Shown: piece by piece, positions 1-14,087 of the stretch
Position numbering within the stretch: position 1 is the stretch's first letter
Layout of the letters: every line of letters starts with the position of its first letter
Virus genome (UHGV): UHGV-1356053
Strand: one strand, 5' to 3'
Length of the DNA stretch: 14,087 nucleotides
Source: a virus
Program-made: the position numbers and the translations under genes
The notes under the pieces: model-generated
Seen by the model: only the letters and a program-made list of their open reading frames with translations
What the model was told of the DNA's origin: nothing
Databases searched by the model: none

Positions 1-155
1 GGGCTGTTTTATGCTTCGCCTCTGATGACACTGACGCAAGAATGGCAATAGGCCAAGAGGTGGAGATGGACCCGACAAACGATGAATTCATAATTTATGG
101 CGCTCCATCTAATTACTTACTTGATACCTGCAACATTTACAACAAGGCTGCCTGA
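1..155 (+). CDS. Possible 3' end of an upstream early-left gene (partial, start outside window)
   Basis: One frame is open from position 3 to TGA at 153-155 (50 codons, ...DEFIIYGAPSNYLLDTCNIYNKAA*), followed by a T-run at 163-171. Weak: a 50-codon open frame can occur by chance. Confidence 0.25.
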   Translation, partial: AVLCFASDDTDARMAIGQEVEMDPTNDEFIIYGAPSNYLLDTCNIYNKAA

Positions 156-214
156 TGGTGGCCTTTATTTTTTAGCCGTAAATAATTTCATGCTTATTAC
201 AATCAAGGTGATAT

Positions 215-580
215 ATGGAAGAACAAGCAAACAAGATTCTCGTAGAACTACTGCAAAAAGCCAGCAATGGAATGGACGCGGCTGTTTCATTTAGCCAGGC
301 ACAGATTCCTGATGTCATCCATCAGCTTTTGATGTGGCACGCCGTATCATCAGCTGGAATTCAGGCTATCTGTGTATTGGTGATTATAGCGTGTGTTTAT
401 CTGATGATTTTTGCATGGAATAAAGGAGATGATGCAGATATTGTTCTTTTATCACTACTTGTTACATCAGGAATAGCGATTACTTCTATTGTTGTTTTCT
501 TCAATTATTTCGACTGGCTGAAAATTTGGCTTGCTCCAAAACTTTACCTTATCGAATATGCAGCATCATTGGTTAAGTAA
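215..580 (+). CDS. Hypothetical small membrane protein, 121 aa, two predicted C-terminal transmembrane helices
   Basis: ATG at 215 with AAGGTG 4 nt upstream; hydrophobic stretches GIQAICVLVIIACVYLMIFAW and IVLLSLLVTSGIAITSIVVFF; intrinsic terminator directly downstream. Confidence 0.7.
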   Translation: MEEQANKILVELLQKASNGMDAAVSFSQAQIPDVIHQLLMWHAVSSAGIQAICVLVIIACVYLMIFAWNKGDDADIVLLSLLVTSGIAITSIVVFFNYFDWLKIWLAPKLYLIEYAASLVK

Positions 581-584
581 TTTC

Positions 585-610
585 AGGACGCATAGTCGTC
601 CTTTATTTTT
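585..610 (+). terminator. Rho-independent terminator candidate
   Basis: AGGACG (585-590), 6-nt loop CATAGT, CGTCCT (597-602), then TTTATTTTT. Confidence 0.6.
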
Positions 611-639
611 AGCATAAACAACAGAATAAACACTGCACT

Positions 640-667
640 GTGTATTCATTCCAACGAGTGAATACAC
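640..667 (+). repeat. Perfect 9-bp inverted repeat (hairpin) in the cIII leader
   Basis: GTGTATTCA (640-648), 10-nt spacer, TGAATACAC (659-667). Confidence 0.6.
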
Positions 668-729
668 GGAGCAATGTCGCTCGTAACTAAACAGGAGCCG
701 ACTTGTTCTGATTATTGGAAATCTTCTTT

Positions 730-757
730 GCCCTCCAGTGTGAGGGCGATTTTTTAT
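730..757 (+). terminator. Rho-independent terminator candidate upstream of cIII
   Basis: GCCCTC (730-735), loop CAGTGT, GAGGGC (742-747), then GATTTTTTAT. Confidence 0.55.
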
Positions 758-819
758 GCATACCAATAACGCTTCACTCGAGGCGTTTTCGTTATGCAAT
801 CAAACAGAAGGAGTTACCC

Positions 820-954
820 ATGATGCACTTTCAGTTAGCGGGTAGCGGCGTCATGTCCGCTTTCTACCCGCACGAATCTGAATTATCACGCCGAGTTAAA
901 CAATTAATCAGAGCAGCAAAGAAACAACTGGAGGCGTTATGCGCAATGAAATAG
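820..954 (+). CDS. cIII: CIII-like protein (FtsH inhibitor family), 44 aa
   Basis: ATG 820 with AGAAGGAG 6 nt upstream; MMHFQLAGSGVMSAFYPHESELSRRVKQLIRAAKKQLEALCAMK resembles the conserved amphipathic core of lambda CIII (..AG..V....ES.L.R....L...) as recalled; sits upstream of kil as in lambda/P22. Confidence 0.6.
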   Translation: MMHFQLAGSGVMSAFYPHESELSRRVKQLIRAAKKQLEALCAMK

Positions 955-1091
955 CCATCAATCACCAGATGCTTCGTGCTGCACAGAACAAAGCAGTAAT
1001 AGCCAGATTTATTGGTGATTCAAAAATGTGGCTTGAAGCAAATAAAGCGATGAAATCAGCTATCAACCTTCCGTTGTATCGCAGGAAATGA
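939..1091 (+). CDS. kil: Kil-like small protein (host cell-division inhibitor family), 50 aa
   Basis: Below the ORF-track size cut-off. ATG 939 overlaps the cIII 3' end in another frame. MRNEIAINHQMLRAAQNKAVIARFIGDSKMWLEANKAMKSAINLPLYRRK shares the IA.FIGD.KM..EA motif with lambda Kil as recalled. Confidence 0.55.
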   Translation: MRNEIAINHQMLRAAQNKAVIARFIGDSKMWLEANKAMKSAINLPLYRRK

Positions 1092-1166
1092 GTTTTACAG
1101 ATAACTGGTCAGACGAAGAATTCATTCGTCAGATGAAAGATTTAATCGGTAACGAAGGAGATATTC

Positions 1167-1337
1167 ATGTCACTTGCAACCACAGTGAAGGAGAGCAAGT
1201 TACAGAGACGCATGTACACGCAGCAGGCGTTAATGTATCGCCAGAAGGGAGATCGTGAAGGTGTTCGCGTATTTTTAAATGCGGCAAAGACTGAAGTATT
1301 AAATCAGCGTTATTTCCTTGGGCCATGTCCATTCTGA
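1167..1337 (+). CDS. Hypothetical small basic protein, 56 aa, in the position of P22 arf
   Basis: ATG 1167 preceded by AAGGAG with 6-nt spacing; ends 8 nt before the annealing-protein start. An overlapping alternative frame (1088-1258) is also open. Confidence 0.4.
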   Translation: MSLATTVKESKLQRRMYTQQALMYRQKGDREGVRVFLNAAKTEVLNQRYFLGPCPF

Positions 1338-1345
1338 GGTGAATT

Positions 1346-2053
1346 ATGGATTTGAATAAATTCGATGAGCCATTCAGCCCTGAAGATATCGAATGGCGAA
1401 TACAGCAAAGCGGTAAAACACGCGATGGAAAGGTGTGGGCTATGGTGCTGGCTTATGTCACGAACAGGGCAATCATGAAACGCCTGGACGATGTTTGCGG
1501 CAAAGCAGGATGGCGCAATGAATACCGCGATATTCCCAACAACGGCGGCGTTGAATGCGGCATATCAATCAGGATTGATTCCGAATGGGTAACCAAATGG
1601 GATGCTGCTGAAAACACGCAGGTAGAAGCCGTCAAAGGTGGTCGTTCAGGTGCAATGAAGCGTGCTGCCGTTCAGTGGGGAATCGGTCGGTATCTGTATA
1701 ACCTTGAGGAAGGTTTCGCACAAACATCTCTCGATAAAAAGCATGGGTGGCACAGGGCAAAACTGAAGGATGGAACAGGATTTTACTGGCTCCCTCCATC
1801 GCTGCCGGGATGGGCAATCCCAGCATCAGATAACAAACCATCACCAGAAAATACCAACCAGAAATCTCCATCGGTTGACTGCGAACAAATCCTGAAAGAC
1901 TTCAGCGATTATGCGTCAACAGAAACTGACAAGAAAAAACTCATCGAGCGTTATCAGCGTGACTGGCAATTAATGGCTGGCAACGAGGAAGCGCAGGCTA
2001 AATGCGTTCAGGTAATGAACATCAGAGTTAACGAACTAAAACAGGCGGCATAA
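1346..2053 (+). CDS. Single-strand annealing protein, Rad52/Sak-type recombinase (235 aa)
   Basis: Pattern pEDIewR...GkvwamvlaYVtnRaimkRLddvcGkaGW...AMKRAAVQWGIGRYLY fits the Rad52 N-terminal annealing fold; no Walker A motif; sits in the erf/bet position directly upstream of ssb. Confidence 0.85.
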   Translation: MDLNKFDEPFSPEDIEWRIQQSGKTRDGKVWAMVLAYVTNRAIMKRLDDVCGKAGWRNEYRDIPNNGGVECGISIRIDSEWVTKWDAAENTQVEAVKGGRSGAMKRAAVQWGIGRYLYNLEEGFAQTSLDKKHGWHRAKLKDGTGFYWLPPSLPGWAIPASDNKPSPENTNQKSPSVDCEQILKDFSDYASTETDKKKLIERYQRDWQLMAGNEEAQAKCVQVMNIRVNELKQAA

Positions 2054-2560
2054 ATGGCAAGCAGAGGCGTAAATAAGGTGATTATCCTTGGTCGGGTAGG
2101 ACAAGACCCGGAAGTTCGATACTCACCATCAGGAACAGCGTTCGCTAACCTGACAATAGCCACGTCAGAACAATGGCGAGATAAAAATACTGGCGAGCAA
2201 AAGGAATTGACTGAATGGCATCGTGTTGCTGTATCCGGGAAACTGGCTGAGGTCGTGGGGCAGTATGTAAAAAAAGGTGATCAGATTTATTTCGAGGGAA
2301 TGCTGAGAACCAGAAAGTGGAAAGACCAGTCAGGGCAAGACCGTTACACAACCGAGGTTCATGTCGGAATTAATGGCGTGATGCAAATGCTTGGCGGCAT
2401 TGGCGACAGCAAACAACAAGCAGCCAGCAGGCAATCACAGAAGCCACAGCAGCAATCATCACCAGCACAACACAACGAACCTCCGATGGATTTTGACGAC
2501 GATATACCCTTTGCACCAGTAACTCTCCCCTTCCCTCGTCACGCTATTCACGCAATTTAA
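2054..2560 (+). CDS. ssb: Single-stranded DNA-binding protein (168 aa)
   Basis: [23 protein letters not shown]...TEWHRV...[12 protein letters not shown]... with Gln/Pro-rich linker and canonical acidic tail MDFDDDIPF; start abuts the preceding stop (TAA-ATG). Confidence 0.95.
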
Positions 2561-2573
2561 TCAGGAGAAAAAC

Positions 2574-2870
2574 ATGCCAGCGCCTCTGTATGGTGCGGAC
2601 GACGCACGCCGCTGTTCCGGCAATTCCGTATCGGAGGTGCTGGATAAATTCAGAAAAAACTACGACCTGATAATGTCGCTACCGCAGGAAACGAAAAAGG
2701 AAAAGGAATTTCGCCATTGTATATGGCTTGCAGAGAAAGAAGAACGCGATCGAATTTACCAGACATCAATCCGACCATTCCGCAAAGCCACATATACCCA
2801 CTTCCCTGAATATATCGACCCGCGCCTGCGTAATTACCGCTCACGCTATGGCGCTATCAGTAATGACTGA
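2574..2870 (+). CDS. Hypothetical protein, 98 aa; positionally equivalent to P22 abc (anti-RecBCD) genes, function unverified
   Basis: ATG 2574 with AGGAG 6 nt upstream; basic, Arg/Lys-rich; directly follows the annealing protein and ssb. Confidence 0.75.
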
Positions 2871-2880
2871 GGAATTTACC

Positions 2881-3045
2881 ATGAGAGGACTTGCATACAA
2901 TCCCGGCATTCTTCCGGCAGAAATGATTATTCGCCAACGCGTAAAGCCAATGCCATCGAGAGAGGAATTGCTTAAGAGAAATAGTTTCGGTTCTGTTAAT
3001 GACAACAAATATCTGAATGCAATGTGGCGGAGTGGGAAGAAATGA
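2881..3045 (+). CDS. Hypothetical small protein, 54 aa
   Basis: ATG 2881 with GAGGAA upstream; its stop overlaps the next start (ATGA at 3042-3045), suggesting translational coupling. Confidence 0.45.
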
Positions 3046-3548
3046 AACAAATGTCACTAATTGAGATGGATGGTTTTCTGAAAGGTAAATTCTTCCCACG
3101 AGATTTAAAGGTTAACGAAACAAACGCTGAATATCTTGTCCGTAAGTTCGGTGAACTTGAATCAAAACTGGAAACGGCGTTGCGTGAGTGTCGTTCTGCT
3201 GGAATCACGATTGATAACCTTGAGGCCAAGTGCGCTGCGCTGGCAGCAGAGAATGCGGGGATGAAGAAGTTCTGCAAAGACGATGCATTCGATGCCGATT
3301 ACGAAGCAGAGCTAGGTATGGAGCGTGGTGGATTCAGTGATGCGCTTAACGAAATCAAAACCCCAGCCACCGATGCTTTTCTGGCTGAAGTACGGGCGCA
3401 GGGGGTAGAGATGTACGCAGATAACCTCGACAACGGAGCAGACGACGCAGAACGAGGTGGTTTTGATTATGCCGTTAAGTTTCTACGCAGTGAAGCGTCT
3501 AGTGTACGTTTGTTCGCCGACCAGCTTCGCAAAGGAGGCAACCAGTGA
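3042..3548 (+). CDS. Ea22-like coiled-coil protein (168 aa)
   Basis: ATG 3042 with GGGAAGA upstream (the track's GTG 3024 would overlap the previous gene); acidic helical sequence; stop overlaps the next start (GTGA at 3545-3548). Confidence 0.75.
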
Positions 3549-3997
3549 GCAAGATTGACTATCAGGCACTGCGTGCTAAGGCAGAAAAAGCAACGTGTGG
3601 CGAGTGGTCGCTCGAATATGGAGAGGGCCGATTTGATGGTGATGATGCGCTAATTCATCGCGAGGCTGCTGGATATATTCCCATTTGCAGAATTGAAGGA
3701 GCGCATCCTGAAAGCGGTTTCGATGAAGATTTCCAAATAGAACAGCAGGCCAATGCTGAATTCATCGCCGCAGCCAATCCAGCTACCGTGCTGGCGCTGC
3801 TGGATGAGCTGGAAGCCAAAGACAAGCGGATTGCTGACATGGAGGCGCGGGAGGTTGTACTGCCGCGTGCGCACGATGTTCACCCATTAGGGCCGCAGTC
3901 GGCGAAAATTTTTTGTGAGTTTCACCGGAGTATCGTGAACAGATGCGCCGATGAGATTCGCAAGGTTGGCGTCAAAGTCAGCATCAAGGGGAATTAG
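3545..3997 (+). CDS. Ead/Ea22-like protein (150 aa)
   Basis: GTG start with AAGGAGG 9 nt upstream; contains ...NAEFIAAANPATVLALLDELEA... which I recognise as the conserved Ead/Ea22 motif of lambdoid ea-region proteins. Confidence 0.8.
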   Translation: MSKIDYQALRAKAEKATCGEWSLEYGEGRFDGDDALIHREAAGYIPICRIEGAHPESGFDEDFQIEQQANAEFIAAANPATVLALLDELEAKDKRIADMEAREVVLPRAHDVHPLGPQSAKIFCEFHRSIVNRCADEIRKVGVKVSIKGN

Positions 3998-4001
3998 GGA
4001 T

Positions 4002-4598
4002 ATGGCTGAACTAACCAAAGAATGGCTGAAGCAAACTATCGCTGAATACGAAGCCAATCGTGATGAATTACCGTTTGGACTGGATACCAACAGTGCCATT
4101 GAGCTTCAGGCGTTCAAGTTGGCGCTGGCATCGCTGGAAGCAGATCCAGTTGCTTATATTTTCAAACATCCGGCCGGGAAATTATTCTGGGCTTTAACGG
4201 ATGAAAGCAATAAAGAGCAATCGGACGTTATTCCTGTTTATGCCGCCCCTCCAGTGCCAGTAGTACCTGAAGAAAAACCAATGCCTAACCCTCTTAAAAT
4301 GTACGCGGTTGATGCTGTTGCCGCTATTGAAGAGGTGAGAGGCTGGAACGCCTGTCGTGCCGCTATGCTTCAGAGTCAAGGTAATTGCATTAAGGATGGT
4401 TGGATAAGCTGTAGTGATCGAATGCCGGAAGACACCAAAATGTTACTGGCATTTAGTCAAGGTGAAATCGTGGCCGCATATTGGAACTGGGTTGTAAATC
4501 CAATTGATTACAAAAAATATAGAGCTTTCACGTATTTATCAGGAAATATCTTGGATGACGTAACTCACTGGATGCCGCTACCAGAGCCTCCACTTTGA
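4002..4598 (+). CDS. DUF551-type C-terminal domain protein (198 aa)
   Basis: ATG 4002 (MAELTKEWLKQ) with GGGA upstream; C-terminus GWISCSDRMPED...AAYWNW...HWMPLPEPPL matches the DUF551 signature as recalled. Confidence 0.8.
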   Translation: MAELTKEWLKQTIAEYEANRDELPFGLDTNSAIELQAFKLALASLEADPVAYIFKHPAGKLFWALTDESNKEQSDVIPVYAAPPVPVVPEEKPMPNPLKMYAVDAVAAIEEVRGWNACRAAMLQSQGNCIKDGWISCSDRMPEDTKMLLAFSQGEIVAAYWNWVVNPIDYKKYRAFTYLSGNILDDVTHWMPLPEPPL

Positions 4599-4694
4599 AA
4601 GCGAAGCTTATACATATCTTTTACATCAGCAATCTATTGTTAATCTCCAATCAATGTTACGTTGTCATCTCACTCATGCTTTGGAGGTAGTGAT

Positions 4695-4874
4695 ATGTCT
4701 TGTCCAAAATGCGGTTGTGGAAATATTGCAAAAGAAAAAACAATGCGTGGATGGTCTGGTGATTATGTGTGCTGCGATTGCGGATACAACGACTCTAAAG
4801 ACGCATTTGGAGAGCGTGGTAAAAACGAGTTTGTCAAAATTAATAAAGATCGCGAAGGCAACGGAAAAAGCTAA
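4695..4874 (+). CDS. Small zinc-ribbon protein (59 aa, two CxxC-type pairs)
   Basis: ATG 4695 with GGAGG 7 nt upstream; MSCPKCGCGNIAKEKTMRGWSGDYVCCDCGYND... Confidence 0.6.
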   Translation: MSCPKCGCGNIAKEKTMRGWSGDYVCCDCGYNDSKDAFGERGKNEFVKINKDREGNGKS

Positions 4875-4939
4875 TTTATTATTCATATATGAAAACAATG
4901 TAACCAATATTCGAATTGAAGAACTGAAAGAACACCAAG

Positions 4940-4960
4940 CCGCCTGATGGCGGTTTTTTT
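4940..4960 (+). terminator. Rho-independent terminator
   Basis: CCGCC (4940-4944), loop TGAT, GGCGG (4949-4953), then seven T (4954-4960). Confidence 0.7.
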
Positions 4961-4974
4961 ATTGGAGACAAGAA

Positions 4975-5319
4975 ATGTCAGATTTGGCTATGAAGGTTTT
5001 GAAATGGCAATCAACTGGCGATGTTGGCATCAGTAGCGCAACTCTTGCCTCAATCGCATGTGGGCTGAAAAAGAATATCTATGGTCATCACTTCGGCGCT
5101 CCCCATGACGCAGCAGACTTTCGGCGATGCGTTGCACTTGTTGAGCAGATTCCAGAAATCAGAGATTCATTCGACAAGGTTGCAAAGCGCGTTCCGGCAT
5201 TCAAAGGAATCCTCAACGAATGGGATTCACTCGTTGCTCTGTTGAAGTCTGAAATGAAGATACACGGAAACAAAGCACCAGAGACTTACAGAAGAATCAG
5301 CGAGCTACGCAAGGACTAA
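4975..5319 (+). CDS. Hypothetical protein, 114 aa
   Basis: ATG 4975 with GGAGA 6 nt upstream, immediately after the 4940-4960 terminator; no recognisable motif. Confidence 0.75.
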   Translation: MSDLAMKVLKWQSTGDVGISSATLASIACGLKKNIYGHHFGAPHDAADFRRCVALVEQIPEIRDSFDKVAKRVPAFKGILNEWDSLVALLKSEMKIHGNKAPETYRRISELRKD

Positions 5320-5406
5320 CCCGCCTCACACTCGATGAGGCCTGTACATTTCTCAAGATATCCAGACCTACCGCAATCATGTCAATCCAATAAATGGAGA
5401 TTCCAG

Positions 5407-5754
5407 GTGGAAGAAGAAATCTTCACTCGTGAAGAAGCTGCGTCGTATCTGAAGGTAGACAAAGGCACTATCACACAGTGGATACGAAGTGGACGACTTC
5501 AGGCCGCAAAGATAAATCCAGATAAACCTAAAAGTCCATATCGCATTTGCAAGTCAGACTGCATTGCGGCGCTTAAGTCTGTGAGACACAATAGCGCGGT
5601 GAATGCGGTTGATGTGCAGGAGGTTAAAGCATGTCAATCAAACTACGCGGTGGCACGTGGCACTGCGATTTCGTCGCGCCAGATGGATCAAGAGTTAGAC
5701 GCTCTCTTGAAACATCGGACAAAAGGCAAGCGCAAGAACTTCACGATCGTCTGA
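5407..5754 (+). CDS. xis: Excisionase (helix-turn-helix Xis family), 115 aa
   Basis: GTG 5407 with GGAGA 6 nt upstream is the best-supported start (the track's ATG 5335 has no RBS); FTREEAASYLKVDKGTITQWIRSGRLQAAKI is an excisionase-type HTH; 3' end overlaps the int start by 124 nt in another frame. Confidence 0.65.
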   Translation: MEEEIFTREEAASYLKVDKGTITQWIRSGRLQAAKINPDKPKSPYRICKSDCIAALKSVRHNSAVNAVDVQEVKACQSNYAVARGTAISSRQMDQELDALLKHRTKGKRKNFTIV

Positions 5755-6791
5755 AAGCAGAAGCGTGGAGAGTAAAAAATCTCGGGGAATCACCGAAAAA
5801 GCTATTCAAGGAAGCCTGCATACGGTGGCTGCGTGAGAAATCGGATAAGAAGTCCATTGATGATGACAAGAGCATTATATCGTTCTGGATGTTGCACTTC
5901 AGAGAAGCCATTCTCTCTGACATAACAACAGAAAAAATAATGGAGGCGGTAGACGGGATGGAAAACCGCCGCCATCGCCTGAACTGGGAGATGAGCCGGG
6001 ACAGGTGTTTGCGACTTGGCAATCCGGTGCCGGAGTATAAACCAAAGCTGGCAAGCAAAGGAACGAAGACGAGGCATCTGGCAATACTTCGCGCCATTCT
6101 CAATATGGCTGTTGAATGGGGATGGCTTGACAGGGCACCCAAAATATCAACACCACGCGTTAAGAATGGACGCATCAGATGGCTTACAGAGGAGGAATCG
6201 AAGCGCCTGTTTGCAGAAATTGCTCCTCACTTCTTCCCTGTGGTCATGTTTGCAATCACGACAGGCCTTCGCCGTTCCAACGTTACAGACCTTGAGTGGT
6301 CACAGGTCGATCTGGATAAGAAAATGGCATGGATGCACCCTGATGAAACAAAAGCTGGCAATGCGATCGGAGTTCCTCTTAACGAAACCGCATGCCAGAT
6401 ATTAAGAAAACAGCAGGGGCTCCATAAGAGATGGGTATTTGTCCACACCAAACCTGCCTACCGAAGCGACGGAACAAAAACAGCAGCGGTAAGGAAGATG
6501 AGAACCGACAGCAACAAGGCATGGAAGGGAGCGTTAAAGCGGGCAGGCATTAGCAACTTCCGCTTCCATGACCTGAGGCATACCTGGGCAAGCTGGCTGG
6601 TTCAGTCCGGTGTCTCTCTTCTTGCACTTAAAGAGATGGGAGGATGGGAAACTCTCGAAATGGTTCAAAGATACGCCCACCTTTCAGCCGGGCATCTCAC
6701 CGAGCACGCGAGCAAAATCGATGCGATTATAAGTCGCAATGGCACAAATACGGCACAAGAGGAGAACGTAGTTTACTTAAATGTGAGGTAA
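5631..6791 (+). CDS. int: Tyrosine integrase, P22 Int type (386 aa)
   Basis: AGGAGG upstream of ATG 5631; resembles P22 Int throughout as recalled (KRQAQELHDRLKAEAWRV, TGLRRSN, FRFHDLRHTWASWLVQ, GGWE..EMVQRYAHL with the catalytic R..HxxR..Y pattern); ends 15 bp from the att core. Confidence 0.97.
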   Translation: MSIKLRGGTWHCDFVAPDGSRVRRSLETSDKRQAQELHDRLKAEAWRVKNLGESPKKLFKEACIRWLREKSDKKSIDDDKSIISFWMLHFREAILSDITTEKIMEAVDGMENRRHRLNWEMSRDRCLRLGNPVPEYKPKLASKGTKTRHLAILRAILNMAVEWGWLDRAPKISTPRVKNGRIRWLTEEESKRLFAEIAPHFFPVVMFAITTGLRRSNVTDLEWSQVDLDKKMAWMHPDETKAGNAIGVPLNETACQILRKQQGLHKRWVFVHTKPAYRSDGTKTAAVRKMRTDSNKAWKGALKRAGISNFRFHDLRHTWASWLVQSGVSLLALKEMGGWETLEMVQRYAHLSAGHLTEHASKIDAIISRNGTNTAQEENVVYLNVR

Positions 6792-6805
6792 CTTATTGAT
6801 TTAAA

Positions 6806-6851
6806 TGGTGCCGATAATAGGAGTCGAACCTACGACCTTCGCATTACGAAT
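6806..6851 (-). other. attP core: 46-bp copy of the 3' part of tRNA-Thr(CGU) (thrW-type target); not a complete tRNA gene
   Basis: Minus strand reads ATTCGTAATGCGAAGGTCGTAGGTTCGACTCCTATTATCGGCACCA: anticodon-loop 3' half, T-arm GGTTCGACTCC, acceptor 3' strand and CCA. The sequence 5' of it (GGTGCTACAG) does not continue the tRNA, so only the att-core part is present. Confidence 0.85.
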
Positions 6852-6910
6852 CTGTAGCACCAATCATAACTATCTGTTTTAGCAAGCATTAACCGCATTC
6901 ACCAAGCAAT

Positions 6911-7046
6911 AGTTGATGGCACAAACAGAAAGTTGATGCATGATGTTGTCATGTGTATGTCACAAATACGGCACAACGATCTTCAAACATGTAGCCACTC
7001 AGCATAGAAGAGCACAAAGCCTTGCAATCCAGTGCAAAGCTTTGTG
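6911..7046. repeat. Short repeats in the attP arm; candidate arm-type Int/IHF sites and a hairpin
   Basis: AGTTGATG twice (6911-6918, 6931-6938); sCACAA(A/C) four times (6918-6927, 6959-6969, 6970-6979, 7010-7020); inverted repeat CACAAAGC (7013-7020) / GCTTTGTG (7039-7046) followed by T-rich sequence. Confidence 0.4.
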
Positions 7047-7082
7047 TGTCTCAGTTTTGTTTCATCGGTAATTATGTGTTCG

Positions 7083-7382
7083 CTACGATGCAAGAATCCA
7101 TACCAATAAGCATCCGATAATTGGGAAAGAAAAATCCAACAGACTTCCCACATCCCACACGCGTGGATCAAAACCTCCCCACCACGGCATGTTGATGCGT
7201 TTCCCTTTCCCAAACTTTTCTATCCAGCGATATTCTGCCTGGGTGTGTTCACGCGCAATGAAGAACGTACAACCGGCTATCGCACCGTAAGCCCAGTTTC
7301 CGGTAGAAAGGCCAACCAGTACCTGAGCCGCAAAAGCGCAAAGCGAGTGAAGAAATGGAGTGACATCAATGCTCTTAATCAT
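7083..7382 (-). CDS. Hypothetical small membrane protein (99 aa), translationally coupled to the tailspike
   Basis: Its ATG (7382-7380) overlaps the tailspike stop (ATGA); hydrophobic segments [30 protein letters not shown] and [16 protein letters not shown]; occupies the tailspike-to-attP slot where P22 and Sf6 carry gtrABC or oac. Confidence 0.65.
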
Positions 7383-9436
7383 GAAACTTCCCCATTGGTT
7401 GAAAATATGGCTCCTCCAACGCCAAGTGTATTTCGTGTTGCGCTCAACCTCAGAGGGCTGGAGTCAGAATTAGAATATCCTGTAGCAGAAATAAAAGATC
7501 CTCCACTAATAGTCAACTGCGGAACATCGGCTATATCTGAATAAGTTCTGTCAGCAACAGTATTATTTATAGCCACATGTGATCCAAAAAAACTTCTTAT
7601 TGTTTGGTTTTTAACTTTACTTCCTTCAATGGTTATCCTACTACCACAGTCGGCAATAAATCCTGAATCTGCATCCAGCGTTGCATTCATAAAAGAAGCT
7701 TCAGATCTCTCTACATCAATCCATCTAATATCTTTTGTGGGATTTGCACCAAATACATGACAAATATTAGAGTTAAACCTTACTCCATCTTGGAGGTGCA
7801 TTAATTTTTTTATATCTGTACCCCATAGCCTTGGAAAATTAACAGATGCTCCTGCATGGCAATCAAATCCCAGCTCAGCCCCTGAGATATCTACAGCCTT
7901 TCCTGAAATAACAGCGCCAGTGTCTGCATTAACGGCTGTTCCACAATTGCGCATATCATTACCAGCAACATCAACACAACCCGCACCATCAATACGCACA
8001 CCAAGCGCACATCCATAAAAACCTTTTTCAATATTTGGTTCAAGGACTTTACCACTTGTTTCTGCATCACTTTCTTCAACGTCATGTCGTCTTGCATCAA
8101 CATATGCTGTATGAATGCAGGTTAATCCACGATATGAGCAGTGTATAGTTTTATGGTCGCGTATATTAACATTTGAACCATCTCTTACATTCCACCCCAT
8201 ATAACAATAGCTTGCACTTGACCCCTGAAAATCTGCTTTAACATTATAAATACAATTAACTGACGCAACCGTACTCTCTGTGCACCGTTCAAACTTGCTT
8301 ACAGGCATTGATGCCTTGACATTATTTACCAGTTGCAGGGAAGAGTATCTGCTATAAGAAAAATCACATACGTAATACCCTTCTGGCATATATGCAGCAA
8401 CACTTTCCTCATCAGGAGCACATCCGGTATGATATGCACTAATTTTTGCACCAAAGCTACCATGAATTCCAACGTAGAACTTTCGAGCACCTGAATACGG
8501 ATAGAAATTAAGTTCAGCTTTTTGAGTTACAATAAATGCACAAACATCGCTATCATCTCTATTTTCTTCAATCTGAATAGCAAATACAGGACTTTTTGCT
8601 GCATCGCAAATGTAAAATAAATATTTGTATTCGTAATACGTCCTAACAGTTTTAGTAAACAAACTGGTATCAGAGAAAACCACTGAGTCTTCTGATATTA
8701 TTTTAATCCATGATAAGTCACATCCTGCTGAAATTTCTATTTGCTCATTGAGCACAAAACCGGAAAGAATTTTAATTATGCAAAAATCAATGCCATTTTT
8801 CCATAGTGGACGCAGTGCAACAGCTGAGTTTAGAGCATCACTAATAGATTTAAAATTACCATATTCCCCAACTGTTATTGTGAATGCATACCTGGAATTA
8901 AATACTGCGGCACTCTCTCCAGAGTTAATAGCTGCAGATATCATGTCATAATTTGATATAAAATCATTTGGCGTGATTATTTCTGCGTTTTTATTGTGCT
9001 GTGTTCTAAGTTTTGAATTTACATGAACACTTTTAACTGCAATACGGGAGTCGTCAACAAGTATTTCATTACCCTCTGTTGCTAACTCTTGTCTTAACTG
9101 ATCCGGGTCATACTTCAGCACATTCGGAAAATAGAACTGCTGCACACCGTACGCATCATAAACAGCCATAGAATGGCCCTGTACAGTAACGAATTTGGCA
9201 ATCTGTCCGTTATATACAGGGTAACCAGCAGCGTTAATGATGATTGGTTGCGAAACAGGAACGTGAGAACCGTCTTCGTTTTCCACATAAACCTGAATCT
9301 GGTTTTCAGGATTTACCGGGTCAGTGTCAATTTTCCCGATATAAATTTTGCCATTGGCTACGGCTTTAAAAGAACGCGCCATAGTGAAGAGTTGCGAAGG
9401 CATACTCACTACAACATTGGCTGTAATGTCTGTCAT
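7379..9436 (-). CDS. Tailspike protein: P22/Sf6-type N-terminal head-binding domain plus divergent receptor-binding (putative depolymerase) body, 685 aa
   Basis: N-terminal ~115 aa ([46 protein letters not shown]...NVLKYDPDQ) match the podovirus tailspike head-binding domain as recalled; the rest is Gly/Asn/Ser/Val/Cys-rich repetitive sequence compatible with a beta-helix; GGAG 8 nt upstream of the ATG. Confidence 0.95.
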
Positions 9437-9472
9437 TTAATTTGCTCCAGATACAAGGAATCGCCGCAGCAT

Positions 9473-9519
9473 TGCCACAGTGATGCATTATTAATCAAAC
9501 AAAGAGACCGCTGTGGTCT
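9473..9519. promoter_or_regulatory. Candidate operator elements in the divergent tailspike/mnt control region
   Basis: TGCCACAG (9473-9480) and its inverted near-copy CTGTGGTC (9511-9518; reverse complement GACCACAG); local palindrome AGACC-N5-GGTCT (9505-9519); lies in the 146-bp gap between the tailspike and mnt starts. Confidence 0.35.
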
Positions 9520-9582
9520 TATTGAGGATGCAACCAGCAGATAATAAGATGCCGATCCACTCACAAAAGCGAGGCATCAAGA

Positions 9583-9834
9583 ATGGGAAGAGATGACCCG
9601 CAATTTAATCTGCGGCTACCTTACGAATTAAAGGAAAAACTAAAACAGCGAGCCAAATCCAATGGCCGCTCTCTTAATTCAGAATTAGTTCAGATAGTGA
9701 CTGATGCTGTATCAAAGCCATCCAAAATTTCAGGCTATCGAGACGATGCGGAACGCATCGCTGATGAGCAGTCAGAGCTTGTTAAGAAGATGGTGTTTGA
9801 TACGCTGAAGGATTTGTACAAAAAACCCACCTGA
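9583..9834 (+). CDS. mnt: Mnt-type ribbon-helix-helix repressor (83 aa)
   Basis: MGRDDPQFNLRLPYELKEKLKQRAKSNGRSLNSELVQIVTDAVSKPSKISGYRDDAERIADEQSELVKKMVFDTLKDLYKKPT matches P22 Mnt along its whole length as recalled, including the C-terminal ADEQSELVKKMVFDTLKDLYKK. Confidence 0.93.
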   Translation: MGRDDPQFNLRLPYELKEKLKQRAKSNGRSLNSELVQIVTDAVSKPSKISGYRDDAERIADEQSELVKKMVFDTLKDLYKKPT

Positions 9835-9850
9835 AGGTGGGTTAATTTTT
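9824..9850 (+). terminator. Rho-independent terminator of mnt
   Basis: AACCCACC (9824-9831), loop TGAA, GGTGGGTT (9836-9843), then AATTTTT; the mnt stop codon lies in the loop. Confidence 0.75.
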
Positions 9851-9868
9851 GCATTTACCTGGGCCATA

Positions 9869-9897
9869 TTGACTACTTATAAAATGAGATCAATATT
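9869..9897 (+). promoter_or_regulatory. Candidate sigma70 promoter for the small downstream gene
   Basis: TTGACT (9869-9874), 16-17 nt spacer, CAATAT/AATATT (9891-9897); about 35 nt upstream of the RBS at 9925. Confidence 0.35.
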
Positions 9898-9933
9898 TAA
9901 TCGCCCAATAACGGGTGTATGTTGAGGTATATC

Positions 9934-10113
9934 ATGGCGAAAAAACCAGGTGAAAACACAGGAAAAAACGGCGGAATATACCAAGAAGTTGGCCCACGCG
10001 GCGGTAAGAAAGACAATTTTGCAACCGTCAAGGACAACGAAAGGCTTCCACCAACAACAAAGCCAGGTCATGGCTGGGTATTGGATAAGCGAACTCCAGA
10101 CAGCAAAAAGTAA
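9934..10113 (+). CDS. Small Gly/Lys-rich hypothetical protein (59 aa), tentatively YjzC-like
   Basis: ATG 9934 with GAGGT 5 nt upstream; MAKKPGENTGKNGGIYQEVGPRGGKKDNFATVKDNERLPPTTKPGHGWVL...; flanked by its own promoter candidate and a terminator. Confidence 0.6.
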   Translation: MAKKPGENTGKNGGIYQEVGPRGGKKDNFATVKDNERLPPTTKPGHGWVLDKRTPDSKK

Positions 10114-10118
10114 TAATC

Positions 10119-10141
10119 AAGCCGGGTCACTCCGGCTTTTT
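10119..10141. terminator. Bidirectional intrinsic terminator between convergent genes
   Basis: AAGCCGG (10119-10125), loop GTCACT, CCGGCTT (10132-10138), then TTTT; the stop codon of the minus-strand HExxH gene (10127-10129) lies within the hairpin. Confidence 0.7.
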
Positions 10142-10492
10142 GATATGTCGCTCGCAGAACTCAACAAGCCTGCTCATTAAGTAGCAGTAAGTCTCGTTGG
10201 CTCTTCCTGGTTCAACATCAACACCTACCCTTGAGCAGATATCGAATGCCATGTGAGCGCACTCATGGGCAATAGTAGATAGTTTGCCATTGAACACGCC
10301 TATCACATGCAAAACACCATTCTCGCTACTCATTGTATGAGACGCTCCGTTGGCGTCCGAGTCATGCACGTCAACGCCAAGTTTTTGATGCAGGCGTTGC
10401 CATTCTGGAAAGTCTCTACAAAACACAATTGTACCGCTCTCAAAGAGCGGAACGAGCATCTTTGGTACGTTTCCAATGTTAACTTTTTTCAT
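10127..10492 (-). CDS. Small soluble HExxH-motif protein (putative minimal Zn-metallopeptidase-like), 121 aa
   Basis: ATG 10492-10490 with AGGA upstream; IAHECAHMAFD (HExxH) followed by Glu residues 16-22 positions downstream (VDVE, NET), a gluzincin-like arrangement; no hydrophobic segments. Confidence 0.7.
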   Translation of the reverse strand: MKKVNIGNVPKMLVPLFESGTIVFCRDFPEWQRLHQKLGVDVHDSDANGASHTMSSENGVLHVIGVFNGKLSTIAHECAHMAFDICSRVGVDVEPGRANETYCYLMSRLVEFCERHIKKPE

Positions 10493-10526
10493 GGTATCCT
10501 GCGCAAAACTAAGGAGAGTTAATTAT

Positions 10527-11012
10527 ATGAAAAAATCACTGTTAATTATCCCGCTTCTGCTGGCTGGGTGCGCAAAAGTAAGCGACTATCAGGCAAGTTG
10601 CGAGCAACGCTATCCAAAGCTTAGCGATATGGCTAATTGCCTTGATGCCAGCTTGAAGAACGACTCTCGCATGGCATCAGCACCAACACCTAAGCTGTAT
10701 GTCCTTGCTGCGAAGATGCTCGGGCAAGGTGTCGATGAAGGCAAGATAAGTGACACACAGGCAAGACTTGAACTTCAGAATCTTTATGTTCAATTACAAA
10801 GCCAAGAACAAGCACAACAAATAGCACAAAGCCAAGCATTCCAGCAGGCTTTATTGAATTATCAGGCTGTAAACACAATGCAAGCGATCGAGCAAAAAGC
10901 GCGCCAGCCTGTTATAACTCAACCTTACCCAACACGCGTTGACACATATACAAACTGCAATTCAGGATTTGGAAACACGGTAACATGCAACAGTAGCAGT
11001 AATATCAGATAG
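10527..11012 (+). CDS. Lipoprotein with Gln-rich coiled-coil region (161 aa)
   Basis: ATG 10527 with AAGGAG 10 nt upstream; signal peptide MKKSLLIIPLLLAGC with lipobox LAG-C, Ala at +2; four further Cys in two pairs; QSQEQAQQIAQSQAFQQALLNYQAV coiled-coil-like. Confidence 0.8.
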   Translation: MKKSLLIIPLLLAGCAKVSDYQASCEQRYPKLSDMANCLDASLKNDSRMASAPTPKLYVLAAKMLGQGVDEGKISDTQARLELQNLYVQLQSQEQAQQIAQSQAFQQALLNYQAVNTMQAIEQKARQPVITQPYPTRVDTYTNCNSGFGNTVTCNSSSNIR

Positions 11013-11025
11013 TTATATCTTATTT

Positions 11026-12873
11026 TTATTGCTGTTCTGCTGTAATTTGGCTTGAAAGTATAGGGCGTATCGCATTTGCAGCATTATTTAGCGCTCTTTC
11101 ATAGGCTGGTGTTCCTGCTTTGGTGTTTGCCAAACGTAAGAGAGCATTCCTTGCTGCTTTTGACTCATACAAGCGCATCATTGCACCGAAACCAGCCTCA
11201 AGCCCCATTGATACGCCAAGAGTCGCAGTTGCGCCAATCGTCCTTATCCTGTTGGCTTGCGATTGCCCCGTCTGAGTTACTACATTTGCGGTGTCTGACC
11301 TTGCTGTTTGCTGTAGAACTTCATGAAGAGAATCAAGCTCTTTCATGTGCTTTCCAGAAAAAATAGTGTTGTAAATTTCACCGCCTGACTGAGATTTCAG
11401 CTTATTAACTTCAGTGATGAACTTGGCTGGAGAGTCACCGGCCTTTTCCGCTATTTTGCTGACATAAGCTGCACGCATAGCATCTTTCCCTTTATTATCC
11501 AATGCGCTCCAGATTCGTTTCACGTCAGATGGTTTTCTGCTTAATACAACGGTATTTATAAGTTCAGGACTGGCTTCACTGCTTGCCTTGTTGAGCTTGT
11601 TAGCAATGTTTTTATTAAGCACCTTATTATAAACGTTTGCATAATCGGAATTTGCTTTAAGGTATTTTGCTGCGTCTGATGCACCGAGGTTTTTTGCAAC
11701 TGCGTTACGAAGATCTTTTGACATTGCATTCTCTACCATATTGGTAGCTGCTTTTGCCTGGTTTGGGAAGACCATAGCATCTCCCTGAACATTAGATCTA
11801 AATGCTGTTCTGTGCTGACGCAAGAGATCAAACGTAACATCCAAATCAGTTGCAGGGTTTGCTAATTCTTCACGTAGGTTACGCAAGGATGTAAGCAGGC
11901 TTTGATTGGCAGACGTCCCAAGCCGTTCCTGTCTTGCGATCGCTGTATTCAGAGCATTCATGGTATTTGTGGTATCAACTGCGGCATTACCCATTTTATT
12001 GGTGACGTCATTGATAACAGCGCCAGCGGCATCCTTCCGCCCCCTTAACGTGGTGGTAAGAGATTTCACCACATCATCAGGGTTGTACTCACCAAAACGG
12101 TCAAAATAATTACTTACCAGCTTACTACGCGTTGCATATTGCTCCGCTCGCTTTGAGCCTGTCCCGAGCAAAGCCCCCTCGGCATCCTGAGTTAGGCCGC
12201 GAGTGAAAGCATTTTTCGGCGGGATAACATCAGATGTCATTGGTGTCACGCCCATCGATTCTGATGTGGCAATTTTCTTCGCCACTTCTGGCGCAATATC
12301 ACCTTTTATAGCCGTTATTCCACGCCCTATTCCCTTTGCTGCTGCGGAAAGAACCCCCTGAGCGGCAAGGTTAACTCCGGCATTTTTAGCTGCATTTTGT
12401 GCGAAATCGCCTTTCTGATTTGCGGCCTCTGCCAGTGATCCAATAGCCATGCTTCCTGCCGTTCCAACTCCTGGAACTAAATACCCGCCAATTGTTTCTC
12501 CAGCTTGCGCATAAGGGTCTGTTGGTCGATCGACTGGACGATAGACATCGTCCAAAACCTTGGGGCCACCAAGCCCCTGGCTGATTGCATTAATCAGACT
12601 TGCGCCGCCCTGCAATACGTCAAATGGTATGTTTACCAGACCACGACCAGCCTGTTCCGCAATTTGCCCTGCACTTTGACCACCAGTGAGCCAATCGCCA
12701 GCTTGTTGCATCAATGATGGTTCTTCCCGTGTTGGTGCATTATTGGCCTGATTAACTGTTTGTTGCTGAACAGCCTGACCAGCAAAATACTCATCAATGG
12801 CGGTGCCAATATCTTCGGTGCTCGTACCATCAGGAAAGGTAAATATCTTACCGTTTGCAGTTACTTTCATCAT
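11026..12873 (-). CDS. Ejection (DNA-transfer) protein, P22 gp16-like by size and position (615 aa)
   Basis: Ala/Gly/Gln-rich soluble protein of the size expected for gp16, immediately upstream (in late-operon direction) of the sieA/immI-position island and tailspike. The second ATG (12870) has the better-spaced GGTGG RBS. Confidence 0.8.
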
Positions 12874-13010
12874 TCCACCGTAAATTGAATGCCTGATTTT
12901 GAGGTATATGATCCAACCTGATTCCGTGGTTCTCCTGAAGGTGTCGAATCTTGTGCTGGCGCTGCGTCAGTATTCATTGACATATACCGCTTAACGGCAC
13001 TCCCCAATGA

Positions 13011-14087
13011 TTCACCTTTTTTAACATCCAACCCCAATATCTGACCGCCATTACGCTTCAGCTTATCAGGCAGAACAATGATATTGAGCGTTCAGGCGCT
13101 AACAATGTTGGGCTGACTGCTTTGCAAGGCCTTTCAGGTATTGCTGGGGTGTTTCAGCGGGAAAAGCAGGCTCAGCGGCAGAAAGAATTTCAGCAGGCAT
13201 ACGCTAATGCTTATGCGTCTGGTGATCGCGGTGCTTTGCGTCAGTTGGCTACTCAATATCCAGACCAGATTGAATCCGTTCGTAAAGGCATGGGGTTCAT
13301 TGATGAAGAGCAGCGTAATTCTATCGGCACCTTAGCGGCTGGCGCACGCCTTGCGTCATCGTCTCCAGAAGCAATGCAATCATGGCTGCAAAACAACGCC
13401 AAGGAACTGACTCGCGTCGGTGTTGACCCTAACAGCGTTGCTCAGATGTATCAGCAGAATCCTTCAGGATTTGGTGAGTTTGTTGATCACCTTGGAATGG
13501 CTGCTCTTGGTCCGATTGATTACTTCAATGTTCAGGACAAGATGGCTGGTCGTGAGATTGACCGAGGCAGGCTGGCAGAGACAATCCGCAGCAATCAGGC
13601 TGGTGAAGCACTTCAGGCGAGAGGGCAAAACCTTTCCTATCAGTCAGCAATGACTGGGCACAATATCGCAGCACAACGCTTGGCTCTGGATCAGCAAGAG
13701 TTCGGGTTTAAGATGCAGCAAGCGCAGGAAAAGGCTCAGCAGTTGATTAGCGAAGCACCTAAGCTGTCAGTAAACATGGAAAAAGGCATCGAGACGGCTG
13801 TAAACAATGCCACAGCATCATCAAACTCAGCCAATTCCATGAGTGCGCTTGCTCAACAGTTCAGAGCAGAAAAACCAACGACCGGCTTGTTCGGTAACGC
13901 ACAGAACATGTTCGCAAAACTTACCGGAAGCGATACGACATTGCGTGATTTGCGCATTCGCCAAAATGCCCTTGTTAACAGTCAGGTTCTTAAATTCCTA
14001 CCTCCCGGCCCAGCAACGGATAAAGACGTTGAGATCGTTCGACAGGGTGCGCCAACTGACATGGATAACCCTGAGACGGTCGCAAGA
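13011..14087 (+). CDS. Large Ala/Gln-rich protein, partial (runs out of window); 5' end unresolved
   Basis: One plus-strand frame is open for 359 codons from 13011 to the window end with no stop (checked codon by codon); no complete minus-strand ORF of 60 aa or more in the track. Candidate starts TTG 13122, GTG 13149, ATG 13290; none has a convincing RBS. Confidence 0.6.

What the first reader, a model, noticed from the sequence alone, without database searches (positions are those of the whole stretch)
4940..5319. Terminator-insulated unknown gene just upstream of xis
A strong intrinsic terminator (4940-4960) is followed 14 bp later by a 114-aa ORF with a good RBS and no recognisable motif. 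In an antiterminated early-left operon the terminator restricts its expression to read-through conditions. Genes at this end of the ea region are frequently anti-defence or host-takeover functions.
Basis: inference. Interest (0 to 1): 0.45.

Follow-up and report, generated by a model that had tools for sequence, protein, structure and literature searches.

The report
Lambdoid ORF114 cassette behind a terminator
The terminator and the 114-codon gene are real, but both are already-catalogued pieces of lambda-like phages (ORF114 of phage 434, and the hairpin that stands in front of xis in lambda); what the protein does is still unknown, and it belongs to a very large phage family with no annotation and no known fold.

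Summary
Observation confirmed. Window 4937-4960 is a GC-rich hairpin plus T7. A GGAG lies 7 nt before the ATG at 4975, and the 114-codon ORF ends at 5319. xis (5407-5754), int (5631-6791) and attP (6804-6851) follow.

The gene is not new. It is ORF114 of phage 434, equivalent to HK022_32 and mEp213_026 (97-100% aa identity), and DNA of this stretch matches 2715 of 5426 complete E. coli genomes. The hairpin is the one at the 3' end of lambda orf55, directly before lambda xis; P22 annotates it as a terminator. The window keeps only the last 15 codons of orf55.

ORF114 is one of several alternative fillings of the slot before xis: nothing in lambda, the unrelated eaC in P22. A terminator-like hairpin precedes it in 79 of 81 copies and there is no promoter of its own. 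Expression by antiterminated pL read-through is therefore the best reading, but that holds for every distal pL gene.

The protein is a confident 7-helix model (pLDDT 93) with no PDB fold match and no Pfam, NCBIfam or PADLOC hit. The family has 2772 clusters across many phyla, no conserved neighbour, and an invariant P-x-D-x-x-D-x-x-R-C motif. Function is unknown; my best guess, a stoichiometric host-factor or anti-defence binder, is inference only.

The parts
4695..4874 (+). eaG-like zinc-ribbon gene (59 aa), the upstream neighbour; its stop marks the left edge of the intergenic linker
   Evidence: PGAP names it 'Eag protein' in a 97% identical E. coli prophage. It is near-identical to P22 eaG and its downstream spacer. 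phrog_2945.
4900..4947 (+). Relic of the 3' end of lambda-type orf55 (VTNIRIEELKEHQAA + TGA); the left boundary of the conserved ORF114 module is at about 4900
   Evidence: Identical to the end of lambda orf55 (lambdap35) and of 434 ORF55. Megablast matches to 434, HK022 and mEp213 start at window ~4900.
4937..4960 (+). Intrinsic-terminator hairpin AAGCCGCC-TGAT-GGCGGTTT plus a T7 run; the orf55 stop codon TGA sits in the loop
   Evidence: The same sequence stands before lambda xis and in the P22 eaG-eaC spacer, where the record annotates it as a terminator. The orf55-end hairpin or a variant of it is the best upstream hit in 50 of 81 copies.
4964..4967 (+). Shine-Dalgarno GGAG, 7 nt before the ATG, inside the linker TTATTGGAGACAAGAA shared by all copies
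   Evidence: P22 eaC uses nearly the same linker, TTATTGGAGACAATAA.
4975..5319 (+). ORF114 coding sequence (114 aa, 12.7 kDa, pI 9.2); predicted seven-helix protein of an unannotated family
   Evidence: phrog_1229; pLDDT 93.
5320..5372 (+). Conserved tail of the cassette. It contains the hairpin GCCTCA-CACTCGA-TGAGGC (5323-5341, no T run). In frame 3 it holds the start of the peptide LTRLTLDEACTFLKISRPTAIMSIQ (5316-5390), apparently a relic of an excisionase 5' end. The mosaic joint to the SfX/P22-type xis is at about 5372.
   Evidence: Megablast matches to 434, HK022 and Huey end at window 5372. The fragment's only Pfam hit is HTH_17, E = 0.0019. It is conserved in most of the 80 related loci.
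5407..5754 (+). xis (GTG start, 115 aa, HTH_17 excisionase), overlapping int
   Evidence: (phrog_2907, E = 1.5e-52).
5631..6791 (+). Tyrosine integrase
6804..6851 (.). attP (thrW type), showing that the window is the phage rather than the prophage configuration
   Evidence: 48/48 identical to the attP feature annotated in mEp213.

Best explanation
Window 4900-5372 is a mobile gene cassette of lambdoid phages. It consists of the tail of orf55 with its intrinsic terminator, a fixed Shine-Dalgarno linker, the gene ORF114, and a short relic of an excisionase gene. It occupies the last slot of the early-left (pL) operon, immediately before xis-int.

The cassette has no promoter. ORF114 should therefore be made only when antiterminated pL transcription reads through the hairpin, that is, early after infection or induction, together with the recombination genes, abc2 and xis/int (inferred from anatomy and from lambda/P22 biology, not measured).

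The terminator-plus-RBS linkers also act as the short homologies at which alternative cassettes are swapped. The slot is empty in lambda, holds ORF114 in 434, HK022, mEp213 and this phage, and holds eaC in P22.

The product is a small, stand-alone seven-helix protein of a very large unannotated phage family. Its invariant residues sit mostly at predicted helix starts, so they probably hold the fold together, while charge varies widely between members. My committed guess for function is a dispensable early accessory protein that binds and neutralises or redirects a host factor stoichiometrically, most plausibly a nuclease-type defence or DNA-metabolism protein, rather than an enzyme or a DNA-binding regulator.

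Approximate sub-claim confidences: identity and cassette anatomy 0.95; read-through-only expression 0.75; host-factor or anti-defence binder 0.35.
For: Identity: 97-100% aa identity to ORF114 of 434, HK022_32 and mEp213_026.

Terminator: fold and scan. The same hairpin stands before lambda xis. P22 annotates the same hairpin as a terminator. The 434 record annotates the flanking tL4 and t'-I terminators.

Cassette behaviour: there are two classes of upstream context, both ending in hairpin + T run + TGGAGACAAGAA, and 79 of 81 copies have an upstream terminator-like hairpin. The lambda hairpin equals the 5' part of the upstream hairpin joined to the 3' flank of 434 t'-I. eaC is unrelated but uses the same linker. 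A 33%-identical homologue in Mannheimia phage 3927AP1 has the same annotated layout: terminator, gene, terminator, small gene, integrase.

No promoter: none found in the scan upstream of the gene, GC content is like the neighbours, and no cII/C1 box lies near.

Operon context: cIII, kil, arf, erf, ssb, abc2.

Real, selected gene: 81/81 intact, 44 synonymous against 16 non-synonymous variant codons.

Protein: pLDDT 93, seven helices. The invariants S20, S21, P43, D45, D48, P60 and W83 fall at predicted helix starts. Net charge ranges from -8 to +12. No conserved neighbour appears in 47 sequence groups. Gene company is that of early DNA-protection regions: abc2 here, SSB, exonuclease, a RadC-like protein (judged from its HNHPSG motif), methyltransferases and Lar elsewhere. 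The domain is fused to several small N-terminal domains, including zinc ribbons, which fits an adaptor-like module.
Against: There is no functional evidence at all. No transcript, protein or phenotype data were found. No similarity to any known anti-defence or defence protein was found. Termination efficiency and read-through were not measured. The 434 copy of the hairpin carries a stem mismatch, and P22 annotates it for an antisense RNA, so its role on the sense strand is assumed. The strictly invariant D-x-x-D-x-x-R-C could equally be a catalytic or ligand site. I could not inspect model coordinates, so 'structural helix caps' is inferred from secondary structure alone. The neighbourhood association is weak and typical of any early phage gene.
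Confidence: 0.55

Rival explanations
1. ORF114 is a dedicated anti-defence protein, for example an inhibitor of a restriction, RecBCD-like or other nuclease system. It would be expressed with abc2 from the same operon to protect replicating phage DNA.
For: It lies in the same pL operon as abc2. Homologues lie near Lar-like, methyltransferase, SSB and exonuclease genes, and near a RadC-like ORF identified by motif only. It is accessory and patchy: absent from lambda and P22 and truncated in some Stx phages. Surface charge is variable.
Against: No hit in PADLOC or to any solved anti-defence fold. It is not a DNA mimic, since charge is not consistently acidic. The sequence is absent from the held supplements of two E. 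coli accessory-gene screens. Presence across at least eight phyla with no fixed partner argues against one specific defence target.
Confidence: 0.25
2. ORF114 modulates the lysis-lysogeny or integration-excision decision, like other exo-xis-region genes of lambda. It would act on Int, Xis or a host factor they need, which would explain why it sits next to xis whatever the int-xis type.
For: It is always immediately upstream of xis in lambdoid contexts with lambda-type and SfX/P22-type int-xis, and in a 33%-identical Mannheimia homologue. The cassette tail carries an excisionase relic. Exo-xis genes as a group are reported to bias the decision (PMC8614690).
Against: Homologues also occur in phages where the flank examined shows no integrase nearby, inside early gene arrays: Sashavirus Solent, 60-kb Vibrio phages, and linear-plasmid prophage N15 gp42. 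In most of the 47 genome groups no integrase was among the recurring neighbours. Adjacency to xis is equally explained by mosaic synteny.
Confidence: 0.12
3. ORF114 is a small enzyme or ligand-binding protein of a new fold, with the invariant P-x-D-x-x-D-x-x-R-C plus S20/S21 and W83 forming an active or binding site, possibly for a nucleotide or RNA.
For: Seven residues are strictly invariant at about 30% mean column identity. One fusion joins the domain to a CCA-adding/poly(A) polymerase plus HD protein (P0167). Chimeras with dATP/dGTP pyrophosphohydrolase genes exist in E. coli prophages.
Against: There is no similarity to any enzyme fold. The invariants lie at helix starts typical of capping boxes. 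The CCA-enzyme fusion is a single unverified protein, and the pyrophosphohydrolase chimeras look like recombination joints between neighbouring genes.
Confidence: 0.1
4. ORF114 is a moron expressed from the prophage for the benefit of the lysogen, for example superinfection exclusion or defence. The flanking terminators would insulate it from the phage operon.
For: It is flanked by terminator-like hairpins in most relatives and lies at the att-proximal end of the prophage, where morons are common.
Against: There is no promoter-like sequence and only 14 nt between the T run and the ATG. It is on the same strand as pL, and its GC content does not differ from its neighbours. There is no downstream terminator in this window and no PADLOC hit.
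Confidence: 0.05

Closest known systems
ORF114 of coliphage 434 (GenBank M60848; = HK022_32, mEp213_026, phrog_1229)
   Same: Same gene: 97-100% aa identity, same length, same linker and RBS, same position immediately upstream of xis.
   Different: In 434 and HK022 it follows a complete ORF55 and is followed by the t'-I hairpin and a lambda-type xis. Here ORF55 is reduced to 15 codons behind eaG, t'-I is missing, and xis-int is of the SfX/P22 (thrW) type.
Lambda hairpin at the end of orf55 (lambdap35), directly upstream of xis/pI; positional equivalent of the t'-I terminator annotated in 434
   Same: Identical stem-loop AAGCCGCCTGATGGCGG plus T run, preceded by the same orf55 codons.
   Different: In lambda the hairpin is followed at once by the TTGCN6TTGC box and xis. 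Here ORF114 lies between them, and no such box is present near the gene. That lambda's hairpin is the one named t'I rests on positional equivalence with the 434 annotation, not on a lambda record.
P22 eaG-eaC spacer and eaC (with the 'aI RNA' terminator)
   Same: The eaG gene, the spacer, the orf55 relic, the hairpin and the RBS linker are nearly identical to window 4695-4974. The slot before xis is the same.
   Different: P22 fills the slot with eaC (211 aa), which is unrelated to ORF114 (E = 2.1) and contains a C1-activated antisense promoter. The P22 record assigns the hairpin as terminator of that antisense RNA. No equivalent promoter box is found here.
Lambda exo-xis region genes (orf60a, orf63, orf61, orf73, ea22, ea8.5, orf55)
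   Same: Same operon segment, same early pL-dependent expression logic, same small, dispensable, poorly understood character (PMC8614690).
   Different: No sequence relationship. ORF114 is not present in lambda and is not treated in that literature.
N15 gp42 and the wider unannotated family (2772 clusters at 50% identity)
   Same: Shared ~105-aa domain with the W...G.(S)S...P.D..D..RC...PE...W motif.
   Different: 27-45% identity. Many members carry extra N- or C-terminal domains, and genomic contexts differ.

Membership tests
ORF114 / phrog_1229 protein family | Full-length sequence similarity to the family profile and to the founding member (434 ORF114) | tested here: met
   phrog_1229 E = 7.1e-52 over residues 1-114; 97.4% aa identity to 434, 98.2% to HK022.
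ORF114 / phrog_1229 protein family | Family motif: invariant S20, P43, D45, D48, R51, C52, W83 | tested here: met
   All present in the window protein; invariant in a 57-sequence alignment.
Intrinsic (rho-independent) terminator | GC-rich stem-loop immediately followed by a U tract | tested here: met
   8 pairs (5 G-C), 4-nt loop, T7 run; -11.4 kcal/mol, z = -2.7.
Intrinsic (rho-independent) terminator | Terminates RNA polymerase in vitro or in vivo, and is read through by N/gp24-modified polymerase | not testable with these tools
   Only database annotations of the same or flanking hairpins as terminators are available.
Moron (autonomously expressed prophage insert; Hendrix/Juhala definition recalled from memory) | Own promoter upstream of the gene | tested here: not met
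   No sigma-70-like site upstream of the gene, and only 14 nt between the T run and the ATG.
Moron (autonomously expressed prophage insert; Hendrix/Juhala definition recalled from memory) | Own terminator downstream and base composition unlike its neighbours | tested here: not met
   No downstream terminator-like site in this window, although most relatives have one. GC is 0.43-0.47 across the ORF114 windows, against 0.38-0.51 in the flanking ones.
Known defence or anti-defence proteins | Sequence or fold similarity to a described system or inhibitor | tested here: not met
Excisionase / recombination directionality factor | HTH_17 or lambda-Xis-type winged-helix domain | tested here: not met
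   ORF114 has no Pfam hit. The HTH_17 domain belongs to the next gene, 5407-5754, and to the 25-aa relic at 5316-5390.
Early-left (pL) operon of P22/lambda-type phages | Co-linear, same-strand order cIII-kil-recombination genes-ea genes-xis-int | tested here: met
   pL, nutL and the antiterminator gene lie outside the window, so antitermination itself was not examined.

The most novel reading that the evidence does not exclude
The ORF114 domain is a previously unrecognised protein fold that phages of at least eight bacterial phyla deploy early in infection. It would be a stand-alone inhibitor or adaptor acting on a broadly conserved host process or on nuclease-type immunity. The fixed D-x-x-D-x-x-R-C core would serve as scaffold, or as a ligand site, and the variable surface as the arms-race interface. 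Characterising the lambdoid copy (HK022, 434 or mEp213, all in genetically tractable phages) would then annotate thousands of phage genes at once.
Probability: 0.3. Interest if true: 0.6.

Novelty: already known. Interest (0 to 1): 0.33.

Why it matters
As a sequence feature it changes nothing. The gene and the hairpins have been in GenBank records of 434, HK022, P22 and lambda for a long time, and the terminator is not a special insulator of this gene.

Two things are worth keeping. First, the locus is a clean example of terminator-plus-RBS linkers acting as the joints for cassette exchange at the xis-proximal end of the pL operon. Lambda, 434 and P22 represent the empty, ORF114 and eaC states of one slot. 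Second, ORF114 is the handle on a very large family with no annotation: 2772 clusters at 50% identity, DNA of this stretch in about half of complete E. coli genomes, and members from Proteobacteria to Chloroflexota, Actinobacteria and Bacteroidota. Its structure prediction is confident and matches no solved fold. The gene sits in model phages where a clean deletion and a defence-panel or pull-down experiment are easy, so it is a cheap target for assigning a function.

Tried and rejected
- Pfam, NCBIfam and PADLOC on ORF114, on 57 diverse members and on 52 longer fusion proteins gave nothing except weak zinc-ribbon hits and one CCA-enzyme fusion.
- PDB by sequence, with a single sequence and with a profile, gave nothing.
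- The afdb50 fold library was unavailable.
- BFVD returned only uncharacterised homologues.
- Literature searches for ORF114, phrog_1229, the peptide and HK022_32 found no papers. The tL4 search led only to the exo-xis modelling paper, which does not cover this gene.
- The peptide and DNA sequences are absent from the held supplements of two accessory-gene screens.
- Guilt by association over 69 loci in 47 sequence groups found no conserved partner. SSB, DUF5131-like proteins and cytosine methyltransferase each occur in only 4-5 groups.
- A Rosetta-stone link between the upstream zinc-ribbon gene eaG and the zinc-ribbon-ORF114 fusions was rejected, because there is no sequence similarity.
- Homology of ORF114 to P22 EaC was rejected.
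- A cII/C1-type promoter box near the gene was not found.
- No Rfam family occurs anywhere in the window.
- A DNA-mimic or uniformly basic DNA-binder reading was rejected on charge.
- The search for related loci with the broad alignments failed for lack of a conserved 7-10 column stretch.

Full report
**1. The observation**

The sequence is as described.
- Window 4937-4956 forms the stem-loop AAGCCGCC-TGAT-GGCGGTTT (core CCGCC/GGCGG at 4940-4953), followed by a T7 run at 4954-4960.
- Fourteen bases later, at 4975, an ATG opens a 114-codon ORF ending at 5319. GGAG at 4964-4967 lies 7 nt before the ATG.
- The hairpin folds at -11.4 kcal/mol. The surrounding 56 nt fold better than 198 of 200 dinucleotide shuffles.
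- The window as a whole has about twice as many terminator-like sites as its shuffles, 29 against 12.8 +/- 3.9.

**2. The surroundings**

The + strand carries a P22-type early-left operon:
- cIII (~820-954), kil (939-1091), an arf-like gene (1088-1258)
- erf (1346-2053), ssb (2054-2560), abc2 (2574-2870)
- Ea22-like and DUF551 genes
- the zinc-ribbon gene eaG (4695-4874)
- ORF114
- an HTH_17 excisionase (GTG 5407-5754)
- a tyrosine integrase (5631-6791)

Window 6804-6851 is identical, 48 of 48 bases, to the thrW-type attP annotated in phage mEp213. A tailspike gene and an Arc-like gene follow on the other side. The window is therefore a P22-like phage genome in its non-integrated arrangement. 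pL and the antiterminator gene lie outside it.

**3. The gene is already catalogued**

Megablast of 4600-5700 finds 231 phage records and 2715 of 5426 complete E. coli genomes. The conserved module runs from about 4900 to 5372.
- In GenBank M60848 (phage 434) the same gene is annotated 'ORF114'. It lies between ORF55 and xis, with a terminator 'tL4' upstream of ORF55 and a terminator t'-I between ORF114 and xis.
- In HK022 it is HK022_32, noted as 'N15 early protein homolog'. In mEp213 it is mEp213_026.
- Protein identity to these is 97-100%.
- Everywhere it is annotated 'hypothetical protein'.
- N15 gp42 carries the domain (profile E = 5.6e-19).

**4. What the terminator is**

In lambda, orf55 (lambdap35) ends ...VTNIRIEELKEHQAA-TGA. 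The last codons and the stop form exactly this hairpin (AAGCCGCCTGATGGCGG + T6). It is followed at once by CTTGCGTGTAATTGCGGAGAC and the xis ATG.

Window 4900-4947 is that same orf55 tail. The rest of orf55 has been replaced by eaG and its spacer. The 97-codon ORF 4654-4947 listed mechanically is an artefact of that joint.

P22 has virtually the same eaG, spacer, orf55 relic, hairpin and RBS linker. There the linker leads into eaC (211 aa), which is unrelated to ORF114. The P22 record annotates this very hairpin as a terminator, assigned to the antisense 'aI' RNA.

In 434 the downstream t'-I hairpin (GCCGCATCAATGCGGC + TTTTCTTGCGTGTAATTGCGGAGAC) shares its 3' flank with the single lambda hairpin. 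Lambda therefore looks like the ORF114-less state of the same site, with the joint falling inside the terminator.

So the hairpin is a genuine, previously annotated element. It belongs to the end of the preceding module and is not a device specific to ORF114.

**5. Cassette behaviour**

I examined 80 IMG/VR loci encoding a 98-100% identical protein.
- The 60 nt before the ATG fall into two classes. About 52 loci have the orf55-tail hairpin. About 28 have the lambda tL4 hairpin plus a second hairpin (ACTCGC-TACG-GCG[A/G]GT + TTTTGTTTT). Both classes join the gene through the same TGGAGACAAGAA linker.
- Counting the window, 79 of 81 copies have a terminator-like hairpin within 70 nt upstream. 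Most have another downstream (t'-I type or GAGCCGCTATATGGCGG). Eleven, including this window, have none.
- A homologue with only 33% identity in Mannheimia phage 3927AP1 is annotated with the same order: terminator, gene, terminator, small gene, integrase.
- The conserved tail after the stop codon (5320-5372) is part of a frame-3 stretch (5316-5390) that reads LTRLTLDEACTFLKISRPTAIMSIQ*. Its only Pfam hit is HTH_17 (E = 0.0019). It looks like the relic of an excisionase 5' end carried along with the cassette.
- The cassette shows no promoter-like site, no cII/C1 box and no compositional anomaly, so it fails the moron definition.

The simplest reading is that ORF114 is translated from the antiterminated pL transcript together with xis and int. 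This is inferred from anatomy and from established lambda/P22 biology. It applies equally to every gene distal to the first pL terminators.

**6. The protein**

ORF114 is under purifying selection. All 81 copies are intact. Among 54 alleles there are 44 synonymous and 16 non-synonymous variant codons.

A profile search of 1.84 billion representatives finds 2772 clusters at E <= 1e-3 and 602 at E <= 1e-10. Genome hits span Alpha-, Beta- and Gammaproteobacteria, Actinobacteria, Chloroflexota, Bacteroidota, Acidobacteriota, Gemmatimonadota, Planctomycetota, Myxococcota (Polyangiaceae) and Patescibacteria. Phage hits include Vibrio, Arthrobacter, Aeromonas and Sashavirus phages.

In a 57-member alignment S20, P43, D45, D48, R51, C52 and W83 are invariant. 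W11, G18, S21, G30, L55 and P60 are nearly so.

AlphaFold2 gives a confident seven-helix model (pLDDT 93.3, pTM 0.86).
- In BFVD it matches only uncharacterised homologues.
- Pfam, NCBIfam, PADLOC and PDB sequence searches are empty, for the window protein and for the family.

Most invariant residues coincide with predicted helix starts (SS at helix 2, DPxD at helix 3, PE at helix 4, WD at helix 6). Net charge ranges from -8 to +12. Together this suggests a conserved scaffold with a variable surface. It argues against a DNA mimic or a uniform nucleic-acid binder. I could not inspect coordinates, so this is inference.

**7. Context and fusions**

Clustering all ORFs within 5 kb in 69 loci (47 sequence groups) finds no conserved partner. 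The most frequent neighbours are a DUF5131-like protein (5 groups), SSB (4) and cytosine methyltransferase (4).

Individual contexts place the gene among recombination and early DNA-protection genes:
- abc2 in this window
- a DUF3799 exonuclease with overlapping stop and start in L095
- a Rad52-like annealase, a PD-(D/E)XK-type exonuclease and a RadC-like protein (all three identified by sequence motif, not by a family search), plus a methyltransferase, in Dehalococcoidia prophages
- Lar in a Vibrio phage

Fusions exist to zinc ribbons, to a recurrent ~75-aa N-terminal domain of unknown nature, to a ~150-aa C-terminal extension, once to a CCA-adding/HD enzyme, and once to a second copy of itself. 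None of these gives a function.

**8. Explanation and rivals**

I hold the cassette anatomy and the identity with ORF114 with high confidence. Read-through-only expression has good but indirect support.

For function I commit, at about 0.35, to a dispensable early accessory protein that acts by stoichiometric binding of a host factor. The most plausible target is a nuclease-type defence or a DNA-metabolism protein.

The rivals are:
- a modulator of integration-excision or lysogeny, favoured by constant adjacency to xis in lambdoid phages but weakened by homologues found where the examined flank shows no integrase
- a small enzyme or ligand binder built on the invariant motif
- a prophage-expressed moron, which is contradicted by the lack of a promoter

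**9. Comparison, novelty and score**

The feature is a member of the ORF114/phrog_1229 family; membership was tested and met. It sits behind the lambda orf55-end hairpin (sequence identical). It is not a moron, not an excisionase, and not a member of any described defence or anti-defence family.

As a sequence feature it is already known and ordinary for a lambdoid phage. Residual interest lies in the size, breadth and complete lack of annotation or fold match of the family, and in how easy it would be to test in HK022, 434 or mEp213.

Interest is 0.33. The most novel reading still open is a new fold used by phages of many phyla as an early host- or defence-targeting module. I give it probability about 0.3, and interest 0.6 if true.

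Noticed in passing
window 5316-5390 (+, frame 3): The conserved tail of the ORF114 cassette reads LTRLTLDEACTFLKISRPTAIMSIQ*. Its only Pfam hit is HTH_17 (E = 0.0019). It looks like the relic of the 5' end of an excisionase gene, and it is carried along in most of the 80 related loci whatever xis follows.
   Followed up: partly
window 4900-4947 and ORF 4654-4947: The last 15 codons plus stop of lambda orf55 survive behind eaG. The 97-aa ORF 4654-4947 produced by mechanical ORF listing is a chimera across this joint and overlaps eaG in another frame.
   Followed up: yes
window 6804-6851: A 48-bp stretch is identical to the thrW-type attP annotated in phage mEp213, directly after int. ARAGORN finds no complete tRNA, so the window is in the phage (attP) configuration.
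   Followed up: yes
window 7013-7046 (-): A long 14-bp-stem inverted repeat (CACAAAGCTTTGCA...TGCAAGGCTTTGTG) lies in the int-tailspike intergenic region. It contains TTGCACTGGATTGC, one of only two TTGCN6TTGC matches in the window. It could be a terminator for the tailspike gene or a protein-binding site.
   Followed up: no
window 585-602, 728-749, 768-787 (+): Three closely spaced terminator-like hairpins lie upstream of and around the start of the cIII-like ORF, reminiscent of the tL terminator clusters of lambda.
   Followed up: no
window 4695-4874 versus proteins P0094, P0207, P0221: Some distant family members carry an N-terminal zinc ribbon fused to the ORF114 domain, and here a zinc-ribbon gene (eaG) is the upstream neighbour. 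No sequence similarity links the two, so the coincidence is probably meaningless.
   Followed up: yes
window 5631-5754: xis and int overlap by 124 nt in different frames, as annotated by PGAP in a near-identical prophage and as in P22.
   Followed up: no
window 9824-9843 (both strands): A perfect palindromic hairpin AACCCACCTGAAGGTGGGTT has T-rich flanks on both strands. It looks like a bidirectional terminator at the 3' end of the Arc-like gene 9583-9834, overlapping its last codons.
   Followed up: no
proteins P0048 and P0051; Stx phage hits H78-H80: Several Stx2 phages and E. coli prophages keep only the first ~56 codons of ORF114 (phrog_8038) or chimeras with neighbouring genes (Ea22-like, DUF550 pyrophosphohydrolase, Erf, Kil). 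This shows frequent recombination joints inside the gene and suggests it is dispensable.
   Followed up: partly

Follow-up and report, generated by a model that had tools for sequence, protein, structure and literature searches.

The 14,087-nucleotide stretch of DNA analyzed here (UHGV virus genome UHGV-1356053), which we refer to as the window, very probably belongs to a temperate coliphage that is P22-like (Lederbergvirus-type), with the genes in vegetative (circular) order, a lambda/P22-style attP, and a terminator-like hairpin in its distal arm. The attP is an ordinary, already catalogued thrW-type site of a P22-like temperate coliphage, and the int-attP module is the known thrW module of SfX, HK542, and mEp213, here joined to a P22-like tail module. 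Across the window, an early-left operon is followed by xis, int, and attP on the plus strand, and then by orf99, the tailspike gene, mnt, and gp16 on the opposite strand; all of the 14 kb was non-bacterial. The sole point that is modestly new concerns a conserved block of about 55 bp that contains the hairpin and had no prior annotation, the attP itself being already known. The features of the attP region and its flanking genes, with coordinates given in the window, are as follows.

5407 to 5754, plus strand: xis, excisionase, in its 115-aa reading (phrog_2907, E=1.5e-52; PF12728 HTH_17)
5631 to 6791, plus strand: int, tyrosine integrase of the SfX/HK542 type, 386 aa (PF00589, E=9.5e-35; phrog_1)
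6739 to 6758, plus strand: two tandem candidate Int arm-type sites in the int-proximal arm, ATGGCACAAA and ACGGCACAA (repeats, motif scan)
6789 to 6801, minus strand: match to the IHF consensus, AATCAATAAGTTA, with the proximal arm sites on one side and the core on the other (predicted)
6806 to 6851, minus strand (tRNA sense): common core of attP, a 46-nt sequence that matches the 3' part of tRNA-Thr thrW exactly
6911 to 6938, plus strand: two copies of AGTTGATG, 20 nt apart (starts at 6911 and 6931)
6916 to 6976, plus strand: three candidate Int arm-type sites in the int-distal arm, at 6916-6925, 6957-6966, and 6968-6976 (repeats, motif scan)
7004 to 7065, both strands: conserved block of about 55 bp with a hairpin at 7013-7046 (A-tract, GC stem, and U-tract on both strands)
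7083 to 7382, minus strand: orf99, small hydrophobic protein of 99 aa (phrog_1443, E=2.4e-53)
7379 to 9436, minus strand: tailspike gene, with a P22-type head-binding N-terminal domain (PF09008 Head_binding, E=2.1e-66; phrog_5662)

The list of open reading frames places the start of xis at 5335, and the gene calls in homologous prophages correspond to a protein of 115 aa. The xis and int genes overlap by 124 nt, as they do in P22, and int ends with a stop codon at 6789-6791. The Int protein is identical to P22 Int at 206 of 380 positions (54%), the HxxR motif and the tyrosine region RYAHL align between the two, and the int locus is 98% to 99% identical to the HK542, mEp213, and SfX modules. 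On the opposite strand, orf99 is the last gene of the late/tailspike unit, with a start that overlaps the stop of the tailspike gene, which it also accompanies in other prophages. A scan for sigma-70 promoters across positions 5000-7600 identified none.

The attP core starts 14 nt past the int stop codon, and its reverse complement, ATTCGTAATGCGAAGGTCGTAGGTTCGACTCCTATTATCGGCACCA, is identical at 46 of 46 positions to the last 46 nt of the E. coli thrW gene, so that integration regenerates the tRNA. This 46-mer is the published attP core of SfI, SfII, SfV, SfX, and P22 (PMC3636060). The identity to the tRNA ends at position 6852, where the window has a C and the tRNA a G. The window lacks the 5' part of the tRNA; ARAGORN identified no tRNA in the window, and an Rfam scan of positions 6600-7400 at E<=10 yielded only a sub-threshold tRNA match on the core. 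The P22 record contains an annotated core, and homology to it would place the strand-exchange region at about 6822-6844.

Comparisons with prophages showed the two halves of the site separately. Matches of the attL type cover positions 1 to 6851 and then break, whereas attR-type matches begin at 6801-6805 and run to 7082. Proteins identical to the Int protein are encoded next to thrW-proA in all 10 of the 10 long contigs that were inspected, and phage mEpX2 is known in 2 layouts, one being the virion order, in which attP is intact, and the other the prophage order, split at the position corresponding to 6851. A preliminary description of the region had stated that int ends just short of a 46-bp core which reproduces only the 3' part of a tRNA-Thr, and that phage genes rather than host DNA continue on the far side; both statements were borne out by the short gap after the stop codon, by the lack of a full tRNA, and by the presence of orf99 and the P22-type tailspike gene beyond the core. 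The comparison with thrW-type tRNA genes that it had proposed gave the identity described above, and its view that int and the tailspike gene converge on an intact attP, and not on an attL or attR, also holds. A partial tRNA beside an integrase gene, with phage genes on both sides, marks an attP, and shows both where the phage integrates, here at thrW, and how its map is oriented.

What the intact attP says about the source of the DNA is a separate matter, since the same description had taken it to imply free phage DNA rather than a prophage junction. That the site is such a junction, an attL or attR bordered on one side by host DNA, was refuted and retains next to no probability. A partial tRNA does superficially resemble an attR-type duplicate, but there are phage genes on both sides of the core (xis and int to the left, orf99 and the tailspike gene to the right), isolated phages have an attP arm that matches the right flank at 6852-7060, and the 5' part of the tRNA is missing. 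The implication of free phage DNA is probable, but an intact attP is not proof of it, since thrW tandem lysogens and hybrid prophage arrays give the same local picture, and the 14-kb window alone fits a phage genome and the interior of a tandem lysogen alike. If the window were the place where two thrW prophages of a tandem array meet, it would contain the int gene of the left copy, a regenerated attP, and the late genes of the right copy. Such an array is found in E. coli E10, a tandem double lysogen with 2 copies of one P22-like phage that have identical protein accessions; the copies are joined by an intact cognate attP, which matches positions 6700-7000 of the window at 99.7%, and the array ends with int, tRNA-Thr, and proA. 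Three further chromosomes also contain an intact cognate attP, and hybrid int-core-arm junctions were identified in E. coli 2452 and in dozens of other chromosomes. However, such cases are rare, with only 4 chromosomes that carry an intact cognate attP among 5,426 complete genomes, while all 18 of the 18 isolated-phage records with this arm have an attP that is intact or split only by the layout of the record. The lack of bacterial sequence in the 14 kb also argues against a tandem array, as does a Logan contig with an identical right half, which continues through the core into int without branching. We therefore regard the joint of a tandem lysogen as rather unlikely, and consider free, circular or virion DNA to be the likely source.

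The arms of the attP contain repeats that may serve integrase binding. The pattern AYGKCACAA, which was derived post hoc, occurs 5 times, always on the plus strand and always within 6739-6976, and nowhere else in the 14 kb, and none of 200 shuffles reached 5 copies. The 2 proximal copies fall inside the last codons of int. A 20-nt repeat connects 6739-6758 with 6957-6976, and an exact direct repeat of 16 nt flanks the core, with its distal copy at 6961-6976 (0 of 2,000 shuffles). At homologous positions, P22 and P22-like Int loci contain the sequence GTCCCA (twice in the proximal arm, and in P22 three times in the distal arm), which differs from the arm motif of the window at only one or two positions. 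The distal arm at 6852-7000 was nearly invariant among 20 distinct sequences, and it was present in 18 isolated-phage records, all with this type of Int. In hybrid junctions, a distal arm of the window type is joined to a P22-like Int with GTCCCA sites in the proximal arm, so that agreement between the arm motifs cannot serve as an absolute criterion.

Taken as sequence motifs, the CACAA-containing repeats are the best candidates for the Int arm-type sites. The case for them is stronger than in the preliminary description, which had named sCACAA motifs as candidate arm-type sites, given the 5 copies, but that description considered the far arm alone and missed the 2 sites at the 3' end of int. 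It had also put forward the AGTTGATG repeats, a suggestion that did not survive: 32 of 200 shuffled versions of the window contained at least 2 copies of AGTTGATG, so that the repeats do not differ statistically from chance, and the sequence does not match the arm-site motif. The repeats are invariant in related arms, as is most of the arm, and the conservation profile does not single them out; a role for them in Xis binding is only a guess. Two copies of TGTCTCA after the hairpin, comparable with the pair of TGTCCCA sequences in P22, were likewise considered and rejected, since the block in which they lie is also associated with the lambda-type Int, which has an unrelated arm motif; they can therefore not be arm sites in general.

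The IHF-consensus match AATCAATAAGTTA is the only exact match to WATCAANNNNTTR in the 14-kb window, and P22 has AATCAAATACTTA at the same place. Together, these features indicate a lambda/P22-style attP for a heterobivalent tyrosine integrase, which would use 2 int-proximal and 3 int-distal arm-type sites, with an IHF-type site beside the core and Xis encoded just upstream. The binding of Int, IHF, and Xis to the attP is predicted.

Beyond the distal arm sites, the hairpin at 7013-7046 consists of two 14-nt arms that are 93% complementary, with a loop of 6 nt. It is located 222 nt past the int stop codon, 162 nt past the core, and, on the minus strand, 36 nt after the stop codon of orf99. The predicted folds have energies of -20.7 kcal/mol on the plus strand and -22.5 kcal/mol on the minus strand, with z-scores of -2.7 and -4.25, respectively. 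A terminator scan called the hairpin on the minus strand, and on the plus strand it is the first terminator-like structure after int. The sequence UUUGUG follows the inner stem on both strands and, in a set of 84 variants, the left flank was 45% A and the right flank 45% T, while the stem pairs were kept in 90% to 100%.

A stem-loop with A- and U-tracts on both strands, placed at the 3' ends of transcription units, has the features of a bidirectional intrinsic terminator, and the block is a candidate for such a terminator between int and the tailspike-orf99 unit. The hairpin would most likely end the int-sense transcripts that cross attP as well as the convergent tailspike-orf99 transcripts, and integration would part it from int, as in lambda tI/sib. 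The earlier suggestion that it could terminate transcripts crossing attP is plausible. The U-tract is not continuous (UUUGUGUGUCUC), and the hairpins of lambda and 434 have no U-rich sequence behind them, so that the efficiency of termination may be low or differ between phages. Among 84 to 91 unique variants, analyzed on both strands, there were almost no compensatory changes in the stem, the element being too conserved, and wobble pairs favored the plus strand at some positions and the minus strand at others; the structure is therefore not proven by covariation. We also considered a CII/C1-type promoter on the minus strand of the hairpin (TTGC-N6-TTGC, a pattern annotated in the record of phage 434), which was rejected because no conserved -10 sequence follows and the downstream flank varies.

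The block, with the consensus CACAAAGCCTTGCAAtCCagTGCAAAGCTTTGTGTGTCtCagTTtTgTCTCA, is widespread, and was identified in 209 phage records, more than 120 IMG/VR contigs, and 1,869 of 5,426 E. coli genomes. Conservation of at least 90% extends over about 55 bp and gives way to complete divergence in both flanks, and 131 copies of the block displayed 96 different combinations of flanks. In 78 of the 88 loci with a recognizable int gene, the block was located downstream of int and in the int sense. Its distance to int is specific to the type of integrase: 12 to 31 nt for IntS, 137 nt for P22, 225 nt for SfX, and 307 to 413 nt for lambda and 434. It follows int in at least 4 unrelated lambdoid integration modules, namely those of IntS at argW, P22 at thrW, SfX at thrW, and lambda/434. 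There was no annotation of the block in the records inspected, and no match in Rfam. Literature searches with sequence strings gave no hits. We tentatively suggest that the portable block may be a shared element of the int 3' end that acts in termination, RNA stability, or processing, and perhaps also a patch of homology for module swapping, although this reading is a possibility rather than an expectation. If functional, it would add a common element to the regulation of int and to the exchange of integration modules.

Two other explanations of the hairpin were weighed, both of which we consider improbable. The preliminary description had compared it with a sib-like retroregulator, in which antiterminated read-through from PL would create an RNase III substrate, followed by 3'-to-5' decay of the int mRNA, and this from an intact attP only. 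The geometry is indeed that of lambda, in that, relative to int, the hairpin lies on the other side of attP, so that integration would unlink the two. The hairpin forms in the predicted fold of the int-sense RNA, the G-U wobbles in the outer stem of the P22-type variants work only on the int-sense strand, and the homologous hairpin in lambda is situated 30 nt from tI/sib. Yet there is no homology to the tI/sib hairpin itself, since the hairpin of the window aligns to a separate lambda hairpin at 27474-27509. Furthermore, the block in IntS-type modules, such as KplE1 in E. coli K-12, lies 12 to 31 nt past the int stop codon, and no att site separates them. In these modules the two always stay linked, and retroregulation can thus not be its general role. 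The stem of 14 to 15 bp also contains a conserved C.A mismatch on the plus strand, and a stem of this length with a mismatch is short for an RNase III substrate.

The block could instead be a non-functional relic or a recombination linker, that is, a leftover of the 3' end of an IntS-type int gene that is kept as homology for the exchange of integration modules. Consistent with this, it is located at mosaic break points (the homology to siphophages ends at 7060, and the homology to the podophage tail module begins at 7004-7011), a prophage at the lambda attB retains part of an IntS-like C-terminus immediately ahead of the block, and the flank combinations are numerous. However, the conservation of the block next to fully diverged flanks, the fixed orientation relative to int, and the maintained bias toward A-rich and T-rich flanks point to selection on a function. 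The roles of linker and terminator are not mutually exclusive, and the candidate terminator could also serve in module exchange.

The closest known systems include the SfX/HK542-type modules. The region 5631-7060 is 97.6% to 97.9% identical to HK542, HK446, mEp213, mEp043, mEpX2, HK75, and ECP1, and 97.3% identical to SfX. These modules have the same 46-bp thrW core, arm repeats, and hairpin, and attP is annotated at this place in several of the records. Most of the phages that carry them are lambda-like siphophages with HK97/HK022-like tails, whereas the window contains a P22-like module of tailspike, orf99, and ejection-protein genes, joined at about 7004-7060. The coverage of the window by any single phage record is at most 34%.

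P22 shares with the window an identical 46-bp core, an Int protein of 54% identity, the 124-nt overlap of xis and int, an IHF-consensus site by the core, and a homologous hairpin in the distal arm. It also has 2 proximal and 3 distal direct repeats, which we take to be the P22 arm sites. The arm motif is GTCCCA in P22 and G(G/T)CACAA in the window. Moreover, the P22 hairpin is located between the first and the second distal site, 77 nt from the core, whereas that of the window follows the third site, 165 nt from the core, and P22 has the gtrABC genes between attP and the tailspike gene.

Lambda shares the heterobivalent Int, arm-type sites in both arms, an IHF site, and Xis, as well as the transcription of int across attP toward a distal hairpin that is unlinked by integration. 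It differs in that the core is not a tRNA sequence, the arm motif is different, and the sites number 3 in the proximal and 2 in the distal arm. The window has no counterpart to the sib/tI hairpin of lambda, which we take to be that at 27539-27580. The same conserved hairpin block is nevertheless present in lambda, at 27474-27509, where it is unannotated and lies 30 nt beyond the U-run of tI/sib.

Finally, the KplE1 (CPS-53) prophage in E. coli K-12 also carries the block, placed right after intS and in the sense of that gene. IntS belongs to a different integrase family that acts at argW, and its gene is transcribed from attL inward. The block is thereby placed inside the prophage, between intS and yfdG (gtrA), where recombination never parts it from int.

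The gene order in the window is the vegetative order of a P22-like podophage, with the following features:

1346-2053, plus strand, Erf/Rad52-like annealing protein, early-left gene
2054-2560, plus strand, SSB, early-left gene
2574-2870, plus strand, Abc2, early-left gene
upstream of xis, plus strand, several early-left ORFs of the ea type
5407-5754, plus strand, xis, after the early-left genes and before int
5631-6791, plus strand, int, 386 amino acids, after xis
7083-7382, minus strand, orf99, hydrophobic ORF of 99 amino acids, phrog_1443
7379-9436, minus strand, tailspike of 685 amino acids with P22 head-binding domain
9583-9834, plus strand, mnt, between the genes for the tailspike and gp16
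11026-12873, minus strand, gp16 ejection protein

The minus-strand genes orf99, tailspike and gp16 converge with the plus-strand genes xis and int on one spot, in agreement with the preliminary description, which had int and tailspike converging on the core with phage genes on its far side: int and xis lie to the left, and orf99 and tailspike to the right. The small, strongly hydrophobic orf99, whose start overlaps the tailspike stop (ATGA), is the final gene ahead of attP, a slot frequently occupied by lysogenic-conversion genes.

The reverse complement of 6806-6851, ATTCGTAATGCGAAGGTCGTAGGTTCGACTCCTATTATCGGCACCA, is identical to the final 46 nucleotides of thrW in an E. coli chromosome, and also to the published 46-base core of attP, attL, and attR in SfI, SfII, SfV, SfX, and P22 (PMC3636060). 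The tRNA identity stops at 6852, a search of the window with ARAGORN gave no tRNA gene, and the core begins 14 nt beyond the int stop at 6791; it thus reproduces only the 3' part of tRNA-Thr close to the end of int, as first described. Judging from the homologous core annotation of P22, strand exchange should take place within about 6822-6844.

The segment 5631-7060 was 97.6% to 97.9% identical to the coliphages HK542, HK446, HK75, mEp213, mEp043, mEpX2, and ECP1, and 97.3% identical to the SfX int fragment. Several of these public records annotate attP at exactly the homologous place, and both the site and the module around it are thus known. The distal arm, to the right of the core (6852-7010), was present in 18 isolated-phage records, all with the same Int type.

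Natural recombination products were also identified. In many E. coli prophages, the match to the left side of the window stops precisely at 6851, where thrW-proA takes over, and the exact 386-residue Int adjoined thrW-proA in all 10 of the 10 long contigs read. Other loci have the attR form and match from 6801-6805 rightward. Of the two deposited forms of phage mEpX2, one has the virion gene order and an intact attP; the other is arranged as a prophage, where int, matching the window as far as 6851, occupies one end and the distal arm the opposite end.

A repeat search identified ATGGCACAAATACGGCACAA at 6739-6758, within the last int codons, ATGTCACAAATACGGCACAA at 6957-6976 on the distal arm, and a third copy, ATGGCACAAA, at 6916. 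Exact direct repeats of at least 14 nt are limited, in the 14 kb, to the 16-nt repeat that spans the core, which none of 2,000 shuffles of the region equalled. The pattern AYGKCACAA, derived post hoc, occurs five times in the window, always on the plus strand and between 6739 and 6976 (five copies in 0 of 200 shuffles). The sCACAA motif proposed earlier as a candidate arm-type site was therefore right, although the proximal copies in the 3' end of int had been missed. In contrast, the two copies of AGTTGATG, which had been listed as a repeated arm motif, were not significant relative to shuffles and fall outside the repeat; they lie on the distal arm with a spacing of 20 nt and, as a guess, might bind Xis. 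It was also noted that the bases at 6739-6758 double as codons for the C-terminal tail of Int (..NGTNTAQ..) and as candidate binding sites. An exact match to the IHF consensus occurs once in the window, as AATCAATAAGTTA (minus strand, 6789-6801), and is flanked by the proximal sites on one side and the core on the other. P22 Int is 54% identical to the Int of the window; P22 has AATCAAATACTTA where the window has the IHF match, and GTCCCA at the homologous arm positions, with three copies on the distal arm and a tandem pair in the 3' end of int. Two copies of GTCCCA also occupy the homologous proximal place in P22-like int genes of E. coli. The P22 attP reportedly has two proximal and three distal sites.

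The intact attP had been taken to imply free phage DNA, which mostly holds but does not follow by necessity. Among 5,426 complete E. coli genomes screened with a 301-nt probe covering both arms (6700-7000), an intact cognate attP was found in 6, four times in a chromosome and twice on a separate record (41 and 48 kb). In E. coli E10 (NZ_CM143887.1, 3823162-3908472), one P22-like phage is present at thrW as a complete double lysogen, in two tandem copies that have identical protein accessions and IS100 at the same position; the copies are joined by an intact attP with 99.7% identity to the probe, and the array ends with int-tRNA-Thr-proA. Hybrid junctions, in which a P22-like Int with proximal GTCCCA sites is followed by the thrW core and a distal arm of the SfX type, bearing G(G/T)CACAA, are widespread: they were seen in E. 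coli 2452 (L001, 19900-20300), in L043, L066, L087, and L108, and in E. coli chromosomes by the dozen; in E. coli 2452, orf95, tailspike, a second int, and thrW lie beyond the junction. The chromosome of 2023CK-01482 carries attL, and the intact attP is on another record, of 47.9 kb, which would fit a phage that has been excised as a circle. Because the arms of the window are cognate, and phage DNA extends across its entire length with nothing bacterial visible, its source is quite probably free, circular or virion DNA, and a joint of a tandem lysogen such as that in E10 is unlikely. Separately, in E. coli YZLc1-3 (L328, 3973430-3979707), the distal arm forms an attR-type junction whose other side, across the core, is a P4-like element with genes for an integrase, a HEPN protein, and psu; satellites and prophages thus also share thrW in mixed arrays.

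No phage record covered more than 34% of the window, which makes this phage a new mosaic of the known int-attP module and a P22-like tail module joined to it. Homology to siphophage int-attP modules ends at 7060, and homology to P22-like tail modules with other integration systems starts at 7004-7011. These break points coincide with a conserved block of about 55 bp, found at:

window, 7004-7065
lambda (J02459), 27474-27509 (L145, 702-737)
K-12 KplE1 (L329, 5001-5059)
P22 (L005, about 285-325, minus strand)

The block was present in 209 phage records, more than 120 IMG/VR contigs and 1,869 of the 5,426 E. coli genomes, with very diverse flanks, and is common to lambdoid phages whose integrases belong to four different families; none of the records inspected annotates it, and it had no Rfam match. 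Of 143 block loci, 88 had a recognisable integrase gene within 2.5 kb, which was upstream and on the same strand in 78. The distance from the int stop to the block was 12-31 nt for the IntS type, 137 for the P22 type, 225 for the SfX type, and 307-413 for the lambda/434 type. We consider this conserved element downstream of integrase genes a side observation worth a note.

Its hairpin (CACAAAGCCTTGCA/TGCAAAGCTTTGTG, 7013-7046) has 14-nt arms with one mismatch on the plus strand and a 6-nt loop, with folding z-scores of -2.7 (plus) and -4.25 (minus), and a terminator scan called it on the minus strand. On both strands, the inner 8-bp GC-containing stem is preceded by CACAAA and followed by UUUGUG, which by sequence is the A-tract/stem/U-tract architecture of a putative bidirectional intrinsic terminator. 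The composition of the flanks, with A at 45% in the left one and T at 45% in the right one, fits this reading, as does the 90% to 100% retention of stem pairs; stem covariation is too scarce to prove the structure or choose the strand. That the block serves as a recombination linker, or survives as a relic, we regard as less probable, although its position at the mosaic break points would fit, as would the arrangement in L007, a prophage at lambda attB, adjoining the bio genes. This prophage encodes the same 685-residue tailspike and uses a lambda-type att, and directly ahead of its block (L007, 11130-11240, minus-strand display) is a remnant of an IntS-type C-terminus (..MQWWADWLDEKV, then a stop), suggesting that the integration module was replaced in the past.

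The earlier proposal of a sib-like element or a terminator thus stands for the terminator architecture, on both strands; the hairpin is not that of lambda sib, the lambda copy being located 30 nt past the U-run of the tI/sib hairpin. The block also follows intS directly, with no intervening att site, and retroregulation is therefore not its common function; the simplest common denominator would be termination or 3'-end formation of int-sense transcripts. In the window, the block may also stop the convergent tailspike-orf99 unit, the orf99 stop codon being 36 nt away. In the phage 434 record OL657226 (L014, 3008-3031), a pattern-based annotation marks TTGC-N6-TTGC, on the minus strand of the hairpin, as a site for CII binding; no conserved -10 follows, and the match is probably a by-product of the palindrome. 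In K-12 KplE1 the block lies between intS and yfdG. The phage 434 copy is located past the terminator annotated there, and neither it nor the lambda copy has a U-rich tail.

Follow-up and report, generated by a model that had tools for sequence, protein, structure and literature searches.

Mosaic tailspikes are textbook biology, and such an architecture is ordinary when taken alone. Almost all characterised beta-helix tailspikes of podoviruses are enzymes. In E. coli phages, Lederberg-, Uetake- and Justusliebigviruses included, the anchor is conserved within each phage genus and the receptor-binding domain (RBD) is swapped across genera, and some RBD subtypes span several O serogroups, with K antigens suggested as receptors (Pas et al. 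2023, Virol J 20:174). The RBD subtype carried by phages JEP4, HZ41, 92CQ and HEMP4 is absent from that survey, and the literature on these four phages and on VEc3 contained no functional or host-serotype information. The locus described here belongs to this subtype and lies in a 14,087-nt stretch of viral DNA (UHGV-1356053), the whole of which is called the window. Its features were as follows.

7379..9436, minus strand: tailspike (receptor-binding protein) gene, from the list of open reading frames and its translation, phrog_5662 and matches to HZ41 and JEP4.
9098..9436, minus strand: head-binding (tail-attachment) domain, aa 1-113, with the YDPDQ motif at its end, from Pfam PF09008 and PDB matches.
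9009..9097, minus strand: linker, aa 114-142, reaching from the P22-type joint to where 92CQ identity starts, from a column-by-column comparison.
7382..9008, minus strand: receptor-binding cassette (aa 143-685) that opens with a cap subdomain at its N-terminal end and continues as a right-handed parallel beta-helix, with GC 0.37-0.38 and GC3 0.23.
8751, no strand: internal joint at ~aa 228, where high DNA identity to the HEMP4-type tailspike starts, from blastn HSP limits.
7356..7382, no strand: 3' joint zone, within which stop and start codons overlap as ATGA (7379-7382), from the limits of 92CQ and Gally identity.
7083..7382, minus strand: orf99, a small membrane-protein accessory gene (moron) 3' of the tailspike, from phrog_1443.
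7013..7046, minus strand: terminator-like hairpin (14-bp stem) that closes the late operon, at the boundary to the HK75/mEpX2-type integrase module.

The open reading frame at 7379-9436 (685 aa, ATG start, TGA stop sharing ATGA with the next ATG) matched phrog_5662 ('tail fiber protein') over its full length, and its product was 99.6 and 97.4% identical to the tailspikes of HZ41 and JEP4, respectively, both of them Lederbergvirus. As in P22-like phages, the gene came last in the late operon, preceded by the ejection-protein genes and by the immI (mnt/arc) region (gp16-like DNA transfer protein at 11026-12873 and Arc/Mnt-like gene at 9583-9834), and the tailspike region was syntenic with those of JEP4, HZ41, Gally and Sf6. 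The product is the tailspike of a temperate coliphage of the P22-like (Lederbergvirus) type. The earlier note on this DNA had assigned the first ~115 residues to a P22/Sf6-type head-binding domain, and this assignment was upheld by Pfam Head_binding (PF09008, aa 1-113, E 2e-66, entire model covered) and by phmmer matches to the N-termini of the Sf6 gp14, P22 and HK620 tailspikes in the PDB, which ended at aa ~116-160. At the DNA level the domain was 89-96% identical to those of six other P22-like phages, the matches ending at 9082-9098. By analogy with P22 and Sf6, it would attach a trimer to the tail hub; that the protein is trimeric is an assumption based on its family, and the structure model is one of the body monomer.

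The 570-aa body had no sequence relative in Pfam or the PDB, and a profile of 24 homologues searched against PDB sequences matched N-terminal anchors and nothing in the body. Its proposed lack of relationship with the P22 endorhamnosidase was borne out, as phmmer aligned only aa 1-116 to P22 chains in the PDB, and neither this search nor the 24-homologue profile detected homology of the body to residues ~125-666 of P22 gp9. The body comprised a small cap subdomain and then a long beta-helix, right-handed and parallel as in pectin-lyase-fold phage depolymerases; in Foldseek the P22 fragment 2vfm appeared at rank 48, with a TM of 0.13. The helix closely resembled teichoic-acid-targeting receptor-binding proteins (RBPs) of podoviruses of the Andhra gp15/phi29 gp12 type, with 17% identity in the structural alignment to Andhra gp15 (PDB 8egr); phmmer and profile searches gave no sequence match between the body and either of these proteins. 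The module belongs to an uncharacterised beta-helix family, in whose alignment D125, D135, E176, R178, D243, D304, H327, R334, D379 and R381 (body numbering) were invariant, and two homologues carried an added SGNH esterase. Most likely adsorption starts with the binding of a surface polysaccharide by the module, which probably also cleaves it.

In blastn comparisons the DNA of the body shared 98.8% identity with a tail-fibre gene of 92CQ, a phi92-like myovirus, and 97.5% with the tailspike gene of the epsilon15-like phage HEMP4, and each phage paired the module with its own anchor (P22-type head-binding domain in the window, phi92-like myovirus tail-fibre and epsilon15-type in the others). 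The flanks of the body in 92CQ and HEMP4 were checked for homology to the window and showed none, so that the claim of a mosaic cassette survived. Anchors found in front of the module or its relatives comprised PF09008, PF18668, PF12571, PF03906 and the epsilon15-type, the more distant relatives having at least two additional kinds of anchor. The body is therefore a horizontally exchanged, mobile cassette, and because the same DNA occurs at 97.5-99% identity in three unrelated backbones, recent transfer is a fact whatever explains its GC. In each of the three backbones a variable cassette occupied the tailspike slot, so none of them is singled out as donor, and the data are compatible with transfer in any direction.

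A sharp compositional shift within the gene, claimed in the earlier note from G+C counts in five 60-nt samples, was confirmed both in the counts, all five of which were exact (15 at 7561-7620, 18 at 8521-8580, 25 at 9061-9120, 34 at 7141-7200 and 36 at 6541-6600), and in a scan of GC and GC3. The body (aa 116-685) presented a GC of 0.377 and a GC3 of 0.231; corresponding values were 0.435 and 0.435 in the head-binding domain, 0.483 and 0.490 in orf99, 0.495 and 0.525 in int, and about 47% and about 45% in the backbone genes of the window. It was the lowest-GC stretch of 1713 bp in the 14 kb (z = -6.6 for GC vs. the rest of the window and -9.5 for GC3 vs. the other genes), and a maximum-likelihood fit with two breakpoints put the GC steps at ~7465 and ~9070, with a log-likelihood gain of 23.4 nats; the breakpoint at ~7465, on the 3' side, matches no recombination joint. 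Since shorter dips to GC 0.38-0.40 occurred at 151-600 and 4350-5100, the step is significant yet low GC is not unique to the tailspike gene.

The backbone of 92CQ (37.5-38.5% GC, GC3 0.26) equalled the tailspike body in composition; bodies of other P22-like tailspikes ranged from 41 to 46% GC. The GC of the module fits low-GC virulent phi92-like phages and not the temperate backbone, which suggests an origin in that gene pool. Codon usage of the body was neutral in a likelihood ratio of 92CQ-type vs. window-type usage (+0.02 bits per codon) and singled out no donor; the case for a low-GC source is therefore carried by GC, GC3 and the shared DNA. Of the earlier proposal that the cassette was acquired from a low-GC source, the acquisition is supported by the DNA shared at 98.8 and 97.5%, and the low-GC source is made plausible by the match with 92CQ.

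A recombination joint had been predicted near the domain boundary, and a 5' joint was indeed found just after YDPDQ, at about 9096-9098, where similarity to each of the six P22-like phages compared breaks off (window ~9082-9098); instead of a single joint, several nested ones were found, at 9097, 9008 and 8751. The linker between the first two (aa 114-142) was private to the lineage of the window, JEP4 and HZ41, other P22-like phages diverging after 9098, and identity to 92CQ started at ~9008, at the RTQHNKN motif. Upstream of 8751 the window and HEMP4-type proteins were diverged yet homologous, with an alignment that began at aa 141 and an overall identity of 88.8%. On the 3' side, identity to 92CQ stopped at ~7375 (weak to 7366), that to Gally, which has the same orf99 and a different tailspike, started at ~7356, and the segment shared with HEMP4 ran on through orf99 to ~7130. 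This joint, which had been placed exactly at the ATGA overlap, accordingly lies 4-25 nt past the stop codon, near the overlap but not at it. The last 29 codons, of higher GC, were considered as a separate mosaic piece; this was ruled out, as they are identical in 92CQ and HEMP4.

The gene downstream, orf99, matched phrog_1443 (unknown function), and its homologues come after tailspike or tail-fibre genes in P22-like, epsilon15-like and lambdoid phages. Having backbone GC and being found behind unrelated tailspikes and tail fibres, it was rejected as part of the cassette and belongs to the backbone, where it may act as a 3' homology arm. Down to ~7006 the window resembled JEP4, HZ41 and Gally, and similarity to mEpX2/HK75 covered 585-7060; the hairpin at 7013-7046 is thus also the border of the P22-like and the HK75/mEpX2-type integrase modules. 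Exchange would most likely proceed by recombination at short conserved sequences on both sides of the module, the candidate sites on the 5' side being RTQH(N/D)KN and the YDPDQ motif that closes the head-binding domain, and those on the 3' side the stop-codon region or the conserved orf99, with prophages within one host as likely partners. Taking all these data together, we regard it as highly probable that the locus as a whole is best explained by a P22-type anchor joined to an exchangeable low-GC receptor module that is a mobile cassette.

What the module recognises was approached through the hosts. A classical P22-like tailspike, such as that of HK620 (O18A1) or Sf6, would be an endoglycosidase that acts on the O-antigen of a single E. 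coli serogroup. Against this, three lysogens whose tailspike DNA was 98-99% identical to that of the window had O11, O7 and rml+glf-type O-antigen clusters, as found from their RefSeq annotation, so carriers were not restricted to one O serogroup among these three. When each cluster was searched against 5426 genomes, the other 13 carrier records were absent from the genomes listed (all 18 genomes with the EC332 type, 60 of the 66 with O11 and 60 of the 99 with O7). Moreover, EC332 and MS 198-1 each hold both prophage types (chance p ~6e-5) but differ in O cluster. O-antigen specificity, rejected on the differing serogroups of the lysogens, is very unlikely. One of two related kps loci with a TagF-like polymerase was present in 13 of the 16 carrier genomes, EC332, GN02461 and GPEC1186 being left out. 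Region 2 of kps type A occurred in 10 of 16 carrier records vs. 40 of 5426 genomes (Fisher p ~1e-18, a value that ignores clonality), and type B was common to three further carriers (PCP07083, FORC_082 and PD23). The two types share PF04464 in their TagF-like polymerases, which are 47% identical, and their GalT-like proteins are 63% identical; both anchor types were found with both kps types, and EC332 held both prophages and lacked type A; its kps locus was not found, the genome being rearranged relative to that of MS 198-1. In K1 strains the epsilon15 anchor carries K1 endosialidase bodies. As the O-antigen clusters differ and the kps loci are shared, a capsule-specific tailspike is the likeliest reading, and we give the capsule, rather than the O-antigen, about an even chance of being the receptor. 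What the hosts have in common suggests a group 2 capsule with phosphodiester (teichoic-acid-like) linkages. K52 is the probable identity of type A, and many type-A carriers are probably ST69.

The association with kps is confounded by clonal descent, and it could also reflect clonal hitch-hiking, the true receptor being another lineage-linked surface structure, or vertical descent in ST69-like lineages. The kps DNA was essentially identical in the ten type-A carriers, several of which had the prophage ~650-675 kb from kps, and these two facts imply shared ancestry of those carriers; one carrier, 118UI, is ST69. However, two prophage backbones bore one module within a single kps type, CP033635 had a 99.2% variant of type A that points to a separate lineage, and the type-B carriers, in which both anchor types were seen, had identical kps proteins but differed in source and size (seawater, 4.68 Mb with O7; chicken meat, 4.73 Mb; pig, 5.18 Mb). 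Clonality is a rather unlikely explanation. That the module is an adhesin-like beta-helix which binds the receptor without depolymerase activity is, in our view, unlikely, given the enzymatic nature of nearly all characterised podovirus beta-helix tailspikes, the many invariant acidic and basic residues in the alignment, and the SGNH esterase of two homologues, which is typical of glycan-processing tailspikes. Furthermore, phi29 gp12, to which the module is structurally related, digests teichoic acid (PMC9863714). As for the low GC, it might be a bias intrinsic to receptor-binding domains, through sequence or selection, and not a mark of foreign origin. Consistent with this, the unrelated body of Gally was also somewhat low (0.408, GC3 0.28), and the codon usage of our body was not distinctly 92CQ-like; but five other P22-like bodies had a GC of 0.44-0.46, one and the same DNA occurred in three unrelated backbones, and its GC was that of the phi92-like backbone, which makes an intrinsic bias highly improbable.

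Returning to the capsule, we put forward tentatively, and with somewhat less than even confidence, that the module depolymerises, possibly as a phosphodiesterase, teichoic-acid-like group 2 capsules in E. coli, namely the type associated with ST69 (probably K52) and one related to it. In structure it would be akin to wall-teichoic-acid-targeting RBPs of Gram-positive podoviruses, and virulent phi92-like myoviruses and temperate podoviruses of two genera would be exchanging it at present. No K52 or K2 depolymerase features among the known K specificities as quoted in PMC12488582, and K52 was recently ranked highest among E. coli K types in invasive potential (PMC13171598). If confirmed, the protein could serve as a reagent for K typing, capsule stripping and phage engineering against ST69-type ExPEC. 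Independently of function, one receptor module at 97.5-99% DNA identity in a virulent myovirus and two temperate podovirus genera is a clean, datable case, in which the joints are placed within a few bases and both prophages reside together in two genomes, showing where swaps can happen.

Compared with known systems, the tailspike of the window follows the pattern of Pas et al. (2023), with the genus anchor kept and the RBD exchanged; in that study conserved flanking DNA motifs were described for lytic genera only, whereas here the phages are temperate and the joints lie at YDPDQ, RTQHNKN and orf99. The O-antigen endoglycosidases P22 gp9, Sf6 gp14 and HK620 gp9 differ from it in showing no sequence similarity past aa ~116-160, and its body, unlike theirs, is low in GC and its lysogens are not bound to one O serogroup. 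With gp15 of Staphylococcus epidermidis phage Andhra and the phi29 gp12 appendage it shares the beta-helix, but no homology detectable in sequence. CUS-3, a P22-like prophage of K1 strains, has a head-binding domain 96.6% identical over aa 1-118, and is likewise a temperate P22-like phage in which this domain is followed by a foreign module common to virulent phages and whose host tie is to a group 2 capsule and not to the O-antigen, as we infer for the window phage. The body of CUS-3 is an endosialidase beta-propeller (981 aa) with a specificity annotated as shown experimentally, whereas that of the window is a beta-helix whose specificity is deduced from its hosts; if the capsule reading is true, the window phage would be a functional analogue of the K1-specific CUS-3.

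The tailspike gene lies in a neighbourhood that corresponds to the late-operon end of a P22-like phage, and the features considered here are the following:

7379-9436, minus strand: tailspike ORF, 685 aa (ORF and translation)
7083-7382, minus strand: orf99, a predicted membrane protein of 99 aa (phrog_1443)
7013-7046, within 7004-7060: terminator-like hairpin, 14-bp stem
5631-6791: integrase (int), window neighbour
9583-9834: Arc/Mnt-like repressor, window neighbour
11026-12873: gp16-like DNA-transfer protein, window neighbour

Head_binding (PF09008; aa 1-113, E 2e-66) was the only Pfam domain found in the tailspike, and in a PDB sequence search the tailspikes of Sf6, P22 and HK620 aligned to aa 1-116 only (Sf6 up to 1-160), which confirms the P22/Sf6-type head-binding domain described earlier for the N-terminus. 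Protein identity over the tailspike was 99.6% with Lederbergvirus HZ41 and 97.4% with JEP4.

The remaining part of the protein (aa 116-685, hereafter the body) was found in phages of very different type. Window positions 7366-9008 shared 98.8% DNA identity with a "tail fiber" gene of 92CQ, a phi92-like (Justusliebig/Phapecoctavirus-type) myovirus of 129.8 kb in whose relatives the gene flanks are conserved and the central ~1.6 kb is swapped for other modules. Positions 7124-8751 shared 97.5% with HEMP4, a 39.9-kb phage whose 729-aa tailspike has an epsilon15/Uetakevirus-type anchor. A search of 5.8 billion proteins yielded 24 body homologues (35-99% identity), with PF09008, PF18668, PF12571, PF03906 or no recognised anchor. 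On these comparisons the body is a mobile cassette. An additional C-terminal SGNH/GDSL esterase domain was present in two distant homologues, P0013 and P0018, one anchored by Tail_spike_N and the other by a P22-type head-binding domain; this suggests deacylation of the substrate as a further activity of some members of the family.

The recombination joints varied depending on the phage compared. On the 5' side, Sf6, CUS-3, HK620, N7, Gally and Huey were 89-96% identical through ...TATGACCCGGATCAG (YDPDQ, aa 109-113) and diverged at 9082-9098, in agreement with a joint near the domain boundary; the earlier note needs correction on the number of joints, since identity to 92CQ started at the RTQHNKN motif (~9008, aa 143) and high identity to HEMP4 only at 8751 (aa ~228). 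A 29-residue linker private to the window lineage separates the P22-type joint from the 92CQ identity. On the 3' side, the tailspike TGA stop overlaps the ATG of orf99 as ATGA, and the earlier note had set the joint exactly there. This was accurate to within 4-25 nt for 92CQ, identical past the stop codon to ~7375, and for Gally, identical from ~7356 with the same downstream gene and a different tailspike in front, but wrong for HEMP4, whose identity continued across orf99 to ~7130.

GC and GC3 were 0.377 and 0.231 in the body, 0.435 and 0.435 in the head-binding domain, 0.483 and 0.490 in orf99, and 0.495 and 0.525 in int. The body was the lowest-GC 1713-bp stretch within the window; its z scores (GC -6.6, GC3 -9.5) and a two-breakpoint likelihood fit, with steps at ~7465 and ~9070, established the compositional step proposed from five 60-nt G+C counts, all exact on recount. 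The breakpoint falls at ~7465 because the final ~29 tailspike codons (7379-7465) have backbone-like GC and codon usage. Being identical in 92CQ and HEMP4, they were ruled out as a separate mosaic piece and therefore represent a conserved C-terminal peptide. Head-binding domains of the compared P22-like phages all had ~0.43 GC, and their other tailspike bodies 0.44-0.46 (Sf6, CUS-3, HK620, N7, Huey) or 0.41 (Gally). Body GC was 0.37-0.38 in each backbone bearing the cassette, matching the 92CQ backbone (GC 0.375-0.385, GC3 0.26). The codon-preference likelihood ratio between 92CQ-type and window-type usage favoured neither side in the body (+0.02 bits per codon) and clearly fell on the window side in backbone genes (-0.18 to -0.42). 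By composition, the cassette is out of place in the temperate backbone and typical of a phi92-like genome. The core of the earlier note, a mosaic tailspike with a foreign low-GC receptor cassette, was correct, and the low-GC source agrees with the 92CQ match; as to direction, transfer may have run from the phi92-like pool to the temperate backbone.

No Pfam match was obtained for orf99. Its homologues are located directly behind genes for tailspikes or side tail fibres, both in P22-like and epsilon15-like phages (the latter including HEMP4 and phiv142-3) and in many lambdoid ones (phage 21, mEp460); in HEMP4 holin-holin-endolysin comes next. It is a widespread accessory gene in a typical moron position, is part of the backbone, and could serve as downstream homology arm for RBD swaps. 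P22-like similarity (JEP4, HZ41, Gally) ended at ~7006, and 585-7060 was 97.6% identical to two lambdoid phages, mEpX2 and HK75, in their early/integrase module; the hairpin sits exactly in the overlap of both tracts. The window is thus itself mosaic: in its phage, the virion module is P22-like and the int/early-left module is of lambdoid-siphovirus type.

The AlphaFold2 model of the body (24-sequence alignment; pLDDT 92.6, pTM 0.87) opened with an alpha/beta cap and continued as a long beta-helix. The body, previously called unrelated to the P22 endorhamnosidase, therefore shares its fold class; the claim holds as regards sequence homology.

Among 5426 complete E. coli genomes, the module was carried on a P22-type tailspike in seven records (six distinct genomes) and on an epsilon15-type one in 11, 16 records in all. 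Both prophage types occurred in EC332 and in MS 198-1 (chance p ~6e-5):

P22-like and epsilon15-like prophage tailspikes, MS 198-1 and EC332: L012, NZ_CP146687.1 1501187-1503376; NZ_AP039429.1 1609422-1612011 and 3536911-3539100

Double carriage suggests that the two phages share a host-specific receptor, and the co-resident prophages, which could recombine, offer a natural setting for such exchange. One single O serogroup as receptor was excluded, as three lysogens differ in O cluster by PGAP names (MS 198-1 O11, PCP07083 O7, EC332 a third, rml+glf cluster); searches with these clusters did not recover the other carriers among the matches listed. In MS 198-1, an IS4 insertion splits galF, the gene directly upstream of the O11 cluster (L013 29779-32110).

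Two related group 2 capsule (kps) loci were distinguished:

821125-833030 (L026/L022), MS 198-1, beside yghD: type A group 2 capsule locus
818280-825373 (L025), PCP07083, common to FORC_082 and PD23: type B kps locus

Type A comprises kpsM, a GalT-like gene, a 1248-aa TagF-like polymerase (PF04464), kpsT, an 829-aa acyltransferase and three more genes, the K-specific genes thus separating kpsM from kpsT; type B comprises kpsM, kpsT, a GalT-like gene, a TagF-like polymerase (WP_000694258.1) and a 262-aa acyltransferase. Both polymerases have ~1250 aa and PF04464, with 47% identity between types (63% for the GalT-like proteins). No glycerol-3-phosphate cytidylyltransferase was annotated in either locus. 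An 8-kb region 2 probe of type A was found in only 40 of the 5426 genomes, ten of them carrier records (Fisher p ~1e-18, uncorrected for clonality). All 13 carriers examined, of the 16 records, had a TagF-type, phosphodiester-polymer capsule locus, and both anchor types were found with both kps types. Type A is probably K52, a name that we infer because 118UI is ST69, K52 predominates among the K types of CC69 (PMC13171598), and MS 198-1 shows the kpsM/kpsT rearrangement cited for K52 (PMC13171606).

The epsilon15 anchor (the initial ~180 aa of the HEMP4 protein) occurred at ~97% DNA identity in hundreds of E. coli genomes on other bodies, "GH28-related" and "endosialidase beta-propeller", with hosts including O1:K1 and O7:K1 strains; the P22-like CUS-3 also bears an endosialidase body. 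Capsule targeting thus has a precedent in both genera. Wall teichoic acid is digested by phi29 appendages (PMC9863714), and the Andhra authors tie the Andhra RBP to phi29 gp12 and to host teichoic-acid type. Tentatively, and at even chances or somewhat less, the module may depolymerise capsules made of teichoic-acid-like K antigens and be a structural ally of the RBPs with which Gram-positive phages target teichoic acid. Mosaic tailspikes are a well-known kind of element (Pas et al. 2023; CUS-3, HK620 and Sf6 literature); the particular receptor module here is uncharacterised.

Follow-up and report, generated by a model that had tools for sequence, protein, structure and literature searches.

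Between its tailspike gene and attP, phage P22 carries gtrABC. The same position in the virus genome UHGV-1356053, of which a stretch of 14,087 nucleotides was analysed (called the window in the following), is taken by a single small gene, orf99, whose start overlaps the end of the tailspike gene. This raises the question whether orf99 is a conversion factor matched to the O-antigen that the tailspike recognises, as had been considered in a first-pass annotation of the sequence, or whether its product serves another purpose at the cell envelope. The genes int and orf99, the attP site and the tailspike gene are contiguous (Table 1), which confirms the placement of orf99 in the slot between tailspike gene and attP; therefore, the window represents the map of the unintegrated phage form.

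Table 1. Features of the window around orf99 (positions refer to the whole stretch).
Feature	Position	Strand	Evidence and remarks
Tyrosine integrase (int), 386 aa	5631..6791	+	PF00589, E = 9.5e-35; SfX/HK542 thrW-integrating type; convergent with orf99
attP	6790..7060	.	thrW-like core at about 6790-6852 plus one arm; homology to HK542, HK75, mEpX2 and SfX
Segment common to Gally-type P22-like phages	7007..7355	-	95% identity; covers most of orf99 with its stop codon, and the hairpin behind it
Terminator-like hairpin	7013..7046	-	14-bp stem, 6-nt loop, 37 nt past the orf99 stop; weak T-tail; CTCTTCTATG
orf99	7083..7382	-	99-aa ORF with ATG start; ORF list and translation
Imported receptor-binding cassette	7124..8743	-	Tailspike receptor-binding domain plus first ~86 orf99 codons; blastn and sliding identity
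P22-type tailspike gene, 685 aa	7379..9436	-	PF09008 Head_binding at residues 1-113, E = 2e-66; full-length phrog_5662 match
Shine-Dalgarno-like GGGGAAG	7387..7393	-	Read directly in the sequence; within the last tailspike codons

Reading frame and flanking sequences

The 99-codon frame was present as first annotated, its ATG sharing the four bases ATGA with the TGA stop of the tailspike gene, and the GGGGAAG run is spaced 4 nt from this ATG. According to the sequence, translation of orf99 is coupled to that of the tailspike gene in this window, and orf99 forms the final cistron of the tailspike transcription unit. The ORF list of the window contains no lysis gene close to orf99. With regard to the moron criteria of Hendrix, a terminator-like hairpin is present, and no sigma-70-like or other promoter-like site was found near orf99 in the window. 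The G+C content of orf99 (48%) equals that of the phage backbone and differs from the ~39% of the neighbouring receptor-binding domain, and dN/dS values of 0.13-0.47 versus relatives indicate purifying selection. We consider it very probable that orf99 is a genuine, conserved and functional gene and not a chance ORF, a judgement that covers this claim jointly with those made below on its membrane-protein nature, its family, its position in receptor-binding protein (RBP) gene clusters and its use as a homology arm.

The only ORFs in the ~230 bp at 6852-7082 are one of 43 aa and, overlapping it in antisense, one of 76 aa with a TTG start, in agreement with the earlier remark that no convincing ORF is present. 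This gap lacks a gene because it is occupied by the terminator hairpin and a conserved attP arm, so the suggestion that it might hold remnants of gtr or acyltransferase genes had to be given up. The hairpin likely marks the end of the late or RBP-gene transcript. Up to position 7060, the sequence shows 96-98% identity to the int-attP modules of HK542 (where attP is annotated), HK75, mEpX2 and SfX. The thrW-like core is flanked by a 20-nt direct repeat, ATGGCACAAATACGGCACAA, with one copy at 6739-6758 within the 3' end of int and the other at 6957-6976 in the attP arm; two matches of this arm-type repeat were obtained in none of 200 shuffled sequences.

Family and predicted architecture

The orf99 product matches phrog_1443 over its full length (E = 2.4e-53, residues 5-98 on positions 1-94 of the 97-position profile) and is assigned by this similarity to PHROG 1443, a large uncharacterised family which is annotated as "unknown function" and named Ybl63 in UniRef. 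Every family-wide invariant residue is present in the orf99 product, and the closest named relatives are JEP4_21 (97% identical), GALLYPH_17 of phage Gally (90.5%) and CPT_21_24 of phage 21 (77%), the last of which carries the annotation "putative membrane protein". Searching the family profile against 1.84 billion cluster representatives retrieved 441 clusters, and the best 150 of these are all 63-146 aa long; two 90%-identity database searches yielded 440 and 729 homologue clusters, sets that may overlap. The full-length profile match, the purifying selection and the lengths of these best 150 clusters all speak against orf99 being the remnant of a larger gene, as had been suggested, and this reading was rejected. 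Members of PHROG 1443 are found in 35% of the complete E. coli genomes, with up to 7 copies per genome.

No Pfam match was obtained for the orf99 product at E<=1, and searches against NCBIfam, PADLOC and PDB sequences gave no match either. When 146 diverse members were compared with Pfam at E<=5, only noise from transmembrane hairpins was recorded (e.g., PhoR, VirB3). We found no Pfam or NCBIfam model for the family and no paper that refers to it, and in the literature there was neither a functional study of PHROG 1443, Ybl63 or the phage 21 homologue nor an exclusion phenotype, partner or ligand for any member.

Hydropathy and AlphaFold2 (pLDDT 92.4) place three helices at residues 8-27, 30-57 and 78-98, which fits the small membrane protein of the first-pass annotation. 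As part of the same strong joint judgement, the orf99 product is modelled as an integral cytoplasmic-membrane protein of ~100 aa, in which a helical hairpin is followed by a near-invariant interfacial loop of 36 residues and then by a third helix. The invariant residues of the family include H12, R44, E45, T47-I54, R62, M65, P66, W68-F71, W76 and P87, and a set of polar residues (H12, R44, E45, E50, R52, R62, D72, D83) is grouped on one membrane face. The orientation came out contradictory between subfamilies under the positive-inside rule: the charge statistics place the conserved loop of the sphingomonad proteins in the periplasm and give no clear side for that of the enteric phage proteins. 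The C-terminus of the orf99 product ("...VWILAS") has no charged tail beyond helix 3, as in phage versions generally; the C-termini of the chromosomal relatives extend into a strongly basic tail (+3.4 net), and their turn between TM1 and TM2 is basic as well.

Comparison with O-antigen-modifying systems

The GtrABC systems of P22 and SfX resemble the present case in their location in the tailspike-attP slot and in the small size of GtrA, which is also a membrane protein (120 aa). However, GtrA has four helices instead of the three of the orf99 product, and the two are not related in sequence, the family profile reaching an hhalign probability of 0.6% with P22 GtrA. The earlier impression that the protein is not GtrA-like was therefore correct. 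There is no gtrB or gtrC partner and no further ORF between the tailspike gene and attP. Moreover, gtrABC of P22 lies on the strand opposite to the tailspike gene, convergent with it and under its own promoter, whereas orf99 is co-oriented with the late tailspike gene and coupled to it in translation. An O-antigen acyltransferase of the Oac/OafA type (Acyl_transf_3; ~330+ aa, 10-TM) was rejected as a candidate, the orf99 product having only 99 aa and no Pfam match. A holin or structural homologue, which the first-pass annotation had named as evidence against its own proposal, was not detected in Pfam, PHROGs or by hhalign. Judged by these searches, neither sequence nor fold links the orf99 product to GtrA, acyltransferases, holins, SieA or any PDB or Pfam entry.

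Gene neighbourhood in phages

In every phage context examined, the homologue adjoins an RBP gene, and it lies directly 3' of this gene except in the jumbo Aeromonas phage ACP1, where it is found just upstream of a putative tail-fibre gene. The carriers comprise P22-, epsilon15-, lambda-, P2- and P1-like phages with hosts among the gamma-, beta-, alpha- and deltaproteobacteria. P22-like carriers are the window phage, JEP4, Gally and 611R6, and lambda-like carriers are phage 21, Perceval and the Qin prophage of BL21. In P2-like carriers of Aeromonas and Leclercia, the homologue either overlaps the RBP gene by 4 nt or follows it with a gap of 0 nt, and the gaps in Desulfovibrio and Chelativorans prophages are 0 and -4. 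Further carriers are epsilon15-like prophages, a P1-like prophage and a Comamonas siphophage of the GpJ type. The RBP partners at 80 IMG/VR loci fall into 9 clusters, all matching tail-fibre or tailspike PHROGs, and at least nine unrelated receptor-binding proteins precede the homologue in phages of E. coli alone. With the same high confidence as stated jointly above, PHROG 1443 genes are therefore viewed as terminal cistrons of RBP gene clusters in phages.

The defective Qin prophage of BL21 has an intact homologue next to stf and tfa pseudogenes, and siphophage HC6 retains a 51-aa remnant of the homologue behind a kept tailspike, similar partial matches being present in six related phages. 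The intact copy in Qin and the decay in HC6 fit a benefit tied to a temperate or lysogenic lifestyle.

Exchange of receptor-binding cassettes

The imported cassette listed in Table 1 shows 97.8% DNA identity to an epsilon15-like E. coli prophage inserted beside yfgI (L007), and tailspike residues 141-685 are 89% identical in protein sequence to the counterpart of this prophage. The G+C content of its receptor-binding part is 31-44%. The crossover falls within the overlap with the segment common to Gally-type phages, at about 7124-7355, and the identity switches at about 7131/7132, inside orf99. Because orf99 is conserved beside highly variable RBP genes, it offers a right-hand homology arm for the exchange of RBP cassettes. 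That one such exchange has its junction inside orf99, which would have acted as the homology arm, is again very probable within the joint judgement given above.

Expression of homologues

Transcription of three homologues can be followed in LF82 lysogens by RNA-seq, and in LB all of them remained at the prophage background level (PMC9928086). Nor was any of these homologues classed as a moron under LB conditions by the authors of that study (PMC9928086). In macrophages, two of the three were up 8- to 30-fold alongside the tail-fibre or tailspike gene, cell-culture medium likewise induced homologues, and TRITO_22 was silent even in macrophages (PMC9928086). GALLYPH_17 and the tailspike gene rose in parallel, the values for GALLYPH_17 going from log2 3.8-4.5 (LB) to log2 8.4-8.7 (macrophages), whereas the Gally terL, portal and injection genes remained at log2 3-4; PERCE_24 climbed with stf, J and lom staying flat (PMC9928086 S1/S4). 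In these two LF82 prophages, expression of the homologue seems to follow that of the RBP gene rather than that of the remaining late operon. Gally contains a strong terminator hairpin between the tailspike gene and the homologue, with a promoter match only at chance level, and RNA of the homologue exceeded that of the tailspike gene by 0.6-1.4 log2 in the culture-medium and macrophage samples (PMC9928086). The terminator and the higher RNA level suggest that the Gally homologue can be transcribed independently.

Chromosomal copies outside of phages

The family also has standalone chromosomal members, which carry the same invariant motif and reside in ordinary, non-phage neighbourhoods of Sphingomonadales (729 clusters), Leclercia, Silvania, Aeromonas and Halomonas. 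We found no conserved operon that reveals a function among the sphingomonad, Leclercia and Aeromonas neighbourhoods, in which the gene order varies, and no endolysin near the standalone copies. Only at four sphingomonad loci does the member lie 3-32 bp upstream of a gene for a CMAS-type cyclopropane-fatty-acid synthase. Sphingomonads are not known to possess LPS. The presence of copies in these bacteria and of standalone copies in Leclercia and Aeromonas therefore makes an O-antigen-specific role unlikely.

Possible functions of the orf99 product

Of the roles considered, an accessory one in envelope protection or superinfection exclusion, analogous and not homologous to Imm, SieA and HK97 gp15, is the most likely, although we propose it tentatively, on modest support and at well below an even chance. 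Production of the protein would accompany transcription of the RBP gene, taking place late in the lytic cycle and, in a lysogen, whenever the RBP region is switched on. It would act at the cytoplasmic membrane via the invariant loop and the polar residues grouped on one membrane face, whose target would be a ligand or partner common to Proteobacteria and not the O-antigen, and it may hinder a membrane step of genome delivery by an incoming phage. In size and architecture, the protein resembles inner-membrane exclusion proteins already described: three TM segments are predicted for P22 SieA (PMC10883804), and SieA, T4 Imm and HK97 gp15 are all small phage-encoded integral inner-membrane proteins whose accessory genes lie beside virion genes. 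None of them is homologous to orf99, however, and PHROG 1443 differs from them in having chromosomal non-phage members. The family profile matches P22 SieA with an hhalign probability of only 0.1%, in line with the lack of Pfam and PADLOC matches. The exclusion role is also opposed by the background expression in LB lysogens, by the lack of a sigma-70-like promoter near orf99 in the window and by the coupling of the orf99 start to a late gene, whereas SieA is transcribed in the prophage from a promoter of its own.

Other accessory envelope proteins encoded beside receptor-binding genes are Cor (HK022, HK542, phi80), Llp (T5) and Lom (lambda); HK542, which shares the int-attP module of the window, has cor beside its tail-fibre gene. 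Cor and Llp are FhuA-specific outer-membrane lipoproteins and Lom is an outer-membrane beta-barrel, whereas the orf99 product is predicted to be a helical inner-membrane protein and its relatives accompany many unrelated RBPs.

The family is present in podo-, sipho- and myoviruses, which use different delivery machines, and also in chromosomes, which points to a general biochemical activity and not to a phage-specific block. It is conceivable, if rather doubtful, that PHROG 1443 comprises pan-proteobacterial membrane proteins of tiny size whose invariant site is enzyme-like or binds a ligand, and which became obligatory companions of RBP genes in phages of every tail type. They would exert a new generic function of phages at the envelope (e.g., a broad-spectrum block of genome entry or late remodelling of the cytoplasmic membrane), distinct from all known conversion, exclusion and lysis proteins, and their genes would serve in addition as recombination anchors by which receptor-binding cassettes pass between P22-, epsilon15- and lambda-like phages.

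A captured cellular membrane protein with an envelope, lipid, ion or stress function in the lysogen, acting as a host-physiology moron outside of any direct conflict between phages, appears unlikely to us. Such an origin would agree with the invariant motif shared by the standalone chromosomal members, with the CMAS-type gene adjacent at four sphingomonad loci, with the likeness of the invariant polar residues to a ligand or catalytic site and with the induction of homologues in macrophages and cell-culture medium. A precedent is lambda lom, a gene of the tail-fibre region with chromosomal OmpX/Ail relatives. However, it leaves unexplained the strict position at RBP genes, often with a stop/start overlap, in at least six phage architectures and four proteobacterial classes. 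The silence in LB lysogens and the lack of a chromosomal operon conserved enough to reveal a function also count against it.

A late lysis accessory is improbable as well. Here, a holin-like, antiholin or membrane-priming protein encoded last in the late operon would tune the timing of lysis, in keeping with the coupling of orf99 to a late gene. Class I holins such as lambda S and P22 gp13 likewise have about 100 aa and three helices, and their N-out/C-in layout with a basic C-tail may be deduced for the chromosomal relatives from their basic tail and turn. In some phages, there are lysis genes directly downstream: epsilon15-like prophages show the order homologue, holin, holin, GH19 endolysin, DUF2514, the homologue of metagenomic contig L014 lies 10 bp ahead of genes for a Phage_holin_3_3 protein and a muramidase, and in the P1-like prophage the genes for the LydA holin (phrog_1527) and LydB follow the homologue at a distance of ~110 bp. 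In contrast, most E. coli loci (lambda-like, 54/80) lack a downstream lysis gene, the chromosomal copies lack an endolysin, and P22- and lambda-like carriers have a full holin, endolysin and spanin cassette far away, as seen in Gally. The phage copies are without the charged C-terminal tail of holins, their 36-residue invariant loop is unlike holins, and up to seven copies per E. coli genome are hard to reconcile with this role. There is also no homology: P22 holin gp13 gave an hhalign probability of 0.08% with the family profile, no holin family was matched in Pfam or PHROGs, and Phage_holin_8 appeared as one noise-level match among the 146 members.

A helper of RBP maturation or assembly that stands in for a Tfa-type chaperone is very improbable. 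The tfa genes of lambdoid phages, Mu, P1 and P2 are comparable in being conserved genes 3' of a hypervariable RBP gene which provide homology for cassette exchange, the homologue occupies the usual tfa slot in P2-like phages and BL21 Qin, and many partner fibres are self-chaperoning (Peptidase_S74) or tailspikes. Tfa proteins are soluble chaperones, whereas the orf99 product is a predicted membrane protein without similarity to them; fibres fold in the cytoplasm. Moreover, the folds of the partner RBPs are mutually unrelated, non-phage chromosomal copies exist, a terminator separates the Gally homologue from its tailspike gene, and HC6 has kept its fibre and lost the homologue to decay.

Least probable of all, and only barely worth retaining, is the conversion factor of the first-pass annotation, which would modify or regulate the O-antigen seen by the tailspike like GtrABC, Oac or small polymerase inhibitors of the kind of D3 Iap: its map position is that of P22 gtrABC, orf99 and the receptor-binding domain were inherited together from an epsilon15-like prophage, the corresponding slot of 611R6 contains an OafA-type acetylase, and small membrane peptides that inhibit Wzy provide a precedent, but similarity to GtrA or acyltransferases and a gtrB or gtrC partner are lacking, the gene is co-oriented and coupled with a late gene unlike gtrABC, an essentially identical loop is found behind at least nine unrelated receptor-binding domains and lambda side fibres, members occur in the LPS-free sphingomonads, expression in LB lysogens is at background, and the 611R6 homologue coexists with the real O-acetylase and does not replace it.

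Implications

The "conversion slot" of the window thus contains no recognisable O-antigen-modifying system. It contains a member of a gene family which about one third of complete E. coli genomes carry, often more than once, which extends to prophages of four or more proteobacterial classes, and whose phage genes adjoin those deciding host range. The conserved PHROG 1443 sequence represents a natural crossover point for swapping receptor-binding cassettes. If a role in phage exclusion or lysis modulation proves true, the family would become relevant for predicting host ranges in phage therapy and for engineering receptor-binding cassettes; if the activity is the same as that of the chromosomal relatives, it would represent a new function of small membrane proteins in bacteria.

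An accessory membrane protein coupled to the tailspike gene

The reading frame behind the tailspike gene (orf99) proved to be laid out as the first-pass annotation had described it, its ATG sharing the four bases ATGA with the TGA of the tailspike gene, to which it is translationally coupled in the window; no promoter-like site was found near it there. The small membrane protein proposed from the sequence was likewise recovered by hydropathy analysis and an AlphaFold2 model calculated with 52 homologues as input (pLDDT 92.4), which place three helices at residues 8-27, 30-57 and 78-98. Because int, the thrW-type attP, orf99 and the tailspike gene directly adjoin one another, the window represents the map of an unintegrated phage, with orf99 at the position occupied by gtrABC in P22.

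Along its entire length, the protein matched phrog_1443 ('unknown function'; E=2.4e-53), and no match was obtained in Pfam, NCBIfam or PADLOC. A word-indexed search returned 440 clusters at 90% identity, and 441 family clusters at 50% identity were obtained when 1.84 billion cluster representatives were searched with a profile, the best 150 of them measuring 63-146 aa; a separate search from a sphingomonad member yielded 729 clusters. Databases label the family 'hypothetical' everywhere, the sole name being 'Ybl63' in UniRef, and already hold a protein of 97% identity in JEP4 and an identical one (100%) in an IMG/VR contig. Of 5,426 complete E. coli genomes, 1,918 contain a detectable homologue, and a single genome can have as many as seven; the copy in BL21's defective prophage Qin is intact next to stf and tfa pseudogenes. 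The family alignment shows variable helices and a nearly invariant loop with its borders, conserved from E. coli phages to Sphingomonas, Halomonas and Desulfovibrio (H12, R44-E45, T47-Q-A-E-Y-R-W-I54, G58, G60, R62, M65-P-W-W-G-G-F-D72, W76, D83 and P87). With the full-length family match and dN/dS values of 0.13-0.47 against its relatives, orf99 is not the remnant of a larger gene that had been considered.

Comparisons by hhalign and against PDB and Pfam revealed no relationship of the family to anything CHARACTERISED. The family profile aligned with P22 GtrA, SieA and holin gp13 at hhalign probabilities of 0.6%, 0.1% and 0.08%, respectively, a PDB sequence search gave no match, and a Pfam scan of 146 diverse members (E<=5) returned nothing beyond scattered TM-hairpin noise. 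These results exclude membership in GtrA, in agreement with the first impression from the sequence, and the homology to a holin or structural protein that would have argued against a conversion or exclusion factor was sought and not found. Orf99 is not a Gtr/Oac-type converter, having no relationship to GtrA, and is not a recognisable holin, given the gp13 value and the missing Pfam holin match.

Features of the window and of related loci (L-numbers denote loci of relatives, with their own coordinates)
Feature	Position	Strand	Remarks
orf99	7083-7382	-	ATG start, 99 aa
Tailspike gene	7379-9436	-	685 aa; P22 type; PF09008 head-binding domain; phrog_5662 match
GGGGAAG run	4 nt 5' of orf99 ATG
int	5631-6791	+	neighbour of thrW-type attP
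int-attP module	5271-7060		96-98% identical to HK542, HK75, mEpX2, SfX
Hairpin	7046-7013		14-bp stem; 37 nt past orf99 stop codon
Direct repeat ATGGCACAAATACGGCACAA	6739-6758, 6957-6976		20 nt; one mismatch between copies; spacing 218 bp
Half-copy ATGGCACAAA	6916-6925
Receptor-binding domain, first ~86 orf99 codons	7124-8743		97.8% DNA identity to epsilon15-like prophage
Most of orf99, stop codon, hairpin	7007-7355		95% identical to Gally
Head-binding domain, upstream sequence	9095-9842		Gally-like
Gene-16-type ORF	11026-12873	-
Gene-20-type matches	13046-14087 (and 12870-13037)	+	DNA-ejection protein genes
HC6 remnant	L178 3465-3620		51 aa, unannotated
611R6 slot	L004 2408-3961
phrog_1361 genes	L002 5710-5988; L011 3994-4278, 5601-5888; L175 3995-4276; L177 3210-3488		92-95 aa
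CMAS-type genes	L171 7337-8626; L157 3221-4498; L146 1527-2843; L155 6337-7644

Position behind receptor-binding protein genes

Genomic context is the strongest signal on orf99, a conserved accessory protein of the inner membrane and the product of the last cistron in the receptor-binding protein (RBP) gene cluster. In the phage contexts examined, the family gene is located just 3' of the last RBP gene and is read from the same strand, and the codons of the two genes often overlap or almost touch, the exception being the jumbo Aeromonas phage ACP1, where the member lies just upstream, not downstream, of a putative tail-fibre gene. The arrangement is found in P22-like (JEP4, Gally, 611R6), epsilon15-like (prophages beside yfgI, phage EC.W1-9) and P1-like phages (a plasmid prophage), behind stf or an S74-type fibre in lambda-like phages (phage 21, Perceval, BL21 Qin), with a 4-nt overlap or 0-nt gap in P2-like prophages of Aeromonas and Leclercia, behind a GpJ of 2,520 aa in a Comamonas siphophage, after a 935-aa pectate-lyase/S74 spike (gap 0) in a Desulfovibrio prophage, and after a Laminin_G_3 fibre (4-nt overlap) in a Chelativorans prophage. 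At 80 IMG/VR loci, the upstream partners form nine clusters without relationship to one another, each of them a tail-fibre or tailspike PHROG; the protein is therefore not tied to a single receptor.

Unannotated partial copies occur in coliphages and Salmonella phages of ~47 kb (HC6, ST1UNAM, ZCEC08, HC8A) and ~73 kb (PBM-2, PBM-3), and six HC6-related phages show the matching partial similarity over residues 45-99. Decay to a short remnant was seen in siphophage HC6, the one partial-copy phage inspected, where '...RRRANIPWWGGFDWRAWDLPSLLD' alone is left directly behind a tailspike gene of the S74 type; the remnant probably arrived together with the 3' end of the fibre gene.

The slot of P22-like phage 611R6 contains, in this order, an OafA-type O-acetylase gene, a 37-aa fragment of a side-tail-fibre C-terminus and the orf99 homologue; it is a fossil of a lambda-like block of stf and homologue that was inserted behind a true conversion gene. 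In lambda-like and P1-like phages, we also observed genes for an acidic protein, phrog_1361 ('unknown function'); they immediately follow Laminin_G_3 or stf-type fibre genes and lie just 5' of the orf99 homologue, and the protein may be a fibre chaperone.

Cassette exchange and the attP region

The window is pieced together from stretches that belong to different types of phage. G+C content is 31-44% in the receptor-binding part of the tailspike gene, much lower than the ~45-50% of the flanking phage backbone, and the epsilon15-like counterpart of this part is a 729-aa tail protein of prophages beside yfgI in several E. coli genomes. Because the donor identity switches at ~7131/7132, inside orf99, the low-GC receptor-binding cassette was swapped into a P22-like backbone with orf99 as the right-hand homology arm. 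The event is a podovirus-to-podovirus cassette exchange across genera. Orf99 thereby resembles the tfa genes, long credited as homology arms for RBP-cassette exchange in lambdoid, Mu, P1 and P2 phages.

The 230-bp gap downstream of orf99 (6852-7082) had also been proposed as a place to look for gene remnants. Because the hairpin and conserved sequence of the int-attP module, in which attP is annotated in the related phages, account for this stretch, it is not a decayed gene. The copies of the direct repeat, two matches to which occurred in 0 of 200 shuffles, flank the thrW-like (tRNA-like) attP core and, from the expected layout, are probably arm-type integrase-binding sites; the half-copy is a third occurrence.

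At the end of the window, the gene-20-type matches run opposite to the gene-16-type ORF and the remaining virion operon. Since the corresponding piece is collinear in the closest contig (L017) and phage N7, the window contains a ~1.1-kb inversion starting near 13047-13057, which would disrupt the ejection-protein gene and whose second breakpoint lies outside the window. A search of the junction gave no inverted repeat, and the inversion may be either genuine or a product of the assembly.

Transcription of the homologues in E. coli LF82

Strain LF82 carries three homologues, in the prophages Gally (GALLYPH_17, 90.5% identical), Perceval (PERCE_24, 77%) and Tritos (TRITO_22, 77%), for which expression values, given as log2(fpkm+5), are available (Misson et al. 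2023; PMC9928086). In LB-grown lysogens, none of the three exceeds prophage background, and no moron was identified in Gally by the authors; the homologues are thus not constitutively expressed. Inside macrophages, transcripts of the tail-fibre or tailspike genes in the three prophages were 8- to 40-fold higher than in LB, and the remaining late operons were silent (PMC9928086, S1/S4 tables). GALLYPH_17 rose from 3.75/4.53 in LB to ~6.0 (1 h) and ~7.0 (6 h) in culture medium and from 8.0 to 8.4-8.7 in macrophages, as one of 'the five rightmost genes', which went up 6- to 40-fold along with mnt and the tailspike gene, with terL, portal and injection genes remaining at 3-4 (PMC9928086). PERCE_24 increased by a log2FC of 3 (q = 2e-5) together with stf and the 92-aa phrog_1361 gene, which is co-induced with the fibre gene in macrophages, with J and lom flat; TRITO_22 was flat, its reads being possibly undercounted through multi-mapping among paralogues (PMC9928086). 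These data indicate that the homologue is co-regulated with the RBP gene and not with the whole late operon, and suggest that a promoter or read-through independent of late-gene activation serves the RBP module in these prophages. In Gally, a strong terminator hairpin separates the tailspike gene from the homologue, whose RNA exceeded that of the tailspike by 0.6-1.4 log2 units in culture-medium and macrophage samples (PMC9928086); some of its transcription may be autonomous.

Chromosomal relatives and possible function

Standalone chromosomal copies are present in Sphingomonadales, Leclercia/Silvania, Aeromonas and Halomonas, in ordinary and non-conserved neighbourhoods (sensor kinases and OmpA, a urea-type ABC transporter, pirin, FtsZ, DAHP synthase). 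At four sphingomonad loci, a gene for a CMAS-type (cyclopropane-fatty-acid synthase-like) methyltransferase follows 3-32 bp 3' of the homologue, which hints at a link to membrane lipids; two of these loci (L155, L171) belong to the same contig, leaving three independent contigs, and a gene at L172 (1480-2709, not domain-scanned) may add a fourth. In the sphingomonad subfamily, charge statistics (turn +0.9, C-tail +3.4, loop -0.9) point to an N-out/C-in arrangement that would put the invariant loop on the periplasmic side; in the enteric phage subfamily they are ambiguous (loop +1.35, no tail).

The protein would act at the cytoplasmic membrane via its invariant polar, tryptophan-rich interfacial site, on a target that would be common to Proteobacteria. 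Membrane-level protection or superinfection exclusion is our leading, still tentative candidate for its role. A host-physiology moron doing the same job as the chromosomal relatives is a less likely second, closely followed by a lysis-timing accessory, a doubtful role as well: the lysis cassette comes next after the homologue in some lineages, and most lineages (lambda-like, P22-like) have none beside it. We regard a helper in RBP maturation as improbable. Least probable of the five is O-antigen conversion, as suggested by the gtrABC-like position: orf99 is not of the Gtr/Oac type, and sphingomonads, which carry the family, have glycosphingolipids in place of LPS, making such a function very unlikely family-wide.

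Orf99 is to be seen as a small accessory envelope protein beside host-range genes, non-homologous to known proteins of this kind. The family itself was already catalogued; new is the combined picture of a pan-proteobacterial family that has an invariant, enzyme-like loop and standalone chromosomal relatives, is strictly linked to RBP genes across phage morphotypes, is transcribed with them and serves as a crossover point for cassette exchange.

Follow-up and report, generated by a model that had tools for sequence, protein, structure and literature searches.

In phage P22, Mnt serves as a trans-acting maintenance repressor. Its gene lies with arc and ant in the immI region, between gene 16 and gene 9, where the Mnt operator (O_mnt) overlaps Pant, the promoter of arc and ant. 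The specificity residue of Mnt is reportedly His6, which, in studies from Youderian (1983) and Knight and Sauer (1989) to those of Silbaq and of Man with Stormo (2001-2004), is said to read positions 16 and 17 in a 21-bp numbering of the operator; we take these positions to be the A and the C of the GTGGACC half-site. According to a review text, exchanging a single residue of Mnt shifts its preference chiefly at two neighbouring positions of the operator (PMC1184061). A reduced form of the ant moron that carries only mnt has been described for the phages ST64T, ST104, and Para1 (PMC2629481) and for phage L, where it was asked whether mnt has gained another function or is a remnant (PMC8022706).

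Here, we compared these systems with an mnt locus found in a 14,087-nt stretch of DNA (hereafter, the window) from a P22-like phage (Lederbergvirus) of E. coli, in which the early-left genes and the integrase on the plus strand are followed by the last part of the late operon, encoded on the minus strand. The genes that frame the locus are as follows.

7379-9436, minus strand: tailspike (gene 9 homologue), 685 aa; Pfam Head_binding at residues 1-113 (E 2e-66); phrog_5662
9437-9582, no strand: 146-bp gap between the divergent tailspike and mnt genes, with no arc and no Pant-type promoter
9583-9834, plus strand: mnt of the Gln6 class, 83 aa; ribbon-helix-helix DNA-binding domain (1-51) and Mnt tetramerisation helix (53-80)
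9583-11012: moron block of small ORFs between the gene 16 homologue and the tailspike
11026-12873, minus strand: gene 16 homologue (last injection gene); phrog_770

The block of small ORFs lies between the gene 16 homologue and gene 9, mostly in the orientation opposite to the late operon, which is the placement of an ant moron. The window mnt thereby occupies the same slot as P22 mnt, and its product has the same length of 83 residues and the same two domains. The locus also resembles the mnt-only morons of ST64T, ST104, L, SE1, ST160, and Gally, where the tailspike is followed by a short gap and then by mnt, but differs from them in the receptor-binding part of the tailspike (variable, behind the conserved head-binding domain), in the downstream moron genes, and in one mismatch within the operator. 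Taken together, the locus is most likely a functional stand-alone repressor module of the Mnt family. More specifically, our preferred reading, to which we assign a probability of roughly two in three (0.68), is that it encodes a functional, tetrameric Mnt-class repressor of distinct specificity that would bind a single operator next to its own promoter and thus regulate itself.

The original prediction that mnt stands here as an orphan beside the tailspike, without arc or ant, was borne out both in the window and in the complete Gally and ST160 genomes. With the P22 proteins as tblastn queries, nothing resembling Arc or Ant was detected in the window but mnt itself (44% to Arc), and at E <= 10 an arc/ant pair was found neither beside mnt nor elsewhere in the window, Gally, or ST160, the one further match being a weak Roi-like one (E 0.12). 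As had also been pointed out, the 146-bp gap is too short for the 162-bp arc gene. A complete immI, with mnt-arc-ant and a Pant overlapped by O_mnt, is thus not present in the window, and neither an O_arc-like sequence nor Pant was found in it. Unlike P22, the window is devoid of Pant, arc, ant, and sar, and the defining task of Mnt, keeping the antirepressor off, is therefore absent in the window.

This arrangement follows the Mnt allele. Among 80 IMG/VR loci, all 65 that encode a Gln6-type Mnt adjoin a tailspike and lack arc and ant, whereas all 15 of the His6 type possess both; in the Gln6 loci, mnt is separated from the tailspike head-binding domain by 136, 147-149, or ~420-432 bp. Gln6 loci of Serratia and Klebsiella likewise place mnt beside the tailspike without arc or ant. 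The segment 9300-10000 aligns end to end (~85%) with the Salmonella phages ST160, SE1, and their relatives, while the tailspike start, the gap, and mnt are 99% identical to the E. coli phages vB_EcoP-720R6 and Gally; in all of these, mnt is annotated directly beside the tailspike. The 398-bp segment 9437-9834 was recovered at >=80% coverage in 112 of 5426 complete E. coli genomes (~2%), and one of the 112 copies is 100% identical and sits in a prophage beside tRNA-Arg. The novelty implied by the original prediction is, hence, not upheld, since the mnt-only ant moron had already been published (PMC2629481, PMC8022706): the orphan layout is known, common, and widespread in P22-like prophages, where the module is an ordinary and already annotated one. 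Published accounts of mnt-only morons contained no mention that we found of the covariation between Gln6 and the operator described below, or of the strict link between Gln6 and the orphan state, and these two observations constitute a modest comparative addition.

The mnt ORF product begins MGRDDPQFNLRLPYELKEKL, and the whole protein reads MGRDDPQFNLRLPYELKEKLKQRAKSNGRSLNSELVQIVTDAVSKPSKISGYRDDAERIADEQSELVKKMVFDTLKDLYKKPT. Its N-terminal ribbon-helix-helix matched Pfam Arc PF03869 (E 2.8e-22; 78.8 bits, cut-off 20.4) and its C-terminal tetramerisation helix matched Repressor_Mnt PF11423 (E 2.2e-18; 66 bits, cut-off 20.9), while comparison with the PDB retrieved both domains of P22 Mnt, 1mnt (E 2.8e-34) and 1qey (E 3e-12), the latter being near-identical to the window protein across 31 residues. 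These sequence matches establish the predicted protein as a member of the Mnt repressor family, and by analogy with P22 Mnt it would be expected to assemble as a tetramer of ribbon-helix-helix dimers. It is 100% identical to the Mnt of Gally, 92% to that of ST160, and 78% overall to that of P22, and the Gln6 Mnt proteins of Serratia and Klebsiella prophages retain 64-73% identity. Truncated versions of 52 aa occur at two loci, L063 and L068. Comparison of the window and ST160 mnt genes yielded a dN/dS of 0.095 at a dS of 0.51, which demonstrates, at the level of sequence, purifying selection on mnt and is a strong argument against a decaying remnant.

The identity to P22 mnt is distributed as a mosaic. 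Identity is ~62% over codons 1-51, where synonymous sites are saturated, but reaches 71 of 72 nt over codons ~58-83, which indicates that the tetramerisation helix is freely exchanged between classes. On this basis, the DNA-binding domain and the operator represent an old allele, while the tetramerisation helix and the downstream ORF were swapped recently with P22-type phages.

The gap and the mnt gene contain the following candidate control elements.

9464-9480, minus strand: 7-bp hairpin in the gene-9 leader, holding the left CCACAG
9505-9519, no strand: putative Mnt operator AGACCGC-T-GTGGTCT, centred at 9512, with one half-site mismatch (G at 9510)
9522-9550, plus strand: Pmnt homologue TTGAGG-17-TAAGAT, predicted start ~9557
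9548-9578, no strand: inverted repeat GATGCC-N19-GGCATC, extending across the -10 of mnt and its leader, where it overlaps the Shine-Dalgarno GAGG (9571-9574)
9824-9843, no strand: bidirectional intrinsic terminator overlapping the mnt stop, with an 8-bp G+C-rich stem and T runs on both strands

The palindrome AGACC-N5-GGTCT, to which attention had been drawn originally, is indeed present at 9505-9519 and forms the core of the 13-bp palindrome GACCGC-T-GTGGTC (9506-9518). By itself it lies within chance (1 site versus 0.29 expected in the window, and at least one in 48 of 200 shuffles), and we take it to be real because it is conserved. In the alignment of the gaps, P22 reads ACAGGTCCACCGTGGACCTATTGAGAATATAG, in which O_mnt precedes the -35 of Pmnt, and the window reads AGAGACCGCTGTGGTCTTATTGAGGATGCA at the equivalent place, which identifies AGACC-N5-GGTCT as the homologue of O_mnt. 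As in P22, the palindromic operator directly adjoins the -35 hexamer of Pmnt; its centre lies ~10 bp upstream of this hexamer and, on the other side, 76 bp upstream from the tailspike start codon (ATG), and the inner half-site GTG is common to P22 and the window; a two-fold symmetric site just upstream of the mnt promoter, typical of the Mnt family (~17 bp), is thus recognizable in the sequence. Among 122 Gln6-type mnt loci, which correspond to 36 distinct upstream sequences and include some contigs counted twice, GACCAC-N-GTGGTC is perfect in 114 and carries one mismatch in 8, the window being among these 8. Its mismatch (G at 9510) may weaken the predicted binding. In the 122 loci the central base is free (G in 36, T in 38, C in 24, and A in 24), and the distance from the operator centre to the mnt ATG is 71 +/- 1 bp. 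Across Escherichia, Salmonella, Serratia, and Klebsiella, there is no variation in the operator core, the neighbouring TTATTG(A/T)GG, or the -10 region, in contrast to the diverging sequence on their left. Searching with GACCACNGTGGTC and allowing <=2 mismatches returned one copy each in the window and in the complete Gally and ST160 genomes, hence no second operator in any of the three. We infer that the window Mnt would bind this single palindrome centred at 9512.

The N-terminal strand of the window protein differs, as originally stated, from that of P22 Mnt (MARDDPHFNFRM); the substitutions are Ala1Gly, His6Gln, and Phe9Leu. Its PQFNLR-P stretch is identical to the recognition strand of P22 Arc (Arc residues 8-15), with which it shares the same ribbon-helix-helix fold, and the remainder of the protein is that of Mnt. 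Arc is a 53-aa dimer that lacks the tetramerisation helix, has a different N-terminal arm, and is 44% identical to the window Mnt, while the window protein has 83 residues and the Mnt C-terminal domain, so that only the beta-strand is shared and the protein is not an Arc repressor. The Arc operator, O_arc, which in P22 falls between the -35 and the -10 of Pant, is built of TAGA boxes and bears no resemblance to the window palindrome.

Aligning recognition strands with their operators revealed three natural combinations. The P22 class (His6/Asn8) is associated with the operator AGGTCCAC-C-GTGGACCT, the window class (Gln6/Asn8) with AAGACCAC-N-GTGGTCTT, and a third class (Lys6/Thr8; Salmonella prophage, L213), which possesses arc, ant, and a consensus Pant, with AAGGTCAC-C-GTGACCTT. 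All three classes share the inner GTG; counted from the centre, operator positions 4 and 5 vary with residues 6 and 8. In particular, P22 carries His6 and Phe9 and the half-site GTGGAC(C), while the window carries Gln6 and Leu9 and the half-site GTGGTC(T); the operators GGTCCAC-N-GTGGACC and GACCAC-N-GTGGTC show a symmetric difference five bases from the centre (GTGGAC and GTGGTC, respectively). The window protein therefore does not possess the P22-type His6/Asn8/Arg10 strand that reads GTGGACC half-sites, and would instead be matched, judging from these alignments, to GTGGTC(T). The natural A16-to-T change of the operator presumably coincides with the position contacted by residue 6. The covariation between residue and operator lends good support to the changed specificity that had been suggested originally: the alignment with P22 Mnt and its operator, which had been put forward as a check, returned a protein of 78% identity and a differing half-site at the homologous location, and His6Gln is accompanied by a symmetric change at the fifth base. 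Mnt specificity has very probably changed relative to P22, and these comparisons support the Gln6 Mnt as a separate natural specificity class within the family.

Since P22 Mnt acts in trans and the C-terminal helix has been exchanged between classes (71/72 nt, against ~62% for the N-domain), one could envisage that the window Mnt acts on other phages, either by repressing ant promoters with Gln6-type operators or by forming mixed tetramers that disturb the immI control of His6-type phages. We consider this quite improbable. The exact 15-mer AGACCACNGTGGTCT occurred at no fewer than 120 loci in viral contigs; among the matches listed, 47 were mnt-tailspike loci and 73 were unrelated, the latter mostly high-GC or coding and without arc or ant, and no ant with a Gln6-type operator was found among these listed matches. 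Moreover, a phage that used the Gln6 operator on ant would need a Gln6 mnt, and none of the ~75 Gln6 loci has ant, while mixed tetramers are purely conjectural.

The promoter predictions bear more directly on the preferred reading of self-regulation. TTGAGG-17-TAAGAT lies at a P22-like distance from the operator, and its hexamers are conserved across genera; the generic consensus scan missed it because only 8 of 12 positions match. Its position-weight score is 9.9, against 12.5 for P22 Pmnt and 16.5 for P22 Pant (TTGACA-17-TATATT). At the place of Pant, the homologous hexamers in the window read TCGGCA/TGCATC in place of TTGACA/TATATT, and by eye the -10 homologue ends in C and not in the critical T in all four genera. 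In the absence of arc, ant, and Pant, the only target visible in cis is the promoter region of mnt itself, which points to autoregulation. In this proposal, the window Mnt would form a tetramer, occupy the palindrome centred at 9512, and act on TTGAGG-17-TAAGAT with the same geometry as in P22, resulting in autoregulation of either sign; DNA binding, tetramer formation, and autoregulation are all inferred. Autoregulation by itself does not explain the upkeep of mnt across genera.

Other elements of the locus are also conserved. Both arms of the inverted repeat GATGCC-N19-GGCATC are invariant in the four genera, and its predicted RNA fold is -13.9 kcal/mol (z -2.6) on the minus strand and -8.9 kcal/mol (z -1.4) on the plus strand. 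The terminator over the mnt stop (-14.6 kcal/mol, z -3.3 on the plus strand; -16.9 kcal/mol, z -4.4 on the minus strand) would make mnt monocistronic. The inverted CCACAG copies reported originally do both exist, at 9475-9480 and, as CTGTGG, at 9511-9516, but they have nothing to do with one another: the copy on the right falls within the operator, whereas the left one is not related to Mnt and belongs to the conserved hairpin of the gene-9 leader. RNAalifold of seven diverse loci, including P22, kept all seven pairs of this hairpin, three of them with compensatory changes. We also considered the left CCACAG as an Mnt half-site or second operator and rejected it, as this hairpin arm is kept in P22 and is not operator-like in ST160.

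The main rival to self-regulation is that Mnt gates the tailspike, with operator-bound Mnt either repressing a promoter or blocking leftward read-through into gene 9 from the late operon or the moron genes, be it within the lysogen or on related phages that superinfect it. The original prediction had raised the tailspike as a possible new target; our comparisons give a new target no support, and we regard gating as unlikely. The layout itself speaks for such gating, as every Gln6 mnt examined has the tailspike as its immediate divergent neighbour in four genera, and, the gap having no promoter toward gene 9, no transcript can reach gene 9 without passing the operator; the authors of the epsilon34 paper further suggested that late transcription reaching gene 9 may be affected by the ant moron, Mnt, and Arc (PMC2629481). 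However, consensus and position-weight scans found no credible leftward sigma-70 promoter facing gene 9 in the gap (best score 5.5, compared with 16.5 for P22 Pant, and not conserved in Serratia), and the operator stands at the P22 position with no second copy. The sequence TTTTGT-16-TATTAT was tried as a leftward gene-9 promoter and rejected, being weak and not conserved in Serratia. Furthermore, insertions that separate operator and tailspike are tolerated, one of ~280 bp at L033-type loci, where a remnant of the old gene-9 start is left, and an HNH endonuclease gene in Klebsiella loci. As for read-through, a bound repressor may fail to halt late polymerase that is antiterminated.

Expression data from prophage Gally of E. 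coli LF82, whose Mnt is identical to that of the window, bear on both readings (PMC9928086). In the S1 table of that study, mnt mRNA, expressed as log2(fpkm+5), was ~3.7 in LB stationary phase and ~9.0 after 1 h in macrophages; the tailspike had 3.9 in LB stationary phase, 6.7 at 1 h, and 7.8 at 6 h, and the ORF after the tailspike had 4.1 in LB stationary phase and 8.5 at 6 h, while the last injection gene remained flat at 3.6-4.1 in all conditions (PMC9928086). These RNA-seq data indicate that the mnt module is transcribed from the prophage and that the tailspike is reached by transcription originating elsewhere than at the late promoter. The latter could favour gating, given that the tailspike is transcribed while the upstream injection genes stay at background (PMC9928086). 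However, mnt and tailspike mRNAs increase in parallel, and not reciprocally, across the five conditions (PMC9928086), which does not fit a simple repression of the tailspike by Mnt, although a modulatory role would still be compatible. The more than 30-fold variation of mnt mRNA in Gally between conditions is not what tight negative autoregulation alone predicts.

The same prophage informs the view, listed as one possibility for phage L (PMC8022706), that the locus is an immI remnant which decays after deletion of arc and ant and has no present function. Deletion of mnt in Gally left macrophage survival unchanged in the single assay done (PMC9928086), and truncation at L063 and L068 would likewise suit decay. 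We nevertheless hold this view to be very improbable: mnt is transcribed in Gally (PMC9928086), the operator core is perfect in most Gln6 loci, conservation from Escherichia through to Serratia extends to the protein, the operator, and the promoter, and the dN/dS given above points the same way.

A further alternative is suggested by phage BTP1, in which a lysogen transcript at the junction of gene 16 and gene 9, STnc6030, excludes superinfecting BTP1 (PMC7067206). By analogy, the active product of the window locus could be the mnt transcript itself (~9557-9843), antisense to the late gene-9 transcript. STnc6030 indeed resembles mnt in its position at the injection gene/tailspike junction, in its orientation, and in its expression from the prophage. 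However, STnc6030 is non-coding, and we rejected BTP1 as a homologue, since its 155-bp junction has no homologous sequence and carries neither mnt nor the operator nor Pmnt, so that the analogy is purely positional. Since strong purifying selection acts on mnt at the protein level, and since an antisense role would leave the conserved palindrome unexplained, we judge this alternative the least probable of all.

Returning to the preferred reading of a self-regulating repressor, a bolder variant of its main rival deserves mention for its consequences, namely that the Gln6 Mnt is a dedicated tailspike gatekeeper and not an antirepressor regulator that lost its target. We consider this variant more doubtful still than tailspike gating in general. 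If it were true, the Mnt tetramer and convergent transcription from Pmnt would together set the leftward flow into gene 9 and the downstream ORF, in the resident prophage as well as in superinfecting relatives with the same operator; Mnt would then have had the regulation of tail-protein supply as an ancestral or alternative function, with arc-ant inserted into this circuit.

For the Mnt family, at least three natural alleles that co-vary with their operators provide a natural counterpart of the classic laboratory work on Mnt specificity. The antirepressor is absent at every Gln6 locus examined, yet the allele is conserved across four genera. The Gln6 comparison thus sharpens the question raised for phage L, another function or a remnant, and because an mnt deletion already exists in prophage Gally, this question is directly testable.

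Tailspike exchange leaves scars (comparison loci L033, 2840-2925, and L211/L212, 2339-2859). Where the gap measures about 425 bp (L033 2840-2925), the remnant of an old gene 9 start and its leader adjoins the operator; next come about 280 bp of inserted AT-rich sequence and a different tailspike. In two Klebsiella loci (L211/L212 2339-2859), an HNH endonuclease gene separates the operator from the tailspike. In the window, the region between tailspike and mnt holds two further structured elements, as follows.

9464-9480, minus strand: 7-bp hairpin directly 5' of the tailspike Shine-Dalgarno sequence
9548-9578: inverted repeat GATGCC-N19-GGCATC within the mnt -10 element and 5' leader

The hairpin is kept in phages of Escherichia, Salmonella, Serratia, and Klebsiella, as well as in P22, with compensatory changes in three of its pairs. 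Since no U-run follows it, it is not an obvious terminator. The inverted repeat, together with the block GCCGATCCACT, showed no variation across four genera despite being located within the -10 element and 5' leader of mnt. Minus-strand RNA of the repeat gives a better fold (-13.9 kcal/mol, z -2.6) than the mnt transcript does.

The genes on either side of the tailspike and mnt are the following.

5631-6791, plus strand: integrase gene, converging on the tailspike operon (region 5631-7100)
7083-7382, minus strand: 99-aa ORF (phrog_1443), with a 4-nt overlap at the stop codon of the tailspike gene
9919-10113: 64-aa ORF downstream of mnt (phrog_3202), homologue of P22 ORF59a
10127-10492, minus strand: moron ORF between mnt and gene 16 (phrog_1365)
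10476-11012, plus strand: moron ORF between mnt and gene 16 (phrog_6067)

In E. coli PCP07083 (L219 3159-4934), a tRNA-Arg gene adjoins the corresponding int-tailspike end, and the attachment site therefore lies on the far side of int rather than between int and tailspike. The homologue of the 99-aa ORF in phage Gally, GALLYPH_17, is transcribed from the prophage, and its level in macrophages climbs to 8.5 log2 units from a starting value of about 4. The Gally counterparts at the mnt-gene 16 moron position display the highest prophage expression after the C2 repressor (PMC9928086).

A mosaic joint lies inside mnt (window 9733-10000): codons 61-83 (the last 23 or so) and the downstream 64-aa ORF share about 97-99% DNA identity with P22, and in the N-terminal domain this identity drops to about 62%. 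A third Mnt class, MARDEPKFTFRMPP (Lys6/Thr8), was identified in three Salmonella prophages (L213-L215). It is accompanied by a palindrome of its own, AAGGTCAC-C-GTGACCTT, a complete arc-ant unit, and a consensus Pant; in L213, mnt precedes genes encoding a HicA toxin and a DUF1902 protein.

Finally, base 9510 of the putative operator is G in the window as opposed to A in the class consensus (GACCGC versus GACCAC). Any core mismatch was found in only 8 of the 122 related loci (36 distinct upstream sequences, some contigs having been fetched twice), and the G-type mismatch at 9510 is common to the window and two of the comparison loci (L034 and L042). This substitution may weaken Mnt binding at the putative operator in the window's phage.

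What the first reader, a model, noticed from the sequence alone, without database searches (positions are those of the whole stretch)
9850..11025. Accessory island in the sieA/immI position: lipoprotein, HExxH protein and small Gly/Lys-rich protein
In P22 the interval between gene 16 and gene 9 holds sieA, mnt, arc and ant. Here mnt is kept, arc/ant are absent, and the space between mnt and the gp16-like gene holds three genes in alternating orientation, each with its own expression signals (candidate promoter 9869-9897, terminators 9824-9850 and 10119-10141, strong RBSs). This moron-like arrangement at a known superinfection-exclusion locus is the best candidate in the window for an uncharacterised exclusion or defence module. 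The function is inferred from position only.
Basis: partly seen in the sequence, partly recalled or inferred. Interest (0 to 1): 0.75.

Follow-up and report, generated by a model that had tools for sequence, protein, structure and literature searches.

The report
Lipoprotein replaces sieA in P22-like moron
This is the already described, fast-changing "ant moron" between the DNA-injection gene 16 and the tailspike gene of a P22-like E. coli phage; two of its three small genes are also in P22 itself, and only the third, an uncharacterised lipoprotein sitting exactly where P22 keeps its exclusion gene sieA, is a plausible but untested new exclusion factor.

Summary
The three genes and their signals are real, at the stated coordinates. 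They are not one module.

- **orf59a and hkcC.** orf59a (9934-10113, +) and hkcC (10127-10492, -) are the same genes as P22 orf59a and HK620 hkcC, at 98-99% amino-acid identity. They coexist with sieA in P22. Both are listed in the literature as "ant moron" genes of unknown function.
- **ORF59a** is a divergent member of the YjzC family and has its own conserved promoter.
- **HkcC** is a 121-aa zincin-like protein. H76, E77, H80 and E100 are invariant across a family of 514 clusters. It always lies on the late-operon strand.
- **The pair** recurs as a convergent cassette in several phage types, but it is not obligate.
- **The lipoprotein** (10527-11012, +) is the only gene in the sieA slot. 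Identity to P22 and HK620 stops at the shared ribosome-binding site. It abuts gene 16 in P22-like prophages of several Enterobacterales genera, usually without orf59a and hkcC. It has no Pfam, PADLOC, PDB-sequence or PDB fold match.

An exclusion role for the lipoprotein is inferred from position only. Verdict: an ordinary mosaic moron with one modestly interesting candidate.

The parts
7379..9436 (-). Tailspike gene (P22 gene 9 homologue); one boundary of the ant moron
   Evidence: 685-aa ORF. Its N-terminal 115 aa are 93-99% identical in the tabulated IMG/VR loci, where the match lies just beyond mnt. The gene is annotated as tailspike in related records.
9505..9519 (.). Omnt-like near-palindrome AGACCGCTGTGGTCT in the tailspike-mnt intergenic region
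   Evidence: It is followed by TATTGAG; the P22 operator AGGTCCACCGTGGACCT is followed by ATTGAG. It is a perfect palindrome in phage Gally. The operator role is inferred by analogy.
9583..9834 (+). mnt (orphan Mnt repressor; no arc or ant)
   Evidence: Pfam Arc 2.8e-22 plus Repressor_Mnt 2.2e-18. Annotated Mnt in related phages.
9824..9843 (.). Bidirectional hairpin terminator after mnt
   Evidence: Scan hit on both strands. Fold -14.6 kcal/mol, z -3.19.
9869..9897 (+). orf59a promoter, TTGACT-17 nt-AATATT
   Evidence: The only scan hit in the region. Both hexamers and the 17-nt spacing are kept in 5 independent contexts while the spacer sequence diverges.
9934..10113 (+). orf59a (P22 ORF59a / HK620 HkcD): 59-aa divergent YjzC-family protein
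   Evidence: 98% identical to P22 ORF59a. PHROG 3202. For the window protein itself, YjzC PF14168 scores 19.4 bits against a cut-off of 25. 16 of 27 homologues match PF14168, best 4e-10.
10119..10138 (.). Bidirectional terminator shared by the convergent orf59a and hkcC (tORF59A of HK620; labelled 'mnt terminator' in P22 record BK000583)
   Evidence: z -3.28 on the + strand and -3.14 on the - strand. The T-run is good on the + strand only.
10127..10492 (-). hkcC: 121-aa zincin-like (HExxH...E) protein on the late-operon strand
   Evidence: 99% identical to HK620 HkcC and to an unannotated P22 ORF. PHROG 1365. AlphaFold pLDDT 89. H76, E77, H80 and E100 are invariant in 42 diverse relatives.
10462..10492 (+). 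Stretch equivalent to the putative PsieA promoter of P22
   Evidence: BK000583 annotates the sieA promoter over the first 31 nt of hkcC, on the opposite strand. The window is identical to P22 here. The promoter is called 'putative' in the literature.
10510..10516 (+). Ribosome-binding site TAAGGAG shared by sieA (P22), hkcB (HK620) and the lipoprotein gene; point where homology to P22 ends
   Evidence: Alignment A2. The same junction is seen in Gally and in locus L062.
10527..11012 (+). Lipoprotein gene occupying the sieA slot (161 aa; lipobox LAGC, Cys15)
   Evidence: PHROG 6067 at 2.9e-109. 90 homologues, with every named source in Enterobacterales, none with a Pfam domain and all but one short chimeric hit called hypothetical, lipoprotein or (once) GspK. 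L12, G14, C15, C25, C38 and C154 are invariant. Annotated as 161 aa in RefSeq.
11026..12873 (-). Gene 16 homologue (ejection protein); other boundary of the ant moron
   Evidence: 615-aa ORF. Neighbours of lipoprotein homologues carry Pfam Phage_P22_gp16.

Best explanation
The interval is a reduced version of the known "ant moron" of P22-like phages. It is built from three units that are inherited independently.

1. **orf59a** is a self-contained moron with its own sigma-70 promoter and a bidirectional terminator. It encodes a 59-aa YjzC-family protein and is probably made in the lysogen.
2. **hkcC** lies on the strand of the late operon (gene 16 to tailspike). It is probably transcribed by late read-through and encodes a minimal zinc-metallopeptidase-like protein (HExxH plus a downstream Glu). 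Units 1 and 2 are the same genes as in P22 and HK620.
3. **The lipoprotein gene** replaces the sieA open reading frame precisely. The swap runs from the shared ribosome-binding site to 13 bp before the gene 16 stop codon.

The lipoprotein is predicted to be exported and lipidated on Cys15. Because residue +2 is Ala rather than Asp, it is predicted to be sorted to the outer membrane. In the periplasm it would present a small helical head, a roughly 50-residue Gln-rich helix and a C-terminal Cys-Cys hairpin.

The most likely role is a prophage-expressed envelope protein that acts as a lysogenic-conversion or superinfection-exclusion factor. It would be a functional analogue of SieA, not a homologue.

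**Shown:** the gene identities, the cassette junction, the positional conservation and the lack of linkage between the three genes. **Inferred:** expression timing, localisation and any exclusion activity. My confidence is about 0.85 for the architecture and about 0.35 for the exclusion role.
For: **Shared genes and junction**
- P22, HK620 and the window are near-identical from orf59a through hkcC, up to the RBS CTAAGGAG, and then diverge into sieA, hkcB or the lipoprotein gene.
- BK000583 places PsieA inside that shared stretch.
- In P22, 85 bp upstream of sieA plus the sieA gene were enough for exclusion.

**Lipoprotein position**
- In Providencia, Yersinia ruckeri and Klebsiella aerogenes P22-like prophages the lipoprotein lies convergent to a gp16-family gene.
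- It lies within 3-94 bp of a 300-aa-or-longer convergent ORF in 75 of 80 IMG/VR loci. Neighbouring gp16 ranges from under 40% to over 95% identity.
- No P22-type SieA is present in any of those 80 loci.

**Lipoprotein features**
- The lipobox and four further Cys residues are conserved.
- The model gives a helical head (pLDDT 85-91), a long helix and a hairpin.

**Other cargo in the slot**
- Every other slot protein examined has a predicted membrane span, signal peptide or lipobox: SieA (inner membrane protein), HkcB (N-terminal hydrophobic segment), Rap1a-like, and other proteins with predicted signal peptides, lipoboxes or hydrophobic N-terminal segments.

**orf59a and hkcC**
- The orf59a promoter is conserved across contexts.
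- hkcC-family genes are co-oriented with tail, lysis or virion genes in each context examined.
- HExxH...E is invariant.
- BFVD fold matches include SprT-like and metalloprotease-labelled phage proteins.
Against: - There is no functional data for any of the three proteins.
- The lipoprotein matches nothing of known function: no Pfam, NCBIfam or PADLOC hit, no meaningful PDB sequence hit (one at E 1.2) and no PDB fold hit (best E 1.6).
- The C-terminal third of the lipoprotein model has low confidence.
- The slot can also hold a Rap1a-family protein, a type VI amidase immunity family. The slot is therefore not necessarily anti-phage.
- In loci that lack hkcC, the PsieA stretch is absent upstream of the lipoprotein gene. 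Expression from PsieA is therefore not general.
Confidence: 0.55

Rival explanations
1. The three genes form one co-functioning exclusion or defence cassette that has replaced sieA, arc and ant.
For: The genes are adjacent, tightly packed and have signals of their own. The full mnt-orf59a-hkcC-lipoprotein block recurs nearly unchanged in 18 complete E. coli genomes. A diverged version (lipoprotein about 60% identical) occurs in Morganella.
Against: - orf59a and hkcC coexist with sieA in P22.
- Only 18 of 80 lipoprotein loci carry the pair.
- In complete E. coli genomes the lipoprotein is in 186, the pair in 132 and the whole block in 18. This is no more than independent assortment would give.
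- Distant lipoprotein homologues lack the pair.
- The pair occurs without the lipoprotein in other phage types.
- No PADLOC hit.
Confidence: 0.05
2. The lipoprotein is a lysogenic-conversion factor unrelated to phage exclusion. Examples would be serum or complement resistance (as with lambda Bor), immunity to type VI or colicin-type envelope toxins, or a general envelope-fitness function.
For: The same slot holds a Rap1a-family immunity protein in one prophage. Known prophage outer-membrane lipoproteins such as Bor act on the host rather than on phages (my own knowledge). A near-identical lipoprotein sits next to gp16 proteins of very different sequence types, so it is not tuned to one ejection-protein type.
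Against: The slot is that of the best-studied exclusion gene of this phage group. The lipoprotein family was found only in P22-like prophages, always beside gene 16. SieA also works across divergent gp16 types, so lack of co-variation does not argue against exclusion.
Confidence: 0.3
3. orf59a and hkcC are a functional pair. A YjzC-like protein is made from its own promoter in the lysogen, and a late-expressed mini-zincin antagonises or processes it, or its host target. Convergent transcription makes the two states mutually exclusive.
For: - The convergent pair, with a gap of only a few to about 25 bp between the two stop codons, recurs in several settings. These are P22-like phages of E. coli, Salmonella and Morganella, and tail-gene clusters of Klebsiella oxytoca and Rosenbergiella prophages. 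Further cases are two Xenorhabdus loci (one shown to lie in a prophage beside a lysis cassette) and loci in Proteus penneri and a Pasteurellaceae genome. One more is an IMG/VR contig where HkcC is only 44% identical.
- hkcC is on the late strand and orf59a on the opposite strand wherever the neighbouring late, tail or lysis genes could be read.
Against: - 77 of 80 species-level YjzC-like loci have no HkcC neighbour.
- HkcC relatives in phages L, ST64T, epsilon34, mEp021 and phCDa have no orf59a.
- There is no evidence of physical or genetic interaction. Co-transfer of two adjacent small genes could be hitch-hiking.
Confidence: 0.2
4. HkcC is an ImmA/IrrE-type anti-repressor protease that cleaves Mnt/Arc-type repressors of the immI region.
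For: hkcC lies near mnt in P22-like phages. Weak BFVD matches include proteins labelled IrrE (E 0.03-0.05). Arc-domain genes lie about 5 kb away in the K. oxytoca prophage.
Against: There is no Pfam Peptidase_M78/ImmA hit. The pair also occurs where no Arc or Mnt gene was called within the fetched 4-6 kb flanks. HkcC paralogues sit in lysis-proximal late regions.
Confidence: 0.05

Closest known systems
The "ant moron" (sieA/immI region) of P22-like phages (Villafane et al. 2008, PMC2629481)
   Same: Same location between genes 16 and 9. Same mnt, orf59a and hkcC genes. Same pattern of interchangeable cargo.
   Different: arc, ant and sar are missing, and sieA is replaced by a lipoprotein gene. 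I did not find this lipoprotein cargo named in the passages of that paper that I read.
P22 SieA (inner-membrane superinfection exclusion protein, types A, B and C; Leavitt et al. 2024, PMC10883804)
   Same: Same slot, same upstream DNA up to the ribosome-binding site, and the same convergent position next to gene 16. The slot proteins examined all have a predicted membrane span, signal peptide or lipobox.
   Different: SieA is a multi-pass inner-membrane protein with an FxRYPxEAxxFNK motif. The window protein has a cleavable lipoprotein signal and no other hydrophobic segment or such motif. The lipoprotein-family profile does not match P22 SieA.
Phage lipoproteins that exclude superinfecting phages: T5 Llp, phi80/N15 Cor, Streptococcus TP-J34 Ltp
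   Same: A small prophage- or phage-encoded lipoprotein expressed to act at the cell envelope. Ltp is cited as an exclusion lipoprotein that targets the tape measure protein. Llp and Cor are from my own knowledge.
   Different: No sequence or fold similarity was found. The target is unknown and the activity is untested.
Small zincin metallopeptidases (minigluzincins, SprT-like proteins, thermolysin-type gluzincins)
   Same: HkcC has HExxH on one helix and an invariant Glu 24 residues after the first His on the next helix, preceded by Asn. This is the spacing of thermolysin H142/E166 (my own knowledge). Supporting calls: 46, 67. BFVD matches to SprT-like and metalloprotease-labelled phage proteins have E values of 1e-3 to 1e-5.
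YjzC-like protein family (Pfam PF14168)
   Same: ORF59a shares the PG...GxYxExGPRGG...PPT signature. 16 of 27 homologues match PF14168. UniRef names close homologues 'YjzC family protein'.
   Different: The window protein itself scores below Pfam's cut-off (19.4 against 25 bits). The family has no known function: a full-text search returned 14 papers, none with YjzC in the title or abstract.

Membership tests
SieA superinfection exclusion proteins (types A, B, C) | Position between gene 16 and gene 9 homologues of a P22-like prophage | tested here: met
   The lipoprotein gene ends 13 bp before the gene 16 stop codon. The same holds in other genera.
SieA superinfection exclusion proteins (types A, B, C) | Multi-pass inner-membrane protein with the conserved FxRYPxEAxxFNK motif and detectable sequence similarity to SieA | tested here: not met
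   The only hydrophobic segment is the signal peptide, and the motif is absent from the sequence (features). A lipoprotein-family profile search at E up to 10 does not list P22 SieA.
Bacterial lipoproteins (signal peptidase II substrates) | Basic N-terminus, hydrophobic core and lipobox [LVI][ASTVI][GAS]C | tested here: met
   MKKSLLIIPLLLAG-C15. L12, G14 and C15 are invariant in 19 homologues. One RefSeq record names the gene 'lipoprotein'.
Bacterial lipoproteins (signal peptidase II substrates) | Actual lipidation and outer-membrane sorting | not testable with these tools
   Inferred from Ala at position +2 (no Asp retention signal), using the E. coli Lol sorting rule from my own knowledge.
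Zincin / gluzincin metallopeptidases | HExxH motif on a helix plus a third-ligand Glu on the following helix | tested here: met
   H76, E77, H80 and E100 are the only invariant residues besides G49 in 42 relatives of 23-44% identity. Helices 71-88 and 100-116 are modelled at pLDDT about 95.
Zincin / gluzincin metallopeptidases | Fold similarity to solved zincins, or membership of a curated peptidase family | tested here: inconclusive
- BFVD: significant matches to SprT-like and metalloprotease-labelled phage proteins.
- No Pfam family and no significant PDB sequence hit.
Zincin / gluzincin metallopeptidases | Zinc binding and peptidase activity | not testable with these tools
   Requires purified protein.
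YjzC-like proteins (PF14168) | Match to the family profile above Pfam's gathering score | tested here: inconclusive
   The window protein scores 19.4 bits against a cut-off of 25. 16 of 27 aligned homologues match, best E 4.1e-10.
Morons (independently expressed inserts in phage operons) | Own promoter and terminator; present or absent among otherwise syntenic relatives; not needed for the operon's function | tested here: met
   The orf59a promoter is conserved in 5 contexts, with flanking terminators. Gene content between genes 16 and 9 varies. The region is defined as a moron in PMC2629481.
Known anti-phage defence systems (PADLOC-DB 2.0) | Match of any component to a defence-system protein model | tested here: not met
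   No family matches any of the three proteins at E up to 1.
Obligate two-gene systems (for example toxin-antitoxin-like) for orf59a/hkcC | The two families co-occur consistently | tested here: not met
   Only 3 of 80 species-level YjzC-like loci have an HkcC neighbour. HkcC paralogues occur without orf59a. The pairing is recurrent but confined to a phage-borne subset.

The most novel reading that the evidence does not exclude
orf59a and hkcC form a mobile two-state cassette. The cassette has moved between podovirus-type and siphovirus-type prophages. In this reading a highly conserved YjzC-like 59-aa protein is made from its own promoter in the lysogen. A minimal zincin protease is made only with the late genes and neutralises or processes that protein, or its cellular target, when the phage goes lytic. 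This would be an unrecognised kind of prophage switch or self-immunity module. Separately, and less novel, the lipoprotein could be a new outer-membrane or periplasmic exclusion factor that substitutes for SieA.
Probability: 0.15. Interest if true: 0.6.

Novelty: new member of a known kind. Interest (0 to 1): 0.3.

Why it matters
If the lipoprotein excludes P22-like phages, the sieA slot would be a site where unrelated envelope proteins are exchanged for the same task. These include an inner-membrane SieA, membrane-anchored HkcB and an outer-membrane lipoprotein. That would offer a second handle on how the gp7/gp20/gp16 conduit crosses the periplasm, which is still unclear after the SieA work.

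The lipoprotein gene is in about 3% of complete E. coli genomes (186 of 5426), including an ST131 genome. It may therefore affect phage susceptibility of clinical strains.

The HkcC result assigns a likely biochemical class, a minimal zinc peptidase, to a P22 gene that has been "unknown" since the genome was sequenced.

Otherwise the region is an ordinary, already described mosaic moron.

Tried and rejected
**Searches that gave nothing**
- **Lipoprotein:** no Pfam, NCBIfam or PADLOC match. The PDB sequence profile search gave one hit at E 1.2. Foldseek of the model against PDB gave a best E of 1.6.
- **HkcC:** PDB sequence profile searches gave nothing significant, only weak HExxH-centred hits at E 0.25 or worse. 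A Pfam scan of 42 family members gave only one SprT-like hit at E 0.009.
- **ORF59a:** the family profile has no PDB hit. A literature search for YjzC gave nothing on function.
- The afdb50 fold library was not available.

**Attempts to sample distant HkcC contexts in IMG/VR**
- The diverse alignment had no stretch conserved enough to search with.
- Two single distant proteins found nothing.
- A third gave two loci.

**Readings considered and rejected**
- **SieA homologue:** the defining features are not met.
- **Spanin-type lipoprotein:** it is not in the lysis cassette and has no C-terminal membrane segment.
- **One three-gene defence system:** the co-occurrence data contradict it.
- **ORF start at 10476 or 9919:** the starts listed by the ORF finder. 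I rejected them in favour of 10527 and 9934, based on ribosome-binding sites, RefSeq and P22 annotation, and homologue N-termini.

**Weak leads**
- The 5' UTR hairpin of orf59a is not significant on its own (z -0.88).
- A first inverted-repeat search of the mnt-tailspike intergenic region found nothing at seed 6. A looser search found the Omnt-like site.
Full report
**What the window is.** The window is a P22-like (Lederbergvirus-type) E. coli phage in circular order.
- It holds early-left genes: a Rad52-type recombinase, SSB, Abc2 and Ead/Ea22.
- It then holds a 386-aa ORF (5631-6791) at the position of the integrases annotated in related phages, the tailspike (7379-9436, -) and mnt (9583-9834, +). 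The interval in question follows, then a gene 16 homologue (11026-12873, -).
- The interval with mnt is 100% identical to a prophage segment in E. coli IR53017.

**Check of the observation.** The three ORFs are present as described.
- orf59a is at 9934-10113 (+) and encodes 59 aa rich in Gly and Lys.
- The HECAH-containing ORF is at 10127-10492 (-) and encodes 121 aa.
- The lipoprotein ORF is at 10527-11012 (+) and encodes 161 aa starting MKKSLLIIPLLLAGC.
- Each has conserved homologues, so they are genes and not chance ORFs.
- The consensus scan finds a promoter-like site at 9869-9897 and hairpin-plus-T sites at 9824-9843 and 10119-10138. The hairpins fold better than shuffles, with z about -3.2.
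- arc and ant are absent, because mnt starts 146 bp from the tailspike start.
The one exception is that hkcC has no promoter of its own.

**Two of the three genes are P22 and HK620 genes.**
- Window 9736-10520 matches P22 at 97.3% DNA identity.
- The P22 record lists mnt, ORF59a, sieA and 16 in the same order.
- HK620 annotates hkcC, a possible HkcD (which is orf59a), a bidirectional terminator tORF59A and hkcB.
- ORF59a is 98% identical to its P22 and HK620 counterparts, and HkcC is 99% identical.
- Villafane et al. 2008 named this region the "ant moron". They described it as being in rapid flux and listed hkcC and 59a as P22 genes of unknown function.
- Leavitt et al. 2024 showed that sieA alone is necessary and sufficient for SieA exclusion. 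They also showed that SieA is a multi-pass inner-membrane protein of three sequence types.
- orf59a and hkcC therefore do not replace sieA, and they are not needed for that exclusion.

**The lipoprotein is a precise swap for sieA.**
- In an alignment of the window, P22 and HK620, identity runs through hkcC and up to the shared ribosome-binding site CTAAGGAG. The sequences then diverge into the lipoprotein gene, sieA or hkcB.
- P22 record BK000583 places the putative sieA promoter within the shared stretch, over the first 31 nt of hkcC on the other strand. This corresponds to window 10462-10492.
- The lipoprotein gene ends 13 bp before the gene 16 stop codon.

**The lipoprotein family.**
- It has 90 members, and every one that carries an organism name is from Enterobacterales. 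None has a Pfam domain, and none has a functional name apart from one labelled GspK and one short chimeric hit labelled recombinase. It corresponds to PHROG 6067.
- In Providencia, Yersinia ruckeri and Klebsiella aerogenes P22-like prophages it again lies convergent to a gp16-family gene, without orf59a or hkcC.
- In 80 IMG/VR loci with a 97-100% identical copy, 75 have a long convergent ORF ending 3-94 bp away.
- In those loci the neighbouring gp16 ranges from under 40% to over 95% identity, and none has a P22-type SieA.

**The trio is not a unit.**
- Of those 80 loci, 18 carry orf59a plus hkcC and 16 carry a different lipoprotein (Gally gp14) in their place. Most of the rest carry neither; 38 of them show only a tailspike N-terminus, mnt and gp16 beside the lipoprotein gene.
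- Among 5426 complete E. coli genomes, 186 have the lipoprotein gene, 132 have the orf59a/hkcC block and 18 have the whole block.

**Anatomy of the lipoprotein.**
- L12, G14 and C15 of the lipobox are invariant, as are C25, C38 and C154. The C-terminal motif is C-x(9)-C with an invariant Gly.
- The model has a helical head (residues 18-70, pLDDT 85-91), one long helix (76-125, Gln-rich) and a low-confidence C-terminal hairpin.
- Nothing in the PDB resembles it.
- Residue +2 is Ala, which by the E. coli sorting rule suggests the outer membrane. This is an inference.
- A Morganella slot protein shares only the Gln-rich and Cys-hairpin C-terminus, and has a BamE-like N-terminal part. The C-terminal module may therefore be a functional unit.
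- Every other slot protein examined has a predicted membrane span, signal peptide or lipobox. They include SieA, HkcB, a Rap1a-family protein and two signal-peptide proteins.

**HkcC.**
- The model is confident (pLDDT 89, pTM 0.83). It has a small sheet and helix followed by two long helices.
- A profile search of 1.84 billion representatives found 514 clusters, mostly stand-alone proteins of 110-130 aa.
- In 42 diverse members the invariant residues are G49, H76, E77, H80 and E100. This is HExxH plus a Glu 24 residues after the first His, the gluzincin arrangement.
- BFVD gives significant matches to many small phage proteins, some labelled SprT-like or metalloprotease.
- No Pfam family is matched.
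- hkcC-family genes lie on the strand of tail, lysis or virion genes in each context examined. Expression with the late operon is therefore likely. This is an inference.

**ORF59a.**
- It is a divergent YjzC-family protein.
- Relatives of 60-80% identity occur across Proteobacteria and beyond.
- Its TTGACT-17-AATATT promoter is kept in five contexts while the spacer diverges.

**The orf59a/hkcC pair.**
- The convergent pair, with a gap of only a few to about 25 bp, recurs in the following settings:
  - P22-like prophages of Morganella;
  - tail-gene clusters of Klebsiella oxytoca and Rosenbergiella prophages;
  - two Xenorhabdus loci, one of them in a prophage beside a lysis cassette;
  - loci in Proteus penneri and in a Pasteurellaceae genome;
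  - an IMG/VR contig.
- The pairing is not obligate. 77 of 80 species-level YjzC-like loci lack HkcC. HkcC paralogues in L, ST64T, epsilon34, mEp021 and phCDa lack orf59a.

**Verdict.**
- It is the known ant moron with a cargo swap.
- The lipoprotein is a reasonable but untested candidate for an exclusion or other envelope-immunity factor. It is not a SieA family member.
- The recurrent orf59a/hkcC cassette and the zincin signature of HkcC are the most useful new points.
- Interest is modest.

Noticed in passing
window 9505-9519 and 9583-9834: The orphan Mnt differs from P22 Mnt in the N-terminal DNA-reading strand (RDDPQFNLR against RDDPHFNFR). The intergenic region carries a matching altered near-palindrome, AGACCGCTGTGGTCT, where P22 has AGGTCCACCGTGGACCT. 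With arc and ant gone, whatever this operator controls would face the tailspike gene.
   Followed up: partly
window 9898-9915, with L008, L010, L011 and L101: Just after the orf59a -10 hexamer there is a short hairpin. Its stem changes in a compensatory way between contexts: GCCC/GGGT, GCTCA/TGAGC, GCTC/GAGC and GCC/GGC. It could be a 5' mRNA stabiliser or an operator. It is not significant on its own in the window.
   Followed up: partly
window 7083-7382 (-): A 99-aa ORF with several hydrophobic stretches lies downstream of the tailspike, near the integrase and attachment region. It has no Pfam match and is also present in the IR53017 prophage. It may be a lysogenic-conversion gene.
   Followed up: no
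L103 4271-4735 (Morganella prophage): A 154-aa lipoprotein in the sieA slot shares only the Gln-rich stretch and the C-terminal TTNCxxxGxxVxCNxY hairpin with the window lipoprotein. Its N-terminal part is weakly BamE-like. This suggests a reusable C-terminal module.
   Followed up: partly
L011 209-562: In a P22-like contig from a sequencing-run assembly, the sieA slot holds a Rap1a-family protein (type VI amidase immunity family, E 4.9e-15), next to hkcC and orf59a.
   Followed up: no
L007 6480-9200 (Klebsiella aerogenes prophage): The gp16 homologue next to the lipoprotein is 906 aa and carries an SLT lytic transglycosylase domain.
   Followed up: no
L002 3452-3871 (phage Gally gp14) and 16 IMG/VR loci: A different 139-aa lipoprotein (signal sequence ...LLSGC, weak PEGA-domain hit) replaces orf59a and hkcC, on the late strand beside the window-type lipoprotein.
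   Followed up: no
L108-L187 (genome contigs): ORF59a-like YjzC proteins keep 60-80% identity to the phage protein across Alpha-, Beta- and Gammaproteobacteria and some other phyla. This is unusually strong conservation for a 59-aa protein of unknown function.
   Followed up: partly
L019 2501-2890 (epsilon34 gene 70); phages L, ST64T, ST104: A second HkcC paralogue (Orf129 type, 38-40% identical) sits downstream of the lysis genes in the late operon. In epsilon34 and the L/ST64T-type phages it has no orf59a partner. Some phages (ST160, SE1) carry both paralogues.
   Followed up: partly

Follow-up and report, generated by a model that had tools for sequence, protein, structure and literature searches.

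The window, by which we mean the whole 14,087-nucleotide stretch of DNA analysed here, is part of a P22-like (Lederbergvirus-type) Escherichia coli prophage. A tailspike gene encoding the P22 head-binding domain lies on the minus strand at 7379-9436, mnt lies on the plus strand at 9583-9834, and a homologue of P22 gene 16 occupies 11026-12873 on the minus strand; further left in the window are genes for an integrase, a Rad52-type recombinase, an SSB and an Ead/Ea22 protein. The gene under study, hkcC (10127-10492), sits between gene 16 and the tailspike gene and shares their strand. The 1.7-kb stretch around hkcC is present at full length, with 99.0-99.8% identity, in 15 of 5426 complete E. 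coli genomes, as part of chromosomal prophages; one of these 15 is an ST131 strain, and 998 genomes match at least part of the stretch.

Two features of the surrounding prophage are recorded in passing. (i) The gap between mnt and the tailspike gene (9437-9582) measures 146 bp, so the prophage lacks the P22 immI genes arc, sar and ant but retains an intact mnt; Mnt is thereby left as a repressor without its known target gene. (ii) A hydrophobic ORF of 99 aa (7083-7382, minus strand) overlaps the tailspike stop codon by 4 bp on the same strand and matches no Pfam family. It may be a membrane-protein moron that ends the late operon, near the attachment site and integrase region.

The ORF at 10127-10492 starts with ATG and is read on the minus strand. 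It is hkcC, a long-known gene of P22 and HK620 that the earlier note on this DNA had not recognised: its product is 99.2% identical in amino acids to HK620 HkcC (NP_112089) over all 121 residues, and the same ORF is 99.2% identical in the P22 records other than AF217253. That original P22 record shows just 71.9% identity to the window protein. In the P22-pbi record AF527608 the hkcC ORF is intact at 2501-2866 yet carries no CDS annotation, and a 'P sieA' promoter is placed within its first 31 bases. P22 and many P22-like Salmonella phages have hkcC between sieA and orf59a, and a comparative paper (PMC2629481) lists two genes of the P22 'ant moron' as having no known function, hkcC and 59a. The literature on hkcC, on SieA and P22, on YjzC, on phage SprT-like proteins and on phage accessory-gene screens yielded no functional data on hkcC or orf59a. 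RefSeq names all CDSs of the region 'hypothetical protein' save mnt, gene 16 and the tailspike gene. HkcC matches phrog_1365 ('unknown function') over residues 1-121 with E 1.7e-39, and has no family match in Pfam, NCBIfam or PADLOC; lantibiotic matches to its HEC...C stretch in these scans were set aside as spurious. The gene itself is thus already known, while its enzymatic assignment and the size of its family are absent from curated databases.

Upstream of hkcC, a divergent intergenic region of 34 bp (10493-10526) holds the Shine-Dalgarno sequences of both hkcC (AGGA) and a lipoprotein gene (AAGGAG), the latter with its ATG at 10527. Similarity to P22 and HK620 stops near 10520, about 28 bp past the hkcC start, so a mosaic junction coincides with the divergent region. 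Beyond it, the divergent gene is sieA in P22, hkcB in HK620 and the lipoprotein gene in the window. The lipoprotein gene (10527-11012, plus strand) encodes 161 aa with the signal MKKSLLIIPLLLAGC, matches phrog_6067 and no Pfam family, and was found in phages Gally and vB_EcoP-720R6 only. It is a candidate superinfection-exclusion or surface-modifying moron.

The other end of hkcC runs into a GC-rich hairpin, AAGCCGG-GTCACT-CCGGCTT (10119-10138), that is common to hkcC and the convergent orf59a, and the hkcC stop codon (10127-10129) sits in its loop. A terminator scan found the hairpin terminator-like on both strands, with a clear T-run on the plus strand only. The HK620 annotation calls this hairpin a bidirectional terminator, and the P22 annotation names it t-mnt. 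An earlier note on this DNA, made from its letters, had described both the divergence from the lipoprotein gene by 34 bp and a stop codon inside a bidirectional terminator hairpin; each description agrees with what we find. All five other genera examined retain a hairpin at the hkcC stop: in three of them its stem sequence matches that of the window, and the Pasteurellaceae and Klebsiella loci pair with a different stem. No sigma-70-like promoter appeared on the hkcC strand in a scan of 9400-11100. In P22, the antiterminated late transcript must cross the hkcC region to reach gene 9. Judging from its strand, the promoter scan and P22 late transcription, hkcC is most simply taken to be late-transcribed. 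Rfam profiles detected no RNA family in the window.

The convergent gene orf59a (9934-10113, plus strand) encodes 59 aa. Its product matches phrog_3202 (E 1.3e-31) and, below threshold, the Pfam family YjzC; UniRef labels its relatives 'YjzC family protein', and an AlphaFold model (pLDDT 88) shows three beta strands. This gene converges on hkcC in the window, in P22 and in HK620 (there only as the possible HkcD coding sequence), and does so as well in loci from Xenorhabdus (L006), Pasteurellaceae (L008), Rosenbergiella (L017), Klebsiella (L018), a metagenome (L020) and Morganella (L023-25). It lies 5-17 bp downstream of the hkcC homologues despite differing surrounding genes, and the HkcC homologues at these other loci are 46-63% identical, a figure that excludes Morganella. 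No orf59a is found beside members of the Orf-129 subfamily or beside the Proteus homologue, and YjzC proteins without HkcC occur in a Salmonella bongori prophage and outside phages. Closer homologues nearly always have the convergent partner; the linkage of hkcC and orf59a is one-sided.

A promoter scan detected a promoter-like element upstream of orf59a, TTGACT-N17-AATATT (9869-9897, plus strand). It is found at the same position in the Rosenbergiella and Xenorhabdus loci, and its hexamers are conserved in an alignment of eight loci (window positions 9869-9933 together with L002, which is P22-pbi, and L006, L008, L017, L018, L020 and L024). Between the -10 hexamer and the orf59a Shine-Dalgarno sequence lies a short inverted repeat, CGCCCAATAACGGGTG, at about 9902-9917 of the window. 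By eye, its arms seem to differ in sequence yet still pair at several of these loci (CTC..GAG, GCC..GGC and CTGCA..TGCAG, for example); it might serve as an operator or form a stem-loop in the 5' UTR.

The HkcC translation contains the sequence IAHECAHMAFD. Within it, the codons for H76-E77-C78-A79-H80 (10253-10267, minus strand) specify two predicted zinc ligands and a predicted catalytic base, as judged from sequence and conservation. A second conserved group, N99-E100-T-Y-C103-Y104 (10181-10198, minus strand, with N99-E100 at 10193-10198), includes the presumed third zinc ligand, E100, so assigned from conservation and spacing: the 20 residues from H80 to E100 equal those from H146 to E166 in thermolysin. 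Kyte-Doolittle analysis of the whole protein revealed no membrane segment (maximal 19-residue mean 1.07; GRAVY -0.16; pI 6.4), and a secreted or membrane-bound HkcC was rejected because it has no hydrophobic segment. These results bear out the earlier note in its description of a 121-aa protein lacking a membrane segment and carrying this motif with a Glu at gluzincin spacing. HkcC has the sole HExxH among window ORFs of 60 aa or more. Shuffling the protein 200,000 times gave HExxH in 2.6% of cases, and HExxH with a Glu at +20 in 0.15%; a chance motif is excluded by the conservation of HExxH across a large family. A chance ORF was likewise rejected, since the protein is conserved down to 25% identity.

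The family proved to be large. When 1.84 billion cluster representatives were searched with a profile, 546 scored E ≤ 1e-3, and almost all of these are stand-alone proteins of 100-140 aa. Among the best 150 of the 546, 145 were newly found representatives, and 141 of these have HExxH. The motif is missing from four: two are fragments or frameshifted, one is a low-quality sequence and one reads HKAAH (an E-to-K change). A Glu follows the second His at +19 or +20 in nearly all of the 145. Conservation was counted in an alignment of 133 sequences (A3) that reaches down to about 25% identity. G49, H76 and H80 are invariant there (133/133), E77 and E100 are each found in 132/133, and lesser conservation is seen for Y104 (125/133), G90 (121/133), C103 (110/133) and N99 (102/133). 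No conserved His follows H80 in this alignment. The two His, the catalytic Glu, the downstream Glu and a Tyr one helical turn later have the appearance, in sequence, of a working gluzincin-type constellation. The near-strict retention of HExxH and E100 argues against a decayed, inactive fold. The earlier note had left HkcC as either a protease or an inactive fold, and had named homologues without HExxH as evidence that would count against its reading. The homologues keep the motif, which supports the protease side of that pair and weakens the other.

Some relatives are longer, and ten of these were inspected, among which no informative domain fusion was found. Gene 72 of the lambdoid phage mEp044 (L003, 4001-4585), directly after the lysis genes, encodes a 194-aa protein with the HkcC-like domain at its N-terminus and a weak alanine-zipper (Lpp-like) match in its C-terminal part. 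Phages mEp515, mEp010 and MagusPhagus also match.

An AlphaFold2 model of HkcC, built from an 18-sequence alignment, has pLDDT 89.1 and pTM 0.83. It predicts strands at residues 11-13, 21-25, 49-56 and 59-66 and helices at 28-37, 71-88 (carrying HExxH) and 100-116 (with E100 at its start). The predicted order of elements, b-b-a-b-b-a(HExxH)-a(Glu), or sheet, backing helix, beta hairpin, active-site helix and glutamate helix, is that of a minimal zincin. A Foldseek comparison of the model with the PDB gave nothing at E ≤ 1e-3; the best protease was SPRTN (6mdx), at rank 3 with E 0.18 and TM 0.30. Against predicted viral structures (BFVD), Foldseek found 26 matches at E ≤ 1e-3, all of them phage proteins of about 100-215 residues from varied genera, lytic phages included; sources include a Pseudomonas Schitoviridae (N4-like) phage, two Ralstonia phages and Erwinia phage Wellington. 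A crAss-like phage protein fell just above the cutoff (E 1.8e-3). Three of the BFVD matches are named 'SprT-like' or 'Metalloprotease', with TMq up to 0.72 for a named one.

Remote sequence similarity gave weak signals. With phmmer, HkcC residues 66-113 align without gaps, over 48 residues, to thermolysin 132-179 (E 0.09-0.65, not significant), and HExxH falls on the thermolysin HExxH and NE on NE. Family profiles from two alignments, compared with PDB sequences, matched zincins only (E 0.15-1.4, none significant): astacins (BMP1, TLL1), myroilysin, peptidyl-Lys metalloendopeptidase and thermolysin, and in the displayed alignments the strands preceding the motif and the motif helix are aligned. 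The Pfam family SprT-like (PF10263) has sub-threshold matches in 18 of 133 family members (best E 1e-4), but none to the window HkcC, and no member reaches the curated threshold; ten distant members scanned had no SprT-like match either. One or two members each have sub-threshold matches to DUF5700, DUF4344, M48, DA1 and Reprolysin_2. Nothing was obtained when the family profile was compared by hhalign with E. coli SprT/YggI, and no Peptidase_M78 match was found in the 133 members. Similarity to the thermolysin family (M4) is confined to the 48-residue stretch (E 0.09-1.4) and is not significant over the catalytic domain. Every weak signal to solved structures and to Pfam points to zincins or peptidases, none of them significantly, and we would place the HkcC family in the zincin world, outside every curated family. 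As a separate observation, positions 31-82 of one family profile (A7) weakly match an internal segment, near residue 2200, of giant phage virion RNA polymerases (11fw, 11go and 9pnq; E about 0.8-1.2, not significant), which might conceivably reflect an embedded zincin-like module.

Genomic contexts were compared at 16 loci, where HkcC homologues are encoded within late or early lytic operons and co-directionally with them. In epsilon34, as in prophages of Kluyvera, Citrobacter, Atlantibacter and Mixta, the gene is flanked by the lysis cassette and the small terminase gene; in Xenorhabdus, Rosenbergiella and Klebsiella prophages of siphovirus type its slot separates tail genes from the tape-measure gene. 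It comes after replication genes in a Pasteurellaceae prophage, and in a Pseudomonas phage of the N4-like kind it stands first in a group of small genes. Relatives are thus found in both temperate and strictly lytic phages. A repressor gene (mnt) is near hkcC in P22-like phages only, with orf59a between the two. The presence of relatives in lytic phages and their co-orientation with lytic operons favour a function in phage growth, and on these grounds cleavage of a host protein is a likelier role than a host benefit expressed from the prophage.

The reading we favour, and hold with moderate confidence, is that HkcC is a genuine minimal zinc metallopeptidase, produced as the phage grows lytically and directed at a specific target, probably a host protein that it cuts. 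HkcC would be an accessory (moron-type) product of P22-like phages, a soluble cytoplasmic zinc endopeptidase of minimal size. We infer zinc binding and catalysis as follows: a single zinc ion would be held by H76 and H80, on the active-site helix, and by E100, which begins the following helix; E77 would serve as the general base activating the zinc-bound water; and Y104 and the beta hairpin of residues 49-66 may help to hold the substrate. As to timing, hkcC would be expressed mainly in lytic growth, from the antiterminated late transcript, and the most likely role of its product would be to cleave a specific host protein, in counter-defence or host takeover. Should that protein belong to host immunity or regulation, HkcC would act as a proteolytic factor of counter-defence or takeover. 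The proposal makes a 'hypothetical protein' testable as an enzyme through four point-mutation targets, H76, E77, H80 and E100. The family comprises at least 546 clusters at 50% identity, in temperate and lytic phages, without a curated model, and a single characterised member would annotate many.

The conserved pairing with orf59a makes that gene the first candidate partner for HkcC, and raises the possibility that the two form a functional pair, in which a late protease cleaves or inactivates Orf59a, or is inhibited by it. Such a pair might be a lysogen/lytic switch or a protease-inhibitor (toxin-antitoxin-like) module, with Orf59a made from its own promoter, for instance in the lysogen. The convergent orf59a is kept across genera though surrounding phage genes differ, the shared hairpin is conserved and still pairs with different stems in Pasteurellaceae and Klebsiella, orf59a has its own conserved promoter-like element, and convergent transcription would keep the two genes from being expressed together. 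However, YjzC proteins do without HkcC in S. bongori and outside phages, the Orf-129 subfamily and the Proteus homologue do without orf59a, and two morons with one common terminator could simply travel together; we consider a functional pair unlikely. Its fullest form, in which hkcC, orf59a, the orf59a promoter and the shared hairpin constitute a mobile two-gene switch whose lytic protease removes or opposes a small beta-protein, is to our minds similarly doubtful, but if true it would represent a new type of phage module, a protease coupled to a dedicated partner. A different departure from the favoured reading retains the His-Glu-His-Glu site as metal-binding and makes HkcC something other than a peptidase: another hydrolase, or a structural or regulatory protein. 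Some small WLM/DUF45-type HExxH proteins are reported to act on non-peptide substrates, and the model has no significant three-dimensional match to any solved zincin. We nevertheless give this reading a low probability, since a catalytic HExxH Glu, conserved along with a Tyr one turn past the ligand Glu, is typical of peptidases, and all the weak homology signals point to peptidases.

Two more specific kinds of protease have to be weighed against a protease of host proteins. HkcC could be a relative of SprT, Wss1 and SPRTN that removes proteins attached to DNA, covalently or tightly, during phage replication or packaging, as hinted at by the sub-threshold SprT-like matches of 18 of 133 members (best E 1e-4), by SPRTN 6mdx as the best protease fold match in the PDB (E 0.18) and by BFVD fold relatives named SprT-like. 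Yet the presumed, conserved third ligand is a Glu and not the downstream His of SprT/WLM enzymes, neither a zinc ribbon nor a basic DNA-binding region is present (pI 6.4), and the hhalign comparison with E. coli SprT was negative, all of which makes this kinship very unlikely. Alternatively, HkcC might be an ImmA/IrrE-type anti-repressor protease that cuts Mnt, C2 or the repressor of another prophage and so promotes lytic development. ImmA-type enzymes are HExxH + Glu proteases of mobile elements, hkcC of P22-like phages belongs to the immI region, with mnt only two genes away, and two BFVD models named IrrE are weak fold matches (E 0.03-0.045). It is difficult to reconcile this with the lack of any Peptidase_M78 match in 133 members, with the siphovirus, lambdoid and N4-like contexts, where no repressor gene is seen at the four loci that have gene calls or annotation (L003, L017, L018 and L020), with the position of hkcC on the late strand and not with the repressor operon, or with the much smaller size of HkcC than of ImmA, and we regard an anti-repressor of this type as highly improbable.

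Among known systems, the minigluzincins offer a precedent for size. They are stand-alone catalytic scaffolds in which HExxH is followed by a further ligand on the next helix, and include proabylysin and projannalysin (PDB 4JIU and 4JIX); HkcC has no detectable similarity to these two in sequence or fold. Since soluble minigluzincins of about 100 residues are known (PMC4559962), the small size of HkcC is not unprecedented, and the remark of the earlier note that HkcC is far smaller than Lit-type or ImmA-type phage proteases calls for some tempering. Thermolysin and the Bacillus neutral proteases (MEROPS M4) have the identical HExxH-(20)-NE spacing, and the alignment spans the active-site helix, the loop and the glutamate helix (E 0.09-1.4, not significant), but HkcC is without the rest of the roughly 316-residue thermolysin enzyme. 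SprT-like, SPRTN and Wss1 proteins (WLM, PF10263) resemble it in having a small HExxH domain, predicted to be zincin-like in HkcC, in sub-threshold profile matches and in weak fold matches; they differ in that the presumed third ligand of HkcC is Glu and not His and that HkcC ends at residue 121 without a DNA-binding or zinc-ribbon module. ImmA/IrrE proteins (Peptidase M78) are HExxH + Glu proteases of phages and mobile elements; HkcC has no profile match to them, no obligatory adjacent repressor gene and about 50 fewer residues.

Closest to the window gene are HkcC of HK620 and hkcC of P22, which are the same gene: they too lie between gene 16 and the tailspike gene and have the same terminator hairpin, and differ in the neighbour on the divergent side. 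A second group comprises ST64T Orf-129, ST104 ORF47, epsilon34 gp70 and phage L Orf129, with 38-40% identity over the full length. These too come from P22-like phages and keep HExxH and NE, but they differ from hkcC in occupying the slot between the lysis cassette and the small terminase gene, as seen in epsilon34, and in having no orf59a. Both types can be found together: ST160, SE1Spa and others have an hkcC-type and an Orf-129-type paralogue, at two places in each record.

What the first reader, a model, noticed from the sequence alone, without database searches (positions are those of the whole stretch)
10527..11012. Phage-encoded lipoprotein, candidate entry-exclusion factor
It has a clear lipobox (LLAGC) with Ala at +2, which by the +2 rule suggests outer-membrane sorting, two Cys pairs consistent with periplasmic disulfides, and a Gln-rich coiled-coil. 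It is oriented opposite to the late operon, as lysogen-expressed genes often are. Phage lipoproteins of this kind (Llp of T5, Cor of phi80/N15) block receptors or DNA entry.
Basis: partly seen in the sequence, partly recalled or inferred. Interest (0 to 1): 0.6.

Follow-up and report, generated by a model that had tools for sequence, protein, structure and literature searches.

The report
Prophage lipoprotein in the sieA slot
A P22-like prophage carries a well-conserved gene of untested function for an outer-membrane-type lipoprotein, placed exactly where phage P22 keeps its superinfection-exclusion gene sieA, which makes it a good and easily testable candidate for a new way of blocking entry of related phages.

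Summary
Window 10527-11012 (+) encodes a 161-aa protein with a textbook lipoprotein signal (MKKSLLIIPLLLAG|C, Ala at +2), four further Cys in two conserved pairs and a Gln-rich helix. It is transcribed opposite to the late operon. A canonical coiled coil is not supported.

The gene is real. It gives a full-length match to PHROG 6067 (function unknown). It occurs in 186 of 5,426 complete E. coli genomes, with dN/dS 0.05 over 55 alleles.

The window is a P22-like (Lederbergvirus) genome. The gene lies between gene 16 (DNA-transfer protein) and mnt, in the "ant moron". It is an exact cassette replacement of sieA: 78 of 79 nt upstream, through the annotated sieA promoter and the Shine-Dalgarno, match P22, and homology ends there. 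HK620 hkcB sits at the same junction. In 31 of 80 related viral contigs the gene follows mnt directly on the same strand. sieA or hkcB co-occurs in 0 of 80.

It has no sequence relation to Cor, Llp, SieA or Bor, and a confident AlphaFold model (pLDDT 91) has no fold match.

Best reading, inferred and not shown: a lysogen-expressed, periplasm-facing outer-membrane lipoprotein that blocks DNA delivery by P22-like phages. Exclusion itself is untested.

The parts
10438..10516 (+). Upstream region shared with P22 sieA. It holds the equivalent of the annotated P22 sieA promoter (10462-10492), a possible extended -10 TGGTATCCT (10492-10500) and the Shine-Dalgarno AAGGAG (10511-10516).
   Evidence: 78 of 79 nt match the P22 sequence upstream of sieA, and homology stops at the Shine-Dalgarno. 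The promoter feature is annotated in BK000583. Leavitt et al. found that 85 bp upstream plus sieA suffices for exclusion (PMC10883804). The -10 reading is my inspection only; the consensus scan found no promoter here.
10527..10571 (+). Lipoprotein signal peptide, residues 1-15: MKK, hydrophobic core, lipobox LAGC. Cys15 is the predicted lipidated residue.
   Evidence: Read directly from the sequence. The PROSITE-type rule is met in 29 of 29 close relatives.
10572..10826 (+). N-terminal helical domain of the mature protein, residues 16-100, with Ala16 at +2 and the invariant pair C25/C38.
   Evidence: AlphaFold2 pLDDT 94-98 over residues 21-100; helices 18-28, 32-45, 53-70 and 76 onward. Q22, C25, C38 and A79 are invariant in 52 relatives. 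dN/dS 0.07.
10776..10901 (+). Gln-rich part of the long helix, residues 84-125. Its distal half projects from the bundle. This stretch is variable or absent in distant relatives.
   Evidence: 14 of 42 residues are Gln and the heptad pattern is weak. One helix spans 76-125. The linker length varies in alignment A2.
10911..11009 (+). C-terminal module, residues 129-161: a Pro-rich linker plus a beta-hairpin bracketed by C144 and C154. It behaves as a recombinationally swapped unit.
   Evidence: Strands 139-146 and 152-159. dN/dS 0.007 within the E. coli clade. Pairs of homologues are 88-96% identical over residues 16-128 but 18-33% over 129-161. The motif C-x-G-x-C lies within 4 residues of the C-terminus in 36 of 52 relatives.
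11010..11012 (+). Stop codon, which is also the 3' junction of the cassette.
   Evidence: Downstream sequence classes diverge from the stop codon itself, TAG versus TAA. No intrinsic terminator was found on the + strand.
11026..12873 (-). Gene 16 homologue (DNA-transfer/ejection protein), convergent with the lipoprotein gene and 13 bp from it.
   Evidence: phrog_770 at E 2e-279. 74% protein identity to P22 gp16.
10127..10492 (-). hkcC-like gene of unknown function, divergent from the lipoprotein gene. Its 5' end overlaps the sieA-promoter equivalent.
   Evidence: 99% identical to hkcC of P22 and HK620. phrog_1365.
9583..9834 (+). mnt (Arc/Mnt-family repressor), on the same strand as the lipoprotein gene. 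A bidirectional terminator follows at 9824-9843.
   Evidence: Pfam Arc and Repressor_Mnt. Terminator scan.

Best explanation
The gene is a moron cassette in the 'ant moron' of a P22-like temperate phage. It is one of several alternative envelope-protein genes (sieA, hkcB, this one, or nothing) placed behind the same junction between gene 16 and mnt.

Shown by sequence:
- The product has a Sec/LspA-type lipoprotein signal with no inner-membrane retention residue.
- It has two conserved Cys pairs.
- The confident model shows a small helical domain next to the lipid anchor, a long helix, a Pro-rich linker and a C-terminal hairpin bracketed by two Cys.

Inferred:
- The gene is transcribed in the lysogen. 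In this window that would be from the sieA-type promoter region. In other prophages it would be together with mnt.
- The protein is lipidated, sorted by Lol to the inner leaflet of the outer membrane, and oxidised by DsbA.
- From there it projects its C-terminal hairpin into the periplasm.
- It interferes with DNA delivery by superinfecting P22-like phages. It could do this by binding a conserved host envelope component that the phage needs, as Llp and Cor do. It could instead intercept the ejected gp7/gp20/gp16 conduit on the outer-membrane side, as Ltp does to the tape-measure protein and as SieA does at the inner membrane.
- The swapped C-terminal module would be the target-binding part.
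For: 1. Position. The window is collinear with P22. Window 9583-10516 is 91.8% identical to the P22 region from mnt to the sieA upstream sequence. Identity runs through the annotated sieA promoter to the Shine-Dalgarno and ends 10 nt before the ATG. HK620 hkcB starts at the same junction, and ST160 has no annotated gene there.

2. sieA precedent. [quoted passage not shown] It is found in only 22 of 66 such phages and always between genes 16 and 9. It works with just 85 bp of upstream DNA (PMC10883804).

3. A second precedent at this position. In prophage BTP1 the opposite-strand transcript at the gene 16/tailspike junction (STnc6030) is expressed in lysogens and excludes BTP1 (PMC7067206).

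4. All three known occupants are envelope proteins. SieA is polytopic, HkcB has an N-terminal transmembrane segment plus a coiled coil, and this one is a lipoprotein.

5. Exclusivity. 0 of 80 viral contigs carrying the gene also carry sieA or hkcB, and 77 of 80 have gene 16 immediately downstream.

6. Link to a prophage-expressed gene. In 31 of 80 contigs, in E. coli O26:H11 11368 and in Proteus phage Brookers the gene follows mnt on the same strand, with a gap of about 70 or 17 nt.

7. Synteny. The gene-16 to mnt/tailspike position is kept down to 49-61% protein identity in Proteus, Providencia and Tatumella.

8. Functional protein. dN/dS is 0.053 overall and 0.007 in the C-terminal hairpin.

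9. Modular C-terminus, exchanged by recombination.
Against: No exclusion phenotype or expression data exist for this family; my literature searches found none.

The promoter argument is by sequence identity only. The consensus scan did not call a promoter here. The upstream region falls into at least six classes among carriers, so there is no single conserved promoter.

The ant moron also holds genes with no known exclusion role (hkcC, orf59a, mnt/arc/ant), so position alone is not function (PMC2629481).

There is no sign of diversifying selection within the E. coli clade. The same allele sits with three very different gene-16 types, which argues against a tight co-evolving interaction with gp16.

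A distant relative lies in a housekeeping chromosomal neighbourhood (uvrC, UDG, EarP, biotin-synthesis-type genes). The wider family may therefore have a general envelope role.

There is no hit in PADLOC defence models.
Confidence: 0.5

Rival explanations
1. It is a lysogenic-conversion lipoprotein that benefits the host in ways unrelated to phage entry, such as serum or complement resistance, envelope-stress tolerance or colonisation. Lambda Bor and Iss work this way.
For: The gene is prophage-borne, probably lysogen-expressed and predicted to go to the outer membrane, which is the same anatomy as Bor. It is strongly conserved without diversifying selection. It is independent of gene-16 and tailspike type. 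Distant relatives occur in non-phage chromosomal contexts. It is frequent in clinical and animal E. coli, including the O26:H11 and ST131 lineages.
Against: There is no similarity to Bor/Iss or any Pfam family. The close family (at least 50% identity) was found only in P22-like prophages, at the slot of the known exclusion gene, and never together with sieA. A general fitness factor would be expected to spread to other prophage types and positions.
Confidence: 0.25
2. The protein serves the phage's own cycle at induction rather than the lysogen. It might stop released progeny from injecting into already-infected or lysing cells and debris, or it might adjust the envelope for lysis or egress.
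For: sieA is up-regulated during prophage induction (PMC10883804). Self-protection of progeny by exclusion systems is an emerging idea (cited in PMC13622650). The gene's position would allow expression in both states.
Against: The gene is opposite to the late operon and outside the lysis cassette. It has no resemblance to spanins, being 146 aa mature and helical rather than a short Pro-rich Rz1 type. This is really a sub-case of exclusion and not a distinct mechanism.
Confidence: 0.12
3. The active product is partly or mainly the RNA. With no terminator after the stop codon, the transcript runs antisense into the 3' end of gene 16 and interferes with late mRNA of incoming phages that share that sequence, as STnc6030 does in BTP1.
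For: No intrinsic terminator was found on the + strand after 11012, and the gene is convergent with gene 16 with a 13-bp gap. There is a BTP1 precedent at the equivalent position (PMC7067206).
Against: Strong purifying selection on the protein sequence (dN/dS 0.05), conserved lipobox and Cys pairs, and conservation of the protein but not the DNA across genera show that the protein is the selected product. The same cassette is joined to three unrelated gene-16 3' ends, so any antisense effect would be incidental.
Confidence: 0.05
4. It is a decaying or hitch-hiking ORF with no function.
For: Some truncated or fused copies exist (P0081, P0082, P0089).
Against: dN/dS is 0.053 over 55 alleles at pS 0.155. 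Architecture is conserved down to 25% identity. A 52-sequence alignment gives an AlphaFold model with pLDDT 91.
Confidence: 0.02

Closest known systems
SieA of phage P22 (superinfection exclusion A)
   Same: It has the same genomic slot (between genes 16 and 9/mnt), the same orientation and the same upstream promoter and Shine-Dalgarno region, 78 of 79 nt. Both are about 160-aa envelope proteins. The two never occur together (0 of 80). Both are confined to P22-like prophages of Enterobacterales.
   Different: There is no sequence similarity. SieA is a polytopic inner-membrane protein with a cytoplasmic FxRYPxEAxxFNK motif. This protein is a soluble-domain lipoprotein predicted to go to the outer membrane. 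Its function is untested.
Cor (phi80, N15, HK022) and Llp (T5): outer-membrane lipoproteins that block FhuA-dependent phages
   Same: All are small phage-encoded outer-membrane lipoproteins carried as morons, with disulfide-containing mature domains. The proposed logic, inactivating an entry step from the periplasmic side, is the same.
   Different: Similarity to Cor is limited to 25 signal-peptide and lipobox columns. No Cor or Llp PHROG hit was found. The mature part is about twice as long and mainly helical. The carrier is a podophage that uses O-antigen, not FhuA.
Ltp of Streptococcus phage TP-J34: lipoprotein that blocks DNA injection by binding the tape-measure protein
   Same: Both are prophage lipoproteins with helical domains. 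Ltp is a plausible analogue for intercepting ejected conduit proteins outside the cytoplasmic membrane.
   Different: Ltp is from a Gram-positive host, belongs to an unrelated family (no Pfam or PDB sequence hit) and has a different target class. The resemblance is by analogy only.
HkcB of HK620 and epsilon34 (function unknown)
   Same: It occupies the same cassette position, starting right after the same Shine-Dalgarno junction. It is also membrane-anchored and partly coiled or helical. It has a similar frequency in E. coli, 117 versus 186 of 5,426 genomes.
   Different: HkcB has an N-terminal transmembrane anchor instead of a lipobox, and the sequence is unrelated.
STnc6030 antisense RNA of prophage BTP1
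   Same: It is an opposite-strand, lysogen-expressed element at the gene 16/tailspike junction of a P22-like prophage, and it mediates exclusion.
   Different: It is a non-coding RNA, whereas here a protein is under strong purifying selection.
PHROG 6067
   Same: Full-length match, residues 1-161 of a 161-position profile, E 2.9e-109. All 52 sampled relatives match it.
   Different: The PHROG carries no function or category, so membership only names the family.

Membership tests
Bacterial lipoprotein (Lgt/LspA/Lnt substrate; PROSITE PS51257) | N-terminal basic residues, a hydrophobic core, and the lipobox [LVI][ASTVI][GAS]-C with the Cys at position 15-35 | tested here: met
   MKKSLLIIPLLLAG-C15. 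The rule is met in 29 of 29 close and 46 of 52 distant relatives.
Bacterial lipoprotein (Lgt/LspA/Lnt substrate; PROSITE PS51257) | Actual lipid modification and globomycin-sensitive processing | not testable with these tools
   Needs palmitate labelling, globomycin treatment and a C15A mutant.
Outer-membrane (Lol-sorted) lipoprotein of Enterobacterales | No Asp at +2 (the Lol-avoidance signal) | tested here: met
   +2 is Ala. Across 75 relatives with a lipobox, +2 is A, V, T, S, Q or G and never D. Localisation itself is inferred from the established +2 rule.
P22 SieA family | Sequence homology; polytopic inner-membrane topology; the FxRYPxEAxxFNK motif | tested here: not met
   BLASTP finds no alignment at E<=100. 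The mature protein has no hydrophobic segment. The motif is absent (sequence; family features).
P22 SieA family | Location between gene 16 and gene 9 in a P22-like prophage, behind the sieA promoter region | tested here: met
P22 SieA family | Blocks DNA injection by P22-like phages | not testable with these tools
   Needs plating, K+ efflux and escape-mutant experiments like those in PMC10883804.
Cor superinfection-exclusion lipoproteins (phrog_1119) | Homology of the mature domain | tested here: not met
   There is no phrog_1119 hit at E<=0.01. BLASTP and hhalign against HK022 Cor align only residues 1-24 or 1-26, which are the signal peptide and lipobox.
T5 Llp | Homology to Llp | tested here: not met
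Lambda Bor / Iss serum-resistance lipoproteins | Match to the Bor/Iss Pfam family | tested here: not met
   There are 0 Pfam families at E<=0.1.
Spanin outer-membrane subunit (Rz1-type) or unimolecular spanin | Sits in the lysis cassette, embedded in or next to Rz; has a short Pro-rich mature part or a C-terminal transmembrane segment | tested here: not met
   The gene lies in the ant moron, opposite to the late operon. The mature part is 146 aa and helical, with no C-terminal transmembrane segment. There is no spanin PHROG hit.
Moron (independently acquired, independently expressed gene inserted in a phage operon) | Presence/absence polymorphism between otherwise collinear phages, with sharp junctions | tested here: met
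   The slot holds sieA, hkcB, the lipoprotein or nothing. The 5' junction is at the Shine-Dalgarno and the 3' junction is at the stop codon.
Moron (independently acquired, independently expressed gene inserted in a phage operon) | Own promoter and terminator; deviant base composition | tested here: inconclusive
   The promoter is inferred only by identity to the P22 sieA upstream region. No terminator was found. GC is 0.447 against 0.451 for the window, so composition is not deviant.
PHROG 6067 | Full-length profile match | tested here: met
   E 2.9e-109 over positions 1-161 of 161.

The most novel reading that the evidence does not exclude
This would be the founding member of a structurally new family of periplasm-facing outer-membrane lipoproteins. 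The family would exclude short-tailed P22-like phages on the outer-membrane side of the envelope, a counterpart to inner-membrane SieA. A recombinationally exchangeable, Cys-bracketed C-terminal hairpin would act as the target-binding tip. Distant relatives in other mobile elements and chromosomes of Proteobacteria would form an unrecognised class of envelope-level anti-phage proteins.
Probability: 0.3. Interest if true: 0.7.

Novelty: new variant of a known kind. Interest (0 to 1): 0.5.

Why it matters
Only a third of P22-like phages carry sieA, and what the others keep in that slot is unstudied. In complete E. coli genomes this lipoprotein gene is the commonest of the three occupants I counted: 186 genomes, against 117 for hkcB and 35 for P22-type sieA. 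Carriers include O26:H11 and ST131 strains.

If it blocks entry, it would be the first outer-membrane or periplasmic exclusion factor described for this phage group. It would be a handle on how the gp7/gp20/gp16 conduit crosses the outer membrane and periplasm. It would also be a determinant of phage host range relevant to phage therapy and to prophage spread in pathogenic E. coli.

The experimental system already exists: single-copy expression and P22 hybrids carrying foreign ejection proteins.

If it is not an exclusion factor, it is still a widespread, strongly conserved conversion lipoprotein with a fold that matches nothing solved.

Tried and rejected
Annotation by homology. Pfam, NCBIfam, PADLOC and PDB sequence searches gave nothing for the protein. 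Pfam also gave nothing meaningful for 52 relatives.

Cor relationship. One distant relative touched the Cor PHROG at E 6e-4. Direct comparison showed this to be signal-peptide similarity only, so I rejected it.

Coiled coil.

Linkage to tailspike serotype or gene-16 type. Rejected.

Source name 'GspK' on a Cronobacter homologue. I treated this as a misannotation: the protein is 161 aa, 73% identical to this one, and has no precomputed Pfam domain.

Wide locus retrieval for distant relatives. This failed because the alignments lack a conserved 7-10-residue stretch. Contexts of distant relatives therefore rest on a handful of contigs: phage or mobile-element-like for P0101 and P0114, chromosomal for P0099, island-like for P0144, and uninformative for the others.

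Literature. There is no paper on this family. PMC4969182 (Casjens and Grose 2016) was not available.

Composition. There is no anomaly. No tRNA lies in the window.

Full report
**1. The observation**

The ORF listing gives an ORF at 10476..11012 on the + strand. The biologically sensible start is the ATG at 10527. An AAGGAG Shine-Dalgarno sits 10 nt upstream (10511-10516), and sequence conservation among carriers begins at that Shine-Dalgarno and not further upstream. RefSeq also calls the 161-aa form.

The product begins MKKSLLIIPLLLAG-C15-AKV. This meets a PROSITE PS51257-type lipobox rule. So do 29 of 29 close and 46 of 52 distant relatives, and none has Asp at +2.

After the lipid Cys there are four cysteines:
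- C25 and C38 are invariant in 52 of 52 relatives.
- C144 and C154 are present together in 47 of 52.
- Every relative has an even number of Cys after the lipid Cys.

Residues 84-125 contain 14 Gln in 42 positions. Only 5 of 15 a/d heptad positions are hydrophobic, so I keep 'Gln-rich helix' and drop 'coiled coil'. [quoted passage not shown]

**2. It is a real, selected gene**

- It matches phrog_6067 (unknown function) end to end at E 3e-109.
- It has 90 homologue clusters, all in Enterobacterales.
- It is in 186 of 5,426 complete E. coli genomes, always chromosomal.
- Over 55 distinct alleles from 80 IMG/VR contigs, phage Gally and the window, pS is 0.155, pN is 0.009 and dN/dS is 0.053. The C-terminal 26 residues are the most constrained, at 0.007.

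**3. Where it sits**

The window is a P22-like (Lederbergvirus) genome. In order it holds:
- early-left genes, including a Rad52-type recombinase and Ea22
- xis and int
- a 99-aa membrane protein
- the tailspike
- mnt
- an orf59a-like gene
- hkcC
- the lipoprotein gene
- gene 16, then the start of gene 20

The stretch between genes 16 and 9 is the 'ant moron' of Villafane et al. They describe it as in rapid flux, and in P22 it holds sieA, hkcC, orf59a and mnt/arc/ant (PMC2629481).

Window 9583-10516 is 91.8% identical to P22 from mnt to just upstream of sieA. Anchored at the Shine-Dalgarno, 78 of 79 nt match, including the whole feature annotated as the sieA promoter in BK000583. Homology stops right after AAGGAG. 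P22 continues into sieA, HK620 into hkcB, ST160 into a stretch with no annotated gene, and this window into the lipoprotein gene.

At the 3' end the junction is the stop codon itself, because downstream classes already differ at TAG versus TAA. The gene is therefore an exact cassette alternative to sieA.

**4. What is known about that slot**

[quoted passage not shown] - It works with only 85 bp of upstream DNA.
- Only 22 of 66 sequenced P22-like phages have it, always between genes 16 and 9 (PMC10883804).
- In BTP1, which lacks this moron, an opposite-strand RNA at the gene 16/tailspike junction is expressed in lysogens and excludes BTP1 (PMC7067206).
- HkcB, of unknown function, has an N-terminal transmembrane segment followed by a coiled-coil-like domain. 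All three protein occupants of the slot are thus envelope proteins.

**5. Population evidence**

- In 80 IMG/VR contigs with the gene (97-100% identity), 77 have a gene-16 homologue immediately downstream.
- Those homologues belong to at least three types that are about 34% identical to each other.
- None of the 80 also has sieA or hkcB.
- Tailspikes next to near-identical alleles share only the head-binding N-terminus. There is therefore no serotype linkage.
- Upstream there are at least six sequence classes, most of them joined at ...AAAACTAAGGAGAGTTAA.
- In 31 of 80 contigs the gene follows an mnt-type gene on the same strand with a gap of about 70 nt. E. coli O26:H11 11368 has the same arrangement, and Proteus phage Brookers has a 17-nt gap.
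- mnt is a prophage-expressed maintenance repressor (established P22 biology), so this arrangement again predicts expression in the lysogen.
- The gene-16 to mnt/tailspike position is kept in Proteus, Providencia and Tatumella at 49-61% protein identity.
- In complete E. coli genomes the counts are 186 for the lipoprotein gene, 117 for hkcB, 35 for P22-type sieA and 131 for hkcC.

**6. The protein**

With a 52-sequence diverse alignment, AlphaFold2 gives mean pLDDT 90.9. The model has these elements:
- helices at 18-28, 32-45 and 53-70
- a long helix at 76-125, whose first half closes a small bundle
- a Pro-rich linker at 126-138
- a hairpin at 139-159

C25 and C38 lie on neighbouring helices, and C144 and C154 on the two hairpin strands. 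I could not measure the distances between them.

An HMM search of 1.84 billion representatives finds 240 relatives at E<=1e-3. These are 100-170-aa proteins with the same plan:
- a lipobox
- a helical domain with the two invariant Cys
- a linker of variable length
- a C-terminal T-x-C-x3-G-x3-4-C-x-[ST]-[YR]

Their few readable contexts are mixed. One is next to a terminase gene, one is next to an integrase and DnaB, one is island-like, and one is plainly chromosomal.

Within the close family the last 33 residues are exchanged as a module. Pairs are 88-96% identical over residues 16-128 but only 18-33% identical after that.

**7. Interpretation**

Shown:
- It is a conserved, selected lipoprotein gene.
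- It has an outer-membrane-type signal and paired cysteines.
- It occupies the sieA cassette position of P22-like prophages.
- It shares the sieA upstream region or follows mnt.

Inferred:
- It is expressed in lysogeny.
- The protein sits in the outer membrane facing the periplasm and carries disulfide bonds.
- It acts against DNA delivery by related phages.

I cannot tell whether it would bind a conserved host component (Llp/Cor logic) or the ejected gp7/gp20/gp16 conduit (Ltp/SieA logic). The extreme conservation of the tip, and its independence from gene-16 type, lean slightly towards a conserved target.

I put about 0.5 on exclusion. The main rival is a Bor-like conversion function, at about 0.25. 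The others are a role at induction, an incidental antisense effect of read-through into gene 16 (no terminator found), and no function, which the selection data rule out.

**8. Novelty and verdict**

The family is catalogued (phrog_6067, 'hypothetical protein' or 'lipoprotein') but has no published function that I could find.

As a kind of thing, a prophage moron encoding an envelope lipoprotein that probably excludes phages, it is familiar. As a family, a fold, a target phage group and a position-equivalent alternative to SieA, it is new. It is easy to test. I score interest at 0.5.

Noticed in passing
window 10127-10492 (-): The hkcC-like gene is 99% identical to hkcC of P22 and HK620, function unknown. 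It contains an HExxH string (..IAHECAHMAF..) typical of zinc metallopeptidases, but has no Pfam or NCBIfam hit. Its start codon overlaps the sieA-promoter equivalent.
   Followed up: no
window 7083-7382 (-): A 99-aa protein with hydrophobic segments (phrog_1443, unknown function) lies between the tailspike and int. P22 has gtrABC there, and the O26:H11 11368 prophage has an acyltransferase. It may be another lysogenic-conversion gene.
   Followed up: partly
window 11012-11750 (+): No intrinsic terminator follows the lipoprotein stop codon. Its transcript should run antisense into the 3' end of gene 16, which recalls the exclusion RNA STnc6030 of prophage BTP1 at the same position.
   Followed up: partly
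window 10911-11009 (+); proteins P0008/P0038, P0003/P0030, P0012/P0032: The last 33 residues of the lipoprotein are a recombinationally swapped module with a breakpoint near 'ARQP'. The main variants end in ...SSSNIR or ...SY, and a sub-type of the latter ends ...NSSY in Morganella, Providencia and Proteus.
   Followed up: yes
window 10490-10516 (+) and loci L024-L103: A short junction, CATG(R)TATCCTG..AAAACTAAGGAG, is kept upstream of the gene even where hkcC has been deleted and mnt is the neighbour. It contains a possible extended -10 (TGnTATCCT) and may be the real core promoter of the slot.
   Followed up: partly
window 5631-7382: int lies next to the tailspike end, with only the 99-aa gene and about 290 bp between them. 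This is the phage (circular) arrangement around attP. In E. coli Ecol_881, whose lipoprotein gene is 100% identical, the tailspike end abuts host dacD. No tRNA gene is present in the window.
   Followed up: partly
proteins P0081, P0082, P0089, P0023: Truncated or fused copies of the gene exist, for example a 167-aa 'recombinase' whose N-terminal part (residues 13-63) matches the first 53 positions of the lipoprotein. One full-length homologue in Cronobacter is labelled GspK, which looks like a misannotation.
   Followed up: no
L003 2376-2705 (HK620 hkcB): HkcB, the other alternative occupant of the slot, is predicted to be a single-pass membrane protein with a coiled-coil-like domain. It is present in 117 of 5,426 E. 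coli genomes and is equally uncharacterised, so it is a second candidate exclusion gene.
   Followed up: partly

Follow-up and report, generated by a model that had tools for sequence, protein, structure and literature searches.

A divergent open frame without a start codon in a P22-like phage genome is very probably the inverted interior of its own gene 20

Introduction

The ejection proteins P22 gp20 and Sf6 gp12 are carried in the virion, are ejected on adsorption and extend the tail channel across the outer membrane and the periplasm, and ejection proteins are needed for infectivity (PMC8954989). Both are T7 gp15-like tunnel components that belong to PF16928 and phrog_917, the families also matched in the DNA studied here, a stretch of 14,087 nt from UHGV virus genome UHGV-1356053 that we call the window. 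Two relatives carry gene 20 unbroken. In the E. coli prophage of strain Ecol_881 (locus L003), an uninterrupted gene 20 of 468 codons at 15271-16677 encodes the 'phage DNA ejection protein' WP_063612134.1 and shares its strand with gene 16, and in the ENA contig k141_19014 (locus L005) an unbroken gene at 4598-6004 for a 468-aa Inj_translocase protein is likewise on the strand of gene 16. Gene 20 lies directly upstream of gene 16 in both loci, and the stop of the one overlaps the start of the other in an ATGA. The window shares with L003 and L005 the order of gene 16, the ORFs at the sieA position and mnt, but it carries codons 31-375 of gene 20, presumably to 407, on the opposite strand, with 99.0% identity over 1035 nt.

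A second class of described structures also resembles this locus. The chimeras of multiple displacement amplification (MDA) are predominantly inverted joins with an intervening jump, primed by 2-21 nt of homology (PMC1855051).

Results

Genome Context of the Ejection Genes

The window covers part of the excised genome of a temperate phage that is P22-like (Lederbergvirus-type). The left-arm genes, on the plus strand up to 6791, encode a Rad52-type recombinase, an SSB, the anti-RecBCD protein Abc2, Ead/Ea22, a DUF551 protein, an Xis-like HTH protein and Int, with the Xis-like HTH_17 ORF (5335-5754, plus strand) and the integrase gene (5631-6791, plus strand) overlapping by 124 nt. The attP region occupies ~290 nt after the end of Int at 6791, between Int and a 99-aa minus-strand ORF of phrog_1443 (7083-7382), which adjoins it and whose start overlaps the stop of the minus-strand tailspike gene (Head_binding, 7379-9436). 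Int thus adjoins the tailspike arm, which is the excised attP configuration (5335-7382). The 99-aa ORF is conserved in several relatives, since 99-aa genes were observed in L005, L011 and L014. The identical 386-aa integrase was found only in integrated E. coli prophages, many in number, next to proA (Aldedh/AA_kinase genes).

The mnt gene lies at 9583-9834, and between it and gene 16 there are two conserved ORFs with no Pfam match, one of 121 aa on the minus strand (10127-10492, phrog_1365) and one of 161-178 aa on the plus strand (10476-11012, phrog_6067). They occupy what we take to be the P22 sieA/hkc position, the second presumably also in the matching orientation, and they may be superinfection-exclusion or moron genes. 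The gene 16 homolog (11026-12873, minus strand) is intact and encodes a 615-aa ejection/DNA transfer protein that matches phrog_770 'DNA transfer protein' (E=2.3e-279); the ATGA at 12870-12873 combines its start codon with the stop of gene 20. The exact protein carries PF26808 Phage_P22_gp16 in precomputed annotation (13 contigs), and our local Pfam-A copy returned no match, which reflects a difference in library version and not biology.

The genome is a mosaic, and no single public genome covers ≥80% of the window. The left arm (585-7060) shares ~97.6% identity with the lambdoid phages mEpX2 and HK75, and the virion arm is P22-like; the right arm (7004-13056) matches P22-like prophages of E. 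coli and contigs from metagenomes at 98-99.6%. Mosaicism extends into gene 20, with an Sf6-like part at 13046-13612 (95.9%) and an N7-like part at 13529-14087 (98.9%). The first part is 95.9% identical in DNA to Sf6 10345-10911 (gene 12), and the N-terminal 270 residues are ~83% identical. The C-terminal half belongs to a different mosaic type, N7-like (98.9%), and overall protein identity to Sf6 gp12 is only 60%. In addition, three relatives with an identical gene 16 (L004, L006 and L009) have a gene 20 whose N-terminal half is divergent, with 77% protein identity overall.

The Plus-Strand Frame Next to Gene 16

An ORF scan revealed a plus-strand frame of 359 codons without a stop, from 13011 to the window end at 14087, with a TGA just before it (13008-13010). 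It diverges from the gene 16 homolog on the minus strand and lacks a usable start; its earliest in-frame ATG is at 13290, with only TTG 13122 and GTG 13149 before that. The chance of a 359-codon open frame is (61/64)^359, or ~3e-8, and a length so far beyond chance indicates real coding sequence. Past 13094 no minus-strand frame stays open, the three frames having 12, 21 and 21 stops within 12874-14087, and the GC skew changes sign at ~13050 (-0.16 to +0.14), as expected if the coding strand changes there.

Two short plus-strand ORFs, at 12908-12997 and 12922-13045 with their stops (28 and 40 codons), lie antisense to the gene 20 3′ end, and a GAGG precedes the first (12908-12994). We found no evidence that either of them is a gene; both lie in sequence whose 99-100% conservation among relatives is explained by the gp20 C-terminus encoded on the opposite strand. 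Promoter-like matches around the junction were at background (2 versus 1.1 ± 1.1 in shuffles), as were the results of the terminator scan there. An earlier sequence-only reading of this DNA had reported the TGA, the ATG at 13290, both short ORFs and the GAGG, and our rescan reproduced all of these coordinates. It also confirmed the closed minus strand, past 13094 and with stops in all three frames, and the lack of a clear start, only TTG 13122 and GTG 13149 standing before the ATG.

Identity of the Frame

Judged from sequence comparison, the 359-codon frame is very probably (roughly 97%) the interior of the phage's own gene 20, which encodes the P22 gp20 / Sf6 gp12 ejection protein, and not an independent gene. 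In the Pfam scan the plus-strand frame matched PF16928 Inj_translocase over profile positions 22-217 with 232.6 bits (cut-off 29.7; E=5.7e-69), and it matched phrog_917 ('released from the phage upon host infection') from profile position 33 with E=2e-151. At the DNA level, positions 13053-14087 of the plus strand carry codons 31-375 of gene 20 in inverted orientation, without the start codon and the N-terminus, at 99.03% identity to L003 16587-15553, and match L005 4687-5722. Compared with residues 31-375 of the L005 gp20, the plus-strand piece has one substitution in 345 (Q66R).

The other piece of the gene that is present is its 3′ end, which occupies 12870-13056 on the minus strand, in its normal place and orientation, and comprises codons 408-468 and the stop, severed from the remainder of the gene. 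The DNA of this 187-nt tail is 99-100% identical to relatives, its collinearity reaching 15457 in L003 and 5818 in L005, and its translation (12873-13055) is identical to the last 61 residues of the L005 gp20. Protein alignment therefore places the two pieces at residues 31-375 (plus) and 408-468 (minus) of a 468-aa gp20. Codons 1-30 and 376-407 were found nowhere in the 14,087-nt window, and a search for a second copy of the flipped segment in the window, as a circular or fold-back structure would give, returned none. A complete gene 20 ORF, with start, N-terminus and contiguous C-terminus, is thus lacking in the window, and only the last 61 codons of gene 20 conform there to the gene order 7-20-16 on one strand. 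Phage megablast splits the region in the same manner, with 12503-12908 similar to epsilon34 genes 13/12 and 13046-13612 similar to Sf6 gene 12 on the other strand.

The odd features at the 5′ end of the frame arise because the inversion junction lies there. True gene 20 codons begin at 13053 with residue 31, so no start codon is expected at that point, and the 14 codons at 13011-13052 stay open by chance and read the 3′ end of gene 20 in antisense; their bases belong to the collinear minus-strand tail. These 14 codons make the frame appear longer than its true coding part.

The opposing view, that the plus-strand frame is a distinct gene (foreign, divergent and ejection- or tape-measure-like, frameshifted or oddly initiated), draws on the long open frame and its Ala/Gln-rich product, and we regard it as extremely improbable. 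The frame breaks exactly at the end of the minus-strand gene 20 tail and differs from a known gp20 in one of 345 residues, no start precedes TTG 13122, GTG 13149 or ATG 13290, promoter and terminator signals do not rise above background, and Pfam gives Inj_translocase alone. Three particular forms of it were rejected. A separate foreign insertion does not fit a segment that matches gene 20 at this position in collinear relatives with 99% identity, a frameshift or unusual initiation does not fit a frame that is intact and lacks only codons 1-30, and a tape-measure protein does not fit the sole Pfam match, Inj_translocase, in a phage that is a P22-like podovirus with a Head_binding tailspike.

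The sequence-only reading had anticipated part of this outcome. It held the product to be compatible with an ejection protein, which the Inj_translocase (232.6 bits) and phrog_917 matches bear out, and it expected gene 20 beside gene 16 without recognising that the plus-strand frame is gene 20 itself. Its tape-measure-like alternative finds no support, Inj_translocase being the only Pfam match, nor does its inserted foreign gene, given the 99% identity to gene 20 of the collinear relatives, or its frameshifted or unusually initiated gene, given a frame intact but for codons 1-30.

Distribution of the Junction

The normal arrangement is widespread. In all 15 fetched relatives with a match to both genes, gene 16 is preceded on its own strand by gene 20; the two are directly adjacent in the nine close relatives in which the match extends to the gene 20 3′ end, and the order 7-20-16 is also present in Sf6 and epsilon34. 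The P22-like layout from which the sequence-only reading had argued, with genes 20 and 16 on one strand, therefore holds in all 15 relatives and in these two phages. The exact gene 16 protein occurs on 13 public contigs, in all of which gene 20 is normal and none of which is DNA-identical to the window. The tailspike has exact matches on eight contigs, none with the window's gene 16.

The junction itself was met only in the window. No junction-spanning record was obtained among 39 phage matches, among 1228 E. coli records from 5426 complete genomes, where alignments stop at 13056 or begin at 13046-13053, or among nine plasmid-collection matches. Exact searches with a junction 41-mer and 23-mer gave no hit in IMG/VR, GTDB-representative genomes or JGI metagenomes, and the predicted second junction was equally absent from these three collections, while a control 23-mer across the canonical junction was present in at least 120 IMG/VR viral contigs. 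The chimeric 55-aa minus-strand ORF has no exact match on record.

One deposited record, OM022251.1 (Escherichia phage HZ41), also has gene 20 in two pieces, at 1-306 and 38604-38952, as its linear, unannotated sequence starts and ends inside the gene. Its arrangement is normal once circularised, so that the split is an arbitrary linearisation point of a circular assembly; it shows how readily gene 20 is split in deposited records.

Structure and Origin of the Junction

Base-by-base comparison placed the inversion junction at 13052-13056, where the two parental sequences have TACGC in common (all 5 bp when L005 is the reference, only the 4 bp ACGC with L003). Window 9079-13056 is collinear with L003 11479-15457 (99.07%), and window 13053-14087 is the reverse complement of L003 15553-16587; window 7007-13056 matches L005 11867-5818, and window 13052-14087 matches L005 4687-5722 on the opposite strand. 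The split pattern seen against L005 is repeated by five further contigs. The join is thus a jump of about 1131 bp to a nearby inverted site on the same molecule, with 5 bp (TACGC) in common. In a simulation with random breakpoints in the same sequence, P(≥5 bp) was 0.0054 and P(≥4 bp) was 0.018, and a microhomology rarely so long at random breakpoints indicates that the join was microhomology-mediated and not a random cut-and-flip.

Two origins lead the field, and both would involve a switch to the opposite strand ~1.13 kb away, primed by the TACGC/GCGTA microhomology. Inversion and assembly problem, two of the options listed in the sequence-only reading, accordingly both survive, while its foreign gene and its frameshift or odd initiation do not. 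Under a simple inversion, the flipped segment would correspond to L005 4687-5817 and lie wholly inside gene 20, its length being 1126-1136 bp according to the crossover point chosen within the microhomology; the second junction would then fall ~96-100 nt past the window end. The window stops 95 nt short of where such a segment would end, and it therefore fits a two-junction inversion and a one-junction chimera alike. The canonical (uninverted) junctions are CCGCCATTACGC followed by GATTGTCCAGG, and GGAAATACGC followed by TTCAGCTTATC. After an in-place inversion, gene 20 would run on in sense for another 95 nt, ...WLDAMANLERRNAQFNEFKAEWMSANGNPGQS, and the far junction would be CCTGGACAATC GCGTA TTTCCGATGTCATT (L005 type) or, in general form, CCTGGACAATC-GCGT(A/G)-TT(T/G)CCGATGTCATT, followed on the minus strand by codons 30-1 of gene 20 and gene 7. 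A one-junction chimera would instead run into GCGTAATGGCGGTCAGATATTGG, the gene 20 3′ end, and then into a second, plus-strand copy of gene 16.

We put at about even odds a technical chimera or misassembly, either an amplification or library chimera that entered the assembly or a wrongly oriented segment. The join shows two features of a template-switch or amplification chimera, a nearby inverted site and a short microhomology, and the predominant MDA chimeras are likewise inverted, with an intervening jump primed by 2-21 nt of homology (PMC1855051). The inverted junction is moreover unique across the searched collections, and a lethal lesion is unexpected in an excised, attP-form genome that is otherwise intact. 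However, a microhomology of 4-5 bp suits illegitimate recombination or template switching equally well, and for a technical origin, chimeric molecules or reads must have reached an appreciable coverage, or a manual or scaffolding step must have introduced the join. To our knowledge, De Bruijn assemblers do not by themselves make joins with a 5-bp overlap.

The other leading origin, a genuine in-place inversion of ~1.13 kb in gene 20 (codons 31-407) by illegitimate recombination or template switching at TACGC/GCGTA, is a serious possibility towards which we lean less. The junction is clean, its microhomology is rarer than random (P=0.005-0.018), and both flanks are 99% identical to the very same relatives, as for an event in situ. 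This simple model covers all the observations, with the missing 95 nt and the second junction predicted just past the window, and neither of the missing gene 20 pieces occurs elsewhere in the window. Against it, the arrangement is unique among thousands of relatives and the predicted second junction is absent from three contig collections, the window shows no further decay, and the genome could not spread as a phage, as ejection proteins are required for infectivity (PMC8954989). A phage with such an inversion would still excise and assemble particles but would not deliver its DNA. Dead phages persist as integrated prophages, yet the genome is in the attP form and not in the integrated one. 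On balance, an origin in vitro or in silico is somewhat more likely than an event in the phage genome.

A programmed, reversible intragenic inversion (inverton-like) that toggles gene 20 and hence infectivity was also weighed; the flipped segment is short and lies inside one gene, with nothing else in favour of this reading, which we judge highly improbable. Programmed invertible segments such as Hin/Gin/Cin-type switches and intragenic invertons have inverted repeats of ~10 bp or more at both ends and a dedicated invertase or recombinase encoded close by, but only the 4-5 bp were found here, and at the parental breakpoints in L005 and L003 there is no inverted repeat of >5 bp and no imperfect one that pairs both sites. 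The Pfam scan, which covered 22 sequences of the 14-kb window including every gene-like ORF of ~100 aa or more, revealed no serine invertase; the one integrase- or invertase-type enzyme that it detected is the tyrosine integrase at attP. The breakpoints carry no attP-like sequence (best ungapped matches 15/30 and 17/35) and being unlike attP give no sign of an Int-mediated secondary-site event. Both orientations would be expected among relatives, but the inverted one was seen in no other genome searched (inverted 0, canonical at least 120), and with the minus frames closed, the flip opens up no other product on the strand of gene 20. It would be similarly far-fetched to posit a genuine and recurrent microhomology flip in this essential ejection gene that gives infectious and non-infectious progeny as a form of phase variation.

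Discussion

The comparison with L005 bears on the age of the rearrangement. The flipped segment differs from L005 at 10 nucleotides, nine of which are synonymous third-position changes in the gp20 frame, and has no stop in 345 codons. By this pattern of substitution, the segment evolved as a working gene 20 and has not decayed since the flip. All other genes in the window are intact.

As written, the sequence encodes no functional gp20. Minus-strand translation from the native gene 20 start, which is outside the window, would meet stops in the flipped segment, and the plus-strand piece is without a start, a ribosome-binding site and the N-terminal 30 residues. A genome with gene 20 split in this way would be predicted to give non-infectious particles, since ejection proteins are required for infectivity, and the loss of translational coupling at the ATGA overlap may also lower the expression of gene 16.

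For annotation, there is no new divergent gene to be recorded here, and positions 13052-13056 call for a flag, either for a disrupted gene 20 or for a possible chimera. By its match to database entries at 99% identity, the protein is a member of a known and annotated family, and the anomaly is a rearrangement junction and not a new element. A real inversion would be one lethal lesion in a P22-like temperate phage that is intact elsewhere, and a further case of microhomology-mediated inversion, without teaching anything new about ejection proteins. An artefact would illustrate that inverted chimeric joins can enter consensus sequences and mimic 'divergent genes with no start'.

For the P22 gp20/Sf6 gp12 family, packaging in the virion and the trans-periplasmic tube are known from those phages. 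MDA chimeras are normally minority molecules that rarely appear in a consensus assembly; what they have in common with the window is an inverted join to a nearby site, with a jump here of ~1.1 kb and 5 nt of homology (Lasken and Stockwell 2007, PMC1855051).
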